Positions 1 through 47,810 of a DNA stretch of 47,810 bases are shown in pieces. The stretch's first letter is position 1. The number at the start of each line of letters is the position of its first letter. The DNA comes from Candidatus Methylomirabilis sp. (GTDB taxonomy: Bacteria; Methylomirabilota; Methylomirabilia; Methylomirabilales; 2-02-FULL-66-22). The notes under the pieces were generated by a model that did not search any database, was not told where the DNA came from, and was given only the letters and a program-made list of their open reading frames with translations. The position numbers and the translations under genes are program-made. Location of the stretch: contig JBBIQE010000007.1 in NCBI GenBank assembly GCA_037442485.1, positions 1-47,810 of the forward strand, given 5' to 3'.

Positions 1-514
1 CCGCGGCCGGGCGGGCTGGGCGGCGCCGGACGAAGGTCCGGGTGAGGACGCGCCGGACGTTGGTGTCGAGCGCGGGCGCCGGCTCGCCAAAGGCGAAGCT
101 CGCCACCGCGCCCGCGGTGTACCGGCCGACCCCCGGCAGCGCCTGCAACGCTTGCACCTGCCGCGGAAACCGCCCCCCATGTTCGCGCACGATCAGGCGC
201 GCGGCCGCGTGCAGGTGGCGCGCCCGCGCGTAGTAGCCGAGGCCATCCCAGGATTCCCGCACCCGCGCCGGGCGCGCCGCCGCCAGATCCCGGACGGTCG
301 GATACTCCCGCAGGAACCGCCCGTAGTACTCCCGAACCCGCTCGACCTGCGTCTGCTGGAGCATCAGTTCCGAGACCAGGATCCTGTAGGGGTCCCGGGT
401 GCGCCGCCAGGGCAGGTCCCGGCCGTGCGACTGGAACCATCCGAGCAGCCGGTCCTGAAACGCCTTGAGCTTCTCGGGGTCGAGGCGGGGACGGTACTTC
501 CGGCCCTTGTCCAT
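1..514 (-). CDS. mutY: A/G-specific adenine glycosylase (HhH-GPD family), 5' part; runs off the window
   Basis: Not in the ORF track. Minus strand from the ATG at 514 reads MDKGRKYRPRLDPEKLKAFQDRLLGWFQSHGRDLPWRRTRDPYRILVSELMLQQTQV...WDGLGYYARARHLH...LPGVGRYTAGAVASFAFG...LDTNVRRVL, matching the MutY RDLPWR, SExMLQQT, GLGYYxRA, HhH and DxNV motifs. Confidence 0.93.
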   Translation of the reverse strand, partial: MDKGRKYRPRLDPEKLKAFQDRLLGWFQSHGRDLPWRRTRDPYRILVSELMLQQTQVERVREYYGRFLREYPTVRDLAAARPARVRESWDGLGYYARARHLHAAARLIVREHGGRFPRQVQALQALPGVGRYTAGAVASFAFGEPAPALDTNVRRVLTRTFVRRRPARPAA

Positions 515-516
515 GC

Positions 517-909
517 TTACCTGATCTCGCCCCTGACCATCCGGGCGATCAGCCGGCGATCCGCCTCGAGGAAGTCGTAGCACGAAAGGTCGGTCATCTT
601 CACCCACTCGATCCGCGCGAAGGCGCGATTCGTCAGCCTTCCGGTGTATCCGGAAATCCGGAAGAACAGCAGGCGGACGGCGAGGCCGTCGGCGTAGCGG
701 TGCTCCGTCCGGTACACCTCCTGCCCCACCTCCGCCTGGATGGCCAGCTCTTCCCTGAGCTCGCGGCGCAGGCACGCCTCGGGCGACTCGCCCGGCTCCA
801 CCTTGCCGCCTGGCAACTCCCACTTCAGGGGGAACCGCGCCGTGGCGGGGCGCTGGCAAACCAGGACCCGGTCCCCCTCGGTCAGAAGGCCGGCCGTGAC
901 CGTGATCAT
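517..909 (-). CDS. mutT: NUDIX hydrolase, MutT/NudG-like (d)NTP pyrophosphohydrolase
   Basis: Nudix box WELPGGKVEPGESPEACLRRELREELAI. The ATG at 909 overlaps the TRAP permease stop (ATGA). Sits next to mutY. Confidence 0.8.
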   Translation of the reverse strand: MITVTAGLLTEGDRVLVCQRPATARFPLKWELPGGKVEPGESPEACLRRELREELAIQAEVGQEVYRTEHRYADGLAVRLLFFRISGYTGRLTNRAFARIEWVKMTDLSCYDFLEADRRLIARMVRGEIR

Positions 910-2765
910 CTGCCCGCCCGATGGAATCGCGCCCAGGCCAGCGTCACCCCGGCCACCGCCAGCCCGACGATTTCCAGGCCCGCCCTGGGGAAGACGAGCA
1001 GCACCGCCGCCGCCATCAGGAGCGCCCGCTGCGCGCGACTCAAGGGGTGCACGAAGAACCCGATGAGCCCCGCGGCCAGGCACACGACCCCGAGCGCCGT
1101 GAGGCCGAAGGCCCGGGCCACCGCCGGCCAACTCCCCTGCAGGAGCAGGGCCGGCTGGTACACGAAGGCGAAGGGGACCAGGAAGCCGGCGATGCCCAGC
1201 CGAAAGGCCTCGATCCCCGTGGCCATCATCTCCGAGCCAGCCAGGTTGGCCGCGGCAAAGGCCGTGATGGCGTCCGGCGGCGTGAGGTCCGAGAGCACGG
1301 CGTAGTAGAAAACGAACAGGTGCGCCGCCAGCACCGCGACCCCCAGCTTCCCCATGGCGGCGGCGCCGATCGTCACCGCGATGACATAGGCCGCCGTCGT
1401 CGGGATCCCGGTGCCGAGCACGCTCACCACCAGAAAGATCAGGATCATGGTGAGGACCAGGCTCTGCCCGGAGACGTCCAGGATCATCCCGCTGAAGGCC
1501 AGGGCCGCCCCCGTCCGGGTGAGGGTCGCCACGATCATCCCCGACCCCGCCAGGGCTGCCGCGATCAGGGCCGCGCTCACCGCGGACTCGAACAGGGCCT
1601 CGCGGATCTTCTCCCAGCCCATGCGGGTCTTGCCGTCCAGGAAGCTCAGGCCGAAGGTGATGACGATCACGAAGAAGGCCGCCTTGGTGGGCGAGTAGCC
1701 CTGGGCCAGGAAGTGCAGGACGAGCAGGAACGGGGCGAAGTAGTAGGCTCGGCGCAGCATGGGACGCCAGGAGGGCAGCTCCGCCCTCGGCGTCGGCGGC
1801 ATCCCCGAACTGAGCGCGATGAAGTGCACCATGCTGAAGACGCCGATGTAATAGAGGATGGCCGGGATGGCCGCGGCCTTGATGATCTGGAAGTAGGGGA
1901 CGCCCGTCACCTCGGCCATGATGAAGGCCCCGGCCCCCATGATGGGCGGCATGATCTGCCCGCCCGTCCCGGCGATGGCCTCGATGGCCGCGGCCTGCTT
2001 GGGCGTGAAGCCGCGTCGCTTCATCAGCGGGATGGTGAAGGAGCCCGTGGCGTACACGTTGGCCACGGTGCTGCCGCTCACGGTCCCGTAGAGGGCGCTG
2101 GCCAGGACAGCGATCTTGGCCGCGCCGCCCCGCGCCCAGCCCGCGGCCCAGACGGCGAAGTCCATCAGGAAATCGCCCACCCCCGCCTTCATCATCACGC
2201 CCGCGAACAGGATGTAGATGAAGAGGATGGTGGCCGAGATGCCCGTGAGGAACCCGAACATCCCCTCATCCCCGGCGAGGTACATGATCTCGACCATGCG
2301 GGGAAACGAGTAGCCCTTGAACTGGAGGATCCCCGGCATGTAGGGGGCGGCCGCCAGGTAGGCCAGGAAGAGGAGGATGGTCGCCGCCATCCAGCGCGAG
2401 AGCGAGCGCCGGCAGGCCTCGATCACCAGGCCGGCGAGGAGGCTGCCCAGCAGCACCTCGACGGGCAGGACGTCATCCACCCCCTGGAAGCGGAAGTTCA
2501 GGCGCTCCGCGTTCCAGACGGTATAGCCGCAGGCCGCGGCCGCCGTGGCGGCGAAGAGGGCGTCCGGGAGGCTGGGGCGGTCCCGGGGAGAGCGTCGCGT
2601 GGCCGGGTAGAGGAGGAAGATCAGCGGCAGCAGCAGGAGCAGGTGCAGGCCCCGCATCAGCCGCGGCTCCAGCGAGCCGTAGCCGGCGGTGTAGAAGTGG
2701 AAGAGCGAGGCGGCGCAGCCATACAGGGTGACCGCCCCCTTGAGCGCCCCCGACAGCCTCCGCAT
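906..2765 (-). CDS. TRAP transporter 4TM/12TM fused permease (TAXI type)
   Basis: 619 aa polytopic protein with motifs GTVSGSTVANV, GSFTIPLMK, GGQIMPPIMGAGAFIMAE, GIPTTAAY and HLFVFYY..SDLTPP; adjacent to a TAXI receptor gene. Confidence 0.93.
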   Translation of the reverse strand: MRRLSGALKGAVTLYGCAASLFHFYTAGYGSLEPRLMRGLHLLLLLPLIFLLYPATRRSPRDRPSLPDALFAATAAAACGYTVWNAERLNFRFQGVDDVLPVEVLLGSLLAGLVIEACRRSLSRWMAATILLFLAYLAAAPYMPGILQFKGYSFPRMVEIMYLAGDEGMFGFLTGISATILFIYILFAGVMMKAGVGDFLMDFAVWAAGWARGGAAKIAVLASALYGTVSGSTVANVYATGSFTIPLMKRRGFTPKQAAAIEAIAGTGGQIMPPIMGAGAFIMAEVTGVPYFQIIKAAAIPAILYYIGVFSMVHFIALSSGMPPTPRAELPSWRPMLRRAYYFAPFLLVLHFLAQGYSPTKAAFFVIVITFGLSFLDGKTRMGWEKIREALFESAVSAALIAAALAGSGMIVATLTRTGAALAFSGMILDVSGQSLVLTMILIFLVVSVLGTGIPTTAAYVIAVTIGAAAMGKLGVAVLAAHLFVFYYAVLSDLTPPDAITAFAAANLAGSEMMATGIEAFRLGIAGFLVPFAFVYQPALLLQGSWPAVARAFGLTALGVVCLAAGLIGFFVHPLSRAQRALLMAAAVLLVFPRAGLEIVGLAVAGVTLAWARFHRAGR

Positions 2766-2936
2766 CAGTCGCCTCGCCCCGCCCTGTTCATGCCAGACAT
2801 CTCAGCACCGGGCCCCCCGGACGCTCGCTCTGGCGTGTTCCGGAGCCGCTGCGTCCTATCAGGGAAGCCCTCGCGGGCTCTGAACGCCAGGGGGCCGGGT
2901 GTCTTGGTGCTCGGGATCCGGATCCCGCTGCATGCG

Positions 2937-2985
2937 AAAACGCCCGCCTCGGGTCCCGCCTGCGGCGGGATCCCAGGGGCGGGCG
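2937..2985 (-). terminator. Long GC hairpin followed by a short U-run; candidate intrinsic terminator or mRNA stabiliser between receptor and permease
   Basis: CGCCCGCCTC-GGGTCCCGCC-TGC-GGCGGGATCCC-A-GGGGCGGGCG at 2941-2985, preceded on + by AAAA (UUUU after the stem on the minus-strand mRNA). Confidence 0.55.
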
Positions 2986-3017
2986 CCCCGGCCCTTCCTC
3001 CCCTGCCCGGCCTTCGC

Positions 3018-4031
3018 TTACTTCAGGTAGCCCTTCTCCCGATAGTACTTCTCGGCCCCGGGATGGAGCGGGATCCCGGTGGCCGTGGGGCCGTAGCTCG
3101 GCTGGTAGGGCTGGAGGCTGGCGTGCAGCTTCCGGAGCCGATCCAGATTCTCGTTGATCGCCTTGGCCAGCGTGTAGGCCACCTCGTCAGGCACGTTCTT
3201 GTTGGCCACGATGACGCTGCCCATGGTGGCCGAGGTGATCTCTTCGTCCGCGTTGGCGGCCTTGGGATACGTCCCCCTGGGGATCTTGCCGCTGCCCAGG
3301 CCGAACTTGGCCAGATACTCCAGGAGGCCCGGCGGGAAGTTCAGCAGGCGCAGCGGCCGGCCGAGGGAGGCCTCGGTCACCGCGGCGCCCGGCAGGGCCA
3401 GGAAAGTGAAGGTGGCGTCCACGTTCCGATCCTTGAAGTTGGCCGCCTGCTCCGAATAGGAGCCCCGGAAGAACTTGAACCCGGCCGCCTCCAGCTCCTT
3501 GTAGTCGGTCCCGTAATAGGCCATGACCTTCCGGAACACCCACTCGTCCGACGTCCCCGTCGGCGAGATGGCAATCCGGATGGCCTTCTTCTGCTTGAAG
3601 ATCTCGTCCATGGTCTTGAACGGGGTCTCGGCCCCCACGTAGAAGTGGAAGGTGTTCACGCTCATCCCGCCCGCGATGGCCCGCAGGTTCTGCATCTTGC
3701 GTCCGCCCTGCGGCGGCTTGTCGTAGGGGTCCTCCCCGTTCCAGGCGGCGTTCAGGACCGGGGGCAGTCCCCACCCCAGCTCGGCATCGCCCTTGTCAAT
3801 CAGCGGGGGATTTTGCGTCCCGCCGCCCGGGATCACCTTGACGTTGATCCCGGTGCTCTCCCGGATCAGCTCTGCGATGCCCCCGGCCATGATGTACCAG
3901 CCGCCGCCCACCGGCCCTGCGGTCCAGGTGAGTGCGACCGGCTTCGCCTGGGCCGCGACCCCGGACACACTCGAGACGATCCCCAGGCCCATGGCGACGA
4001 GTACGACCCCCCAGGTTCGATGCCGCCTCAT
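3018..4031 (-). CDS. TAXI-family TRAP transporter solute-binding protein
   Basis: Signal peptide, then TAGPVGGGWY, GGGTQN, IPRGTY and the C-terminal IPLHPGAEKYYREKG typical of TAXI receptors. GGAGG RBS. Confidence 0.93.
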   Translation of the reverse strand: MRRHRTWGVVLVAMGLGIVSSVSGVAAQAKPVALTWTAGPVGGGWYIMAGGIAELIRESTGINVKVIPGGGTQNPPLIDKGDAELGWGLPPVLNAAWNGEDPYDKPPQGGRKMQNLRAIAGGMSVNTFHFYVGAETPFKTMDEIFKQKKAIRIAISPTGTSDEWVFRKVMAYYGTDYKELEAAGFKFFRGSYSEQAANFKDRNVDATFTFLALPGAAVTEASLGRPLRLLNFPPGLLEYLAKFGLGSGKIPRGTYPKAANADEEITSATMGSVIVANKNVPDEVAYTLAKAINENLDRLRKLHASLQPYQPSYGPTATGIPLHPGAEKYYREKGYLK

Positions 4032-4087
4032 GACTCCCTCCTCCGTGTTCGGGCTCGGCCGCTTCTGCCCTCACGAATCCGCGCCAC

Positions 4088-4116
4088 ACGGTAATCAAAG
4101 GAGCACACCCGGTCAA
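4088..4116 (-). promoter_or_regulatory. sigma70-type promoter of the TAXI-TRAP/mutT/mutY operon
   Basis: Minus strand TTGACC-N17-TACCGT, about 55 nt upstream of the receptor start. Confidence 0.6.
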
Positions 4117-4286
4117 GGGATTTTTCCGCCAGCCGAACGGCCGCGTGGTGGTTCGGTCGGGCGAGCGCCAAAATGCTTGCGCGCCGACCTTTCCCCCTGT
4201 AAACATAGGGGGCCTTCGGCGGCCAGCCCCCCGGCCTGGGGGCCGGCCTGCTGACCGCCGACGGTTCCCACCGGCACGGAGGGCTC

Positions 4287-4877
4287 ATGACCGAACCTGG
4301 ACGGGCGCGAGGATCGTCCGCGGAGGGGACGCACCGGGTGGGGTCGGGCTGGATCGCCCGGGCCATGCTCCTCGCCGCCCTGATCGCCACGGCGGCTTCC
4401 ACTGGAGCCGGGACCGCCTCCGGCGGGATGGGCATGGCCCGCGTCGGAAGCCCTGCGCCGGATTTCACCTTGCGGCTGCTCGACGGAAAGAGCGTCACGC
4501 TCTCCAGCTTCCGGGGCAAACCCGTTCTCGTCAACTTCTGGCACTCGGGGTGACCGCACTGCCAACGGGAGGCTCCCGTTCTGGAGCAGTTGTACCGGAA
4601 GTATCGCGGCAAGGGTTTGGTCTTCCTCAGCGTCAACGTCGCATGGGACAAGGAGGCTCCTGCGAGGAAATTCGTGGAGGACTACCGCCTGTCCCTCCCG
4701 GTGGGGCGCGACGCGGACGGGAAGATCGGCGACCTCTATGGCATCGACGCCACGCCGATCACCCTTTTCATCGGAAAGGACGGCAAGCTCCTGGATCGCC
4801 TGGAGGGCGCCCCGGAGGACGTGAAGGCCGTCGAGGCCGGGCTCGAGCAGCGGATCAACTGGCTGCTGGCAGGCTGA
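4287..4877 (+). CDS. Selenocysteine-containing TlpA/ResA-family thiol-disulfide oxidoreductase (UxxC), exported
   Basis: ORFs 4287-4553 and 4590-4877 are in the same frame. The TGA at 4551-4553 gives [16 protein letters not shown], aligning with [16 protein letters not shown] of the neighbouring paralog. A SECIS-like hairpin follows immediately. N-terminal hydrophobic signal, GGAGG RBS and cis-Pro loop DATP are present. Confidence 0.88.
4554..4590 (+). promoter_or_regulatory. Candidate bacterial SECIS element
   Basis: Upper stem AACGGGA(4564-70)/TCCCGTT(4574-80) with apical GGC; lower stem ACTGC(4558-62)/GCAGT(4586-90). The apical loop is 17 nt after the UGA. Confidence 0.75.
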
Positions 4878-4923
4878 GGCCCGGCGGCCGGGCGGAGAGG
4901 CTCTGGGGCGCGAAAGGACGGCC

Positions 4924-5517
4924 ATGGGAAAGCGCCGGTTGGCCAAGGCACCCTCGGCAAGGGAGAAGCGACAGGAGAAGTCCCGGCGAACCTTCTGGAT
5001 CGTGGGCATCGGGCTGGCGGTGGTGATCGGCGGGCTGATCGGGCTGCTGATCTACCAGAGCCAGCAGCCGCCCGGGGCCCTGGCCGGAAGGCCTGCGCCG
5101 GACTTCACCCTCAGGCTGCTCGACGGGCAGAGCGTCGCGCTCTCCAGCCTGAGGGGCAAGCCGGTGGTGGTGAACTTCTGGGCCTCCACCTGCCCGCACT
5201 GCCAACGGGAGGCTCCCGTTCTGGCGCAGGTGTACGAGAAGTACAAGGACCAGGGCCTGGCGTTTCTCAGCGTCAACGTCGCCTGGGACACCGAGGGCGG
5301 AGCGAAGAAATTCGTGGAGGCCTACCACCTGCCCTTCCCCGTGGGGCGCGACGCCGGCGGGAGGATCGCCGGCCTGTACGCCGTGGACGCCACGCCGACC
5401 ACCTTCTTCATCGGGAAGGACGGAAAGGTCGTGTCCCGGGTGGACGGGGCCCCGGAAGAGGTCGCGGCGATCAGGGCCGGCCTGGAGCAGCGGATCGAAA
5501 AGCTCCTGGCGGGCTGA
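4924..5517 (+). CDS. TlpA/ResA-family thiol-disulfide oxidoreductase (CPHC), membrane-anchored
   Basis: Basic N-terminus plus one TM helix, APDFTL, VNFWASTCPHC and DATP. About 100/141 residues identical (manual count, ungapped) to the upstream Sec paralog. Confidence 0.92.
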   Translation: MGKRRLAKAPSAREKRQEKSRRTFWIVGIGLAVVIGGLIGLLIYQSQQPPGALAGRPAPDFTLRLLDGQSVALSSLRGKPVVVNFWASTCPHCQREAPVLAQVYEKYKDQGLAFLSVNVAWDTEGGAKKFVEAYHLPFPVGRDAGGRIAGLYAVDATPTTFFIGKDGKVVSRVDGAPEEVAAIRAGLEQRIEKLLAG

Positions 5518-5671
5518 CCTCGCGCAGCCCGCCCCGCCTCGGTGGGAGAGCTTGCAAGTCCAGGCCGCCTTCCCCGGTTTGCGGGCGGCCGCACCCTCTC
5601 GTGCAGTCGGTGTGGGGGGTGGCTCGGTCTTTCCGGCAACCGGGAACCCTCCCGTGTTCCCCTCGGGACCG

Positions 5672-5863
5672 CTACCAGAAGATCACCCTGAGCGCCAGGC
5701 GCTGGCCGATCCCGGCGAAGCCTCCCCGGTTGCCGGTGATCCGCCTGGCCCCGGCCTCCCTGGCAGACAGGGCGATCAGGGTGTCGCCTGCCAGGTCCCT
5801 CGGCGTGCCGGGATCGCACCCCTTCCTCGCCCCGAAGCGGGGAAGGACCTCTCTCCCGGACAT
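5672..5863 (-). pseudogene. Degraded C-terminal fragment of a PIN-domain (VapC-like) protein
   Basis: Reads ...RDLAGDTLIALSAREAGARRITGNRGGFAGI..., resembling the PIN C-terminal pattern D-x-L-I-A-x-S-A-x3-G-A-x2-(I/V)-T-x-N-x2-D-F with the last Asp lost. No N-terminal half or antitoxin visible. Confidence 0.5.
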
Positions 5864-5877
5864 TCTCCCCTTGCGCC

Positions 5878-5907
5878 TTGACGCGGGGGACATCCGATCC
5901 GTAGGAT
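5878..5907 (+). promoter_or_regulatory. sigma70-type promoter of the hox operon
   Basis: TTGACG-N18-TAGGAT about 110 nt upstream of hoxF; a CATCC/GGATG inverted repeat overlaps the spacer and -10. Confidence 0.5.
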
Positions 5908-6018
5908 GCGGCCTGGGAGGGGCGTCGAATCGTTGGCGCGGCGTATTCGGCCCGTCAGCGGGGCGCCCGGGACCGGGCGGCTCGCTGTCGGGCCATCCCG
6001 TACCCAGTGAGGCCGCCC

Positions 6019-7836
6019 ATGCTCGCGCTCGCCAGGGACATCCGGGAGATCGGCAGGACCTTCGGCAACGACCCCACCCGTCTGCTGGACATCCTCCGGG
6101 CCGTTCAAGCCAAGTACGGCTGCGTCTCCAGTCGGGCCCTCGACCTCATCGCCAAGACCGTGCAGGTCCCGCGGGTCGAGGTGGAGGGCGTCGTCTCGTT
6201 CTACGCCTTCCTCTCCGTGCAGCCCAAAGGCCAGGTGGTGATCCGCCTCTGCAACGACGTGATTGACGAGATGTTCGGCGCCGAGAAGGTGGCCCAGGCC
6301 TTCATGGAGGAGCTGGGCATCGGCCTCGGCGAGACCACGCCGGACGGCAAGATCACGCTGGAGACGACCCCCTGCATCGGGATGTGCGACCAGGCGCCGG
6401 CCGCCCTGGTGAACGACGTGGTCGTGACGTCCCTGTGGAGCGACAAGGCCCGCGAGATCGTCCGGCTGCTCCGGGAGACCGGCGATCCCCGGCGGCTGGT
6501 GCGGCGCCTCGGCGATGGCAACAACGCCCACCCCCTGGTCCGCGCCATGGTCCACAACAACATCCGGCGCGAGGGACCGGTGGTGCTGGCCCCCCTGACC
6601 CCCGGGGGGCCGCTCCGCAAGGCCCTGGCCATGAGTCCGGTCGAGGTCATCAACGACATCAAGACCTCGCGCCTGCGCGGCCGGGGCGGGGCGGGCTTCC
6701 CCACCGGGATGAAGTGGGAGTTCACCCGGGCCGCCGAGGGCGGAAGGAAGTGCGTCATCTGCAACGCGGACGAGGGCGAGCCGGGCACGTTCAAGGACCG
6801 GGTGATCCTGACGGAGAATCCGGACCTCGTCTTCGAGGGCATGACCATCGCGGGCTATGCCATCGGCGCGGACCTCGGCATCCTCTACCTCCGGGCCGAG
6901 TACGCCTACCTGCGGGCCTTCCTGGAGCAGGTGCTGCAGGCGCGGCGCGACCAGCATCTGCTGGGCCAGGACATCCTGGGCAAGCGGGGCTTCCACTTCG
7001 ATATCCGCATCCAGATGGGGGCGGGCGCTTACGTCTGCGGCGAAGAGACGGCCCTGATCAGCTCCTGCGAGGGGCAGCGCGGGGACCCGAAGAACCGGCC
7101 CCCCTTCCCGGCGCAGCGGGGCTACCTGGGCATGCCCACCACCGTCAACAACGTGGAGACCTTCTGCTGTGCCGCCCGCATCCTGGACAACGGCCCCGGC
7201 TGGTTCGCCGCCATCGGCTCGCGCGGGAGCACCGGGACCAAGCTGCTGAGCGTCTCGGGCGACTGCTCCGGCCCCGGCGTGTACGAGGTGCCCTTCGGGA
7301 TCCCGCTGCGGGAGCTTTTGACCCTCGTCGGCGCCGAGGATGCCCAGGCCGTCCAGGTGGGCGGTCCCTCGGGCCGGATGGTGGGGCCCAGGGACTTCGA
7401 CCGGACCATCTGCTACGACGACCTGGCCACGGGGGGGGCGGTGATGGTCTTCGGCCCGAACCGCAACCTCCTCAAGGTCGTGCTGAAGTTCCTGGACTTC
7501 TTCGTCGAGGAGAGCTGCGGCTACTGCACCCCCTGCCGCGTGGGCACGCGCCTGATGCAGCAGAGGCTGGAGGCCCTCCTGGAGGGCCGGGGCGAGGTCG
7601 GCGACCTGGAGTATTTGCAGGAGCTCGGCGCCACCCTGAAGCTCGCCAGCCGCTGCGGCCTGGGGCAGAGCGCGGCCAACCCGGTGCTCAGCAGCATCCA
7701 GGCCTTCCGCCCCGCCTACGAGGCCCGGCTCCAGGCGCGGCCGCGGGAGATGGGCCGCCCCTCCTTCGACATCCGGGCGGCCCTGCAGGAGGCCGAGCAG
7801 CTCACGGGCCGGCCGTCCGAACTCTTCGCAGGGTGA
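6019..7836 (+). CDS. hoxF: NAD-reducing [NiFe]-hydrogenase diaphorase large subunit (NuoE-like + NuoF-like fusion)
   Basis: N-terminal NuoE-like domain (VVSFYAF, CIGMCDQAPA), then LRGRGGAGFPTG, CNADEGEPGTFKDR, GAGAYVCGEETALISSCEG and ESCGYCTPCRVG...CGLG. ATG 6019 has a GAGG RBS. Confidence 0.93.
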   Translation: MLALARDIREIGRTFGNDPTRLLDILRAVQAKYGCVSSRALDLIAKTVQVPRVEVEGVVSFYAFLSVQPKGQVVIRLCNDVIDEMFGAEKVAQAFMEELGIGLGETTPDGKITLETTPCIGMCDQAPAALVNDVVVTSLWSDKAREIVRLLRETGDPRRLVRRLGDGNNAHPLVRAMVHNNIRREGPVVLAPLTPGGPLRKALAMSPVEVINDIKTSRLRGRGGAGFPTGMKWEFTRAAEGGRKCVICNADEGEPGTFKDRVILTENPDLVFEGMTIAGYAIGADLGILYLRAEYAYLRAFLEQVLQARRDQHLLGQDILGKRGFHFDIRIQMGAGAYVCGEETALISSCEGQRGDPKNRPPFPAQRGYLGMPTTVNNVETFCCAARILDNGPGWFAAIGSRGSTGTKLLSVSGDCSGPGVYEVPFGIPLRELLTLVGAEDAQAVQVGGPSGRMVGPRDFDRTICYDDLATGGAVMVFGPNRNLLKVVLKFLDFFVEESCGYCTPCRVGTRLMQQRLEALLEGRGEVGDLEYLQELGATLKLASRCGLGQSAANPVLSSIQAFRPAYEARLQARPREMGRPSFDIRAALQEAEQLTGRPSELFAG

Positions 7837-7852
7837 GCCGGGGGACGAGAAC

Positions 7853-8575
7853 ATGGGCGACAGCTTCCTCTTCAGCATCGACGGGATCCAGCTCGCGGGG
7901 ACCCCGGGGCAGACGATCCTCCAGGCGGCCGACCAGGCCGGCATCTACATCCCGCGCCTCTGCGCCCACAAGGACCTCGTGCCCTTCGGCGCCTGCCGGG
8001 TCTGCACCGTGATGGTCAATGGCCGCCCCCAGGCGGCCTGCACCACCCCCGCCGCGGCCGGCATGGTGGTGGAGAACGACACCGAGCCGCTCACGAGGCA
8101 CCGCATGAGCCTGGTGGAGATGCTGTTCGTGGAAGGGAACCACTTCTGCATGTTCTGCGAGAAGAGCGGCCACTGCGAGCTGCAGGCCCTGGCCTACCGG
8201 TTCGGCATCCTGGCCCCGCGCCACCCGTACCAGTTCCCGCGGCGGGACCTCGACGCCAGCCACCCCGACGTCCTGATCGACCGCAACCGCTGCATCCTCT
8301 GCGCCCGCTGCGTCCGGGCCTCGCGCGACCTGGACGGCAAGCACGTCTTCCAGTTCGTGGGCCGCGGTGCGCACAAGAAGATCTGGGTGAATGCCGAGGC
8401 GCGTCTCGCCGACACGGACCTCACCCGCGCCGACCGGGCCGTGGACATCTGCCCGGTGGGCGCCATCCTGCGCAAGCGGATCGGCTACCGGGTGCCGGTG
8501 GGCCAGCGCCCCTACGACGTGAAACCCATCGGCTCGGACATCCAGGCCAGGCGACCGGCCGCGCCGGGCCGGTAG
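7853..8575 (+). CDS. hoxU: NAD-reducing hydrogenase diaphorase small Fe-S subunit (NuoG N-terminal-like)
   Basis: IPRLC..GACRVC..AC [2Fe-2S], HFCMFCEKSGHC, CILCARCVRAS and CPVGAI. Confidence 0.92.
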   Translation: MGDSFLFSIDGIQLAGTPGQTILQAADQAGIYIPRLCAHKDLVPFGACRVCTVMVNGRPQAACTTPAAAGMVVENDTEPLTRHRMSLVEMLFVEGNHFCMFCEKSGHCELQALAYRFGILAPRHPYQFPRRDLDASHPDVLIDRNRCILCARCVRASRDLDGKHVFQFVGRGAHKKIWVNAEARLADTDLTRADRAVDICPVGAILRKRIGYRVPVGQRPYDVKPIGSDIQARRPAAPGR

Positions 8576-8592
8576 CGGAGAGGAAGGCCGCC

Positions 8593-9138
8593 ATGGCGAA
8601 ACCCCGGGTGGCAACGGCATCGCTGGCGGGCTGCTTCGGCTGCCACATGTCGCTGCTCGACATCGACGAGCGGATCCTGGAGCTCTTCGAGCTGGTGGAG
8701 CTGGACCGGTCCCCCCTGAACGACCTCAAGCACTTCACCGGCCGGTGCGCCATCGGCCTCGTCGAGGGGGGCTGCTGTAACGAGGAGAACGTGCGCGTCC
8801 TGCGCGAGTTCCGCGCCCACTGCGACCTCCTGGTGTCGGTGGGGGAGTGCGCCATCGGCGGCGGCATCCCCGCCATGCGAAACGGTCTGCCCCTGCGGGA
8901 GTGCCTGGACGAGGCCTACCGGAAGGGGCCCACGGTGTTCAACCCCTCGGGGGAGTACCCCAGCCACCCGGACCTCCCCCTGCTCCTGGACAAGGTCTAC
9001 CCCTGCCACGAGGTCGTCCAGGTGGATCACTTCATCCAGGGTTGTCCGCCGCCGGCCGACGCCATCTGGGCGACCCTCACGGCGCTGCTCCGGCAGCAGC
9101 CCGTGCGGCTCCCCTACCCGCTCGTGAAATACGATTGA
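8593..9138 (+). CDS. hoxY: [NiFe]-hydrogenase small subunit (one [4Fe-4S])
   Basis: LAGCFGCHMS, VGECAIGGGIPAMRN and GCPP; 181 aa. Confidence 0.93.
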   Translation: MAKPRVATASLAGCFGCHMSLLDIDERILELFELVELDRSPLNDLKHFTGRCAIGLVEGGCCNEENVRVLREFRAHCDLLVSVGECAIGGGIPAMRNGLPLRECLDEAYRKGPTVFNPSGEYPSHPDLPLLLDKVYPCHEVVQVDHFIQGCPPPADAIWATLTALLRQQPVRLPYPLVKYD

Positions 9139-9153
9139 GCGCGGAGACATGCT

Positions 9154-10620
9154 ATGGCACCCGTTGCCGGAAGCCCCCGGAAGATCGTCATCCAGCCCCT
9201 CACCCGTGTGGAGGGACACGGCAAGGTCACCATCCTGCTGGACGAGGAGGGGAGGGTGGAGCAGGCGCGGCTCCACATCGTGGAGTTCCGCGGCTTCGAG
9301 CGCTTCATCCAGGGCCGGCCCTTCTGGGAGGTCCCGGTCCTGGTGCAGCGGCTGTGCGGCATCTGCCCCGTCAGCCACCACCTGGCGGCGGCCAAGGCCA
9401 TGGACCGGATCGTGGGCGGGGAGCAGCTCACCGCTACGGCCGAGAAGGTGCGCCGGCTCATGCACTACGGCCAGATCCTCCAGTCGCACGCGCTGCACTT
9501 CTTCCACCTGGCCTCGCCGGACCTGCTCTTCGGCTTCGAGGCCGACCCCGGCCTCCGCAACGTGATCGGCGTGGCCCGGAAATACCCGGATCTCGCCCTC
9601 CAGGGGGTGAGGCTGCGCCAGTACGGGCAGGAGATCATCCGGGCCACCGCGGGCAAGAAGATCCACGGGACGGGCGCCATCCCCGGCGGCGTGAACAAGA
9701 ACCTCTCCATCGCCGAGCGGGACGGCTTCCTCACGGACATCGGGCAGATCCTGGACTGGTGCCGGGGCGCCCTCGCCCTCGCCCGTGACTACACCTCGGA
9801 GCATCTGAAGGAGCTGGCCGATTTCGGCTCCTTCGATTCGAACCACCTGTCGCTGGTCCGATCCGACGGCGCCCTGGATCTTTACCACGGCAACCTCCGC
9901 GCCATTGACGCGGCGGGCGGGAAGATCTTCGACCAGGTGGACTACCAGCACTACCTCGACTACATCGCCGAGGAGGTCAAGCCCTGGTCCTACATGAAGT
10001 TTCCCTTCCTCAGGTCGCTCGGCCCCGAGCGGGGCTTCTACCGCGTCGGCCCGCTGGCCCGCCTGAACGCCTGCGACTTCATCGACACCCCCGAGGCCGA
10101 GGCCGCCCGCAGGGAGTTCCGGGCCCTCACGGGCGGCCGGCCCAACCAGATCACCATGGCCTACCACTGGGCCCGCATGATCGAGCTCCTGCACGCGGCC
10201 GAGAAGATCCAGGCGCTGCTTCACGACCCGGATCTGCAGGGCAGCGACCTCGTGGTGGCGGGGGGGGCGCGGCGGGAGGAGGCCGTGGGCCTCATCGAGG
10301 CCCCGCGCGGGACGCTGTTCCACCACTACCGGGTAGACCGAAACGACCAGGTCGTCCGCTGCAACCTGATCGTCTCCACCACCAGCAACAACATGCCCAT
10401 GAACCTGGCCGTGGAGCGCGTGGCGCGCGAGTACCTGTCGGGGGCGGAACTCACGGAGGGGCTGCTCAACCGGATCGAGGTGGCCATCCGGGCCTACGAC
10501 CCGTGCCTGTCCTGTGCCACCCACGCCCTGGGCCAGATGCCGCTCCTGGTCGAGCTGCGGGACGCCGCGGGGCGGCTGCTGGACCGGAAGGTGCGGGGAG
10601 AGCCGGGCCATGGCGGATAG
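9154..10620 (+). CDS. hoxH: Group 3d [NiFe]-hydrogenase large subunit
   Basis: TRVEGHGK, RGFE, L1 RLCGICPVSHH, EAPRGTLFHHY and L2 DPCLSCATH followed by a cleavable C-terminal tail. Confidence 0.95.
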   Translation: MAPVAGSPRKIVIQPLTRVEGHGKVTILLDEEGRVEQARLHIVEFRGFERFIQGRPFWEVPVLVQRLCGICPVSHHLAAAKAMDRIVGGEQLTATAEKVRRLMHYGQILQSHALHFFHLASPDLLFGFEADPGLRNVIGVARKYPDLALQGVRLRQYGQEIIRATAGKKIHGTGAIPGGVNKNLSIAERDGFLTDIGQILDWCRGALALARDYTSEHLKELADFGSFDSNHLSLVRSDGALDLYHGNLRAIDAAGGKIFDQVDYQHYLDYIAEEVKPWSYMKFPFLRSLGPERGFYRVGPLARLNACDFIDTPEAEAARREFRALTGGRPNQITMAYHWARMIELLHAAEKIQALLHDPDLQGSDLVVAGGARREEAVGLIEAPRGTLFHHYRVDRNDQVVRCNLIVSTTSNNMPMNLAVERVAREYLSGAELTEGLLNRIEVAIRAYDPCLSCATHALGQMPLLVELRDAAGRLLDRKVRGEPGHGG

Positions 10621-11119
10621 CGTCCTGCTGATCGGGTACGGCAACCCGGGGCGCCGGGACGACGGCCTGGGGCCGGCGCTGGCCGAGGCGGTGGAGCGGC
10701 TGCGGCTCCCCGGGGTCACGGTGGAGAGCGACTACCAGCTCACGGTCGAGGCTGCGGCCGCCGTGGCGGCCCACCGCTACGTCATCTTCGCCGACGCCGC
10801 CCTGCGCGGCCCGGCGCCCTTCGCCTTCCGGGCGGTCCGCCCGACGGAGCACGCCGGCTTCAGCACCCACACGCTGGGGCCGGAGGCCGTCCTGGCCCTG
10901 GCCCGCGACCTCTTCCGGGCGGACACGCAGGGCTACGCCCTCGGGATCCGGGGCTACCGCTTCCACGAGTTCGGCGAGACCCTCTCCGACCGGGCCCGGG
11001 AGAACCTGGCGGCGGCCCTCCGCTTCCTGGTGCCCGTGCTGACCCATCGCGCCTTTGCCGACGCGGCGGCGACGGGCGGAAGGACTGAGGCGCCCGCCCA
11101 CTCGAGGAGCCGCCCATGA
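10610..11119 (+). CDS. hoxW: Hydrogenase maturation endopeptidase
   Basis: LLIGYGNPGRRDDGLG, VIFADA and STH motifs; start overlaps the end of hoxH. Confidence 0.88.
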   Translation: MADSVLLIGYGNPGRRDDGLGPALAEAVERLRLPGVTVESDYQLTVEAAAAVAAHRYVIFADAALRGPAPFAFRAVRPTEHAGFSTHTLGPEAVLALARDLFRADTQGYALGIRGYRFHEFGETLSDRARENLAAALRFLVPVLTHRAFADAAATGGRTEAPAHSRSRP

Positions 11120-11490
11120 GAAACGGAAAGCACGTCATTCTCTGCATCGATGACGACCCGGATTTCCTGGATACCATCCGCCTGGTCCTGGAAACGAGCG
11201 GCTACCTCATGGAGGAGGCAGACTCGGCGGAGGCGGGACTCCGGAAGTACAGGGAGACCCGGCCGGATCTCATCATCGTGGACCTCATGATGGAGGAGAT
11301 TGACTCGGGCACGAACTTCGTCAAGGAGCTCAGACTCCTGGGCAATACCGCCCCGGTGTACCTGCTGAGCTCGGCCGGAGACCAGTTCTTCATGGCCATC
11401 GACTACACCCAGCTCGGACTGGCCGGCGTCTTCCAGAAGCCGATTCAACCGGACATCCTGCTGTCCACGCTGCGGGAGAAGCTGAAGTGA
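11116..11490 (+). CDS. Single-domain response regulator (receiver only)
   Basis: ILCIDDD, PDLIIVDLMM (phospho-Asp) and QKP; 124 aa with no output domain; ATGA overlap with hoxW. Confidence 0.9.
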   Translation: MRNGKHVILCIDDDPDFLDTIRLVLETSGYLMEEADSAEAGLRKYRETRPDLIIVDLMMEEIDSGTNFVKELRLLGNTAPVYLLSSAGDQFFMAIDYTQLGLAGVFQKPIQPDILLSTLREKLK

Positions 11491-11578
11491 CCCCCGCGTC
11501 CGGCCGGACCGCCCCGGCCCGCCGCGTGCCCCAGGGGGATGCCAGCCGTGCCGCCTGAAGCCATCCGGGAGGGGGCCC

Positions 11579-13510
11579 ATGCCCGAGCAGCCGGTGGAGG
11601 TTGAGCCAACGCGGCCAGGCCCGACGCCCGAGGCGGCCGCCTTCCGCCTCCCCCTGGAAGCCGAACTCGTCGCCCGGGTCGCCTGGCTCATCCTGTGGCG
11701 CTGGGTGGCGGGGGCCGCGGTCATCCTCCTCAGCCTGATCGCGGCGCAGCTCTTCTCCCTGTCCATTCCCTGGGTCAAGCTCTGCCTCATCGGGGTCGCC
11801 ATCCTGGCCTACAACGGCCTCTTCACCTGGCGCCTCGCCGTCCTGCGCCGCACCGGGACCGCCTCCGTCCGGACCTTCAGCCACTTCGCCGCCCTTCAGA
11901 TCGTCCTGGACTGGCTGGCGCTCACCCTGGTCGTCCACTACACCGGCGGGATCGAGAGCCCCGCCCTGCCCTACTTCGTCTTCAACGCCATCGTGGCCAG
12001 CATCCTGCTGCCCGCCCGGACGGCCTTCCTCCTGGCGGCCTTCGGCGTCGCCCTGGTGGCGGGGCTGGCCTGGCTGGAGTACGGGGGCAGCCTCCCCCAC
12101 CTGCCCATCCCGGAGCTCAGCGACCCGGGACGGCAGGGCCCGGTGTTCCTGGCGACGGGGCTCGGCTTCTTCGTCAGCGCCATCCTGGTCACCATCTACC
12201 TGACCAGCTCCATCACCCGGCAGTTCGTCCGCCGCACCCGCGAGCTGGCCGAGCTGAAGCAGCACCTGGAGGACGCGTACCAGAAGATGCGGACCCTGTA
12301 CGAGACCTCCCGCGCGGTCAGTTCGTCCCTCAACCTCACCCAGGTGCTCTCCACCATCGTCCGCCAGGCCACCGAGGTCATGGGGGTCAAGGCCAGCTCC
12401 ATCCGCCTGCTGGACGAGGAGCGCCGCTTCCTCGAGGTGAGCGCGGCCTACGGGCTGAGCGAGGCGTACCTCACCAAGGGCAAGGTGGACCCGCAGCGGG
12501 GGGAGATGGATCGGCTGGCCCTCCAGGGCCAGCCCGTGGCCCTCCTGGATGCCACCGTGGACCCCCGCTTCCAGTACCCCGAGGAGGCGCGCAAGGAGGG
12601 CATCCGCTCCGTCCTGAGCGTCCCCATGCTGCTGTTGGATCAGGCCATCGGCGTTCTGCGCGTCTACACCAGCGAGATTCGCCGCTTCACGCCCGAGGAG
12701 ACCGAGTACCTCATGGCCCTGGCCAGCCAGGGCGCCGCGGCCATCCAGAACGCCCGCGCCTACCGGCGGCTCCAGGAGCTGGAAGAGGCCAAGTCCCGCT
12801 TCGTCTTCGCCGTCACCCACGAGCTGAAGGCCCCGGTGGCCGCCCTGCAGTCGCAACTCGCCGTGCTCCAGAAGGGCTTCGCCGGCGCACTGACCCCGCG
12901 GCAGCAGGAGCTCATCGATCGCGCCGCCCGGCGCCTGCACCGGCTGCAGGAGCTGCTCCGGGACCTGCTGGCCCTGGGGGCCCTGAAGGACCGGCTGCCC
13001 CTCCACAAGAAGACCGAGGTGAATCTGGCCGAGGTGGCGCGCCGGGTGGGGGAGAGCGTGCAGCCCGAGGCGGAGGCGCGCGGCCTCGCCCTCAGCCTGG
13101 ATCTGCCGGAGACACCGGTCCTCCTCCTCGGCACCGAGGAGGACATGCACCGGCTGGTGGGCAACCTCCTGGAGAACGCCGTGAAATACACCCCCGCGGG
13201 CGGCAAGGTCTCCCTCACCCTTCGGGCGGGGACTTCCGCGATCACCCTCGAGGTCTCGGACACCGGGATCGGCATCCCGCCGGAGGCCATGCCGCACATC
13301 TTCGAGGAGTTTTACCGGGGCCCCAACGCCAAGGCCGTGGACAAGGAGGGCACCGGCCTGGGGCTGTCCCTGGTCAAGCGCATCGTGGAGCTGTACCAGG
13401 GCCAGGTCCGCGTGGACAGCCAGCCCGGGCGGGGAACCACCTTCAGCGTGAGCCTCCCCCGCGACACGGGGGCCGGCCTCGAGAGCCTCCGCCAGGGCCC
13501 GACCCCCTGA
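11579..13510 (+). CDS. Membrane sensor histidine kinase (multi-TM + GAF + HisKA + HATPase)
   Basis: About 6 hydrophobic segments, GAF (GIRSVLSVPM..IGVLRVY), H-box THELKAP, N-box NLLENAVKY, DTGIGI and GTGLGL. Confidence 0.92.
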   Translation: MPEQPVEVEPTRPGPTPEAAAFRLPLEAELVARVAWLILWRWVAGAAVILLSLIAAQLFSLSIPWVKLCLIGVAILAYNGLFTWRLAVLRRTGTASVRTFSHFAALQIVLDWLALTLVVHYTGGIESPALPYFVFNAIVASILLPARTAFLLAAFGVALVAGLAWLEYGGSLPHLPIPELSDPGRQGPVFLATGLGFFVSAILVTIYLTSSITRQFVRRTRELAELKQHLEDAYQKMRTLYETSRAVSSSLNLTQVLSTIVRQATEVMGVKASSIRLLDEERRFLEVSAAYGLSEAYLTKGKVDPQRGEMDRLALQGQPVALLDATVDPRFQYPEEARKEGIRSVLSVPMLLLDQAIGVLRVYTSEIRRFTPEETEYLMALASQGAAAIQNARAYRRLQELEEAKSRFVFAVTHELKAPVAALQSQLAVLQKGFAGALTPRQQELIDRAARRLHRLQELLRDLLALGALKDRLPLHKKTEVNLAEVARRVGESVQPEAEARGLALSLDLPETPVLLLGTEEDMHRLVGNLLENAVKYTPAGGKVSLTLRAGTSAITLEVSDTGIGIPPEAMPHIFEEFYRGPNAKAVDKEGTGLGLSLVKRIVELYQGQVRVDSQPGRGTTFSVSLPRDTGAGLESLRQGPTP

Positions 13511-13602
13511 TCCCGACGATCGGCATCCGGGGCGCCACCCCTGCGGCGCGTCCGGGCCTGCCCGCCCATCCTCCTCTGCCCCAGAGTTTTCCGGCCTTTT
13601 CC

Positions 13603-13631
13603 TTGACAGGCCCTCCGCCCAGGGCTAGACT
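13603..13631 (+). promoter_or_regulatory. sigma70 promoter of glyA-nrdR
   Basis: TTGACA-N17-TAGACT, 55 nt upstream of glyA. Confidence 0.75.
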
Positions 13632-13686
13632 CCAGTGATTTTGCCGCGGCCTCGTCAACCGCGCAGCCCTGGGGAGGGGAGCGACC

Positions 13687-14937
13687 GTGAAGCGATTGAT
13701 TGACGTGGATCCCGAGATCGCACAGGTCATCCGCCTGGAGACGGAGCGCCAGGCCTCCAAGCTCGAGCTGATCGCCTCGGAGAACTTCGTGAGCGAGGCC
13801 GTGCTGGAGGCGATGGGATCGCCCCTGACCAACAAGTATGCCGAAGGGTACCCGGGCAAACGCTACTACGGGGGCTGCGAGTTCGTGGATGTGGCCGAGA
13901 CGCTGGCCATCCAGCGGGCCAAGCAGCTCTTCGGGGCCGAGCACGTGAACGTGCAACCGCACTCCGGCGCGCAGGCCAACATGGCGGCCTACTTCTCGGT
14001 GCTGGAGCACGGCGACACCTTTCTCGGATTGAACCTGGCCCATGGAGGGCATCTCACCCACGGCAGCCCGGTCAACTTCTCCGGCCGCTTCTTCAACGTG
14101 GTCGCCTACGGGGTGGATCGGACCACCGAGCGCATTGACATGGCCGAGGTCCGACGACTGGCCAAGGCGCACCGCCCCAAGCTCATCGTCACGGGGGGAA
14201 GTGCCTACCCTCGCAGGCTTGATTTCGCCGCGTTCAAGGAGGTGGCGGAGGAGGTGGGCGCGCTCCTCATGGCGGACATCGCCCACCCGGCCGGGATCAT
14301 CGCCGCCGGGCTCCACCCCTCGCCCATCCCCCACTGCGACCTGGTGACGACGACCACCCACAAGACGCTCCGGGGACCGCGCGGCGGCATGATCATGTGC
14401 AAGGCCGCCCTGGCGGCGGCCGTCAACAAGACCATGTTTCCGGGCATGCAGGGGGGCCCCCTGATGCACGTCATCGCGGCCAAGGCGGTGGCCTTCAAAG
14501 AGGCCCTCAGCCCGGAGTTCCGAGAGTACCAGCGCCAGATCGTGGCCAACGCGGCCGCACTGGCCGAGGCGCTCATGGCCCGGGGCTTCCGGCTGGTCTC
14601 GGGCGGGACGGATACCCACGTGATGCTGGTGGATCTGGCGCCCCAGGGCCTCACGGGCAAGGCGGCCGAGACGGCGCTGGATCGGGCCGGCATCACCGTC
14701 AACAAGAACGCCATCCCCTTCGACGTGAGGCCCCCGACGGTCACCTCGGGCATCCGCCTCGGCACACCGGCCCTCACCACGCGGGGGATGCGCGAGGCCG
14801 AGATGCGGCTGGTGGCCGGCCTGATCGCGGACGTCCTGGCGGACGTCGAGGACACCGCCCGGCAGGCCAGGGTGGCGGGCCAGGTGCGGGAGCTTTGCGC
14901 TGCCTTCCCCCTGTACCGGGAGCGGCTGCTGCCCTGA
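13687..14937 (+). CDS. glyA: Serine hydroxymethyltransferase
   Basis: [44 protein letters not shown] and [14 protein letters not shown]. Confidence 0.98.
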
Positions 14938-14978
14938 CCGGCGGCCGGGCGCGGCCGATCCGCTGCGGAGCCATTGCG

Positions 14979-15449
14979 GTGCGCTGTCCCTACTGCGGTC
15001 ACCTCTCCGAGAAGGTGGTGGACTCGCGCGAGGGCAAGGACGGCGAGGTCATCCGCCGCCGCCGGGAGTGCCTGCAGTGCCACCGCCGCTTCACCACCTA
15101 CGAGCGGATCGAGGAGATCCACTTCATGGTGGTGAAGAAGGACGGGCGCCGCGAGCCCTTCGACCGGCACAAGCTGCTGAGCGGCCTGCTCAAGGCCACC
15201 CAGAAGCGGCCGGTAAGCGTGGCCCAGCTCGAGGCCATCGTGGACGACATCGAGGCCCGCCTGGCGGAGAAGCCGGACCGCGAGATCCAGAGCAGCGAGG
15301 TGGGCGAGCTGATCATGAAGCGCCTGCACGACCTGGACGAGGTGGCCTACGTCCGGTTCGCGTCCGTCTACCGCCAGTTCAAGGACGTCCACCAGTTCGT
15401 GGAAGAGGTCAAGGGCCTCCTCGACTCGGGCAAGAAGGCCAAGGAGTAG
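14979..15449 (+). CDS. nrdR: Transcriptional repressor NrdR
   Basis: GTG start [32 protein letters not shown]-cone [13 protein letters not shown] and [15 protein letters not shown]. Confidence 0.97.
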
Positions 15450-15458
15450 GCCACAGGG

Positions 15459-15579
15459 TGTTGCGCGCCCGGGGCGCAAGGACCGGACCTGCGGGACCAG
15501 GAACTTCCTGCACAGGGCCTCCGACCACTCTTCCCCAGGGAATCCGTTCGGTTGTTGCGCCCCAGCGCAAGAACCAGGA
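15459..15579 (+). repeat. Two copies of a palindromic motif in the nrdR-sirC spacer
   Basis: TGTTGCGC-GCCCGGG-GCGCAAGGACCGGA (15459-15488) and TGTTGCGC-CCCA-GCGCAAGAACCAGGA (15553-15579). Confidence 0.6.
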
Positions 15580-15599
15580 TGCCTCGCCCATCCCGCGCC

Positions 15600-16283
15600 A
15601 TGCGGAAGCTGTATCCGATGATGGTGGATCTGACCGGAAAGCGCTGCCTGATCGCGGGCGGCGGGACGGTGGCGGAGCGCAAGGTGGCCCGGCTCGTGGA
15701 GTGCGGCGCCGAGGTCGTGGTCGTGAGCCCCCGGGTCACGGCGCGCCTGCGGGCCCTGGCCGCGGCGGGACGGATCACGCTGCGGCGCCGGCCCGTTCGC
15801 CCCGCGGATCTCGCCCGGGCCTTCCTGGTGGTGGCGGCAACGGATGATCCGGAGGTCAACCGCGCGGTCGCCGCCGGGGCCCGGCGCGCCGGCAGCCTGG
15901 TCAACGTGGCGGACGACCCCGCGGCCTGTAGCTTCCTCGTCCCCTCGGTGCTCCGGCGCGGGGACCTCACCGTCGCCATCTCTACCGGCGGCGGCAGCCC
16001 GGCCCTGGCCAAGAAGCTGCGGGAGCGGCTGGAGCAGACCGTCGGCCCCGAGTACGCGGCCTTCCTCGCCGCCCTGGGCCGGCTGCGCCGGCGGGCGCGC
16101 GAGGTCATCGCGGATCCGGAGGCGCGGCGGGCCATCTACCGGCGGGCCGTGGAGTCGGACCTGTTCGAGGCCGCGGCCCGGGGCGATGCGGCCAGGGTGG
16201 CGGCGCGGATCGAGGCGCTCCTCGCCCGGGCCGGGGGCGCGGGCCGGGATGGGATGGGGCGGACTGACGGCCATGGACACTGA
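15600..16283 (+). CDS. Precorrin-2 dehydrogenase / sirohydrochlorin ferrochelatase (Met8/SirC/CysG N-terminal type)
   Basis: LYPMMVDLTGKRCLIAGGGTVAERK, VAATDD, LVNVADDP and AISTGGGSPALAKKLR. Confidence 0.92.
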   Translation: MRKLYPMMVDLTGKRCLIAGGGTVAERKVARLVECGAEVVVVSPRVTARLRALAAAGRITLRRRPVRPADLARAFLVVAATDDPEVNRAVAAGARRAGSLVNVADDPAACSFLVPSVLRRGDLTVAISTGGGSPALAKKLRERLEQTVGPEYAAFLAALGRLRRRAREVIADPEARRAIYRRAVESDLFEAAARGDAARVAARIEALLARAGGAGRDGMGRTDGHGH

Positions 16284-17088
16284 CTACATCCTCTTCTACC
16301 TGGCCCTCCTGGGGTATCTGCTGGGGACGCTCCACTACCTGCTCTACATCGCCAGCCAGCGGCCGAGTCTCGGCCGGGTGGCGACCTACACCACCCTGGC
16401 CGGCTTTGCCGCCCACTCCCTGTCCCTGGCCTTCCGGGTCTACACCCTGGGCCGGCCGCCCCTGGGAAGCCTCTACGAGAGCTTCTCCGTCCTCGCCTGG
16501 GCCATCGTCCTGATCTACCTCGTCACCGAGTTCCGCTACGGCAACCGGGTCATCGGGGCCTTCGTCCTGCCCCTGGTCCTCCTGGCGGGATCGGTGGCCG
16601 CGGCCCTGCCCCGCCGCCTGGCGGAGCTGGGGCCCCACCTGCAGGGCGTGGGACTGTGGGTGCACGTGGCCCTGGCCATTCTGGGCAACGCCGCCTTCGC
16701 CCTCACCTTCTGCGCGGGCCTCATGTACATCCTGCAGGAGCGGCAGCTCAAGTCCCGGCACCCGGGCCGGATGCACTTTCGCCTCCCCTCGCTGGAGCTG
16801 CTGGATGACGTCAGCGTGAAGTCGCTCCTCTTCGGGTTCCCGCTGCTCACCCTGGCGCTCATCACCGGGTCCATCTGGGCCGGGCACGCGCGGGGCTCCT
16901 TCCTGCCCCTGTATGGCCGCGAGACCTGGTCCATCCTGAGCTGGCTGATCTACGGCGGGCTGCTGTACGCCCGCCTGTCCGCGGGCTGGCGGGGACGCAA
17001 GGCCGCCATCCTGGCGATCATCGGGTTCTGCCTGGTCCTGTTCACGCTGATCGGCGTGAGTCTGCTGCGCACCGGGCGGGTGCTGTAG
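16273..17088 (+). CDS. CcsA/HemX-family membrane protein
   Basis: About 8 TM, WVHVALA, LPSLELLD, GSIWA and GWRGRKAA; directly upstream of hemA; WWD motif degenerate. Confidence 0.85.
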   Translation: MDTDYILFYLALLGYLLGTLHYLLYIASQRPSLGRVATYTTLAGFAAHSLSLAFRVYTLGRPPLGSLYESFSVLAWAIVLIYLVTEFRYGNRVIGAFVLPLVLLAGSVAAALPRRLAELGPHLQGVGLWVHVALAILGNAAFALTFCAGLMYILQERQLKSRHPGRMHFRLPSLELLDDVSVKSLLFGFPLLTLALITGSIWAGHARGSFLPLYGRETWSILSWLIYGGLLYARLSAGWRGRKAAILAIIGFCLVLFTLIGVSLLRTGRVL

Positions 17089-17109
17089 GGCGCTTGCGGA
17101 CGGCGACGC

Positions 17110-18387
17110 ATGGAAATTCTGGTCGTCGGATTGAGCCACAAGACGGCGCCGATTGAACTGCGCGAGCGGCTCAACGTCCCCGAGTCGGAGCTGTCCAAGC
17201 CCCTGGAGCTGATGGGGGAGGTGCCCGAGCTCGTGGAGCGCATGCTCCTGTCCACCTGCAATCGGGTGGAGGTGTATGCGGTCGCGGAGGGCGAGGTCGA
17301 GAAGGCGGCCGAGGCCATCGCCGACTGCCTGGCCGCCTACCGCAACGTGGAGAGGGCCGCCTTCGCGGACAGGCTGTACACCTTCGTGGCCGCCGAGGCC
17401 GTGCGGCACATCTTCCGCGTCGCCTCCAGCCTGGATTCCATGGTGGTGGGCGAGCCGCAGATCCTGGGCCAGGTCAAGGCTGCCTATGCCGTGGCCCAGG
17501 CCCGCGAGGCCACCGGCATCATCCTGAACAACCTGCTGGAGCAGGCGTTCCACGTGGCCAAGCGGGTGCGGAGCGAGACCGGCATCGCCGCCTCGGCCGT
17601 GTCCGTCTCCTCGGCCGCGGTGGAGCTGGCCCGGAAGATCTTCGGGGACCTGACCGGCCGCTCCGTGCTCATCCTCGGCGCCGGCGAGATGGCCGAGCTG
17701 GCGCTGCGGCACCTGGTGGAGGACGGCGTCCGCTCGGTCCTGGTCGCCAACCGGAGCTATGACCGAGCGGTGACGCTGGCGCGACAGTTCTGCGGCCGCG
17801 CCGTGACCTACGAGGCCTTCCGCCAGGAGATGGTGGGGGCCGACATCGTGATCAGCGCCACTAGCGCGCCCCACGTGATCCTCAAGAAGGAGGACATGCA
17901 GGCCATCATCCAGCAGCGCCGCCACCGTCCCATCTTCCTCATCGACATCGCCGACCCGCGCGACATTGACCCGGCGTGCAACGAGGTGGACAACGTCTAC
18001 CTCTACAACATCGACGACCTGCAGTCGGTGGTGGAGGCCAACCTGAAGGAGCGCAAGCGCGAGGCCGAGCGGGCCGAGGCCATCATCGAGCGCGAGGTGG
18101 GGGTGTACATGAACTGGCTGCGCTCGCTGGACGTGGTGCCGACCATCGTCTCCCTCCGGCGGCGGGTGGAGCAGATCCGGGACGCCGAGCTGACCAAGGC
18201 CCTGGGGCGGATGGGCGATCTCACCCCCGAACAGCGGGCGGCCATCACGGCCATGAGCCATGCCATGGTGAACAAGATCCTCCACCAGCCCATGACGGAG
18301 CTGAAGCGGCGCGCCGCCCACCAGGACGGCCACGTGTACACCAGCGTGCTGCGGCGGCTGTTCGGGCTGGAGGACAAGGGCCCGTGA
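17110..18387 (+). CDS. hemA: Glutamyl-tRNA reductase
   Basis: GLSHKTAPIELRE, LSTCNRVE, SLDSMVVGEPQILGQVK, GAGEM and DIADPRDID. Confidence 0.97.
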   Translation: MEILVVGLSHKTAPIELRERLNVPESELSKPLELMGEVPELVERMLLSTCNRVEVYAVAEGEVEKAAEAIADCLAAYRNVERAAFADRLYTFVAAEAVRHIFRVASSLDSMVVGEPQILGQVKAAYAVAQAREATGIILNNLLEQAFHVAKRVRSETGIAASAVSVSSAAVELARKIFGDLTGRSVLILGAGEMAELALRHLVEDGVRSVLVANRSYDRAVTLARQFCGRAVTYEAFRQEMVGADIVISATSAPHVILKKEDMQAIIQQRRHRPIFLIDIADPRDIDPACNEVDNVYLYNIDDLQSVVEANLKERKREAERAEAIIEREVGVYMNWLRSLDVVPTIVSLRRRVEQIRDAELTKALGRMGDLTPEQRAAITAMSHAMVNKILHQPMTELKRRAAHQDGHVYTSVLRRLFGLEDKGP

Positions 18388-18410
18388 GGCGGGGGCCGGG
18401 AGCCGGCGGA

Positions 18411-18517
18411 GTCAAATGGACGACTGGTCGAGTCGTTGATTGGTCTGTCCAAATTGACCGATCGACGAATTGAGGAATGCACATACCTCGAACCGTGAAC
18501 CCCGAACCTCGAACCGT
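18411..18517. repeat. Inverted degenerate octamer array plus heptamer array at the hemA-hemC junction
   Basis: gtcaaatg/gacgactg/gtcgagtc/gttgattg, then the inverted aaattgac/cgatcgac/gaattgag, followed by cctcgaa/ccgtgaa/ccccgaa/cctcgaa/ccgtg. Confidence 0.7.
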
Positions 18518-19457
18518 GGTGATTGGCACGCGGGGGTCCCAGCTCGCCCTGTGGCAGGCGAACCATGTGGCGGACCGGCTCCGCGCGGCCTTCCCGGACC
18601 TCGGCATCCGCCTGGAGACCATCCGGACGACCGGCGACAAGATCGGGGACGTGCCGCTGGCCCGGGTCGGGGGCAAGGCCCTCTTCGTCAAGGAGATCGA
18701 GGAGGCCCTGCTGGATCACCGGGTGGATCTGGCCGTGCACAGCATGAAGGACGTCCCCACCGACCTGCCGGCCGGCCTCGTCATCGCGGCCGTGACCGCG
18801 CGCGAGGATCCCCGCGACGTCCTGGTCTCGCGGACGGGCGCCCGGTTCGCGGATCTCCCCCGGGGCGCGCGGGTGGGCACCAGCAGCCTGCGGCGCCAGG
18901 CCCAGCTCCTCCACCATCGGCCCGATCTCACCATCCTCCCCCTGCGCGGGAACCTGGATACGCGCCTGCGCAAGCTCGCGGAGGAGGGGCTGGATGCCGT
19001 CGTGCTGGCGGCGGCCGGGCTCAGGCGCCTCGGGTGGATGGACCGGATCACCGAGTTTCTCCCGCCCGAGGTCTGCCTGCCCGCCATCGGGCAGGGGGCG
19101 CTGGGAATTGAGATCCGGGTACCCTCTGGGTGGGCCGATCCGGGTCCCCCTGGGGCGGCGACAGCGAGGGTGAAGATCCTCGACGATCCGCAGACGCATG
19201 CGGCCGTCCTGGCGGAGCGGGCCTTTCTGCGACGCCTGGAGGGCGGCTGTCAGGTGCCCTTCGCCGCCCACGCCGTGATCAGGGACGGCGAGCTCCGGCT
19301 CCAGGGCCTGGTGGCCAGCCCGGACGGGGCCCAGCTGATCCGGGGCGAGCGGCACGGCCGGCAGGAGGATGCCGAGGCGGTGGGAACCCTCCTGGCCGAA
19401 GAGCTGCTGTCCCGGGGGGCGGGCGAGATCATCCGGGCCCTGGTGGGGGCACACTGA
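18477..19457 (+). CDS. hemC: Hydroxymethylbilane synthase (porphobilinogen deaminase); exact start uncertain
   Basis: IGTRGSQLALWQA, GKALFVKEIE, AVHSMKD, GTSSLRR, RGNLDTRL and LEGGCQVP. Confidence 0.96.
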   Translation: MHIPRTVNPEPRTVVIGTRGSQLALWQANHVADRLRAAFPDLGIRLETIRTTGDKIGDVPLARVGGKALFVKEIEEALLDHRVDLAVHSMKDVPTDLPAGLVIAAVTAREDPRDVLVSRTGARFADLPRGARVGTSSLRRQAQLLHHRPDLTILPLRGNLDTRLRKLAEEGLDAVVLAAAGLRRLGWMDRITEFLPPEVCLPAIGQGALGIEIRVPSGWADPGPPGAATARVKILDDPQTHAAVLAERAFLRRLEGGCQVPFAAHAVIRDGELRLQGLVASPDGAQLIRGERHGRQEDAEAVGTLLAEELLSRGAGEIIRALVGAH

Positions 19458-19510
19458 CGGGAAAGGCGATGGCCAAGCCCTGCGTGGCACACATACGATG
19501 AGGTCTTCCC

Positions 19511-19596
19511 CCGTTCGTGGCGAGCCGGTCGAACCACGAACGTTCGTACCTCGACAGGCCTGTCCTGAGCCCCGTCGAAGGGCTCAGCGCGAACGG
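19511..19596. repeat. REP/MITE-like palindromic element with a nested 24-bp unit
   Basis: Ends CCGTTCG...CGAACGG, internal hairpin CGTTCGTGG-(CGAGCCGGTCGAA)-CCACGAACG, and nested CCTGTCCTGAGCCCCGTCGAAGGG. Confidence 0.75.
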
Positions 19597-19625
19597 CGGT
19601 TGGCAGGCAATACGTCGCCGTAATT

Positions 19626-21173
19626 ATGACCCAGCGCAGGAAGGGACTCGGCAAGGTCTATCTCGTCGGCGCGGGCCCGGGAGACGTGGGCCTCTTCACC
19701 CTCAAGGGGAAACGCTGCCTGGAAGAGGCGGACGTGGTGGTGTACGACTACCTGGTCAACCCCCGCCTCCTCCGCTTCGCCAGGCCCGGCGCCGAGCTCA
19801 CCTACGTGGGCAAGCAGGCGGGGCGGCATACCCTGCCCCAGGAGGAGATCGGCCGGCTGCTCGTCGCCCGGGCCAGGGAGGGGAAGGTGGTCGCCCGCCT
19901 CAAGGGGGGCGATCCCTTCATCTTCGGCCGCGGGGGCGAGGAGGCCGAGGATCTCGCAGCCGCCGGCATCCCCTTCGAGGTGGTGCCGGGTGTCAGCGCG
20001 GCCGTGGCGGCCCCCGCCTACGCCGGCATCCCCCTCACCCACCGCGATTTCACCTCCACGGTGGCCTTCGTGACGGGCCACGAGGACCCGACCAAGGAGG
20101 AGACCGGCATCGCCTGGGAAAAGATCGCCACCGGCATCGGGACCCTCGTCTTCTTCATGGGGGTGGGCCAGCTCCCCGCCATCGTGGCGAACCTCACGCG
20201 CCATGGCCGCTCGCCGACCACCCCGGCCGCCGTCATCCGCTGGGGGACGCGGGCCGAGCAGGAGGTGGTGACGGGGACCCTGGCCGACCTGCCCGAGAAG
20301 TGCCGCGGGATGAAGCCGCCGGCCCTCATCGTCGTGGGCGAGGTGGTGGCGCTGCGGCAGAAGCTCGCCTGGTTCGAGGCGCTCCCCCTGTCGGGCAAGC
20401 GGATCCTGATCACGCGGGCGCGGGAGCAGGCCAGCAGCTTCGCCCAGCTCCTCGAGGCGGCCGGGGCCGAGGTCGTCGAGTTTCCCACCATCGCCATCGC
20501 ACCGCCGGAGAGCTTCGCCCCCCTGGATGCGGCCATCGGCCGGCTGCGCGAGTACCGCTGGGTGATCTTCACCAGCGGCAACGGCGTCCGCTTCTTCTGG
20601 GAGCGGCTGGCGGAGGCCGGCCGGGATGCCCGCGACTTTGCCGGCATCCGGGTCTGCGCCATCGGCCCGGCCACGGCCGCCGCCCTTCGGTCGCAGGGGA
20701 TCCGGCCCGACATCGTCCCGGCCGAATTCAGGGCTGAGGCCCTGGTCGAGGCCATCGCCGCCGTCGCCGGCGAAGACGATCTCCGCGGGGCGCGGATCCT
20801 GCTGGCCCGGGCCGCCGAGGCGCGCGAGGTCATCCCCGAGGAGTTCACGCGGCGGGGCGCCCGGGTGGATGTCGTCCCCGCGTATCGCACGGTGAAGAGC
20901 GCCCCGGACGTGGAGGGGCTTCGCGAGATGCTCCGCGAGGGGAAGATCCACGCCGTCACCTTCACCAGCTCCTCGACGGTGCGCCACTTCCTCGATCTGC
21001 TCGGCGAGGAGGCAAAGCGCCTGCTGCCAGGGGTCGTCATCGCCAGCATCGGCCCCATCACCGCCGAAACGGCGGCCCGTCACGGGATCGTGAGCCATAT
21101 CGTGCCCGAAAACTACACCATCCCGGCCCTGGGCGAGGCGCTCATAAGACACTTCCAGGATCGCCGCAGTTGA
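19626..21173 (+). CDS. cobA: Fused uroporphyrinogen-III C-methyltransferase / uroporphyrinogen-III synthase (CobA-HemD)
   Basis: VYLVGAGPGD, RLKGGDPFIFGRGGEE and YAGIPLTHR, then a HemD domain (ILITRAREQA, FTSGNGV, IGPATA, FTSSSTV). Confidence 0.95.
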   Translation: MTQRRKGLGKVYLVGAGPGDVGLFTLKGKRCLEEADVVVYDYLVNPRLLRFARPGAELTYVGKQAGRHTLPQEEIGRLLVARAREGKVVARLKGGDPFIFGRGGEEAEDLAAAGIPFEVVPGVSAAVAAPAYAGIPLTHRDFTSTVAFVTGHEDPTKEETGIAWEKIATGIGTLVFFMGVGQLPAIVANLTRHGRSPTTPAAVIRWGTRAEQEVVTGTLADLPEKCRGMKPPALIVVGEVVALRQKLAWFEALPLSGKRILITRAREQASSFAQLLEAAGAEVVEFPTIAIAPPESFAPLDAAIGRLREYRWVIFTSGNGVRFFWERLAEAGRDARDFAGIRVCAIGPATAAALRSQGIRPDIVPAEFRAEALVEAIAAVAGEDDLRGARILLARAAEAREVIPEEFTRRGARVDVVPAYRTVKSAPDVEGLREMLREGKIHAVTFTSSSTVRHFLDLLGEEAKRLLPGVVIASIGPITAETAARHGIVSHIVPENYTIPALGEALIRHFQDRRS

Positions 21174-21300
21174 CCGGCCGTTTCCGGCGCGGATTCTCCC
21201 CGGCCTTTTCCCTTGACAAGTGCTGATTTTTGCAAATATTTGTGAGCCCGTAACCTCTCTGTGTCGGTGCTTCGGTCCGCCCCAGTGCCGGCTTCCGTTT

Positions 21301-21317
21301 CTGGAACGGAACCTGCA
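21301..21317 (+). promoter_or_regulatory. Candidate sigma54 (-24/-12) promoter of the glycan cluster
   Basis: CTGGAACGGAACCTGCA has GG-N10-GC and is close to the consensus YTGGCACGRNNNTTGCW; about 43 nt before the first gene. Confidence 0.55.
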
Positions 21318-21359
21318 GTTGCTCGCAAGTTTGCACGTCGGTCCGAAAAGGATGCATCC

Positions 21360-22484
21360 GTGGCGGTCCCGGTCCTCGACCTGAAGGCGCAGTACCGACG
21401 CATCCGGGAGGCGGTTGACGCCGCCGTCCGGGGCGTCCTGGAGAGCGGGCAGTTCGTCCTCGGGCCCAACGTTCGCGCCCTGGAGGAGGAGCTGGCCGCC
21501 TTCCTCGGCGTGGCGCGGGCCGTCACGCTCGCCTCCGGCACGGATGCCCTGCATCTCGCGCTCCGCGCCCTGGACATCGGCCCGGGGGATATCGTCCTCA
21601 CCAGCCCCTTCACCTTCGTGGCCACCGGGACAGCCATCTCCTACACGGGGGCCCGCCCCGTCTTCGCGGACATCCATCCCGGGACGTTCGCCCTCGATCC
21701 TGACCGGGCGGCGGACTATCTCGCCGGCAAGGGTCCCGGGCCCCGCCCCGGCGGGCGCGTGAAGGCCATCCTGCCGGTGCACCTGTACGGTCTGCCGGCG
21801 GACCTGGACCCCCTGCTCCGCCTGGCCCGGGAGAACGGGCTGCGCCTCGTCGAGGACGCGGCCCAGGCCATCGGCGCGGAGTACCGCGGGCGCCGGGTGG
21901 GCGGCCTGGGCGACGTCGGCTGCTTCAGCTTCTACCCGACCAAGAACCTCGGCGCCCTCGGGGACGGGGGCCTCGCCACGACAGAGGATCCGGCCCTCGG
22001 CGATCGCCTCCTGCGCCTTCGGGTCTACGGCGGGCGCGAACGGTACCTGCACGAGGAGCTGGGATTCAACAGCCGGCTGGACGAGATCCAGGCGGCCGTC
22101 CTGCGCGTCAAGCTCCGCCACCTCGCCGAATGGAACGCGAGGCGCCGCGCCATCGCCGCCCGGTACCGGGAGGCTCTGGCGGGCCTGGGCATCGGATTGC
22201 CGGCCGAGCCCCCCGGGTGCCTGCACGTCTACCACCAGTTCACGATCCGCGTCCCGGATCGGGACACAATCCAGCGGCGCCTGGCCGATCTGGGCGTGCG
22301 GACGACGGTCTATTACCCCCTCCCCCTGCACTTGCAGCCGATGTTCCGCGACCTGGGGTACCGGGCGGGCGACTTTCCCGAGGCCGAGCGGGCCTGCCGC
22401 GAGGTCCTGTCCCTCCCCATCTATCCGGAGCTCACGGATGCCCAGGTGGACGAGGTGGTCGAGGCGTGCAAACGATCCCTCTGA
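21360..22484 (+). CDS. DegT/DnrJ/EryC1/StrS sugar aminotransferase
   Basis: GTG start VPVLDLKAQY, SGTDAL, PVHLYG, VEDAAQA, SFYPTKNLGALGDGG and NSRLDEIQAA. Confidence 0.93.
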   Translation: MAVPVLDLKAQYRRIREAVDAAVRGVLESGQFVLGPNVRALEEELAAFLGVARAVTLASGTDALHLALRALDIGPGDIVLTSPFTFVATGTAISYTGARPVFADIHPGTFALDPDRAADYLAGKGPGPRPGGRVKAILPVHLYGLPADLDPLLRLARENGLRLVEDAAQAIGAEYRGRRVGGLGDVGCFSFYPTKNLGALGDGGLATTEDPALGDRLLRLRVYGGRERYLHEELGFNSRLDEIQAAVLRVKLRHLAEWNARRRAIAARYREALAGLGIGLPAEPPGCLHVYHQFTIRVPDRDTIQRRLADLGVRTTVYYPLPLHLQPMFRDLGYRAGDFPEAERACREVLSLPIYPELTDAQVDEVVEACKRSL

Positions 22485-22533
22485 AGGCCAAGATCCGACA
22501 GGGACGGGGACAGCGACAGGGCAGGAGAGAGCC

Positions 22534-23592
22534 GTGAGCGAGTTGACGGGGACGATCCTGGTCACGGGCGGCATGGGCTTCATCGGGTCGAACTTCATCC
22601 GCCACCTCCTGACCGCCCACCCCGCGGTCCGCAAGGTCGTGAACCTGGACAAGCTGACCTACGCCGGGAATCCGAGAAACCTGGCCGACCTCGCCCACGA
22701 GGCGCGCTACGCCTTCGTCCGCGGCGATATCTGCGACGAGAAGGTCGTGGCCGACACCCTGGAGGCCCACCGGGTGGAGGCCATCGTCCACTTCGCGGCC
22801 GAAAGCCACGTGGACCGATCCATCCAGCAGGCGGAGGATTTCGTCCGGACGAACGTGCAGGGGACGCGGGTCCTCCTGGAGGCGGCCCGGACGTTCGGGG
22901 TCGGCCGGTTCCTCCACATCTCGACGGACGAGGTGTACGGGAGCCTTCCCCCCTCGGGCGCCTTCACCGAGGAGTCTCCCCTCCTTCCCAACAGCCCCTA
23001 TGCCGCCAGCAAGGCCGGCGCGGACGTTCTCGCCCGGGCCTACCACGTGACGTACAATCTTCCGGTCATCATTACCCGGACCTGCAACAACTACGGCCCC
23101 TACCAGTTCCCCGAGAAGTTCATCCCCCTCATGATCGTGAACGCCATCCGGGAAGAGCCGCTCCCCATCTACGGCGACGGCCTGTACGTGCGGGAGTGGC
23201 TGCACGTGGAGGATCACTGCCGCGCCCTCGCGCGGATCCTGGCGGCCGGCCGGGTGGGCGAGGTCTACAACATCGGGAGCGGCGCCGAGAAGGTGAACCT
23301 GGACGTGGCCCGGGAGATCCTCCACCTCACCGGTCGGCCCGAGAGCCTGCTGCGCCACGTGCAGGATCGGCTCGGGCACGACCGGCGCTATGCCCTGGAG
23401 TGGAGCAAGATCCGCACCGAGCTAGGCTGGTCGCCGGCCATCCCCTTCGCCGAGGGGCTGCGCCGGACGGTGGCCTGGTACCAGCGCCATGTGGAGTGGT
23501 GGCGGGAGATTCTCTCCGGCCAGTACCAGAGCTACTATCGCCGCCAGTACGGCGAGGACAGGCAGGGGACGCCCAGGGGGTACCCGGGATGA
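22534..23592 (+). CDS. rfbB: dTDP-glucose 4,6-dehydratase
   Basis: TGGMGFIGSNF, DKLTYAGN, HFAAESHVDRSI, STDEVYG, PNSPYAASKA, NNYGPYQFPEK and GHDRRYA. Confidence 0.93.
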   Translation: MSELTGTILVTGGMGFIGSNFIRHLLTAHPAVRKVVNLDKLTYAGNPRNLADLAHEARYAFVRGDICDEKVVADTLEAHRVEAIVHFAAESHVDRSIQQAEDFVRTNVQGTRVLLEAARTFGVGRFLHISTDEVYGSLPPSGAFTEESPLLPNSPYAASKAGADVLARAYHVTYNLPVIITRTCNNYGPYQFPEKFIPLMIVNAIREEPLPIYGDGLYVREWLHVEDHCRALARILAAGRVGEVYNIGSGAEKVNLDVAREILHLTGRPESLLRHVQDRLGHDRRYALEWSKIRTELGWSPAIPFAEGLRRTVAWYQRHVEWWREILSGQYQSYYRRQYGEDRQGTPRGYPG

Positions 23593-24794
23593 GCGCGTCG
23601 GACGCGCTGGCTTTGCACGGCGGCCGGCCGGTGCGGGAGCGGATGCTCCCCTACGCGCGCCACCAGGTGGAGGAGGCCGACATCCAGGCCGTGGTCGAGG
23701 TCCTGCGGGGGGACTGGCTCACCAACGGGCCCACCGTGGCCCGGTTTGAGCGGGCCTTTGCCGAGGTCGTGGGCGCCCGCTTCGCCGTGGCCATGAGCTC
23801 GGGGACCGCCGCGCTCCACGCCGCCGCCCATGCGGCCGGGATCGGACCCGGGGACGAGGTCATCACCACGCCGCTCACCTTCCTCGCCTCGGCGAACTCC
23901 ATCCTGTACTGCGGGGCGACGCCCGTCTTCGCCGACGTGGATCGCGAGACGCTGAACCTCGACCCCGCGGCGGTCGAGGCAGCCCTCACGGATCGAACCC
24001 GGGCCATCCTGCCCGTCCACTTCGCCGGGCTGCCCTGCGACCTGGAGGCCATCCACGCCATTGCGGGCGCCCGCAACCTCACCGTCATCGAGGATGCCGC
24101 CCACGCCCTGGGGGCCGAGATCGCCGGCCGGCGGATCGGCGGGCTGAGCGCGCTCACCACGTTCAGCTTCCACCCCGTGAAGCACATCACCACGGCCGAG
24201 GGCGGCATGGTGACGACCAACGCGGAGGCGCTGGCCGATCGGCTCCGCCGGTTCCGGAACCACGGCATCGAGCGGGAGGTTCGGCAGCGACAGGCGACCA
24301 CGCCTGAGGCGTGGCGCCAGGACATGGTGGCCTTCGGCTTCAACTATCGCCTGAGCGACCTGGGGAGCGCCTTGGGCCTCTCCCAGCTCCGCCGCCTGGA
24401 TGCTTCGTTGAAGCGCCGGGAGGAGATCGCCGGCCGCTACCACCAGGCCTTCGCGGAACTGCGGGAGGTGAGCGCGGCTCCCACGCGCCCCGGCACGCGG
24501 CACGCCTGGCACATCTATCCCCTCCGGCTCAACCGGGAGCGGCTGCGGGCGGACCGCGAGACGGTCTTCCAGGCCCTCCGGGCCGAGAACATCGGGGTGA
24601 GCGTCCACTACCGGCCGGTGCACCTGCACCCGTACTACCGCGAGCGGCTCCAGACGGGACCCGGCCTCTGCCCCGTTGCCGAGGCCGCCTTCGAGCGCCT
24701 GCTCACGCTGCCCCTCTTCCCGGCCATGACCGACGGCGATGTCGCGGACGTGATCACGGCCGTGCAGAAGGTGATCCGTTGGGCCCGGAAGTGA
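23589..24794 (+). CDS. PseC/SpsC-like UDP-4-keto-6-deoxy-sugar aminotransferase (DegT family)
   Basis: LPYARHQ, WLTNGP, SSGTAALH, EDAAHALG, FSFHPVKHITTAEGG and GFNYRLSD; ATGA overlap with rfbB. Confidence 0.88.
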   Translation: MSASDALALHGGRPVRERMLPYARHQVEEADIQAVVEVLRGDWLTNGPTVARFERAFAEVVGARFAVAMSSGTAALHAAAHAAGIGPGDEVITTPLTFLASANSILYCGATPVFADVDRETLNLDPAAVEAALTDRTRAILPVHFAGLPCDLEAIHAIAGARNLTVIEDAAHALGAEIAGRRIGGLSALTTFSFHPVKHITTAEGGMVTTNAEALADRLRRFRNHGIEREVRQRQATTPEAWRQDMVAFGFNYRLSDLGSALGLSQLRRLDASLKRREEIAGRYHQAFAELREVSAAPTRPGTRHAWHIYPLRLNRERLRADRETVFQALRAENIGVSVHYRPVHLHPYYRERLQTGPGLCPVAEAAFERLLTLPLFPAMTDGDVADVITAVQKVIRWARK

Positions 24795-25684
24795 GTTGGC
24801 GGGGTTTCGGGGCGGACGCCACGGGAGCGCCGGGGGGCGGCGGGGCCGGTGTGCGGCAAGCCCACGTCCCCACGGTTCGGATCCGACCCAGCCGCGGCTT
24901 CGTCCCGCTCCGGCTGCACGAGGTGTGGGAGTACCGGGAGCTCCTGTATTTCCTCTGCTGGCGGACGATCAAGGTCCGGTACAAGCAGACGGTCCTGGGG
25001 GGTACCTGGGCAATCATCCAGCCCTTCGTCACGATGGTGGTCTTCAGTGTCATCTTCGGCCGCCTGGTCGGGGTCCCCTCCGACGGCATGCCGTACCCGA
25101 TCTTCGCCTACGCCGGCCTGCTCCCGTGGCAACTGTTCGCGCAGTCCCTCGCGGAGTCCGGCAACAGCATCGTGAACAACGAGCGCCTGGTAACCCGGGT
25201 CTACTTCCCCCGGCTGGTGATCCCCCTTTCGACGGTCCTCGTCAGCCTCCTGGACTTCGCCGTGGCCGGACTCATCCTGGCAGGCATGATGGCTTATTAC
25301 CGGATCGTGCCCGTGCTGGGGGTCTGGGCCCTCCCGCTCCTGGTGATCCAGGCGGTCGGCGCGGCCTTGGGGGTCGGGCTGTGGCTGTCGGCACTCAACG
25401 TCTGGTACAGAGATATCCGGCATGTGATCCCGTTTCTCACGCAGTGCTGGCTTTTTGTGACGCCGATTGCCTATCCCGCCAGCCTCGTACCCAGCCGATG
25501 GCGGATGCTCCTGGGGCTCAATCCCATGACCGGGGTGGTGGAGGGATTCCGCTGGGCACTCCTCGGCGCGAGGACACAGGTAGGAGGGCTGCTGGCGATC
25601 TCCGGTCTCATCACATTGGGCTTGCTGGTATCGGGCGCAATCTACTTCCGGCGGATGGAGCGGACATTCGCCGATGTCCTGTAG
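24791..25684 (+). CDS. wzm: Polysaccharide ABC transporter permease; start uncertain (24791 or 24851)
   Basis: EYRELLYF..IKVRYKQTVLG..W, VYFPRLVIP, YRDIRH and LNPMTGVVEGFRWAL. Confidence 0.92.
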   Translation: MSWRGFGADATGAPGGGGAGVRQAHVPTVRIRPSRGFVPLRLHEVWEYRELLYFLCWRTIKVRYKQTVLGGTWAIIQPFVTMVVFSVIFGRLVGVPSDGMPYPIFAYAGLLPWQLFAQSLAESGNSIVNNERLVTRVYFPRLVIPLSTVLVSLLDFAVAGLILAGMMAYYRIVPVLGVWALPLLVIQAVGAALGVGLWLSALNVWYRDIRHVIPFLTQCWLFVTPIAYPASLVPSRWRMLLGLNPMTGVVEGFRWALLGARTQVGGLLAISGLITLGLLVSGAIYFRRMERTFADVL

Positions 25685-25686
25685 CC

Positions 25687-26928
25687 ATGGGCGAGGTCGC
25701 GGTCCGCGTCGAGGGCCTGAGCAAGCGGTACCGGCTCGGCACCGCTCCAGTCGGCGGGACGGCCTACGACGCCATCACGGCCGCCATACGTGCACCGTTC
25801 CGCCGCCTCGGCCAACGGCCATCGGGTCACATCTGGGCCCTCAAGGATGTGAGTTTTGACCTCCATCGTGGCGAGGTCCTCGGGATCATCGGCCGGAACG
25901 GCGCGGGCAAGACTACCCTCCTCAAAATCCTGTCCCGGATCACCGAGCCCACCGAGGGGGCGGTGGACCTGTACGGACGGGTGAGTTCTCTCCTGGAGGT
26001 GGGCACGGGATTCCATCCGGAGCTGACGGGCCGGGAGAACATCTTCCTGAACGGCGCCATCCTGGGCATGCGTCGGGCAGAGATCGCGCGCAGGTTCGAC
26101 GAGATCGTGGCCTTTGCGGAAGTCGAGCCTTTCCTCGATACTCCCGTGAAGCACTATTCCAGCGGCATGTACCTCAGGCTGGCCTTCGCGGTGGCCGCCC
26201 ATCTGGAGCCGGAGATCCTCCTGGTGGACGAGGTCCTGGCGGTGGGCGACGCGGCGTTTCAGCGGAAGTGCCTGGGCAAGATGGGCGATGTGGTTAGGGG
26301 CGGGCGAACCATTGTCTTCGTCAGCCACAATATTGCCGCCGTGAGCACCTTGTGCCAGAAGGTGGCTCTGCTGCGGGCCGGGCGGATGGAGAGGATCGGG
26401 CCGCCGGCCGAAGTGATCAGGGCATATGTCGAGGAGCACGCGGACGACGCGTCATCCGCAACCCGGGCTGTTCCGGATGACGAGGGGCATGGATATACCC
26501 TGGTGAACGCCCATGAGCGCGTCCGTGTCTGCTGCGGCGACCCCATCAGCCTGAGCTTCGAAGTCGTCTGCCCTCAGGAATTCGCCAACGCCACCGCCGG
26601 GGTCGTGATCTACGATCTGCTGGACAGCCCGGTTATCGGAGCGAGCAGCAAGTTTCAAGGCGTGGCTGGTGCTGGCTCCGCCCGTCGCTGGTACATTACC
26701 TGTGAGCTGGGGCAGGTTCCGCTAAACGCCGGTCGGTATTATGGTTCGCTGTGGTTCGGGAACGAGCATCGAGACTATGCCCGATTCAGGGCTGTCGTCC
26801 AACTGGAGGTGACCCCAGCGGATCCTTTCGGATGGGGCGATCGAATTCCCGAGTCCTGGGGGCATCTGTACTGGAGCCCGGCCTGGCGGATAGTACCGTC
26901 GCAACGGGGGGCCGCCGATCCCTCTTGA
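25687..26928 (+). CDS. wzt: Polysaccharide ABC transporter ATPase with C-terminal carbohydrate-binding domain
   Basis: WALKDVSF, GRNGAGKTT, GFHPELTGREN, YSSGMYLRLAF, DEVLAVGD and VSH, plus a ~150 aa beta-rich extension. Confidence 0.93.
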   Translation: MGEVAVRVEGLSKRYRLGTAPVGGTAYDAITAAIRAPFRRLGQRPSGHIWALKDVSFDLHRGEVLGIIGRNGAGKTTLLKILSRITEPTEGAVDLYGRVSSLLEVGTGFHPELTGRENIFLNGAILGMRRAEIARRFDEIVAFAEVEPFLDTPVKHYSSGMYLRLAFAVAAHLEPEILLVDEVLAVGDAAFQRKCLGKMGDVVRGGRTIVFVSHNIAAVSTLCQKVALLRAGRMERIGPPAEVIRAYVEEHADDASSATRAVPDDEGHGYTLVNAHERVRVCCGDPISLSFEVVCPQEFANATAGVVIYDLLDSPVIGASSKFQGVAGAGSARRWYITCELGQVPLNAGRYYGSLWFGNEHRDYARFRAVVQLEVTPADPFGWGDRIPESWGHLYWSPAWRIVPSQRGAADPS

Positions 26929-26955
26929 GGTCGCCCGTATACCACCCGACGCCGG

Positions 26956-27494
26956 ATGCGGCGCGTGGGCGATGCCCCCGTGTCCGAGCCGCCGCGGCGA
27001 TCGTCGCTCGCAGGACATGCGGCAGGCGGTCTGATCCCTTCGGCCCGGATCCGGAAGGCGGGTGGTCGCATCTGGCGGCGAGTTCGGCAGGCGGCCGTGG
27101 GGACATGGAAAGCCGACCCCCGGGGAGATGGGGGGAGCCCGCCGGGCCGGGATTACGCGCCGCTCTATGATCCCACCATGGCGCCGTCTTGTATCTGGTG
27201 CCGGCCGCGGTGTCCGGCCTTCGCCGCCGGCCCCTGACACAGGAGGAACCGATCCGCCTCGGGATCCATTTCTCGGACGGTCGGTTCGGGCATTCGATCT
27301 CGCTTATGCGTCCGGGATGGATCATCCATCCGCGCTACGTGAGGAGCGCAGCCCCAGCCGGCATGCACGGCGTACCTCCCCCGGAGGATCCTCGGGCGGA
27401 GGCCAGGCTGCTCTCGAAGCGGTCCGCCCCCGGCGCAATCGCCCACATTGCCGACCTCTTCAGCCTGATGTTTCGGGAGGGGGCAAGGCCGTGA
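26956..27494 (+). pseudogene. Frameshifted remnant, probably an alkaline-phosphatase-superfamily (nucleotide pyrophosphatase-like) gene
   Basis: DYAPLYDPTMA (one frame) joins by frameshift to LTQEEPIRLGIHFSDGRFGHSISLMRPGWIIHP...PAGMHG..PED...HIADLF. Its stop overlaps the next start (GTGA). Family assignment is from recalled motifs only. Confidence 0.5.
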
Positions 27495-28312
27495 TTGCCA
27501 GTGGCCATCACCTCAGCGAGGCCGAGATCGCCCAGGCCTACGATGACATATCCCACGAGATCGTGATGCCAGCCTACTTCTATCCCGAGGTGGTTCAATT
27601 CGTGGGAGAGATCGCGGGTCAGCGTGTTCTGGATTGCGGATGCGGCAACGGTGCTCTCCTGCACCTGCTGGCCGCCCGGCAGCCCGCCGAACTGTACGGC
27701 CTGGAGATATCTCCGGCGCTCTGCGCCTTGGCAAAGAGCAGGTTGGCGGGGCGGGCTCGGATCTATCGGGGGAGCCTCCAGGCGACCTGGCCCTTCCCGG
27801 ACGGGAGGCTCGACCTCGTGATCATGACCGAGGTGATCGAGCACCTGGCAAATCCCGGGAGGGCGTTGGCCGAGGCCCGTCGCGTGGTGGCGCCCTCCGG
27901 CCGGATGGTCATTACATTCCCCAATGCCACCGCTTACGAGCCCTTCCTGGCGGCCGCCCACCGGCGCAACGGGCAGGGCCGCTGGTGGGCCTTTCTCCCT
28001 TGGGAACACCCTCGAAAGACCCGGCAGCCCATCGACACCGTTTACGGCTACGAGGAGATCAGGAGGATTCTCGCGGAAAGCCGGCTCGTTGTGACCCGAA
28101 TCCACGGGCGGGAAGCGCTGCCATACCTGTGGGACTGGGCCTCGATCGAGCGCTGCCGGCCCCTCCGGGCAGCCGTACGGTCCCTCGAGCGGATGCGTCC
28201 GCTGGCCGATCGGCTGCTGAACCAACTCCAGCGCCCCCGGTGGTGCTATCGGCTGTTCGTGGAGTGCCGTCCAGGCAGGTTGGAGGGGCCGGCCGGGCCC
28301 GAGGTCCGATGA
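27491..28312 (+). CDS. Class I SAM-dependent methyltransferase
   Basis: VLDCGCGNG, GLEIS, DLVIMTEVIEHL and ITFPN. Confidence 0.9.
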   Translation: MIASGHHLSEAEIAQAYDDISHEIVMPAYFYPEVVQFVGEIAGQRVLDCGCGNGALLHLLAARQPAELYGLEISPALCALAKSRLAGRARIYRGSLQATWPFPDGRLDLVIMTEVIEHLANPGRALAEARRVVAPSGRMVITFPNATAYEPFLAAAHRRNGQGRWWAFLPWEHPRKTRQPIDTVYGYEEIRRILAESRLVVTRIHGREALPYLWDWASIERCRPLRAAVRSLERMRPLADRLLNQLQRPRWCYRLFVECRPGRLEGPAGPEVR

Positions 28313-29580
28313 AGCTCCGCCTACTGGTCCTGACAAACCTCTATCCCCCCCACTATCTCGGCGGCTACGAGCTCGGCTGCCGTGCGGTGGTCGAGCAGTT
28401 GCGCCAACGCGGCCACGAGGTCACCGTGCTCACCAGCATCTACGGGGCCGGGCGGCCCCGCGTGGATGGGAGCGTCCACCGCTGTCTCTGCTATCATCCC
28501 GAGGCTCCCGTCGGCTCCCGCACCACCATGCTCCTGCGGGAATGGCACGACCACAGATCGCTTTCCCGTCTGATGGCCGAGCGGCGGCCGGATCTCCTTT
28601 ACGTGTTCAGCCTGTACGGCATCTCCCAGGCGCTGCCGCTCACCGCCCAGCGCGCCGGCCTTCCTGCGGTCTACGCCCTTTCCGCGGAGTGGTTGGAGCC
28701 GGGGTTTCGGGGAGACCCCTGGACGAGCCTTTCAACGCACCCCCCGCGGACCGGGACGAGGCGGGTGGCGAAACAAATCCTCATGGGGCTGCTGGATCCC
28801 TGGCTCCCCACCAGCCGGGAACAGCTTGACCTGCGCCACGCCTACTTCACCAGCGCCGCCCTCAAGGACCGCTACCTGTCCAAAGGCTTTGCCGTGGAAT
28901 CCGCCCCGGTGATCCACTGGGGTGTGGATACGGAGCGGTTTCGTCCCCGTCCTCGCCCGGAGGTGGCGATGCCTCCCAGGCTCCTGTTCGCCGGCCGGAT
29001 CGCCCGGGAGAAAGGGTTGCACACGGTGGTGGAGGCGCTCCGCCTCCTCCGGGAGGGAGATAATCTACCGGGGGTCAGCCTGGACATCGTGGGGCCGGTC
29101 CAGGACCGCGAGTACATGCGCGCCGTCGAGCATGGGATCGCGCAGGGCGAACTCGGCTCCAGCGTCCGCTTCCGGGGCCCGATTCCCTCGGAAGCCATGC
29201 CCGAACTCTACGGGCAGCACGATATCTATGTGTTTCCGTCGATCTGGGAGGAGCCATTTTCCATTGGACTCCTGGAGGCTATGGCCTGCGGGCTGGCGGT
29301 GGTCGGCACTACAACCGGCGGCAGCCGGGAAGTGCTGGAGGATGAGGTCAATTGCCTGACCTTCCCCCCGGGGGATGCCCAGTCCCTGGCCCGGCAACTG
29401 ATGCGGCTGCTCGATCCCCAACTCGCTCAGCGCCTCGGCGTCCAGGCCCGCAGGACGGTGGAGCGGCGCTTCGGCTTGAAGCGGATGATGGACAGGGTCG
29501 AGACTTTCCTTCGGCAAGCGCTCGCGCGTCAACCCGTGTGGTCCGCCGACACCCAAGGGGAGTCGGAGCTGGACCGATGA
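28309..29580 (+). CDS. Glycosyltransferase family 4
   Basis: NLYPPHYLGGYE, GRIAREKG and EPFSIGLLEAMACG (EX7E). Confidence 0.92.
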   Translation: MKLRLLVLTNLYPPHYLGGYELGCRAVVEQLRQRGHEVTVLTSIYGAGRPRVDGSVHRCLCYHPEAPVGSRTTMLLREWHDHRSLSRLMAERRPDLLYVFSLYGISQALPLTAQRAGLPAVYALSAEWLEPGFRGDPWTSLSTHPPRTGTRRVAKQILMGLLDPWLPTSREQLDLRHAYFTSAALKDRYLSKGFAVESAPVIHWGVDTERFRPRPRPEVAMPPRLLFAGRIAREKGLHTVVEALRLLREGDNLPGVSLDIVGPVQDREYMRAVEHGIAQGELGSSVRFRGPIPSEAMPELYGQHDIYVFPSIWEEPFSIGLLEAMACGLAVVGTTTGGSREVLEDEVNCLTFPPGDAQSLARQLMRLLDPQLAQRLGVQARRTVERRFGLKRMMDRVETFLRQALARQPVWSADTQGESELDR

Positions 29581-30611
29581 ACCGCGAGCGGCAGGTGCTG
29601 CTGGTGGTCCAACACGTGGCGCACCATGGGCAGGCCTCGGGGTACCAGCGGCTGGCAGAGTTCCTCGTGGCGGAAGGGAGCGCGTCGGTAATCGCCCACG
29701 GATTCCCGCGTCGGGGAACTTGGCGCCTGGCCCAACCCTTCGCCCGCCGCGCTGGCCTGGCCTGGTACGGCGCGGAGGCCTTTCTCACCGAGGTCTGGGC
29801 AGCCGGCGTGGCGGCCTACCGGAATGGGCTCCTCCATTTTCTCCAGGGAGAGAGCAGCTACCGGTATGCTGCGAGGATTCCGGGTGGCCGCCGCCGGCGC
29901 CTGGTGGCTACCTTTCACCTGCCGCCGTCGGTGTTCCGCGACCACGTTGGCCCCACCCGCCACCTGGAGCGGCTGGACGCCCTGATCCTCGTCGCCCGGA
30001 ACCAGCTGGACCTCCTGAATTGGCTGACCCGTCGGCCCGCTTGCCACGTGGTGGCCCACGGGGTGGATGTGGACTTCTTCCGGCCCGGCCCGGCCCCGGT
30101 CCGCGAGGAACACTGCCTATTCGTGGGACAGTGGCTGAGGGATTTCTCCACGCTGCGGGCCGTGGTGGAGGGTGTGCGACGCAAGGCGCCTCGGGTACGC
30201 TTCACGCTGGTGATCCCGGCGCACCTGGCGGCGGCGTGGCAGGGACAGCCGGGGGTGGAGGTGCGGTCGGAGCTCGACGATGCTTCCCTGCTCCGCTGCT
30301 ACCAGCAGGCGACCCTCCTCCTCATGCCCCTCCGCGACTGCACCGCGAATAATGCGCTCCTCGAGGGGATGGCCTGCGGGCTGCCGATCGTGGCCACGGA
30401 CGTGGGGGGAATCCGGGACTACGTGAGCGAGGACTGCGCCCGACTGGTCCCGCCGCACGATCCCGCCGCCATGGCCGAAGCGGTCCTCGAGCTCGTGCAG
30501 GAGTCGGGTGTCCGGGAAGCCTTGGCTCGCGCGGCGCGGGCCCGGGCCGAAACCTTTGCCTGGCCCAGGATCGCAAAGCAGGTCCTGGACGTCTACGCAA
30601 GCCTGCGATGA
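29577..30611 (+). CDS. Glycosyltransferase family 4
   Basis: HGVDVDFFRP and NNALLEGMACGLPIVATDVGG. Confidence 0.88.
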   Translation: MNRERQVLLVVQHVAHHGQASGYQRLAEFLVAEGSASVIAHGFPRRGTWRLAQPFARRAGLAWYGAEAFLTEVWAAGVAAYRNGLLHFLQGESSYRYAARIPGGRRRRLVATFHLPPSVFRDHVGPTRHLERLDALILVARNQLDLLNWLTRRPACHVVAHGVDVDFFRPGPAPVREEHCLFVGQWLRDFSTLRAVVEGVRRKAPRVRFTLVIPAHLAAAWQGQPGVEVRSELDDASLLRCYQQATLLLMPLRDCTANNALLEGMACGLPIVATDVGGIRDYVSEDCARLVPPHDPAAMAEAVLELVQESGVREALARAARARAETFAWPRIAKQVLDVYASLR

Positions 30612-31849
30612 CGCCGACGCTCGCAAGCGTGCAGACCACACCCGGAGGCCCCCGGCAACGGGAGGGGTCCTTGCGGGTCTGTCTGGCGACGGGATTGTTC
30701 CCACCCGCCGTGGGGGGGGAGGAGCACCATGCCGCTCTCCTCGCTGAAGGTCTGGGGCGGAGGGGTCACCGCGTCACGGTGGTCACGCAACGGCTTCCGG
30801 GCACCCCCCGCCGCGAGACCCGGAACGGCTTTCGGGTCGAGCGAGCGGTCCGGACCATCCGGAGGGGACCCATGTTCGGCCCCAGCTACCTGGCCTCCCT
30901 CGGCCGGTTCCTCCTCCGACATCGCGGGGCCTTCGACCTGGTACAGGCTACCTATCTCTACTGGGATGCCGTGGCCGCCGCCCTGCTGAAGCCGCTCCTG
31001 GGATCGCGGCTCGTCGTACGGATGGTCATCGCAGGCCCCGGGGGAGACCTCGATCGCTTCCAGGGCATGCGGCTATGGCCCCTGACAGCCCGGTACGACC
31101 GCCCCACACTGGATCGCCTGGTGGCGGCCGTGCTCCGCCGCGCGGATGCCTTCATCACCCTTTCGGTCCGCGGGCAACTGGAGCTGGAGCGCCTGGGAGT
31201 CCCGGCAGCGCGCCGCCATCTGGTGCCCAACGGGATCGAAGTGGCGCGCTTCGCAGCCATCTCGCCCGCGCCGCCCCCCGGTGGCCCCCTCTGCCTTCTC
31301 TCTGTGGCGCGCCTGGCAGAGCAGAAAGGGTTGGATGTGCTCCTGCGAGCCCTCCCGGCGGTGCGAGCGGTCATCGGGCCGGTGACGCTCACCCTGCTGG
31401 GCGAGGGGCCGGAACGATCCCGCCTGGGAACCCTGGCCGCCGAACTGGGACTTGCGGAGGTGGTGTCATTTCAGGGGGTGGTCCGGGACGTCCGTCCCTT
31501 TTTGGCGGCCGCGCACGCCTTCGTCCTTCCCTCCCGCTACGAGGGCATCCCCCTGGCGCTCCTGGAGGCCATGGCCGCCGGTCTCCCGGTGGTGGCCACG
31601 GCCGTGGACGGCAACACCGATCTCATCCGGGACGGCGTGGACGGGCTCCTCGTCCCCCGGGATGATCCTGTCGCCCTGGCCCAGGCGCTAGTGCGCATCC
31701 TGCGAGATCCCGACCTGGCGAAGCGGCTGGGAGAAGAGGCCCGCCGGCGGGCCAGGGCCGGCTACACTGCCGAGGCGATGGTGGAGCGGACGCTCCGGGT
31801 CTACCGCGAGGCCCTGGCGATGCCGGTGCGCGAACGGGAGACCCCATGA
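30608..31849 (+). CDS. Glycosyltransferase family 4
   Basis: FPPAVGGEE, PNGIE, RLAEQKG and EGIPLALLEAMAAG. Confidence 0.92.
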   Translation: MTPTLASVQTTPGGPRQREGSLRVCLATGLFPPAVGGEEHHAALLAEGLGRRGHRVTVVTQRLPGTPRRETRNGFRVERAVRTIRRGPMFGPSYLASLGRFLLRHRGAFDLVQATYLYWDAVAAALLKPLLGSRLVVRMVIAGPGGDLDRFQGMRLWPLTARYDRPTLDRLVAAVLRRADAFITLSVRGQLELERLGVPAARRHLVPNGIEVARFAAISPAPPPGGPLCLLSVARLAEQKGLDVLLRALPAVRAVIGPVTLTLLGEGPERSRLGTLAAELGLAEVVSFQGVVRDVRPFLAAAHAFVLPSRYEGIPLALLEAMAAGLPVVATAVDGNTDLIRDGVDGLLVPRDDPVALAQALVRILRDPDLAKRLGEEARRRARAGYTAEAMVERTLRVYREALAMPVRERETP

Positions 31850-31953
31850 AGATCCCCAGCACCAGCTCCCACAATCTCCCGACGCCGGGGGGATCGGCCG
31901 GACAGGCGAACCATCCACGGCCACGGGTCTTGGCGACTCCCGGCGGGAGACGG

Positions 31954-33171
31954 ATGCGAATTCTCCTCTGTATCGCCCAGTATCACCCGATCGTCGGTGG
32001 GGCGGAAAGGCAGGCCCACGCCCTGGCTCGCGGGCTGATCCAGCGTGGCCACGAGGTCGTCGTCCTGACCCGATGGCACAAGGGCTGGCCGCGACGCGAG
32101 ACGGTCGACGGCGTCCCTGTCCGACGGGGGATTCGGACCGTCAATTTCGGCCCGCTGTACACCCTCACGTACACCTCTGGTGTCGCACGCGCCCTCCTGG
32201 AATACCGGGGCTGGGCGGACGTGATCCACATCACCAACATCTACCTGGAGGCCCTCGTGGCCGTCGCAACGCGCCGGTGGCACAGACTCCCCGTCGTTCT
32301 CCGACCTGCCTGTGCAGGCTACTACGGCGACCTCGCTCGCCTGGAGCGCTTTCGCGTCTGGCCCGTCTACCCCGGTCCCGCCAAGATCTCCGTACGGAAA
32401 TTCGTCCGCCTGATCACGCGCGGGGACGCCTTCGTGGTTAGCAGCCGGGAACTGCGGGCAGAGTTGATGGGAGCCGGTTTCCCGGCAGATCGCATCCTCC
32501 ACATTCCCAACGGCGTCGATCCCGATCGCTTTCGGCCTGCGTCCGACGCGGCGGGTGAGCGGGCCGCCCTGAACCTGCCCGCCGGCCCTCTCGTGATCTT
32601 CGCCGGCCGGCTGGATCCGCAGAAAGGGCTGGACACACTCATAACGGCCGTAGAGCCGCTCCTCCGGGCGACACCCGAGCTCCGGGTCCTGCTGCTCGGT
32701 GACGGTCCCTTGCGAGGCGACCTCGAAGCCCGGATCCGACATGCTGATCTCGCTGACCGCATCCTCCTCCATGGGATCGTCGCGGACGTCGCCGCCTACC
32801 TTCGATCGGCCGACGTGTTCGTCCTTCCGTCCGTCGGTGAGGGCATGCCCAACGCCCTCCTGGAGGCGATGGCCACGGGCCTGCCCTGTGTCGCTTCCGC
32901 GATCGGTGGGTGTCGCGACGTGATCGATGATGGCCAAACGGGCCTGCTGGTCCCGCCGGGCGATGCGGGGGCATTGCGGGCAACGTTGGAACACCTGCTC
33001 CGGTCTCCAGCCCTGCGGCATCGGCTGGGGACGGCGGCCCGGGAAGAAGTTGTGGCTCGATTCGGACTGGAGCGGATGGTGGACCGGTACGAGGCCTGCT
33101 ACCGTGCGGTCATCGCTGGGCGTCCCCTTGCCGAGTCGGCCGGGCTGGACGGCTCGGGTGCTCGGCTGTGA
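31954..33171 (+). CDS. Glycosyltransferase family 4 (alternative start 31846)
   Basis: MRILL..YHPIVGGAERQ, PNGVD, GRLDPQKG and EGMPNALLEAMATG; clearly similar to the preceding GT4. Confidence 0.92.
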   Translation: MRILLCIAQYHPIVGGAERQAHALARGLIQRGHEVVVLTRWHKGWPRRETVDGVPVRRGIRTVNFGPLYTLTYTSGVARALLEYRGWADVIHITNIYLEALVAVATRRWHRLPVVLRPACAGYYGDLARLERFRVWPVYPGPAKISVRKFVRLITRGDAFVVSSRELRAELMGAGFPADRILHIPNGVDPDRFRPASDAAGERAALNLPAGPLVIFAGRLDPQKGLDTLITAVEPLLRATPELRVLLLGDGPLRGDLEARIRHADLADRILLHGIVADVAAYLRSADVFVLPSVGEGMPNALLEAMATGLPCVASAIGGCRDVIDDGQTGLLVPPGDAGALRATLEHLLRSPALRHRLGTAAREEVVARFGLERMVDRYEACYRAVIAGRPLAESAGLDGSGARL

Positions 33172-35042
33172 ACCCCGCTTCGGGCTGGCCGAATCCCGGA
33201 CCAGTAAGGCGGAAGGGATCACTCGTGCAGGGTCAAGACGGGAGGGGATCGACAGGGCTTCGGCTCGTCGTTGCGGCCGCATTGCTGTTGAGCGGGCTTA
33301 TCGCATTCCGGTCCGATCTTGCCTTCCTGTTCGCGCCGGATCCACAGCTCGCCTTCAGGCTGTTCGAGGATCCCTACAACGGGGTAATCTCGCCTCGGGG
33401 CCGTGTCGCTTTGGAGGGTGTCGTCCCCGGCCCGTACGGGTTCTATGTGCCCCCCGGAGGGCGGGGGCGCGTGCGGTACGAGACCTCCTGGACGTCGCCC
33501 TCCACACCCTGGATGCGCCTGGAGCTTTCCGCCCTGCTCGATCAGACCTCCCCCCGCGGGCGGGTGAGCCTCTCGGTAGACGGGGGTCGGACCTGGATCC
33601 CCCTGGCGGAAAATCGCTCGCTCCGGTTGGAATCCTTGGACGTCGGATCGCTCCTCCGGGGTCGGCAGCAGATGATCCTGCTTTATGAGGGAACCAACAC
33701 CGAGAACACGCCGCTTCTGCTCATGGCCAAGATCAGCCTGCTCGCGTATGCGGAACCACCCTCTCCTGCTCCCCCTCTCGGGCGCGCCATGGCGGCCATC
33801 CTCTGGTTCGGCCTGGGCCTTGGCCTCCTTTCGCCGTCCTGGCCTCGTCAGCTTCCCCTCCTGGCTATCCTGGCGGTGGGATTCGCCGGGCGATACTCGA
33901 ACTTTCTCCGTGTCCTGTATGGCAGGCCCGATCCGGATGCCGAGTACTACCGTATCCTTGCCGAGAAGCTGGTTCCCTTTGGCTCCACGGGGTTCTACTC
34001 GGGAAGTTTCGACATCCGCGAGCCCTTCTTCCTCCTGGTGGCCAAGGCCGCTTTCGTCCTGCTCGGCTCCAGCGACACCCACTTGCGTTTCGTGTCGCTG
34101 GCGGCCTCGCTGCTGGCAATCGTGCTCGCCTGGCGGCTTGGCGGACGCCTCCTGGGCGCGGGATGGGCATGGCTGCCGGCCGCGGGGCTTGCCTTCAGCG
34201 TCCCCCTGGTCGTTGAGAGCGGTCGGGGCCTTCGATTGGAAGTCGAGATGGTGCTCCTGCTGCTCTTCGCCGATGTGCTGTTCGTGGCGCCCAGGCTGCG
34301 GCAGATCTCCCGGTTCGTTCTGGCCGGGCTCGTCGGGGGACTCCTCGTGCTGACGCGATCCAGCCATATGCCAGGCTTGATCGTCCTGCTCGTCCTCGGA
34401 GCCGGCCGTTGGGCGGCGCGTCCTCGACGCCGGCTGCTCCTGGCAGGGGTGGCCGGAGGGCTGATAGCCGGGCTCTACGCGCCGCATGCCGCAGCCCTGT
34501 ATCGGATCCACGGGGACGCGTTCTACGATCAGGCAAGGCATTCGCGCTGGTTCGCCAACAAGGAGTTTGCGGGCCAGCCTGGATTCCCATCCAAAGACGA
34601 GGTGGCGCGTGATGCGTACACCGGTCCCCGAATCACCTTTTGGGAGTATGTGTTCAAGCGGCACACACCGGGCCAGGTCGTCTTGAGTTACTTCCGGGGA
34701 TACGGGAAGATGCTGTATCACATGGACCTGATCGGCTGGGTGGACGCGGTGCAGCGGTTCACCGGACTCCGCCTGGACTGGGTGGATTGGGTGGTGCGAC
34801 TCCTTGGATGGGCAGGGATGCTGCTCGCGCTCCGAAGCCGGCAGGCCTGGCTTTCCATCGCGATTCTCGCCCTCCTCTTTCCGGTCGCCTTTCCCTATGA
34901 TCGGGGTGTGACCGAGCGGTATCGCCTGACCCTGATGGTCTTCCCCTTTTTCCTCTGCGGGATCGGACTCCTGTGCACCCGCATGGCAGCGGCGCTCCAT
35001 GCCGTGCGGGTGGCTCGCGTATCGGAGTGCAGCCGTGCCTGA
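33168..35042 (+). CDS. GT-C fold (ArnT/PMT-like) membrane glycosyltransferase with an N-terminal extracytoplasmic domain
   Basis: One TM, a ~170 aa soluble domain, then many TMs with DPDAEYY, REPFF, LRFVS and GLLVLTR patterns. Confidence 0.6.
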   Translation: MNPASGWPNPGPVRRKGSLVQGQDGRGSTGLRLVVAAALLLSGLIAFRSDLAFLFAPDPQLAFRLFEDPYNGVISPRGRVALEGVVPGPYGFYVPPGGRGRVRYETSWTSPSTPWMRLELSALLDQTSPRGRVSLSVDGGRTWIPLAENRSLRLESLDVGSLLRGRQQMILLYEGTNTENTPLLLMAKISLLAYAEPPSPAPPLGRAMAAILWFGLGLGLLSPSWPRQLPLLAILAVGFAGRYSNFLRVLYGRPDPDAEYYRILAEKLVPFGSTGFYSGSFDIREPFFLLVAKAAFVLLGSSDTHLRFVSLAASLLAIVLAWRLGGRLLGAGWAWLPAAGLAFSVPLVVESGRGLRLEVEMVLLLLFADVLFVAPRLRQISRFVLAGLVGGLLVLTRSSHMPGLIVLLVLGAGRWAARPRRRLLLAGVAGGLIAGLYAPHAAALYRIHGDAFYDQARHSRWFANKEFAGQPGFPSKDEVARDAYTGPRITFWEYVFKRHTPGQVVLSYFRGYGKMLYHMDLIGWVDAVQRFTGLRLDWVDWVVRLLGWAGMLLALRSRQAWLSIAILALLFPVAFPYDRGVTERYRLTLMVFPFFLCGIGLLCTRMAAALHAVRVARVSECSRA

Positions 35043-35757
35043 AAGCCGCCGTGCGTTCCGCAGGCTGTCCATCCTGATGCCCTCGTACAACGAGGCCCGG
35101 ACCATCCAGGAAATCCTGGAGCAGGTGGATGCGGCCGACGCCGCCGGGTTGGAGAAGGAACTGATCATCGTGGACGACGGCTCCACGGATGGAACCCGTG
35201 AGGTGTTGGAGCGGCTGGACGGGCTCAAGACCCCCGTCCGCGTGCTGTTCCACGCGCAGAACATGGGGAAGGGCGCCGCCCTGCGGACCGCGCTCACGTA
35301 TGCCACCGGCGATGTCATCCTCATCCAGGACGCAGACCTGGAGTACGATCCCCAGGAGTATACGGAGTTGCTGCTCCCCATCCTGGCCGGACGGGCGGAT
35401 GTGGTGTACGGATCGCGCCTGCGCGGCGGGAAGCCGGTGCGGGATTTCAGCCTCCTCTATCTTTGGGGAAACAAGTTCGTGACCTTCCTGGCCAACGTGC
35501 TCTACGGGGGGGCGCTGACCGATATGGAGACCTGCTACAAGGTCTTCCGGGCCGACGTCATCAAGAACATCCAGATCCGGGCCAACCGCTTCGACTTCGA
35601 GCCCGAGGTGACCGCCAAGATCCTGAAGCGCCGGCACAAGATCGTGGAACTCCCCATCTCCTACTACGGGCGGGACAGGGCCGAGGGGAAAAAGCTCAGT
35701 TGGCGGGACGGGGTGGGCACGCTGTGGGCCCTCTTGAAGTATCGCTTCCTCGACTAA
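35035..35757 (+). CDS. GT2 polyprenol-phosphate glycosyltransferase (DPM1/ArnC-like)
   Basis: LSILMPSYNE, VDDGSTDG, NMGKGAA, QDADLEYDP, VYGSR, TDMETCYK and FDFEPE. Confidence 0.9.
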   Translation: MPESRRAFRRLSILMPSYNEARTIQEILEQVDAADAAGLEKELIIVDDGSTDGTREVLERLDGLKTPVRVLFHAQNMGKGAALRTALTYATGDVILIQDADLEYDPQEYTELLLPILAGRADVVYGSRLRGGKPVRDFSLLYLWGNKFVTFLANVLYGGALTDMETCYKVFRADVIKNIQIRANRFDFEPEVTAKILKRRHKIVELPISYYGRDRAEGKKLSWRDGVGTLWALLKYRFLD

Positions 35758-35765
35758 CGGCTGAA

Positions 35766-37250
35766 GTGCCGAACGACGCCAGGGGTTCGTGGGACGGATC
35801 GCGCGTCGCGTCCCGTGCCTGGACCGCTGGCGTCCTGGCCTGGCTCCTCCTGGTCTCGGTGTACCTGTTCCTCCTCGGAAGCTCCCGATACCTGAATCTC
35901 GGCATGGGAGTTCGCGATCTCGGCTTCTTTGCCCAGTCCCTCTGGAACAGCCTGCATGGCTCCTTCCTCGCCATCAGCTTCTATCCGCACGCCACGCACC
36001 TATGGGGTGGACATTTCTACCTGTCCCACGTGCTGCTGATCCCGCTTTACGCGTTGTGGCCCAACCCTCTTCTCCTACTGGCCATCCAGTCGGTCGCCGT
36101 GAGCCTGACCGGCTGGTCTCTCTTTCTCCTGGGGCGGCTGTGGCTGTCTCGGCCATGGATGGCAGCCGTCCCTGTCCTGGCCTACACCCTCCACCCGGGG
36201 GTCCACAGGGCTGCTCTGGGCGCGGGAATCTATGGGGGCTACCAGCCGGACCACCTGATCCCCCCTCTTTTCATCCTCGCCGTGTACCACCTGGCGCGCC
36301 ATCGCCGGAAGGCCGCCCTGGCCTGTTGGCTCTTCGGGTTGACCGTGACGGAGCAGTACGCCCTTCTCTGGGCAGGACTGGGGCTCTTCTGCGCCCTGCG
36401 GCCCCGCACGCGTTCCCTCGGGCTCATCATGGCTGGCATTTCGATGGGGTGGCTGGCCCTGGCCACCCTTGTTGTCATCCCCCACTTTGCCTCGGGCAAG
36501 TGGCCATTCTACTTTTCGGGATTCCAGGGTCTCCGGTCGCTGGCCCAACCTGCCGGAAACGGAGGAGAGGTCTGGCCGCGCCTCATCTCCAACGTGCTAT
36601 CCATGGCCCGCCCCTTCGGATACCTGCCGCTGCTGGATCCCTTCACCCTGATCACCCTCCCGGCCTATGTGGCCTATGCCGCGGCGTGGAAGGCGGGGTA
36701 CTTCGTTCCGCTCATTGGCAACTCCTGGCACAACTCCGCCATCATCCCCGTCATGGCCGTATCGCTCCTCCGGACGCTGGGCGGCATGTCCTGGCTGGGA
36801 TCACGGGTCGCGCCGCACCTGCGGGAGCGGCTCCTCGTCGGCGCCGTCCTGGCCGCAGCCACCGCTCCGCTGCTGGTCACCCCCGGGCCGATGCTCCCGG
36901 TGCTGTTCGGCCAGACCCCCCGTGATTTCACGCCCCTTCCTCCGGCCCGCCGCGCCGCTCTCGACGAGATCCGCCGACGCATCCCGGAAGGCGCGGCGCT
37001 GGCGACCGACTTCTTCACCGGCTCGCAATTCCTGAACCGGCGGAGACTTCAACTCCTCATGGACGGAGGGTCGAATGCGGAGTACGTGTTGGTGGACAGG
37101 TGGCGTCCTGGCGGGGGGCTGTGGCCGTCTGAAGGCGCAGCCCTTCGAGCCGTGGAAGAGGAGCCCGGCACCGTTCGCCTCGTGGATCGCGAGGGATTTC
37201 TGCTGCTCCGCCGGCCCCTCAAGGGCTCGCCGGGCCGAGCGGGGAAATAA
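35766..37250 (+). CDS. DUF2079-like polytopic membrane protein (predicted GT-C glycosyltransferase)
   Basis: DLGFFAQSLWNSLHG...GHF...LYALWPNPLLLLAIQ followed by multiple TMs. Confidence 0.7.
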   Translation: MPNDARGSWDGSRVASRAWTAGVLAWLLLVSVYLFLLGSSRYLNLGMGVRDLGFFAQSLWNSLHGSFLAISFYPHATHLWGGHFYLSHVLLIPLYALWPNPLLLLAIQSVAVSLTGWSLFLLGRLWLSRPWMAAVPVLAYTLHPGVHRAALGAGIYGGYQPDHLIPPLFILAVYHLARHRRKAALACWLFGLTVTEQYALLWAGLGLFCALRPRTRSLGLIMAGISMGWLALATLVVIPHFASGKWPFYFSGFQGLRSLAQPAGNGGEVWPRLISNVLSMARPFGYLPLLDPFTLITLPAYVAYAAAWKAGYFVPLIGNSWHNSAIIPVMAVSLLRTLGGMSWLGSRVAPHLRERLLVGAVLAAATAPLLVTPGPMLPVLFGQTPRDFTPLPPARRAALDEIRRRIPEGAALATDFFTGSQFLNRRRLQLLMDGGSNAEYVLVDRWRPGGGLWPSEGAALRAVEEEPGTVRLVDREGFLLLRRPLKGSPGRAGK

Positions 37251-37255
37251 TGACA

Positions 37256-39319
37256 ATGTGCGGCATCGGCGGGAAGCTGTATTTTAATCCGGCGCGGTCG
37301 GTGGAGCGCGACGTACTGGAGCGCATGAACGCGGTCCAGGCCCATCGCGGTCCGGATGATTCCGGCATCTACTGCCAGGGGCCCGTGGGGCTGGCCCACC
37401 GGCGTCTCAGCATCATTGACCTCAGTCCGGCGGGGCATCAGCCCATGAGCAACGAGGCCTGTGCTGGGCGCCGCGGAAGCGACGGCCTCCTCTGGATCGT
37501 CTTCAACGGGGAGATTTACAACTTCCGGGCGCTGCGGCCGGCGCTCGAGCGCCGGGGCCATCGCTTCCGCTCCGGCACCGATACCGAGGTGATCCTCCAC
37601 TTGTACGAGGAGCACGGGGTCTGCTGCCTGCATTTCCTCCGGGGCATGTTTGCCTTCGCCATCTGGGACGGCCCCCGCCGCCAGCTCTTCCTGGCCCGCG
37701 ACCGGCTGGGTGTCAAGCCCCTCGTCTACCAGGAGGACGCAGAGGCCTTCCGCTTCGCTTCGGAGGCCAAGGCGATCCTCCAGGATCCGGCCGTCGAGGC
37801 GCGCCCGGATCCGTCGGCCATCTCCCGGTACCTCACCTACGGGTACGTGCCCAGCCCCGGTTCGGCCTTCCGGGGGATGCGGAAGCTTCCACCGGGCCAC
37901 TATCTGCTCTGTCGCCTGCCCGCCGCAGGGCAGGCCGGGGGCGGGAAGGTGCAGATCGCCCGCTACTGGCGGCTGCGGCGCGACCAGAAAATCGTGCGGT
38001 CCGAGGCGGAATGGTGCCGGGAAATCCTGGCCCGCCTCGAAGAGGCGGTCCGCCTCCGGCTGGTGAGCGACGTCCCCCTGGGGGCGTTCCTGAGCGGCGG
38101 GATCGATTCCAGCGCCGTCGTGGCCATGATGAGCCGGGCCTCCGGTGCTCCCATCAAGACCTTCTCCATCGGCTTCGACGAGCCGGAGTACGACGAACTC
38201 GCCTACGCCCGCCTCGTGGCCGAGCGATTCGGGACGGAGCACCACGAGCTGGTGGTCCGACCGGATGCGGCGGCCGTCCTGCCCAAGCTCGCCTGGCACT
38301 ACGACGAGCCCTTTGGCGACTCCTCGGCCGTGCCCACCTACTACGTGGCCCAGATGACCCGCCGGGATGTGACCGTGGCGCTGAACGGGGATGCGGGGGA
38401 CGAGAACTTCGGCGGCTACGACCGCTACGTGGCGAATCTCCTGGCGGCCTCCTTCGATGGCTGGCCGGGATCCGCCGCTGTGCGGCGGCTCATCCAACAC
38501 GGCTTGCGCTGGTGGAAACCAGCGGGTCGGCGCACCAGCCTTCTGTACCGCGCCCGTCGGTTTCTGGACGGGTTGACCGAGGCGCCGGAGCGCCGCTACG
38601 CCCGCTGGTTCTGTCACTTCTACGGCGACCGGAAGGACGAGCTGCTCGCCCCCGACTTTCGCGCCAGCCTGGACGGGGAGGACGCCCTGGAGATCCTCCT
38701 CGCGGCCTACCGGGAGAGCGACGCCCCCGACTTCCCGGATGCCACCCTGGGCGTGGACGTGGCCCTCTACCTGCCGGATGACCTCCTGGTCAAGGTGGAT
38801 ATCGCCAGCATGGCGCATTCCCTGGAGGCCCGCTCCCCCTTCCTGGACCACGAGTTCATGGAGTTCGCCGCCACCATCCCCTCCGACCTCAAGGTGCGCG
38901 GCCGGACCAAGAAGTACATCCTGAAGCGCGCCCTGGCCGACCTGCTGCCGGCCGAGATCCTCCACCGGCCGAAGATGGGATTCGGCGTCCCCATTGATCA
39001 CTGGCTGCGCCAGGAGCTGCGGGAGATGGCCTACGACACCCTCCTCGCGCCGCGGTGTCTCGATCGCGGGTATTTTCGCCCCGAGACCCTGCGCCGCCTG
39101 CTGGACGAGCACACCCGGGGGCGGGCCAACTGGCACTACCTGCTCTGGACCCTCCTGATGCTGGAGCTGTGGCACCGGACGTACATTGACGCGGACGGGC
39201 CCCTGGCCGCCCAACGACGGGCGCCTCAGCCGTCTCCGCCCTCATTCCGGCGGAGGCCGGAATCCAGCAGGCTGGGGATCCTGGACCCCGGCTTTCGCCG
39301 GGGTGGCGACGGAGGATGA
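37256..39319 (+). CDS. asnB: Asparagine synthase-like glutamine amidotransferase (glycan-associated)
   Basis: MCGIGG (Cys2 nucleophile implies start 37256), HRGPD, LAHRRLSIID, FNGEIYN, DRLGVKPL, LSGGIDSS and EARSPFLD. Confidence 0.93.
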   Translation: MCGIGGKLYFNPARSVERDVLERMNAVQAHRGPDDSGIYCQGPVGLAHRRLSIIDLSPAGHQPMSNEACAGRRGSDGLLWIVFNGEIYNFRALRPALERRGHRFRSGTDTEVILHLYEEHGVCCLHFLRGMFAFAIWDGPRRQLFLARDRLGVKPLVYQEDAEAFRFASEAKAILQDPAVEARPDPSAISRYLTYGYVPSPGSAFRGMRKLPPGHYLLCRLPAAGQAGGGKVQIARYWRLRRDQKIVRSEAEWCREILARLEEAVRLRLVSDVPLGAFLSGGIDSSAVVAMMSRASGAPIKTFSIGFDEPEYDELAYARLVAERFGTEHHELVVRPDAAAVLPKLAWHYDEPFGDSSAVPTYYVAQMTRRDVTVALNGDAGDENFGGYDRYVANLLAASFDGWPGSAAVRRLIQHGLRWWKPAGRRTSLLYRARRFLDGLTEAPERRYARWFCHFYGDRKDELLAPDFRASLDGEDALEILLAAYRESDAPDFPDATLGVDVALYLPDDLLVKVDIASMAHSLEARSPFLDHEFMEFAATIPSDLKVRGRTKKYILKRALADLLPAEILHRPKMGFGVPIDHWLRQELREMAYDTLLAPRCLDRGYFRPETLRRLLDEHTRGRANWHYLLWTLLMLELWHRTYIDADGPLAAQRRAPQPSPPSFRRRPESSRLGILDPGFRRGGDGG
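37457..37480 (+). repeat. 24-bp in-frame element inside asnB
   Basis: GCCTGTGCTGGGCGCCGCGGAAGC (ACAGRRGS) interrupts SNE^DG; 17/22 identical to the nested unit at 19559-19580. Confidence 0.7.
37914..37935. repeat. 22-bp palindrome inside asnB
   Basis: GCCTGCCC-GCCGCA-GGGCAGGC with perfect 8-bp arms; encodes an apparent extra LPAAGQA. Confidence 0.65.
39242..39312. repeat. Bipartite REP-like element overlapping the asnB 3' end
   Basis: TCATTCCGGCGGAGGCCGGAATCCAG...CTGGACCCCGGCTTTCGCCGGGGTGGCGACGG: two hairpins in inverted orientation. Confidence 0.75.
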
Positions 39320-39362
39320 GGCCCGGGGCCGAGCGGTGGCAAATCCCTGCGGAGGTGGGACC

Positions 39363-40301
39363 ATGCCTCGTTATCTGATCACGGGCGGGGCGGGCTTCAT
39401 CGGCGCGAACCTGGCCCACGCCCTCGTGGCGCGGGGCGAGTCGGTGCGCATCCTGGACGATTTCTCGACGGGCCGGCCGCAGAACCTTCAGGGCATCCAG
39501 GACCGGATCGAGATCCTGCGGGGCGACATCCGCGACCCGGCCGTCGTGGCCCGGGCGGTCCAGGGAACCGAGGTCATCCTGCACCAGGCCGCCCTCAACA
39601 GCAACCCGCGCTCCATCCAAGAGCCGGGACCGACCAACGCCGTGAACGTGGGGGGGACCCTGCTCCTCCTGGAGGCCGCGCGGGCCGCGGGCGTCCGGCG
39701 GCTGGTGTACGCCTCCTCCTCCTCGGTGTACGGGGATACGCCGACGCTCCCCAAGACCGAGGAGATGGCCCTGGCGCCGAAAGCCCCCTACGGCGTCTCG
39801 AAGCTCGCGGCCGAGTTCTACTGCCGGGTCTTCACCCAGGTCTACGGCCTCGAGACGGTGAGCCTCCGCTACTTCAACGTCTTCGGCCCGCGCCAGCACC
39901 CGGACTCGGAGTACGCCGCCGTCATCCCCCGCTTCCTCCGGCGGATGCTGGCGGGGAAGCCGCCCGTCATCTACGGGGACGGGGAGCAGTCCCGGGACTT
40001 CACGGCCGTGGAGAACGTGGTGGCGGCGAACCTCCTGGCCGCCGAAGCCCCCCAGGGGGCCGGCGAGGTCTTCAACGTCGCCTGCGGACGGACGAGCACG
40101 CTGAACCAGCTGGTGGCCTGGCTCAATCAACTGCTGGGCACGGACCTGTCGCCGGTCTACGAGGCCCCCCGGCCGGCCGACATCCGGCACTCCTATGCCT
40201 CGATCCGGAAAGCCGAGGCCCTCCTCGGCTACCGGCCGACCCTGGGGGTCGAGGAGGGCCTGCGACGGACCGTGGAATGGTTCAGGCAGCACGAGTGCTG
40301 A
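39363..40301 (+). CDS. NAD-dependent nucleotide-sugar epimerase (WbpP/TviC-like UDP-HexNAc C4-epimerase)
   Basis: TGGAGFIG, LHQAA, ASSSSVYGD, PYGVSK, LRYFNVFGPRQ, YAAVIP and GDGEQSRDF. Confidence 0.88.
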   Translation: MPRYLITGGAGFIGANLAHALVARGESVRILDDFSTGRPQNLQGIQDRIEILRGDIRDPAVVARAVQGTEVILHQAALNSNPRSIQEPGPTNAVNVGGTLLLLEAARAAGVRRLVYASSSSVYGDTPTLPKTEEMALAPKAPYGVSKLAAEFYCRVFTQVYGLETVSLRYFNVFGPRQHPDSEYAAVIPRFLRRMLAGKPPVIYGDGEQSRDFTAVENVVAANLLAAEAPQGAGEVFNVACGRTSTLNQLVAWLNQLLGTDLSPVYEAPRPADIRHSYASIRKAEALLGYRPTLGVEEGLRRTVEWFRQHEC

Positions 40302-41485
40302 GGCCTTCCGCCGCGGAGCAAGGCCTGGCGGCTTCCCCAGGGAATGCGCCGGGGAGGCCCCTCCCGCTGCTCTTCCTCGTGACGAACTTCGACCGGGGCG
40401 GCGCCGAGAAGATCCTCAGCCGCTACGCCGCCGGATTGCCACGGAACAAGTACGCCGTGCAGGCCGCCGCCCTCCAGGGCCGGTCGCGATCGGTGGCTGG
40501 CGAGTTGACGCGGGTGGGCATCCCTGTCCATGACCTGGGCATGGTCTGCAAGTGGGACCCCCGGGTCCTGCCCCGGCTGGCCCGGCTCCTCCGACGGGAG
40601 CGCATTCGGATCCTGTTCACCTTCCTGTTTCATCCCACGCTCCTGGGACGCGTCGTGGGGCGGCTATGTGACGTTCCCATCCGGATCTCTTCGGAGCGGG
40701 TCATGGAATGGGAAGGCCGCAGCCGACGACTGCTCAACCGATGGACCGTGCCCCTGGCGAGCCATGTGGTGGCCGTCTCGGACCGGGTGGCCTCCTACGC
40801 GGCCCGGGAGTTTCGCATCCCGCCGGATCGGCTGAGCACCATCGGGAACGGCGTCGACCTGGATCACTTCCGGCCGGCCTCCCGGACCCGCGGTGGGGAC
40901 CGGCCCGTGATCGGTTGCACGGCGCGCCTGCACCGGAAGAACGACCATCCGACGCTGCTGCGGGCCTTCGCGCGCGTCTTCGCCCGCTGGCCCGAGGCCC
41001 AGTTGCTGCTCGTGGGTGGCGGGCGGGCCGCGGCCAGGCTTCGGGCGATGAGCCGGCGCCTCGGCATCTCGGCCCGGGTCCACTTCGCGGGGGAGCAGCC
41101 GGATGTGGCGCCGTATCTTTCCCAGATGGATGTGTACGTGCAGCCCTCGGTGGCCGAGGGGATGTCCAATTCCATCCTGGAGGCCATGGCGGCCGGCCTG
41201 CCCGTGGTGGCCACCGCGGTGGGAGGCACGCCGGAGATCGTGGTGGACGGGGAGACGGGCCTCCTGATCCCCCCCCGCGACCCCGCCGCCCTGGCGACGG
41301 CGATCCTGAGGCTCCTGGAGGATCCTCGACAGGCCGAGACCTTCGGCCGGGCGGGGCGGGCCCGCGTCGAGGCGCAGTTCGGAGAACGGTCGATGCTCCA
41401 GCGGCTCGAGGCGCTCCTAGACCGGTTGGTCGAGCGGCACCTGGGGTTGACCTTCCGGCCGCCCGAGGGATGGGTGGCATGCTGA
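40295..41485 (+). CDS. Glycosyltransferase family 4 (start uncertain)
   Basis: DRGGAEK, NGVD and EGMSNSILEAMAAGLPVVATAVGG. Confidence 0.9.
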   Translation: MLRPSAAEQGLAASPGNAPGRPLPLLFLVTNFDRGGAEKILSRYAAGLPRNKYAVQAAALQGRSRSVAGELTRVGIPVHDLGMVCKWDPRVLPRLARLLRRERIRILFTFLFHPTLLGRVVGRLCDVPIRISSERVMEWEGRSRRLLNRWTVPLASHVVAVSDRVASYAAREFRIPPDRLSTIGNGVDLDHFRPASRTRGGDRPVIGCTARLHRKNDHPTLLRAFARVFARWPEAQLLLVGGGRAAARLRAMSRRLGISARVHFAGEQPDVAPYLSQMDVYVQPSVAEGMSNSILEAMAAGLPVVATAVGGTPEIVVDGETGLLIPPRDPAALATAILRLLEDPRQAETFGRAGRARVEAQFGERSMLQRLEALLDRLVERHLGLTFRPPEGWVAC

Positions 41486-42696
41486 GGGCGACCTCCCGGC
41501 CCGCCGCCGCAGGGGCGCGCGGGGGACAGGCCATCCGGATCGCGCGGGTGATCACCCGGTTGAATATCGGCGGACCGGCGCAGCAGGCCACCCTGCTCAC
41601 GGCCGGGCTGGACCCGGCGCGCTTTCGGAGCACCCTCATCACGGGCAGCGTGGCACGGGGAGAGGGGGACTTCTCCCCGGCCGCCCGGGCCCGCGGGGTG
41701 GAGCCGGTCGTCATCCCCGCCCTCGGTCGGGCCATCCATCCCGCGCGCGACCTGGTGGCCCTCGCCAGGCTGGCCGGAAGCCTCCGGCGCCTCCGCCCCG
41801 ACCTCGTCCACACCCACACGGCCAAGGCGGGAACGCTGGGCCGCCTGGCGGCGCTTCTCACCGGGGTGCCGGCGGTGGTTCACACCTTCCACGGGCACGT
41901 GCTGGAGGGATACTTCGGCCCCGCCCTCTCCCGGCTCTTCCTCAGGATCGAGCGGGCCATGGCCCGCATCACGGACCGGATCATCGTCCTGAGCCCCCGG
42001 CTGCGGGACCGTCTCCTGGCCATGGGAATCGGCCGGCCGGAACAGGTGGAGGTGATCCCGCTGGGTTTGGACCTGAGCCGCTTCCTCGGCATCCCGAGGC
42101 AGGGCAAGGATCTGCGGACGGCGCTCCGCATCCCGGACGGGGCGCCGCTGCTGGGGATCGTGGGACGCCTCGTCCCGATCAAGGATCATCCCACCCTGTT
42201 TCTCGCCCTGGCCTCCCTGACGGGCCCCGGGCGCGCGGCCCACCTGCTCGTCGTGGGAGACGGGGAAGAGCGCCAGCGATTGGAGCGGCTGGTCCGCCAC
42301 CTGGGCCTCGGCCCGCGCGTCCACTTCCTGGGATGGCGGAACGATCTGGAGGCTATCCTGGGAGGGCTCGACGTGCTAATCTGTGCCTCGCAGAACGAGG
42401 GTACGCCCGTGGCCCTGATCGAGGCCATGGCCGCCGGGGTGCCGGTGCTCTCCACCGACGTCGGCGGGGTGGGCGACCTGGTGGCCCACGGCGAGACCGG
42501 CTGGCTCGTCCCCCCCGGTGATCCGCTGGCCCTGGCGCAGGGAATCCAGAGGCTGCTCGCGGACCCGGATCTGCGCCGTCACCTGGCGGCCGCGGCGCGG
42601 CCGGTGGTACTGGAGCGATACGACGCCAAAGGACTCATCCATCGGATGGAGGCACTGTACGAAGGCCTGATAGTTGAGAAAGGGGGTCGTGCGTGA
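41479..42696 (+). CDS. Glycosyltransferase family 4
   Basis: ITRLNIGGPA, VHTHTAKAG, HTFHGH, GRLVPIKDH and NEGTPVALIEAMAAG. Confidence 0.93.
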   Translation: MLRATSRPAAAGARGGQAIRIARVITRLNIGGPAQQATLLTAGLDPARFRSTLITGSVARGEGDFSPAARARGVEPVVIPALGRAIHPARDLVALARLAGSLRRLRPDLVHTHTAKAGTLGRLAALLTGVPAVVHTFHGHVLEGYFGPALSRLFLRIERAMARITDRIIVLSPRLRDRLLAMGIGRPEQVEVIPLGLDLSRFLGIPRQGKDLRTALRIPDGAPLLGIVGRLVPIKDHPTLFLALASLTGPGRAAHLLVVGDGEERQRLERLVRHLGLGPRVHFLGWRNDLEAILGGLDVLICASQNEGTPVALIEAMAAGVPVLSTDVGGVGDLVAHGETGWLVPPGDPLALAQGIQRLLADPDLRRHLAAAARPVVLERYDAKGLIHRMEALYEGLIVEKGGRA

Positions 42697-43664
42697 GGGT
42701 CCTCGTCACCGGCGGCGCGGGCTACATCGGCTCGCATCTGGTAGACGCCCTGCTCAGGCGGGGCGACGAGGTGCTGGTCATTGACAACCTCTCCACGGGG
42801 AAGATCGGGAACATCCGCCACTGCCTGGGGCGCCCGGCCTTCCACTTCGTCAACGACTCCATCCTGAACGAACCGCTCCTGGAGCGCTTCATCCCCTCTA
42901 TGGATCTGATCTTCCACCTCGCTGCCGCCGTGGGCGTCCGGCACATCCTCCAGGACCCCTTGGCGGCGATCAACACCAACGTCCGCGGGACCGAGGCGGT
43001 CCTGGGCCTGGCCTTCAAGTACTGGAAGCGGGTGGTCCTGGCCTCCACCTCGGAGATCTACGGCAAGGCGAGCCAGGTCCCCTACCGGGAGGACGACGAC
43101 CGGGTCCTCGGCTCCACCGCGGTGGCCCGCTGGTCCTACTCCATGTCCAAGGCCATCGACGAGCACTTCGCCTTCGCCTACGCGAGCAAGGGCCTCCCGG
43201 TCTCGATCGTCCGCTACTTCAACTCCTACGGCCCGCGGCTGGACGAGCGGGGCTACGGCAGCGTGGTGGCGAACTTCACCCGGCAGGCCCTGCGGGGCGA
43301 GCCCCTCACCGTGCACGGGGACGGGCAGCAGAGCCGCTGCTTCACCTACATCGCGGACACGGTGGCCGGGACGCTCTTGGCCGGCGAGGTCCCGGCCGCC
43401 TGCGGCGAGGCCTTCAACATCGGCAATCCCCGCGAGACCCGCATCCTCGATCTGGCTAGACTGATCAAGCGGCTCACGCGCTCCCGGTCCCCGATCCAGT
43501 TCCAGCCCTACGAGGCCTACTACGGCGAGGGCTTCGAGGACCCGCGGCGCCGGGTGCCCAGCATCGAGAAGGCCAAGCGCCTCCTGGGCTTCGCGCCGAA
43601 GGTGGACCTGGAGACCGGCTTGAGGAAAACCATCGCCTGGTGCCGCGCCCACTACGCGCACTGA
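42693..43664 (+). CDS. NAD-dependent epimerase/dehydratase (UDP-glucuronate decarboxylase/ArnA-like SDR)
   Basis: TGGAGYIGSH, HLAAAVGV, ASTSEIYGK, RWSYSMSK, RYFNSYGPR and GDGQQSRCF. Confidence 0.88.
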   Translation: MRVLVTGGAGYIGSHLVDALLRRGDEVLVIDNLSTGKIGNIRHCLGRPAFHFVNDSILNEPLLERFIPSMDLIFHLAAAVGVRHILQDPLAAINTNVRGTEAVLGLAFKYWKRVVLASTSEIYGKASQVPYREDDDRVLGSTAVARWSYSMSKAIDEHFAFAYASKGLPVSIVRYFNSYGPRLDERGYGSVVANFTRQALRGEPLTVHGDGQQSRCFTYIADTVAGTLLAGEVPAACGEAFNIGNPRETRILDLARLIKRLTRSRSPIQFQPYEAYYGEGFEDPRRRVPSIEKAKRLLGFAPKVDLETGLRKTIAWCRAHYAH

Positions 43665-43672
43665 GGGGCATG

Positions 43673-43773
43673 AGACGTACGAGCGGACCTCAGTACGAAG
43701 GTACGGGGGGCCGAGAACGCAACCGAAGGGCGCTCCGAGGCGCACATTCGTCCACGCGTACAGTCGTATGCTC
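43673..43773. repeat. Inverted degenerate octamer arrays
   Basis: agacgtac/gagcggac/ctcagtac/gaaggtac, a 37-nt spacer, then gcacattc/gtccacgc/gtacagtc/gtatgctc. Confidence 0.7.
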
Positions 43774-43802
43774 TTGAGAGACCAGGAACAGGAGGCCGGG
43801 TC

Positions 43803-45149
43803 ATGAGCGATCCATCAGGCTTACTCGAGAAAATCCGGCGGAAGGACCTCACCGTCGCCGTCATCGGGCTGGGCTACGTGGGTCTGCCCCTGGCGGTGGC
43901 CTTCGCCGAGGCCGGCCTGCGGGTGCTGGGCATCGAGGTGAACGCGGCCCGGGTGGAGGCCATCAACCGGGGGGTGAGCCACATCCCGGATGTCCCGAGC
44001 GCCCAGCTCGCCCCCCTGGTCGGCTCCGGGCGGCTCCGGGCCACGACGGAGTACGCCGCCTGCGCCGCGGCCGGGGCGGCCGTCATCTGCGTCCCCACCC
44101 CCTTCACGAAGTGGAAGGCCCCGGACCTCTCCTACATCGAGGCCGCCTGCCGTTCCCTCGCCCCCCACGTCGGGCCCGGGCACCTGGTCATCCTCCAGTC
44201 CACCACCTATCCCGGGACCACCGAGGAGCTGGTGCGCCCCCTCCTGGAGGCCCCCGGGCGGCAGGCGGGGCGGGACTTCCTCCTCGCCTTCTCCCCCGAG
44301 CGGATCGATCCCGGCAACAAGGCCTTCGGCGCCCACAACACCCCCAAGGTGGTGGGGGGGATCGACGCCGCCTCCACCGAGGCCGCGGCCGCCCTCTTTA
44401 CCCTCCTCGTCCCGCCGGAGAAGATCCACCGGGTCTCGGGCCCCAAGGTGGCGGAGATGTGTAAGCTCCTGGAGAACATCTTCCGCAGCGTGAACATCGC
44501 CCTGGTCAACGAGCTCGCCAAGCTCTGCGACCGGATGGGCATCGACATCTGGGAGGTCATCGACGCGGCCGCCACCAAGCCCTTCGGCTTTATGCCCTTC
44601 TACCCTGGCCCCGGCGTGGGGGGCCACTGCATCCCCGTGGACCCCTACTACCTCTCCTGGAAGGCCCGGGAGTACGACTTCTACACCAAGTTCATCGAGC
44701 TGGCCGCCGAGGTGAACTCCTCCATGCCCTTCTTCACCGTGAACCGCCTGGCCGAGGCCTTGAACCGGGAGGGCAAGCCCCTCCAGGGGGCGAGGATCCT
44801 CGTCCTCGGGGCCGCCTTCAAGAAGGACATCGACGATCCCCGGAACGCCCCCGCCCTGGAGGTGATGAAGGCGCTCCTCGCCCGGGGCGCCGAGGTGAGC
44901 TACCACGACCCCTTCGTGCCCGAGGTCTTCTTGGACAGCGCCCCCGGGGCCGTCCCGGGCCGCCGCCTCGCCTCGGTGCCGCTCACGGAAGAGACCCTGG
45001 CGGCCCAGGACTGCGTCTGCCTCGCCGTGGCCCACAGTGCCTTCGACCACGCCATGGCGTGGCTCCTCAAGCACAGCCGGCTGCTGCTGGATGCCACCGG
45101 GGCGACGCGCCGCTTCCCCCAGGAAGGCGGCAGGGTGATCCGCCTCTAG
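43803..45149 (+). CDS. Nucleotide-sugar 6-dehydrogenase (WbpA/WecC-like)
   Basis: GLGYVGLP, ICVPTP, STTYPGTT, FSPERIDPGN, KLLENIFRSVNIA and GVGGHCIPVDP. Confidence 0.93.
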   Translation: MSDPSGLLEKIRRKDLTVAVIGLGYVGLPLAVAFAEAGLRVLGIEVNAARVEAINRGVSHIPDVPSAQLAPLVGSGRLRATTEYAACAAAGAAVICVPTPFTKWKAPDLSYIEAACRSLAPHVGPGHLVILQSTTYPGTTEELVRPLLEAPGRQAGRDFLLAFSPERIDPGNKAFGAHNTPKVVGGIDAASTEAAAALFTLLVPPEKIHRVSGPKVAEMCKLLENIFRSVNIALVNELAKLCDRMGIDIWEVIDAAATKPFGFMPFYPGPGVGGHCIPVDPYYLSWKAREYDFYTKFIELAAEVNSSMPFFTVNRLAEALNREGKPLQGARILVLGAAFKKDIDDPRNAPALEVMKALLARGAEVSYHDPFVPEVFLDSAPGAVPGRRLASVPLTEETLAAQDCVCLAVAHSAFDHAMAWLLKHSRLLLDATGATRRFPQEGGRVIRL

Positions 45150-45152
45150 GCC

Positions 45153-46223
45153 ATGGGCTACCTCGCGCCCCTTCTCATCCCCTTCCTGGTGGCGTGCGGA
45201 TCGGCCGCCATCCTCACGCCGCTCTGCCGGCGCGTGGCCCTCCGCCTGGGCATCCTGGACCAGCCGGGCGGCAAGAAAATCCACCAGGAGCCGACCCCGC
45301 TCCTCGGCGGACCGGCCATCGCCCTCGCTCACGCGGCCGGCGTCCTGGCCAGCGGGCCGGTGGACCCGCTGCTCCTCAGCGTCTTGGTGGCCGCGGGGTT
45401 GATCCTGCTTCTGGGCGTCTACGATGACCTCGACCCCCACGCCGAGGGTGTGCGCTGGTGGCTTCGCCTGCTCTTCCAGGCGTTCCTGGCGGCCTACGTC
45501 ATTCACACCGGGGTGAGCATCAGCTTCCTGCGCACCCCCTGGTTCGGCATCCCCGTCACGCTGCTTTGGATCGTGGGTATCACCAACGCCTTCAACCTCC
45601 TGGACAACATGAACGGCCTGTCGGCGGGCGTGGCGGCTGTCGCGGGGTTGACCTTCGCCGCCCTGGCGGCGCGCTACATCGAGCTGGGCCCCGAGCAGGT
45701 GCCCACGGTCCGGGCGGCGGCCGCCCTGGCCGGGGCGTGCCTGGGGTTCCTCCCCAGCAACTTTCGAGGCCGGATCTTCATGGGCGATGCGGGGAGCCTG
45801 TTCGTGGGCTTCACCCTGGCCTGCGTGGCGGCCCTGGGCAGTTGGCGGAGCCCCACGGTGCCCACCTCGGTCATCATCCCGCTGCTGGTCCTGGCCTATC
45901 CCATCTTCGACACCAGCCTGGTGGTGATCCTGCGGCTGCGACGCGGGCAGTCCCCCGTGGTGGGCGGGCGGGACCATTCCTCGCACCGGCTGGTGAACCT
46001 AGGGCTGGGCCGGGTGGAGGCGGTGCTGCTCATCTATCTCTTCTCCCTGTCGCATTCCCTCACGGCGCTTCTGGTCTCCTCGGTGACCTTGCGCCTCTCC
46101 CTGCTGGCCCTGGCTGGCAGTGCCAGCGTGCTCTTCATCTTCGGCATGGTCTTGCGCAAGGCGCCCGTCTGGAAGGGCGGGCCCGTGGAGGAGGGGCCGA
46201 CCGGTGGCCAAGAAGCTGGATAG
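45153..46223 (+). CDS. Undecaprenyl-phosphate HexNAc-1-phosphate transferase (WecA/TagO, MraY family)
   Basis: KIHQEPTPLLGG, GVYDD, NAFNLLDNMNGL, FMGDAGS and DHSSHRL. Confidence 0.92.
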   Translation: MGYLAPLLIPFLVACGSAAILTPLCRRVALRLGILDQPGGKKIHQEPTPLLGGPAIALAHAAGVLASGPVDPLLLSVLVAAGLILLLGVYDDLDPHAEGVRWWLRLLFQAFLAAYVIHTGVSISFLRTPWFGIPVTLLWIVGITNAFNLLDNMNGLSAGVAAVAGLTFAALAARYIELGPEQVPTVRAAAALAGACLGFLPSNFRGRIFMGDAGSLFVGFTLACVAALGSWRSPTVPTSVIIPLLVLAYPIFDTSLVVILRLRRGQSPVVGGRDHSSHRLVNLGLGRVEAVLLIYLFSLSHSLTALLVSSVTLRLSLLALAGSASVLFIFGMVLRKAPVWKGGPVEEGPTGGQEAG

Positions 46224-46473
46224 CGTGATCGTGCTCCTGGTGATCGTGATCCTGGGGGCCCTGATCGGCAGCGTGATCGGCGAGGTCATCGGCACCCTGG
46301 CGCCCGGGGGGATTCTGGAGAAGGTCTTCTCCAAGGGTGTAAACCCCGGCATCACGCCGCCGGCCGTTCTGGATCTCAAGGTCATCACGCTGACCTTCGG
46401 CCTCAGCATGAAGATCAACCTGGCGAGCCTGCTCGGCATCGTGCTCGCCCTGCTCATCTACCGGAAGCTCTGA
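46204..46473 (+). CDS. Small membrane protein, DUF4321-like
   Basis: GTG 46204 with GGAGG RBS; LGALIGSVIGE...LDLKVITLTFG...INLASLLG..LALLIYRKL; upstream of maf. Confidence 0.75.
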   Translation: MAKKLDSVIVLLVIVILGALIGSVIGEVIGTLAPGGILEKVFSKGVNPGITPPAVLDLKVITLTFGLSMKINLASLLGIVLALLIYRKL

Positions 46474-46510
46474 ACGCATGGTCGGGCATCTGGTCAGGGA
46501 GTCGTCAGAA

Positions 46511-46634
46511 AATTTCGAATGACGAACAGCCGAATTGCGAATTTCCAACGAGAGAGGTCGCGGCGTCCCCTTTCATTCCCTGTTCGCCCTTCGCTGTTTT
46601 CCATCCGATATTCGAACTGTCGCAATCGAAATTC
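46511..46634. repeat. Inverted degenerate heptamer arrays
   Basis: aatttcg/aatgacg/aacagccg/aattgcg/aatttcc, then cctgttc/gcccttc/gctgttt/tccatcc/gatattc...gaaattc; markedly AT-richer than the flanks. Confidence 0.65.
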
Positions 46635-46670
46635 CGCCGTGGCCAACCCGTGGTCCATCCTCGCCCACAC

Positions 46671-47273
46671 ATGATCAGGCCCGAGATCATCCTGGCCTCG
46701 GCCTCCCCCCGCCGGGCGGCGCTCTTGGCGCAGATCGGCCTGCGCTTCCGCGTCGTCCCCAGCGCCCTGGACGAGAACGGCGGCGCACCGCTCGCCGGCG
46801 AGCCGCCGGAGACGCGGGCGGGCCGGTTGGCCCAGGCCAAGGCGGAGGATGTGGCCGAGCGGCTCGGGCGGGGCCTCGTCATCGGGGCGGACACCATCGT
46901 CGCGTGTGGTGGCGTGGCCTTCGGCAAGCCGCGCGATGCGGAGGAGGCGCGGAGGACTTTGCTACATCTGGCCGGCCGGAGCCACCAGGTCGTGACGGGA
47001 GTCGCCGTGGTGGAGGCAGGGACGGGACGGACCGAGGTGGCCGTGGCCGTGACGCGGGTCCGGATGCGCGCCTTCGATGCGGCCGAGGCGGACGCCTACG
47101 TCGCCACCGGCGAGCCGCTGGACAAGGCGGGGGCCTACGGGATCCAGGGCCGGGGGGCGCTCCTGGTCGAGGGGATCGAGGGCGATTACTCCAACGTGGT
47201 CGGCCTCCCCCTGCCCACGCTGGCCATGCTCCTCCGGCGCTTCGGTGTGAATGTATGGGAGCCCGCCGTGTGA
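46671..47273 (+). CDS. maf: Maf-family nucleoside triphosphate pyrophosphatase (YhdE type)
   Basis: IILASASPRR, IGADTIV, GKP, DKAGAYGIQG and NVVGLP. Confidence 0.95.
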   Translation: MIRPEIILASASPRRAALLAQIGLRFRVVPSALDENGGAPLAGEPPETRAGRLAQAKAEDVAERLGRGLVIGADTIVACGGVAFGKPRDAEEARRTLLHLAGRSHQVVTGVAVVEAGTGRTEVAVAVTRVRMRAFDAAEADAYVATGEPLDKAGAYGIQGRGALLVEGIEGDYSNVVGLPLPTLAMLLRRFGVNVWEPAV

Positions 47274-47581
47274 CTGTGCCCGGTCGCGGCCAACGGACCC
47301 ATCCCGGCAGATTCCGATCCAGGTCGCCTCACGACGATCCCGTCCATCCCCCTGGCCAGCGCCCGCGCCGCGACGGCTCCGACGGACCCGCGGGGCTGAA
47401 GCGTCATCGAGCCGTTCGGCCGAGGCCCGCGCCAAGCCCTCGGGCGAGACGCTCGCGGCGAAGCCCTGTCCAGGATCGCCCGATCCCCGATCGGGTGATC
47501 CTCCCGCTGGGGCCGAGGGGCCAGGCTGTCCCGCCCGGCATGCCGCTCCCCCCGGACCCGGACGGGACCCCGAAATTCCGC

Positions 47582-47610
47582 TTGACCCGCCACTGCCCTG
47601 GTAGTAGCGT
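47582..47610 (+). promoter_or_regulatory. Candidate sigma70 promoter for the next gene
   Basis: TTGACC-N17-TAGCGT. Confidence 0.45.
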
Positions 47611-47781
47611 CCTCGTCAACCTCGGCCTGCGGGTGTGTGCTGTCCCCGGTCGGGCGTCCAGGCCGCCAGGAATTCTCCCCGGGTGACCGCTGCCGGCCGG
47701 CCCCGTTTTCGACGGTCCTAGAGCGTCGCTGTGACACGCCGAGGGGATTTCCGGAAGACAGGAACACACAAGGAGGGAGCC

Positions 47782-47810
47782 ATGAGGCGAGGAGTGTGCG
47801 GAATCGTCCC
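47782..47810 (+). CDS. Start of an unidentified CDS running off the window
   Basis: AAGGAGG RBS, then ATG AGG CGA GGA GTG TGC GGA ATC GTC (MRRGVCGIV). Confidence 0.55.

Follow-up and report, generated by a model that had tools for sequence, protein, structure and literature searches.

A putative exported selenoprotein of the ResA/TlpA type with a U-P-H-C active site in Candidatus Methylomirabilis

In a 47,810-nucleotide stretch of DNA from Candidatus Methylomirabilis sp. (the window), two open reading frames, 4287-4553 and 4590-4877, lie in the same frame, and the sole break between them is a TGA at codon 89. The locus thus raises the question of whether it holds the remains of a gene, two small genes, or one gene whose TGA is read through. 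A sequence-only reading had proposed that the TGA falls at exactly the first Cys of a CxxC motif and encodes selenocysteine (Sec), with a neighbour about 71% identical as the template; the position of the TGA was verified, and the identity to the neighbour is 71% over residues 51-196. We consider it very probable, on the basis of sequence comparison, that a single intact gene spans 4287-4877 and that its product is an extracytoplasmic thiol-disulfide oxidoreductase of the ResA/TlpA/CcmG type; Sec would take the place of the attacking Cys in it, and the UGA would be decoded via SelB and a hairpin. The Sec reading of the TGA is strongly supported. The data show the single frame, the conserved TGA column and RNA hairpin, purifying selection past the TGA, most of the Sec machinery, the fold and the hydrophobic N-terminal segments; the actual insertion of Sec, the topology, the redox direction and the substrate of the protein are inferred. 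The features of the locus are listed in Table 1.

Table 1. Features of the selenoprotein locus and its tandem neighbour, in window coordinates
Feature	Position	Strand	Remarks
Selenoprotein gene (predicted), complete with stop	4287..4877	+	196 residues; ResA/TlpA-like; active site U89-P-H-C92
Hydrophobic N-terminal segment W22-S38, signal peptide or anchor	4350..4400	+	best 15-residue Kyte-Doolittle mean 1.98, heuristic
In-frame TGA, read as selenocysteine U89	4551..4553	+	aligned to the N-terminal (attacking) Cys of the ResA CxxC
Codon TGC of the resolving Cys92 of UxxC	4560..4562	+	C40 of alignment A3, invariant in 42/42 sequences
SECIS hairpin (predicted)	4564..4580	+	7-bp stem AACGGGA/TCCCGTT, loop GGC; conserved pairing; bSECIS criteria
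Proline codon of the conserved cis-Pro loop (T156-P157)	4755..4757	+	T104/P105 of A3 invariant; ResA P-T loop aligned
Ordinary TGA stop of the selenoprotein gene	4875..4877	+	homologue alignments terminate here
Tandem paralogue, Cys form	4924..5517	+	TGC 5191-5193; basic tail, transmembrane anchor; nested among Sec forms
Fossil SECIS hairpin in the Cys paralogue	5204..5220	+	inside 31 nt (5194-5224) identical to 4554-4584

The TGA column among relatives and in read assemblies

A six-frame search of the window genome and 40 relatives gave matches in 41 of 41 genomes, and nearly all of the closest matches carried one in-frame TGA. From 50 loci, 53 homologous genes were excised; this set leaves out L051, which belongs to the unpublished genome G028, and the own-genome paralogue L021, which falls outside the motif pattern. 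Comparison of the 53 genes revealed a TGA at the first-Cys column in all 43 genes of the Sec clade (34 genomes, six families, one order), and TGC or TGT at the same column in the other 10, which is the alternation that the sequence-only reading had anticipated among homologues. In a phylum-wide scan of 251 genomes, 59 reached E <= 1e-32; these are the window genome and 58 of 65 relatives, all within the order to which the window belongs. The other six families, with 185 genomes, gave no match. Counted by TGA number alone, 68 of the 77 places listed at this threshold hold exactly one in-frame TGA (66 of the 74 places listed when the unpublished genomes G028 and G050 are set aside); the position of the TGA column was verified in the 43 genes.

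Analysis of seven orthologue pairs gave dN/dS values of 0.18-0.35 after the TGA versus 0.13-0.20 before it. The values past the TGA indicate that the downstream part is translated, and this purifying selection bears out the proposal that the sequence beyond the TGA is undegraded. A search for related loci among genome contigs, with the protein as query, gave only two distant Cys-type relatives with 33-34% identity. Public gene calls show full-length relatives solely with Cys, or with W, at the TGA site, which fits the expectation that standard gene callers split the gene; the clade is therefore under-annotated, though not a new kind of protein.

Confirmation of the TGA was carried out on Logan contigs from four sequencing runs (X1, X2, X3 and X4) rather than on raw reads, and the TGA is kept in three of them. 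It is unchanged in the contigs of X1, which may be the source sample, in records 8 and 9 of X2 (another sample of the same study) and in record 19 of X4 (another study, with a more distant strain). A 2.2-kb contig of X3 follows the first tandem copy up to 4549 and continues from 5190 onward, which results in a single hybrid gene with a Cys codon. Record 13 of the same run spans the end of the first copy and the start of the second, and the contigs cannot rank these X3 forms by abundance.

The hairpin behind the TGA and the selenocysteine machinery

Immediately downstream of the TGA, the arms 4564-4570 and 4574-4580 enclose the loop at 4571-4573 and form the predicted SECIS hairpin. As set out in section 5 of PMC13188914, the bSECIS model comprises a loop of 3-9 nt with a G within its first two positions, a stem of 4-16 bp, a UGA-to-loop distance of 16-37 nt and a minimum free energy of -7.5 kcal/mol or lower. 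With a 3-nt loop, 7 bp, a UGA-to-loop spacing of 17 nt and -8.1 kcal/mol when folded alone, the hairpin agrees with every one of these published values. The folding energy is not beyond chance in GC-rich DNA (z = -0.54, with 55 of 200 shuffles equal), and since the energy is no better than that of shuffled sequences, the case for a SECIS rests on comparative evidence.

In a set of 32 sequences, RNAalifold predicted solely the 7-bp upper stem, in which 98.6% of the cells are paired. Two basal pairs of this stem covary, each changing from AU to GC in 2 sequences and one of them also to GU in 5, while the other five of the seven pairs are invariant and therefore uninformative for covariation. The loop is GGC, GTC or GTT in 32 of 32 aligned rows. 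The sequence-only reading had described this hairpin on top of a lower stem, ACTGC/GCAGT. The upper hairpin is present and conserved; the lower stem pairs in the window yet is not conserved, as 51% of its cells pair among 31 distinct sequences versus the 98.6% of the upper stem.

Codon usage within the hairpin is strongly constrained. Across the 43 Sec genes, the hairpin codons CGG, GAG and CCC are each found in 43 of 43 rows with zero synonymous entropy, and the hairpin Ala codon is always GCT (33/33 Ala rows in the entropy tally, 37/37 in the rare-codon tally); the entropy of other invariant Gly, Leu, Thr and Pro codons of these genes is 1.1-1.9. Outside the hairpin, GCT makes up 5% of the Ala codons in the same 43 rows, GTT makes up 8% of the Val codons versus 31 of 39 inside, and CAA accounts for 24% versus 30 of 39 inside. 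The argument from A/T-ending codons (CAA, GCT and GTT), which had been made for these GC-rich genes, is confirmed in the 43 Sec rows, where these codons are uncommon elsewhere and enriched in the hairpin. Because the hairpin lies within the codons for Q-R-E-A-P-V, their synonymous positions are frozen. Part of the hairpin conservation is owed to the protein, because E-x-P is also conserved in Cys homologues such as ResA. Two older Cys forms within the clade (L055 and L056) keep Q-x-E-A-P-V, and in these genes the codons have drifted (CAG CAG GAG GCG CCC GTC) and the stem is lost, which is how a relaxed RNA constraint should appear in sequence. A scan of the window at Rfam gathering thresholds gave no match, and this SECIS would not be expected among the Rfam families.

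The window genome consists of 196 contigs and is 70.7% complete. Its tRNA-Sec reaches 79.3 bits where the gathering score is 47, and it was identified by ARAGORN as SeC with the anticodon tca. On the same contig, C20, 2 kb upstream of the tRNA-Sec, lies selB (356 bits against a cut-off of 242), and two selD genes carry one in-frame TGA each. Searches of this genome with TIGR00474 and PF03841 did not recover selA. Among 21 genomes searched (G000 and 20 relatives), 17 have the gene, including nine of nine high-quality ones, and the four genomes without it are 68-87% complete. Of the machinery on which the selenocysteine reading depends, tRNA-Sec, selB and selD were accordingly recovered, and selA was not found in the 70.7%-complete assembly. 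As a side observation, the SECIS hairpins of the selD genes have small, G-first loops, one of them with a 7-bp stem and a GUC loop, a resemblance too weak to serve as evidence.

Several other readings of the TGA were weighed against these data. That it is a nonsense mutation or a sequencing or assembly error, in a pseudogene or a gene that really has TGC or TGT, would agree with the TGC of the tandem neighbour, with the X3 contig that joins 4549 to 5190 in a Cys form, and with public protein sets, where close relatives occur in a Cys form (P0002). An error shared by all 43 Sec-clade rows from 34 genomes and by the contigs of X1, X2 and X4 is extremely unlikely, however, and a pseudogene is hardly compatible with the dN/dS of 0.18-0.35 after the TGA and with a hairpin conserved at synonymous sites. 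We also regard as very unlikely that the UGA stands for one of the standard amino acids, be it Trp, Gly or Cys, through an altered code or SECIS-independent read-through. A W is printed at this site in two public calls of relatives (P0003 and P0009), presumably from a TGA=W table, but TGA serves as the stop of this gene, of its paralogue and of a hoxY-like gene (9136-9138), and reading through every TGA would extend the frame to 8780. UGA is not generally reassigned, because the selenoprotein gene and the Cys paralogue both terminate with it. Furthermore, the genome carries tRNA-Sec, selB and Sec-containing selD genes, and a synonymously fixed hairpin is needed by SelB recoding, not by plain read-through. 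Mechanical ORF calling does yield two separate genes of 88 and about 95 residues, 4287-4553 and 4590-4877, with the second starting from TTG. Such a division would cut through the CxxC of a single thioredoxin-fold domain modelled at a pLDDT of 95.7, conservation within the gene is highest in the 12 codons that separate the TGA from the TTG, and the Cys homologues are single proteins, which leaves the two-gene reading a next to negligible chance.

Fold, export and presumed chemistry of the protein

The best Pfam match of the protein is AhpC-TSA (PF00578, 89 bits), with Redoxin (PF08534, 82.5 bits) and PF13098 (33.1 bits) behind it. All NCBIfam models remained below their cut-offs, the best being ResA NF002854 (108.7 vs 170), with DsbE TIGR00385 at 48.5 vs 123.15, TlpA NF047696 at 46.1 vs 230 and PrxU NF040737 at 25.9 vs 270; the ResA-like WAxxUGC model NF041054 reached 55.3 vs 300, and the motif here is U-P-H-C, not U-G-C. 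Sequence comparison places ResA chains closest among the solved structures (4nmu, E 1.1e-23). In this alignment, U89 lies opposite the first Cys of ResA, and E95 lies opposite a Glu three residues past the second Cys, which we take to be ResA Glu80, a numbering supported by the PDB title 'ResA E80Q'. The Glu at this position is invariant in alignment A3. The AF2 model, for which 42 sequences were aligned, reached a pLDDT of 95.7, and its helix 1 begins one residue after the U. Its top PDB structure matches are ResA chains with a TM-score of 0.89 and an rmsd of 1.4 Å, and the description of the protein as a TlpA-like redoxin with a UxxC site fits this ResA/TlpA fold. The cis conformation at P157 is presumed by analogy with the family. 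The P-H dipeptide between U and C is of the DsbA type, and it has been engineered into ResA as a CPHC variant according to the title of PDB 3c71.

Among 44 rows (the 43 Sec rows and the window Cys copy), 40 contain a 15-residue stretch with a mean hydropathy of at least 1.6 ahead of the domain. The four rows without such a segment comprise two with twin-arginine motifs, one cut by a contig end and one with an unclear start. Inspection by eye distinguished three types of N-terminus: a basic tail with a transmembrane anchor in most members of genus g1, including the window Cys copy; an RR[EQD]F[IL] Tat motif in six rows, with two other matches to the pattern discounted because they lie before the likely start; and a short signal peptide ending in A-Q-A-A-H-A-A before the domain in family f7. 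The hydrophobic N-terminal segment on which export had been proposed is thus present by the hydropathy heuristic, and this scale, together with the motifs, suggests that the domain is extracytoplasmic.

By analogy with ResA, TlpA and CcmG, a mechanism can be outlined for the putative selenoprotein. SelB carrying Sec-tRNA(Sec), recruited by the downstream hairpin with its 7-bp stem and G-G-C loop, would decode the UGA at 4551-4553. The N-terminal hydrophobic segment would let the domain be carried across the cytoplasmic membrane or anchored in it. There, the selenolate may attack a disulfide of the substrate or oxidised sulfur of another kind, Cys92 would resolve the mixed selenylsulfide, and the resulting Se-S bond would be re-reduced via a membrane electron carrier of the CcdA/DsbD type. 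A DsbD_TM/CcdA homologue scoring above the cut-off is encoded on contig C22, and a weaker one lies on contig C26 by two Cys-type TlpA paralogues; a route for reducing equivalents therefore exists in the genome.

The surroundings of the gene do not point to a partner. No conserved redox partner adjoins it, and its neighbours differ between lineages, with MutY at 7 loci and a TAXI-type receptor (including the window), Usp and a Rex-like regulator at 4 each; because of this variation, the context names no substrate. Genes for cytochrome c maturation, Sco/Cox or copper centres were not found alongside. A promoter and terminator scan of 3950-6100 gave nothing usable on operon structure. A downstream candidate for a Sec-containing formate dehydrogenase, where 6007-10620 is open with two TGAs, was rejected, as translation revealed Hox-type hydrogenase genes with ordinary TGA stops.

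The protein might also be a genuine selenoprotein of another activity, that is, a peroxidase, a sulfenate or oxidant scavenger ('Prx-like') or a thiol oxidase instead of a disulfide reductase of the ResA/CcmG type. Several features are compatible with such a role, including AhpC-TSA as the best Pfam match, the DsbA-type P-H dipeptide (compare CPHC in 3c71), the absence of adjacent cytochrome c maturation or Sco/Cox genes, and the Rex-like regulator that adjoins the gene in family f7. Peroxiredoxins carry the motif P-x-x-x-T-x-x-C/U, with the T three residues before the active residue. The row V-N-F-W-H-S-G-U has neither T at -3 nor P at -7, however; all the closest solved structures are extracytoplasmic thiol-disulfide oxidoreductases, and the Glu opposite ResA Glu80 never varies. 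On balance we consider a peroxidase, scavenger or oxidase function unlikely, although it deserves some weight, and we favour a disulfide reductase of the ResA/CcmG type.

The tandem Cys neighbour and the relation to known selenoproteins

The window gene is followed by a tandem paralogue that has Cys at the active site. The identity of 5194-5224 to 4554-4584 means that this Cys neighbour carries the same hairpin. Neither the 31-nt identity nor the hairpin of the neighbour was mentioned in the sequence-only reading. A maximum-likelihood tree of the 53 rows was built by a quick method under LG+G4, with Sec and Cys given the same code in their column. It unites the 43 Sec rows and 3 Cys rows in a single clade, which a branch with an SH-aLRT of 100 splits from seven C-P-P-C paralogues. 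The window Cys copy nests with Sec genes, namely the second tandem copy of G008 and the genes of G003 and G012, and both tandem copies carry TGA in G008 and G017. The distribution of Sec and Cys on the tree requires three state changes. Elsewhere, the Sec and Cys copies share about 78% nucleotide identity with dS of 0.44-0.70, and a 31-nt identical run taken alone is not very improbable in this pair (rough estimate, order of 0.1). The best reading of the tree, the decay in L055/L056 and the 31 nt together is that the Cys neighbour arose through a recent TGA-to-TGC change with the SECIS kept; alternatively, gene conversion may hold a now useless SECIS in place.

A bolder proposal is that the U-P-H-C clade constitutes a lineage-specific, Se-dependent periplasmic enzyme, such as a fast thiol oxidase or isomerase or an oxidant scavenger, which would combine the DsbA-type P-H and Sec on a ResA scaffold, and that the tandem Sec/Cys pair with its identical 31 nt acts as a recombination switch. 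We hold this to be quite improbable. If such a switch were real, populations could toggle between Se-dependent and Se-independent forms, and the X3 hybrid would be one outcome.

With respect to known families, the surveys ascribe a 'Prx-like' family of thiol:disulfide oxidoreductases (pfam00578, with UxxC or UxxU) to a 2004 study of prokaryotic selenoproteomes (PMC9312934, PMC13188914) and describe the family as remotely similar to Prx, its UXXC motif being thioredoxin-like (PMC1088965). The putative selenoprotein resembles this family in its top Pfam match (PF00578), in Sec as the first residue of UxxC with Cys three residues on, and in a SECIS directly downstream. It differs in that the clade is specific to one order and has a fixed U-P-H-C-Q-R-E, and in export signals, which go unmentioned in the family descriptions as far as these were available. 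By domain and Sec motif, the naming rule of PMC9312934, it would fall under the Prx-like family, which has WP_010940744.1 as its reference protein. A 'Redoxin family protein' (PF08534, UxxC) likewise appears among the catalogued families in the tables consulted (PMC1794560, PMC9312934, PMC1088965, PMC13188914). The likeness to these TlpA-like or Redoxin UxxC families lies in the PF08534 and PF13098 matches, and the families, in the portions of these sources that we consulted, are defined by domain and motif alone.

The likeness to ResA (Bacillus), TlpA (Bradyrhizobium) and CcmG/DsbE/CycY, which are membrane-anchored extracytoplasmic reductases with a thioredoxin fold, extends to the fold, the placement of CxxC where helix 1 begins, the Glu opposite ResA Glu80, the cis-Pro loop and, as a prediction, an anchor or signal at the N-terminus. 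The protein differs from them in Sec for the first Cys, in a P-H dipeptide unlike that of ResA, and in scores under the NCBIfam cut-offs. The existence of NF041054, a curated ResA-like selenoprotein family, means that Sec in a ResA scaffold has already been recognised, but its profile has 354 positions against 196 residues here. PMC13188914 cites another study for a MAG of Methylomirabilota in which 63 selenoprotein genes were predicted. In the literature on selenoproteins of Methylomirabilis or Methylomirabilota, no title or abstract opening on this protein was found, and the clade may already be present in the supplementary lists of earlier surveys. According to these surveys, catalogues have listed UxxC selenoproteins of the TlpA/Prx-like kind since 2004-2005, and the window gene adds a member rather than a new type.

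The locus leaves the knowledge of the Sec insertion mechanism, and of the kinds of protein that use Sec, unchanged. It corrects the annotation, in that a gene cut at codon 89 by gene callers would be an intact selenoprotein conserved across the order. It adds a thioredoxin-fold selenoprotein that is probably extracytoplasmic, with three kinds of export signal among its orthologues, including the twin-arginine type. The clade further provides a very clean natural SECIS data set, with a 13-nt core identical across 43 genes, and two independent losses of Sec to Cys; after the old loss the hairpin has decayed, whereas after the recent one it is intact. Selenoprotein finders could be calibrated on this family, and the loss of Sec could be dated with it.

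Selenocysteine machinery and public gene calls

The genome of the window (G000) contains two selD genes, and its selB and tRNA-Sec genes lie on one contig, C20, on which no selA adjoins them (see the table). In the public protein calls P0003 and P0009 from relatives, W is printed at the position of the TGA proposed to encode Sec, presumably because a table reading TGA as W was applied to short contigs.

Coordinates of Sec machinery genes in G000 and of neighbouring genes in the window
Feature	Location	Strand	Remark
selD gene 1	C9:27062-27988		in-frame TGA at match residue 11
selD gene 2	C65:17006-17950		in-frame TGA at match residue 11
selB and tRNA-Sec	C20:30816-34978		separated by 2 kb
TRAP-type transporter gene	window 906-2765	-	
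TRAP-type transporter gene	window 3018-4031	-	
NuoE/F-like gene	window 6007-7836	+	by eye
Small ORF	window 7853-8575	+	by eye
Small-subunit-like gene	window 8593-9138	+	by eye; ends in ordinary TGA
Large-subunit-like gene	window 9154-10620	+	by eye; C-terminus ...DPCLSCATH

A possible hybrid allele of the tandem copies

In sequencing run X3 from another study, a 2.2-kb contig (record 12), 95-99% alike to the window, fuses the Sec-form copy 1 to its Cys-form tandem paralogue, copy 2 (4549 joined to 5190), yielding a single hybrid gene with a Cys codon at the active site. The join falls just 5' of the 31-nt block shared by the two copies, and X3 also contains a contig that runs from copy 1 into copy 2 across the boundary between them. 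The hybrid may represent a deletion or recombination allele at this SECIS-containing block.

Genomic neighbours

The two TRAP-type genes lie in divergent orientation, one encoding a fused transporter permease and the other a TAXI-like receptor. This neighbour occurs at four loci, the window included, and its orthologous counterpart at L032 matches Pfam NMT1_3. Judged by eye, the downstream operon (6007-10620, +) looks like an NAD-coupled bidirectional [NiFe] hydrogenase. Elsewhere in G000, C26:2290-9267 resembles an ordinary CcdA-TlpA cluster, with a weak, sub-cut-off DsbD_TM/CcdA-like match (23.6 bits) between two Cys-type TlpA-like paralogues. In family f7 of the window's order, a Rex-like redox-sensing regulator (Put_DNA-bind_N and CoA_binding domains) adjoins the Sec gene at L039, L040, L045, and L046.

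Twin-arginine signals in one subclade

Twin-arginine signals of the form RR[EQD]F[IL] occur in one subclade of the Sec family (L035, L038, L041, L042, L063, and L064). These proteins would be thioredoxin-fold selenoproteins that Tat exports in the folded state.

Follow-up and report, generated by a model that had tools for sequence, protein, structure and literature searches.

A tandem pair of ResA/TlpA-like redoxin genes in Methylomirabilales: a predicted selenoprotein beside a probable selenocysteine-to-cysteine convert that keeps its SECIS hairpin

A genome bin of Candidatus Methylomirabilis sp. carries two adjacent genes that are best explained, with a probability of roughly 80%, as a tandem exported selenoprotein of which one copy is now a cysteine (Cys) enzyme with its selenocysteine insertion (SECIS) hairpin kept. 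The genes lie in a 47,810-nucleotide stretch (GCA_037442485.1 JBBIQE010000007.1:1-47810; here the window) of a metagenome-assembled genome (MAG) of the order Methylomirabilales (Methylomirabilota, NC10; 3.07 Mb, 196 contigs, 70.7% complete). According to this explanation, the pair would have arisen by tandem duplication of the gene for an extracytoplasmic ResA/TlpA-like thiol:disulfide oxidoreductase, a protein that is normally a UxxC selenoprotein in the order. In gene 1, SelB and Sec-tRNA(Sec) would decode the UGA at 4551-4553 as selenocysteine (Sec), directed by a hairpin at 4564-4580 that is embedded in the codons for Q-R-E-A-P-V. The ancestor of gene 2 would also have carried Sec, and one base change, TGA to TGC, would have turned it into a Cys enzyme with the unneeded hairpin intact. 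A first-pass annotation, made from the sequence by itself, had described a Sec/Cys paralog pair with export signals, and that description stands: both products are predicted exported redox proteins of the thioredoxin fold, and the organism decodes Sec. Other parts of the annotation had to be revised.

The two genes and their protein family

The pair and its active-site codons are laid out as follows.

4287..4877, + strand: gene 1, ResA/TlpA-like redoxin, predicted selenoprotein, 196 aa, active site U89-P-H-C92
4551..4553, + strand: Sec codon TGA of gene 1, opposite Cys90 of gene 2 in the alignment
4924..5517, + strand: gene 2, Cys paralog, 197 aa, active site C90-P-H-C93
5191..5193, + strand: Cys codon TGC of gene 2, at the presumed former Sec position

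Both genes are on the plus strand and are separated by a 46-nt spacer. Gene 2 is an ordinary 197-aa open reading frame (ORF), and the ORF of gene 1 is continuous only on read-through of TGA 4551-4553, standard ORF calling producing pieces of 88 and 95 aa. The first-pass estimate of an ungapped shared domain of about 141 aa with some 100 identities was about right: in BLASTP, gene 1 (residues 51-196) and gene 2 (residues 52-197) share 103 identities in 146 positions (71%), with 0 gaps and E=1e-77. The same annotation had paired a Sec gene with a neighbouring Cys gene, and the alignment agrees, placing TGA 4551-4553 against TGC 5191-5193, the first Cys of CPHC, in the contexts FWHSG-U-PHC (gene 1) and FWAST-C-PHC (gene 2). 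U89 also stands opposite Cys in 13 distant homologs with the same peptide. The reported lack of Trp directly before the CxxC was borne out, position -1 being Gly in gene 1 and Thr in gene 2; Trp is present there in remoter Sec relatives of the order (ASWUPHC in L065, L100 and L101). Between the two genes dN/dS is approximately 0.39 (dS about 0.5, dN 0.19).

Both proteins match the Pfam AhpC-TSA/Redoxin models above cut-off (E 3e-25 and 1.6e-29; PF00578 at 89 bits). The top NCBIfam match for both is ResA (NF002854), with 108.7 bits for gene 1 and 119.2 for gene 2 against a cut-off of 170. The CcmG/DsbE models (TIGR00385, NF011941) give 48.5 and 58.1 bits against a cut-off of 123, the ResA-like WAxxUGC selenoprotein model NF041054 gives 55.3 and 56.4 bits against 300, the motif here being U-P-H-C in the CxxC position, and the TlpA and StoA models are likewise below cut-off for both genes. 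Because all of the curated cut-offs are missed, we place the pair within the ResA/TlpA-like extracytoplasmic thioredoxin group and in no named family; a Redoxin/AhpC-TSA domain, a U/C-P-H-C motif and a hydrophobic N-terminus, from which the topology is predicted, are all present. The nearest solved structures are ResA (4nmu, E 1.9e-28), then CycY, DsbE/CcmG and TlpA. The pair resembles ResA, CcmG (DsbE) and TlpA (PDB 4nmu, 1st9, 1kng, 1jfu) in fold, in the N-terminal anchor or signal and in the position of the CxxC, but differs from them in scoring under the NCBIfam cut-offs and in having Gly or Thr rather than Trp at position -1. Gene 1 also has the combination of pfam00578 and UxxC (as UPHC) that defines Prx-like 1, a likeness at the level of domain and motif. 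In the alignment of the region after Sec (alignment A2), T67 and P68 are invariant, and we take them to be the cis-Pro loop.

Both enzymes would act as extracytoplasmic disulfide reductases, supplied with electrons by a membrane protein of the CcdA/DsbD type whose gene lies elsewhere in the genome. The window had been said to hold no DsbD/CcdA partner, and the whole contig, C7, indeed has 0 DsbD_TM matches; genome-wide, such genes are confined to contig C22, with a DsbD_TM gene, and contig C26, with a DsbD_2 gene beside a DsbA-like gene. The pair lies outside any ccm cluster. A separate CcmG candidate is found in a ccmF-redoxin-ccmH cluster on contig C21, and the pair is therefore probably not employed in apocytochrome c reduction; a role as cytochrome c maturation reductase is unlikely. 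A search for ResB, a component of cytochrome c biogenesis System II, was negative in this genome, which is 71% complete.

Export of both products is predicted from their hydrophobic N-terminal segments, which were located by a hydropathy script.

4350..4400, + strand: weak hydrophobic segment W22-S38 of gene 1, signal-peptide-like, with a possible AxA-type cleavage near ATAAS
4993..5055, + strand: putative transmembrane anchor F24-Y44 of gene 2, behind a Lys/Arg-rich leader

Each N-terminus consists of 60-61 residues up to a PDF motif, with a charged leader followed by the hydrophobic segment. The best 19-residue Kyte-Doolittle mean is 1.56 in gene 1, with a core of 9 residues and a leader net charge of +2, and 2.59 in gene 2, with a core of 20 residues and a net charge of +8, and on these values a cleavable signal in gene 1 versus a membrane anchor in gene 2 is plausible. 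The gene 2 leader is the genus-typical MGKRRLAKAPS..KEKRQ.KS, which is also found on Sec forms in most congeners. The gene 1 leader has the same layout, its W22 aligning with W22 of the relatives' leader, and has lost most of the charges. Intermediate leaders that bridge the two occur on the first gene of G017, which begins MGRARLARTPSPEEKRRAKS, and on the first gene of the metagenome relative L121, which begins MGRRQWVPAPSPKGERRAKS. The shared layout and these intermediates identify the leaders of gene 1 and gene 2 as diverged homologs, and the two N-termini are thus not unrelated, as had been claimed, but versions of one leader; gene 2 would be exported by a full membrane anchor, and gene 1 by a weaker, signal-peptide-like segment.

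Selenocysteine decoding in gene 1 and its relatives

The MAG encodes SelB (356 bits), with an adjoining tRNA-Sec gene (anticodon TCA, 79 bits), and two copies of SelD, whose genes both have a single in-frame TGA within the customary G-U-x-x-K motif. No selA was found with two models in this 70.7% complete assembly; 18 of 20 congeners have the gene, and the two that do not are incomplete assemblies. A six-frame search recovered homologs of the pair in 60/60 relatives, and among the matches listed at least 55 of the 60 have one or more homologs with a single in-frame TGA. In each of the 29 best-hit loci the TGA coincides exactly with the active-site position, inside a near-invariant 11-residue stretch, and it does so too in every further Sec gene extracted, 48 distinct Sec genes overall. 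Judged from these genomes, the Sec form is the normal and ancestral state of this protein in the order. Beyond the hairpin, gene 1 compared with four orthologs has a dN/dS of 0.13-0.43 over 89 codons, which is purifying selection, and it follows that the UGA is read through.

How is this UGA marked for Sec? The candidate SECIS element and its counterpart in gene 2 are these.

4564..4580, + strand: SECIS hairpin of gene 1, 7-bp stem AACGGGA/UCCCGUU, loop GGC, starting 10 nt past the UGA (comparative)
5204..5220, + strand: remnant (fossil) SECIS hairpin of gene 2, identical to that of gene 1, within a 31-nt exact repeat

One survey describes the bacterial SECIS as a stem-loop immediately 3' of the UGA whose small apical loop contains G (PMC1088965), and the gene 1 hairpin fits that wording in both its place and its GGC loop. 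Across the 48 distinct Sec genes the hairpin is near-invariant, wobble bases included, with 335 of 336 stem cells paired; five of the seven pairs never vary, and the other two show A-U to G-C double changes (4 compensatory cells). In the same alignment, the wobble bases just upstream (CCN, CAY, TGY) and downstream of the hairpin are free to vary. An exact 18-nt string, CAACGGGAGGCTCCCGTT, is present in 45 of the 46 distinct Sec sites that encode [U/C]xHCQREAPV, the one exception ending in GTC. Among the 16 Cys sites encoding the same peptide, 13 use other synonymous codons that break the stem; all 13 are from other phyla, which somewhat weakens them as a codon control. The three Cys sites with an intact 18-nt string are gene 2 and both L121 genes. 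The identical string is also found in four Sec loci labelled delta proteobacterium, with 28-33% identity. According to an idea to which we give a low probability, the peptide Q-R-E-A-P-V permits almost only one perfect hairpin synonymously, and this could explain why those loci share it when they use Sec.

The SECIS call rests on comparison, since the folding energy of the hairpin is unremarkable against shuffles (z -0.94 and -1.0, the first value for gene 1, in G+C-rich sequence), and comparison of 4200-5600 with Rfam, down to matches of E 10, returned chance microRNA-type matches and no SECIS family. Thermodynamic stability, with energies no better than those of shuffles, was dropped as a line of SECIS evidence.

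Origin of gene 2, expression of the pair and competing readings

We built a tree of 52 rows from an alignment in which the Sec/Cys column was masked; the Cys rows all branch from within the Sec rows, and four Sec/Cys changes are required. Gene 1 clusters with the first genes of L121, G019 and G017 (support 99/93), and gene 2 clusters weakly with the second gene of G008 and with G003/G012 (support 87/38). An older Cys lineage (G013/G014 and L049/L050) has lost the hairpin. The nesting of gene 2 among Sec orthologs, together with its intact hairpin, identifies it as a Sec-to-Cys convert, and on the same comparative footing the conversion is lineage-specific. A scan of genome contigs with alignment A2 added further relatives, the loci labelled delta proteobacterium among them. 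Among the matches listed in the six-frame search, the closest relatives with a tandem are G008 and G017, where both genes are Sec forms (FWHSGU, then FWAST/GU); in the metagenome relative L121 both are Cys forms (TGT and TGC) with both hairpins intact; and most relatives have a single gene of the subclade, or unlinked copies as in G019. With these Sec/Sec (G008, G017) and Cys/Cys (L121) arrangements, the module suggested by the first-pass annotation is not supported as stated, the pair not having arisen as a Sec/Cys one.

The hairpin region of gene 2 stands out in its codons. The exact repeat 4554-4584 = 5194-5224 (31 nt) is the longest identical run in the pair, the second longest being 17 nt, and the hairpin codons CAA, GCT and GTT are three of only 16 A/T-ending codons among the 197 of gene 2. 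Because A/T-ending codons are so rare there, the hairpin codons were inherited and are not a product of codon usage. Of the comparable codons following U/C, 10/10 are identical between gene 1 and gene 2, compared with 60/90 elsewhere, which is modestly unusual (P=0.017). Elsewhere in the genes, codons for the same residue are identical to those of the nearest Sec orthologs at 68% in gene 2 and at 77% and 81% in the L121 genes. Even if the conversions are placed at the branch bases, survival of all three Cys-copy hairpins has a probability of 0.31 x 0.46 x 0.53, or roughly 0.08. To call the conversion of gene 2 recent would mean no more than that it postdates the divergence from the closest Sec ortholog sampled. 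We also considered whether the hairpin is under additional constraint in Cys genes, but its retention is compatible with neutral decay and requires no such constraint.

Features that bear on expression are as follows.

4086..4118, + strand: conserved box ACACGGTAATCAAAG ... GGTCAAGG, possible operator (MAFFT, 7/12 rows)
4177..4205, + strand: promoter-like element, TTGCGC, 17 nt, TAAACA (MAFFT, 11/12 rows)
4278..4283, + strand: gene 1 ribosome-binding site GGAGGG, aligning with the relatives' AAGGAG just before ATG
4914..4918, + strand: gene 2 ribosome-binding site AAGGA, within the 46-nt spacer (read off the sequence)

In the MAFFT alignment of 12 upstream regions, the box is shared by the window, L075, L076, L078, L121, L085 and L089, and 11 of the 12 have aligned CTTGC[GA]C and TGTA.A. 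blocks, which are absent from L072, a row that is the intergenic spacer of a pair. A strict sigma-70 scan did not report the element at 4177-4205, nor any promoter-like or terminator-like site between gene 1 and gene 2. We nonetheless propose an operon, since the 46-nt spacer holds no such site and the conserved promoter-like element precedes only gene 1; the two genes would be co-transcribed from a promoter upstream of gene 1. Upstream, on the opposite strand, Pfam identifies a TAXI-type TRAP transporter, a NUDIX gene and an HhH-GPD glycosylase gene, and downstream a Hox-type NAD-linked [NiFe] hydrogenase cluster. In relatives, judged by similar ORF starts, mutY-like and NUDIX genes recur upstream, with or without TRAP, and the genes on the downstream side differ; in the 14 loci listed, none of the neighbours is a ccdA, ccm, sco or msr gene. 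Elsewhere, the strict scan reported a promoter-like site at 5878-5907 and a minus-strand terminator-like site inside gene 2.

The read evidence consists of assembled Logan contigs from four public runs, which drop rare variants. A contig of run X1, which is possibly the source sample, matches 4555-5223 with 0 differences, the TGC included, and the X1 contigs, assembled at k=31, break at the 31-nt repeat. No variant at 5191-5193 is listed in the contigs of the four runs, of which X2 and X4 have no useful coverage of the Cys codon. Run X3, which belongs to a different study, has a contig in which 4549 is joined to 5190, as well as one that covers 4755-5045; the junction reflects either a genuine single gene of hybrid origin or a k=31 assembly path through the repeat. 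Among 5.8 billion public protein clusters, 16 full-length relatives of gene 2 were found at E 1e-30, the best with 66% identity. Ten of the 11 proteins P0003-P0013, from among those 16, fall into the L121-type and L049-type Cys lineages, and P0008 is a Sec form whose public record translates the TGA as Trp.

Could the two codons at issue mean something else? If the TGA of gene 1 were a true stop, leaving a pseudogene or an 88-aa product, the split made by standard ORF calling and the failure to find selA in the MAG would be accounted for, but relatives across the order keep the TGA at the catalytic position, the sequence downstream of the Sec-linked hairpin is under purifying selection, and selB, selC and selD are present, and we give this reading virtually no credence. 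It is also very unlikely that the TGC of gene 2 is an assembly or strain artefact in a population that really has TGA in both genes. The genome is a MAG, and the repeat breaks k=31 contigs exactly there, but the X1 contig, possibly from the source sample, crosses 4555-5223 without a difference, and no variant of the codon appears in the contigs of the four runs, which would drop rare ones. A further reading accepts both codons and attributes the hairpin of gene 2 to gene conversion, or to a continuing function at the RNA level, rather than to short elapsed time. It can point to the 31-nt run as the longest identity in the pair and to hairpins retained in three of the four Cys-converted lineages. 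However, orthologs of gene 2 elsewhere carry the same string, which makes gene conversion unnecessary, the older Cys lineage of L049/L050 has no hairpin, and retention is compatible with neutral decay even in the extreme case of roughly 0.08; we regard such upkeep as distinctly improbable.

What might the pair be for? The conversion of gene 2 would yield one selenium-dependent and one selenium-independent isoform, a consequence that is plausible from the two active-site codons. Whether it is adaptive, with the Cys enzyme standing in for the Sec copy when selenium is scarce, is doubtful. In favour of such a backup, Sec decoding has been retained and yet a Cys copy sits beside the Sec copy, and both genes look intact, with a dN/dS of about 0.39 between them. 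The mixed state, however, is not conserved, the nearest tandems being Sec/Sec (G008, G017) and one being Cys/Cys (L121); no separate promoter is seen for gene 2; and termination at the UGA under selenium shortage would leave about 370 nt untranslated before gene 2, so that its expression would tend to be lowered and not raised. The first-pass annotation had also suggested an electron relay, in which the anchored Cys enzyme hands electrons to a soluble Sec enzyme. Only the difference in N-terminal hydrophobicity speaks for a relay and nothing else was found in its support; the copies are recent paralogs with the same active-site context, and relatives mostly have a single subclade gene or unlinked copies (G019), which leaves this idea with hardly any likelihood. 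The occurrence of Sec/Sec, Sec/Cys and Cys/Cys pairs among close NC10 relatives, all with intact hairpins, suggests another possibility, in which the kept hairpin acts as a reversible one-base Sec/Cys switch and populations move between TGA and TGY with selenium supply; we think this improbable, if worth stating.

Relation to known selenoproteins

UxxC selenoproteins of the AhpC/TSA type, named 'Prx-like thiol:disulfide oxidoreductase' and 'Prx-like 1', are described as established families in the accessible portions of three surveys (PMC1794560, PMC2398784, PMC1088965), and the Prx-like members listed belong to Deltaproteobacteria or come from marine metagenomes (Zhang et al. 2006, PMC1794560; Zhang & Gladyshev 2008, PMC2398784). 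As far as those portions describe them, these families share with gene 1 the AhpC/TSA-Redoxin domain, Sec in place of the first Cys of the CxxC and a SECIS directly downstream. The part of PMC1794560 at hand lists 0 Sec-to-Cys events for the Prx-like family, compared with four here in one genus-level clade. Replacement of Sec by Cys in hosts that have kept Sec decoding is reported there too, in some cases with SECIS-like remnants. Two such cases, as given there, are Mannheimia FdhA and a Desulfitobacterium HesB-like protein, in which, as in gene 2, a SECIS-like hairpin comes after the Cys codon and the host decodes Sec. Unlike those two, as far as they are described in that text, the convert reported here is in tandem with its Sec paralog, its hairpin is identical at 17/17 bases, and both Sec/Sec and Cys/Cys arrangements occur in close relatives. 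The portions of the full-text literature on Methylomirabilis selenoproteins and on bacterial fossil SECIS elements that were retrieved contain no account of such a pair.

The pair is reminiscent of the Vhu/Vhc and Fru/Frc enzymes of methanogens, in which one genome encodes Sec and Cys versions of a single enzyme. The methanogen versions are encoded in separately regulated operons, and selenium-dependent switching between them has been demonstrated, whereas the NC10 pair is one apparent operon.

The NC10 pair reveals no new mechanism: a Sec-to-Cys change with a remnant SECIS is an event type already known, of which this is a further case. It has practical consequences for annotation, since standard gene callers split gene 1 and the record of P0008 reads the TGA as Trp. 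It also offers a clean natural control for the bacterial SECIS, the same peptide being encoded by codons that are sorted by Sec or Cys, and the Sec/Sec, Sec/Cys and Cys/Cys tandem states help to date the rate at which a SECIS decays after Sec is lost. For the Methylomirabilota (NC10), the analysis adds a widespread selenoprotein, predicted to be exported, for which no curated NCBIfam model reached its cut-off, and of which the order would normally employ the Sec form.

Genes surrounding the tandem pair and elsewhere in the genome

Two non-coding elements lie 5′ of gene 1, the selenoprotein gene of the pair.

4086-4118, conserved non-coding box ACACGGTAATCAAAG..GGTCAAGG, in 7 of 12 aligned upstream regions
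4177-4205, promoter-like TTGCGC-17-TAAACA, in 11 of 12 aligned upstream regions, relatives included

A further cluster in the window, and three loci on other contigs of the same genome, are as follows.

6007-10620, Hox-type NAD-linked [NiFe] hydrogenase cluster
contig C9, 27062-27988 (L005), selD
contig C65, 17006-17950 (L006), selD
contig C21 (L063:1-3328), cluster of ccmF, a redoxin (174 aa, Cys) and ccmH

Both selD genes contain an in-frame TGA and encode Sec-type SelD. The hydrogenase cluster encodes a fused NuoE/NuoF-like subunit together with 2Fe-2S/4Fe-4S, small and large subunits, and the C-terminal DPCLSC motif of the large subunit carries Cys, not Sec. The 174-aa Cys redoxin between ccmF and ccmH is likely to be the true CcmG of this genome.

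N-terminal leaders and a public gene call

The leader MGKRRLAKAPS.KEKRQ.KS.W, which is cytoplasmic and precedes the membrane anchor, is encoded at 4924-4989 at the start of gene 2, the Cys paralog, and in relatives, and its conservation across the genus is striking. Short twin-arginine-like leaders (MQRREFI/MRRRQFL) begin the proteins of L028, L031, L036 and L037, a Sec-containing subclade of the same genus, and classic signal peptides with AHA/AQA ends are found in family f7 forms. P0008, a publicly annotated relative of the gene-1 type, has Trp at the Sec position and at its C-terminal end; TGA in this gene call was evidently rendered as Trp.

The hairpin in other loci and a joined contig

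The same gene pair occurs in a metagenome locus (L121:1234-1827 and 1874-2461) with Cys in both genes (TGT and TGC), and the hairpin is intact in both. TGA together with the identical 18-nt hairpin is also found in four loci labelled delta proteobacterium (L106, L116, L117 and L118; match near 6001-6040), at 28-33% identity. The common hairpin could reflect shared ancestry or gene transfer, or could have arisen by convergence, as the sole good hairpin that the peptide permits; Cys relatives of these loci (L105 and L107-L115) encode the same peptide with different codons.

In public run X3, which comes from another study, one contig joins 4549 to 5190; it unites the 5′ part of gene 1 with the 3′ part of gene 2 and leaves out 640 nt where the 31-nt repeat lies. 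A second X3 contig covers 4755-5045. The join is either genuine, a single hybrid gene, or a path taken by the k=31 assembly.
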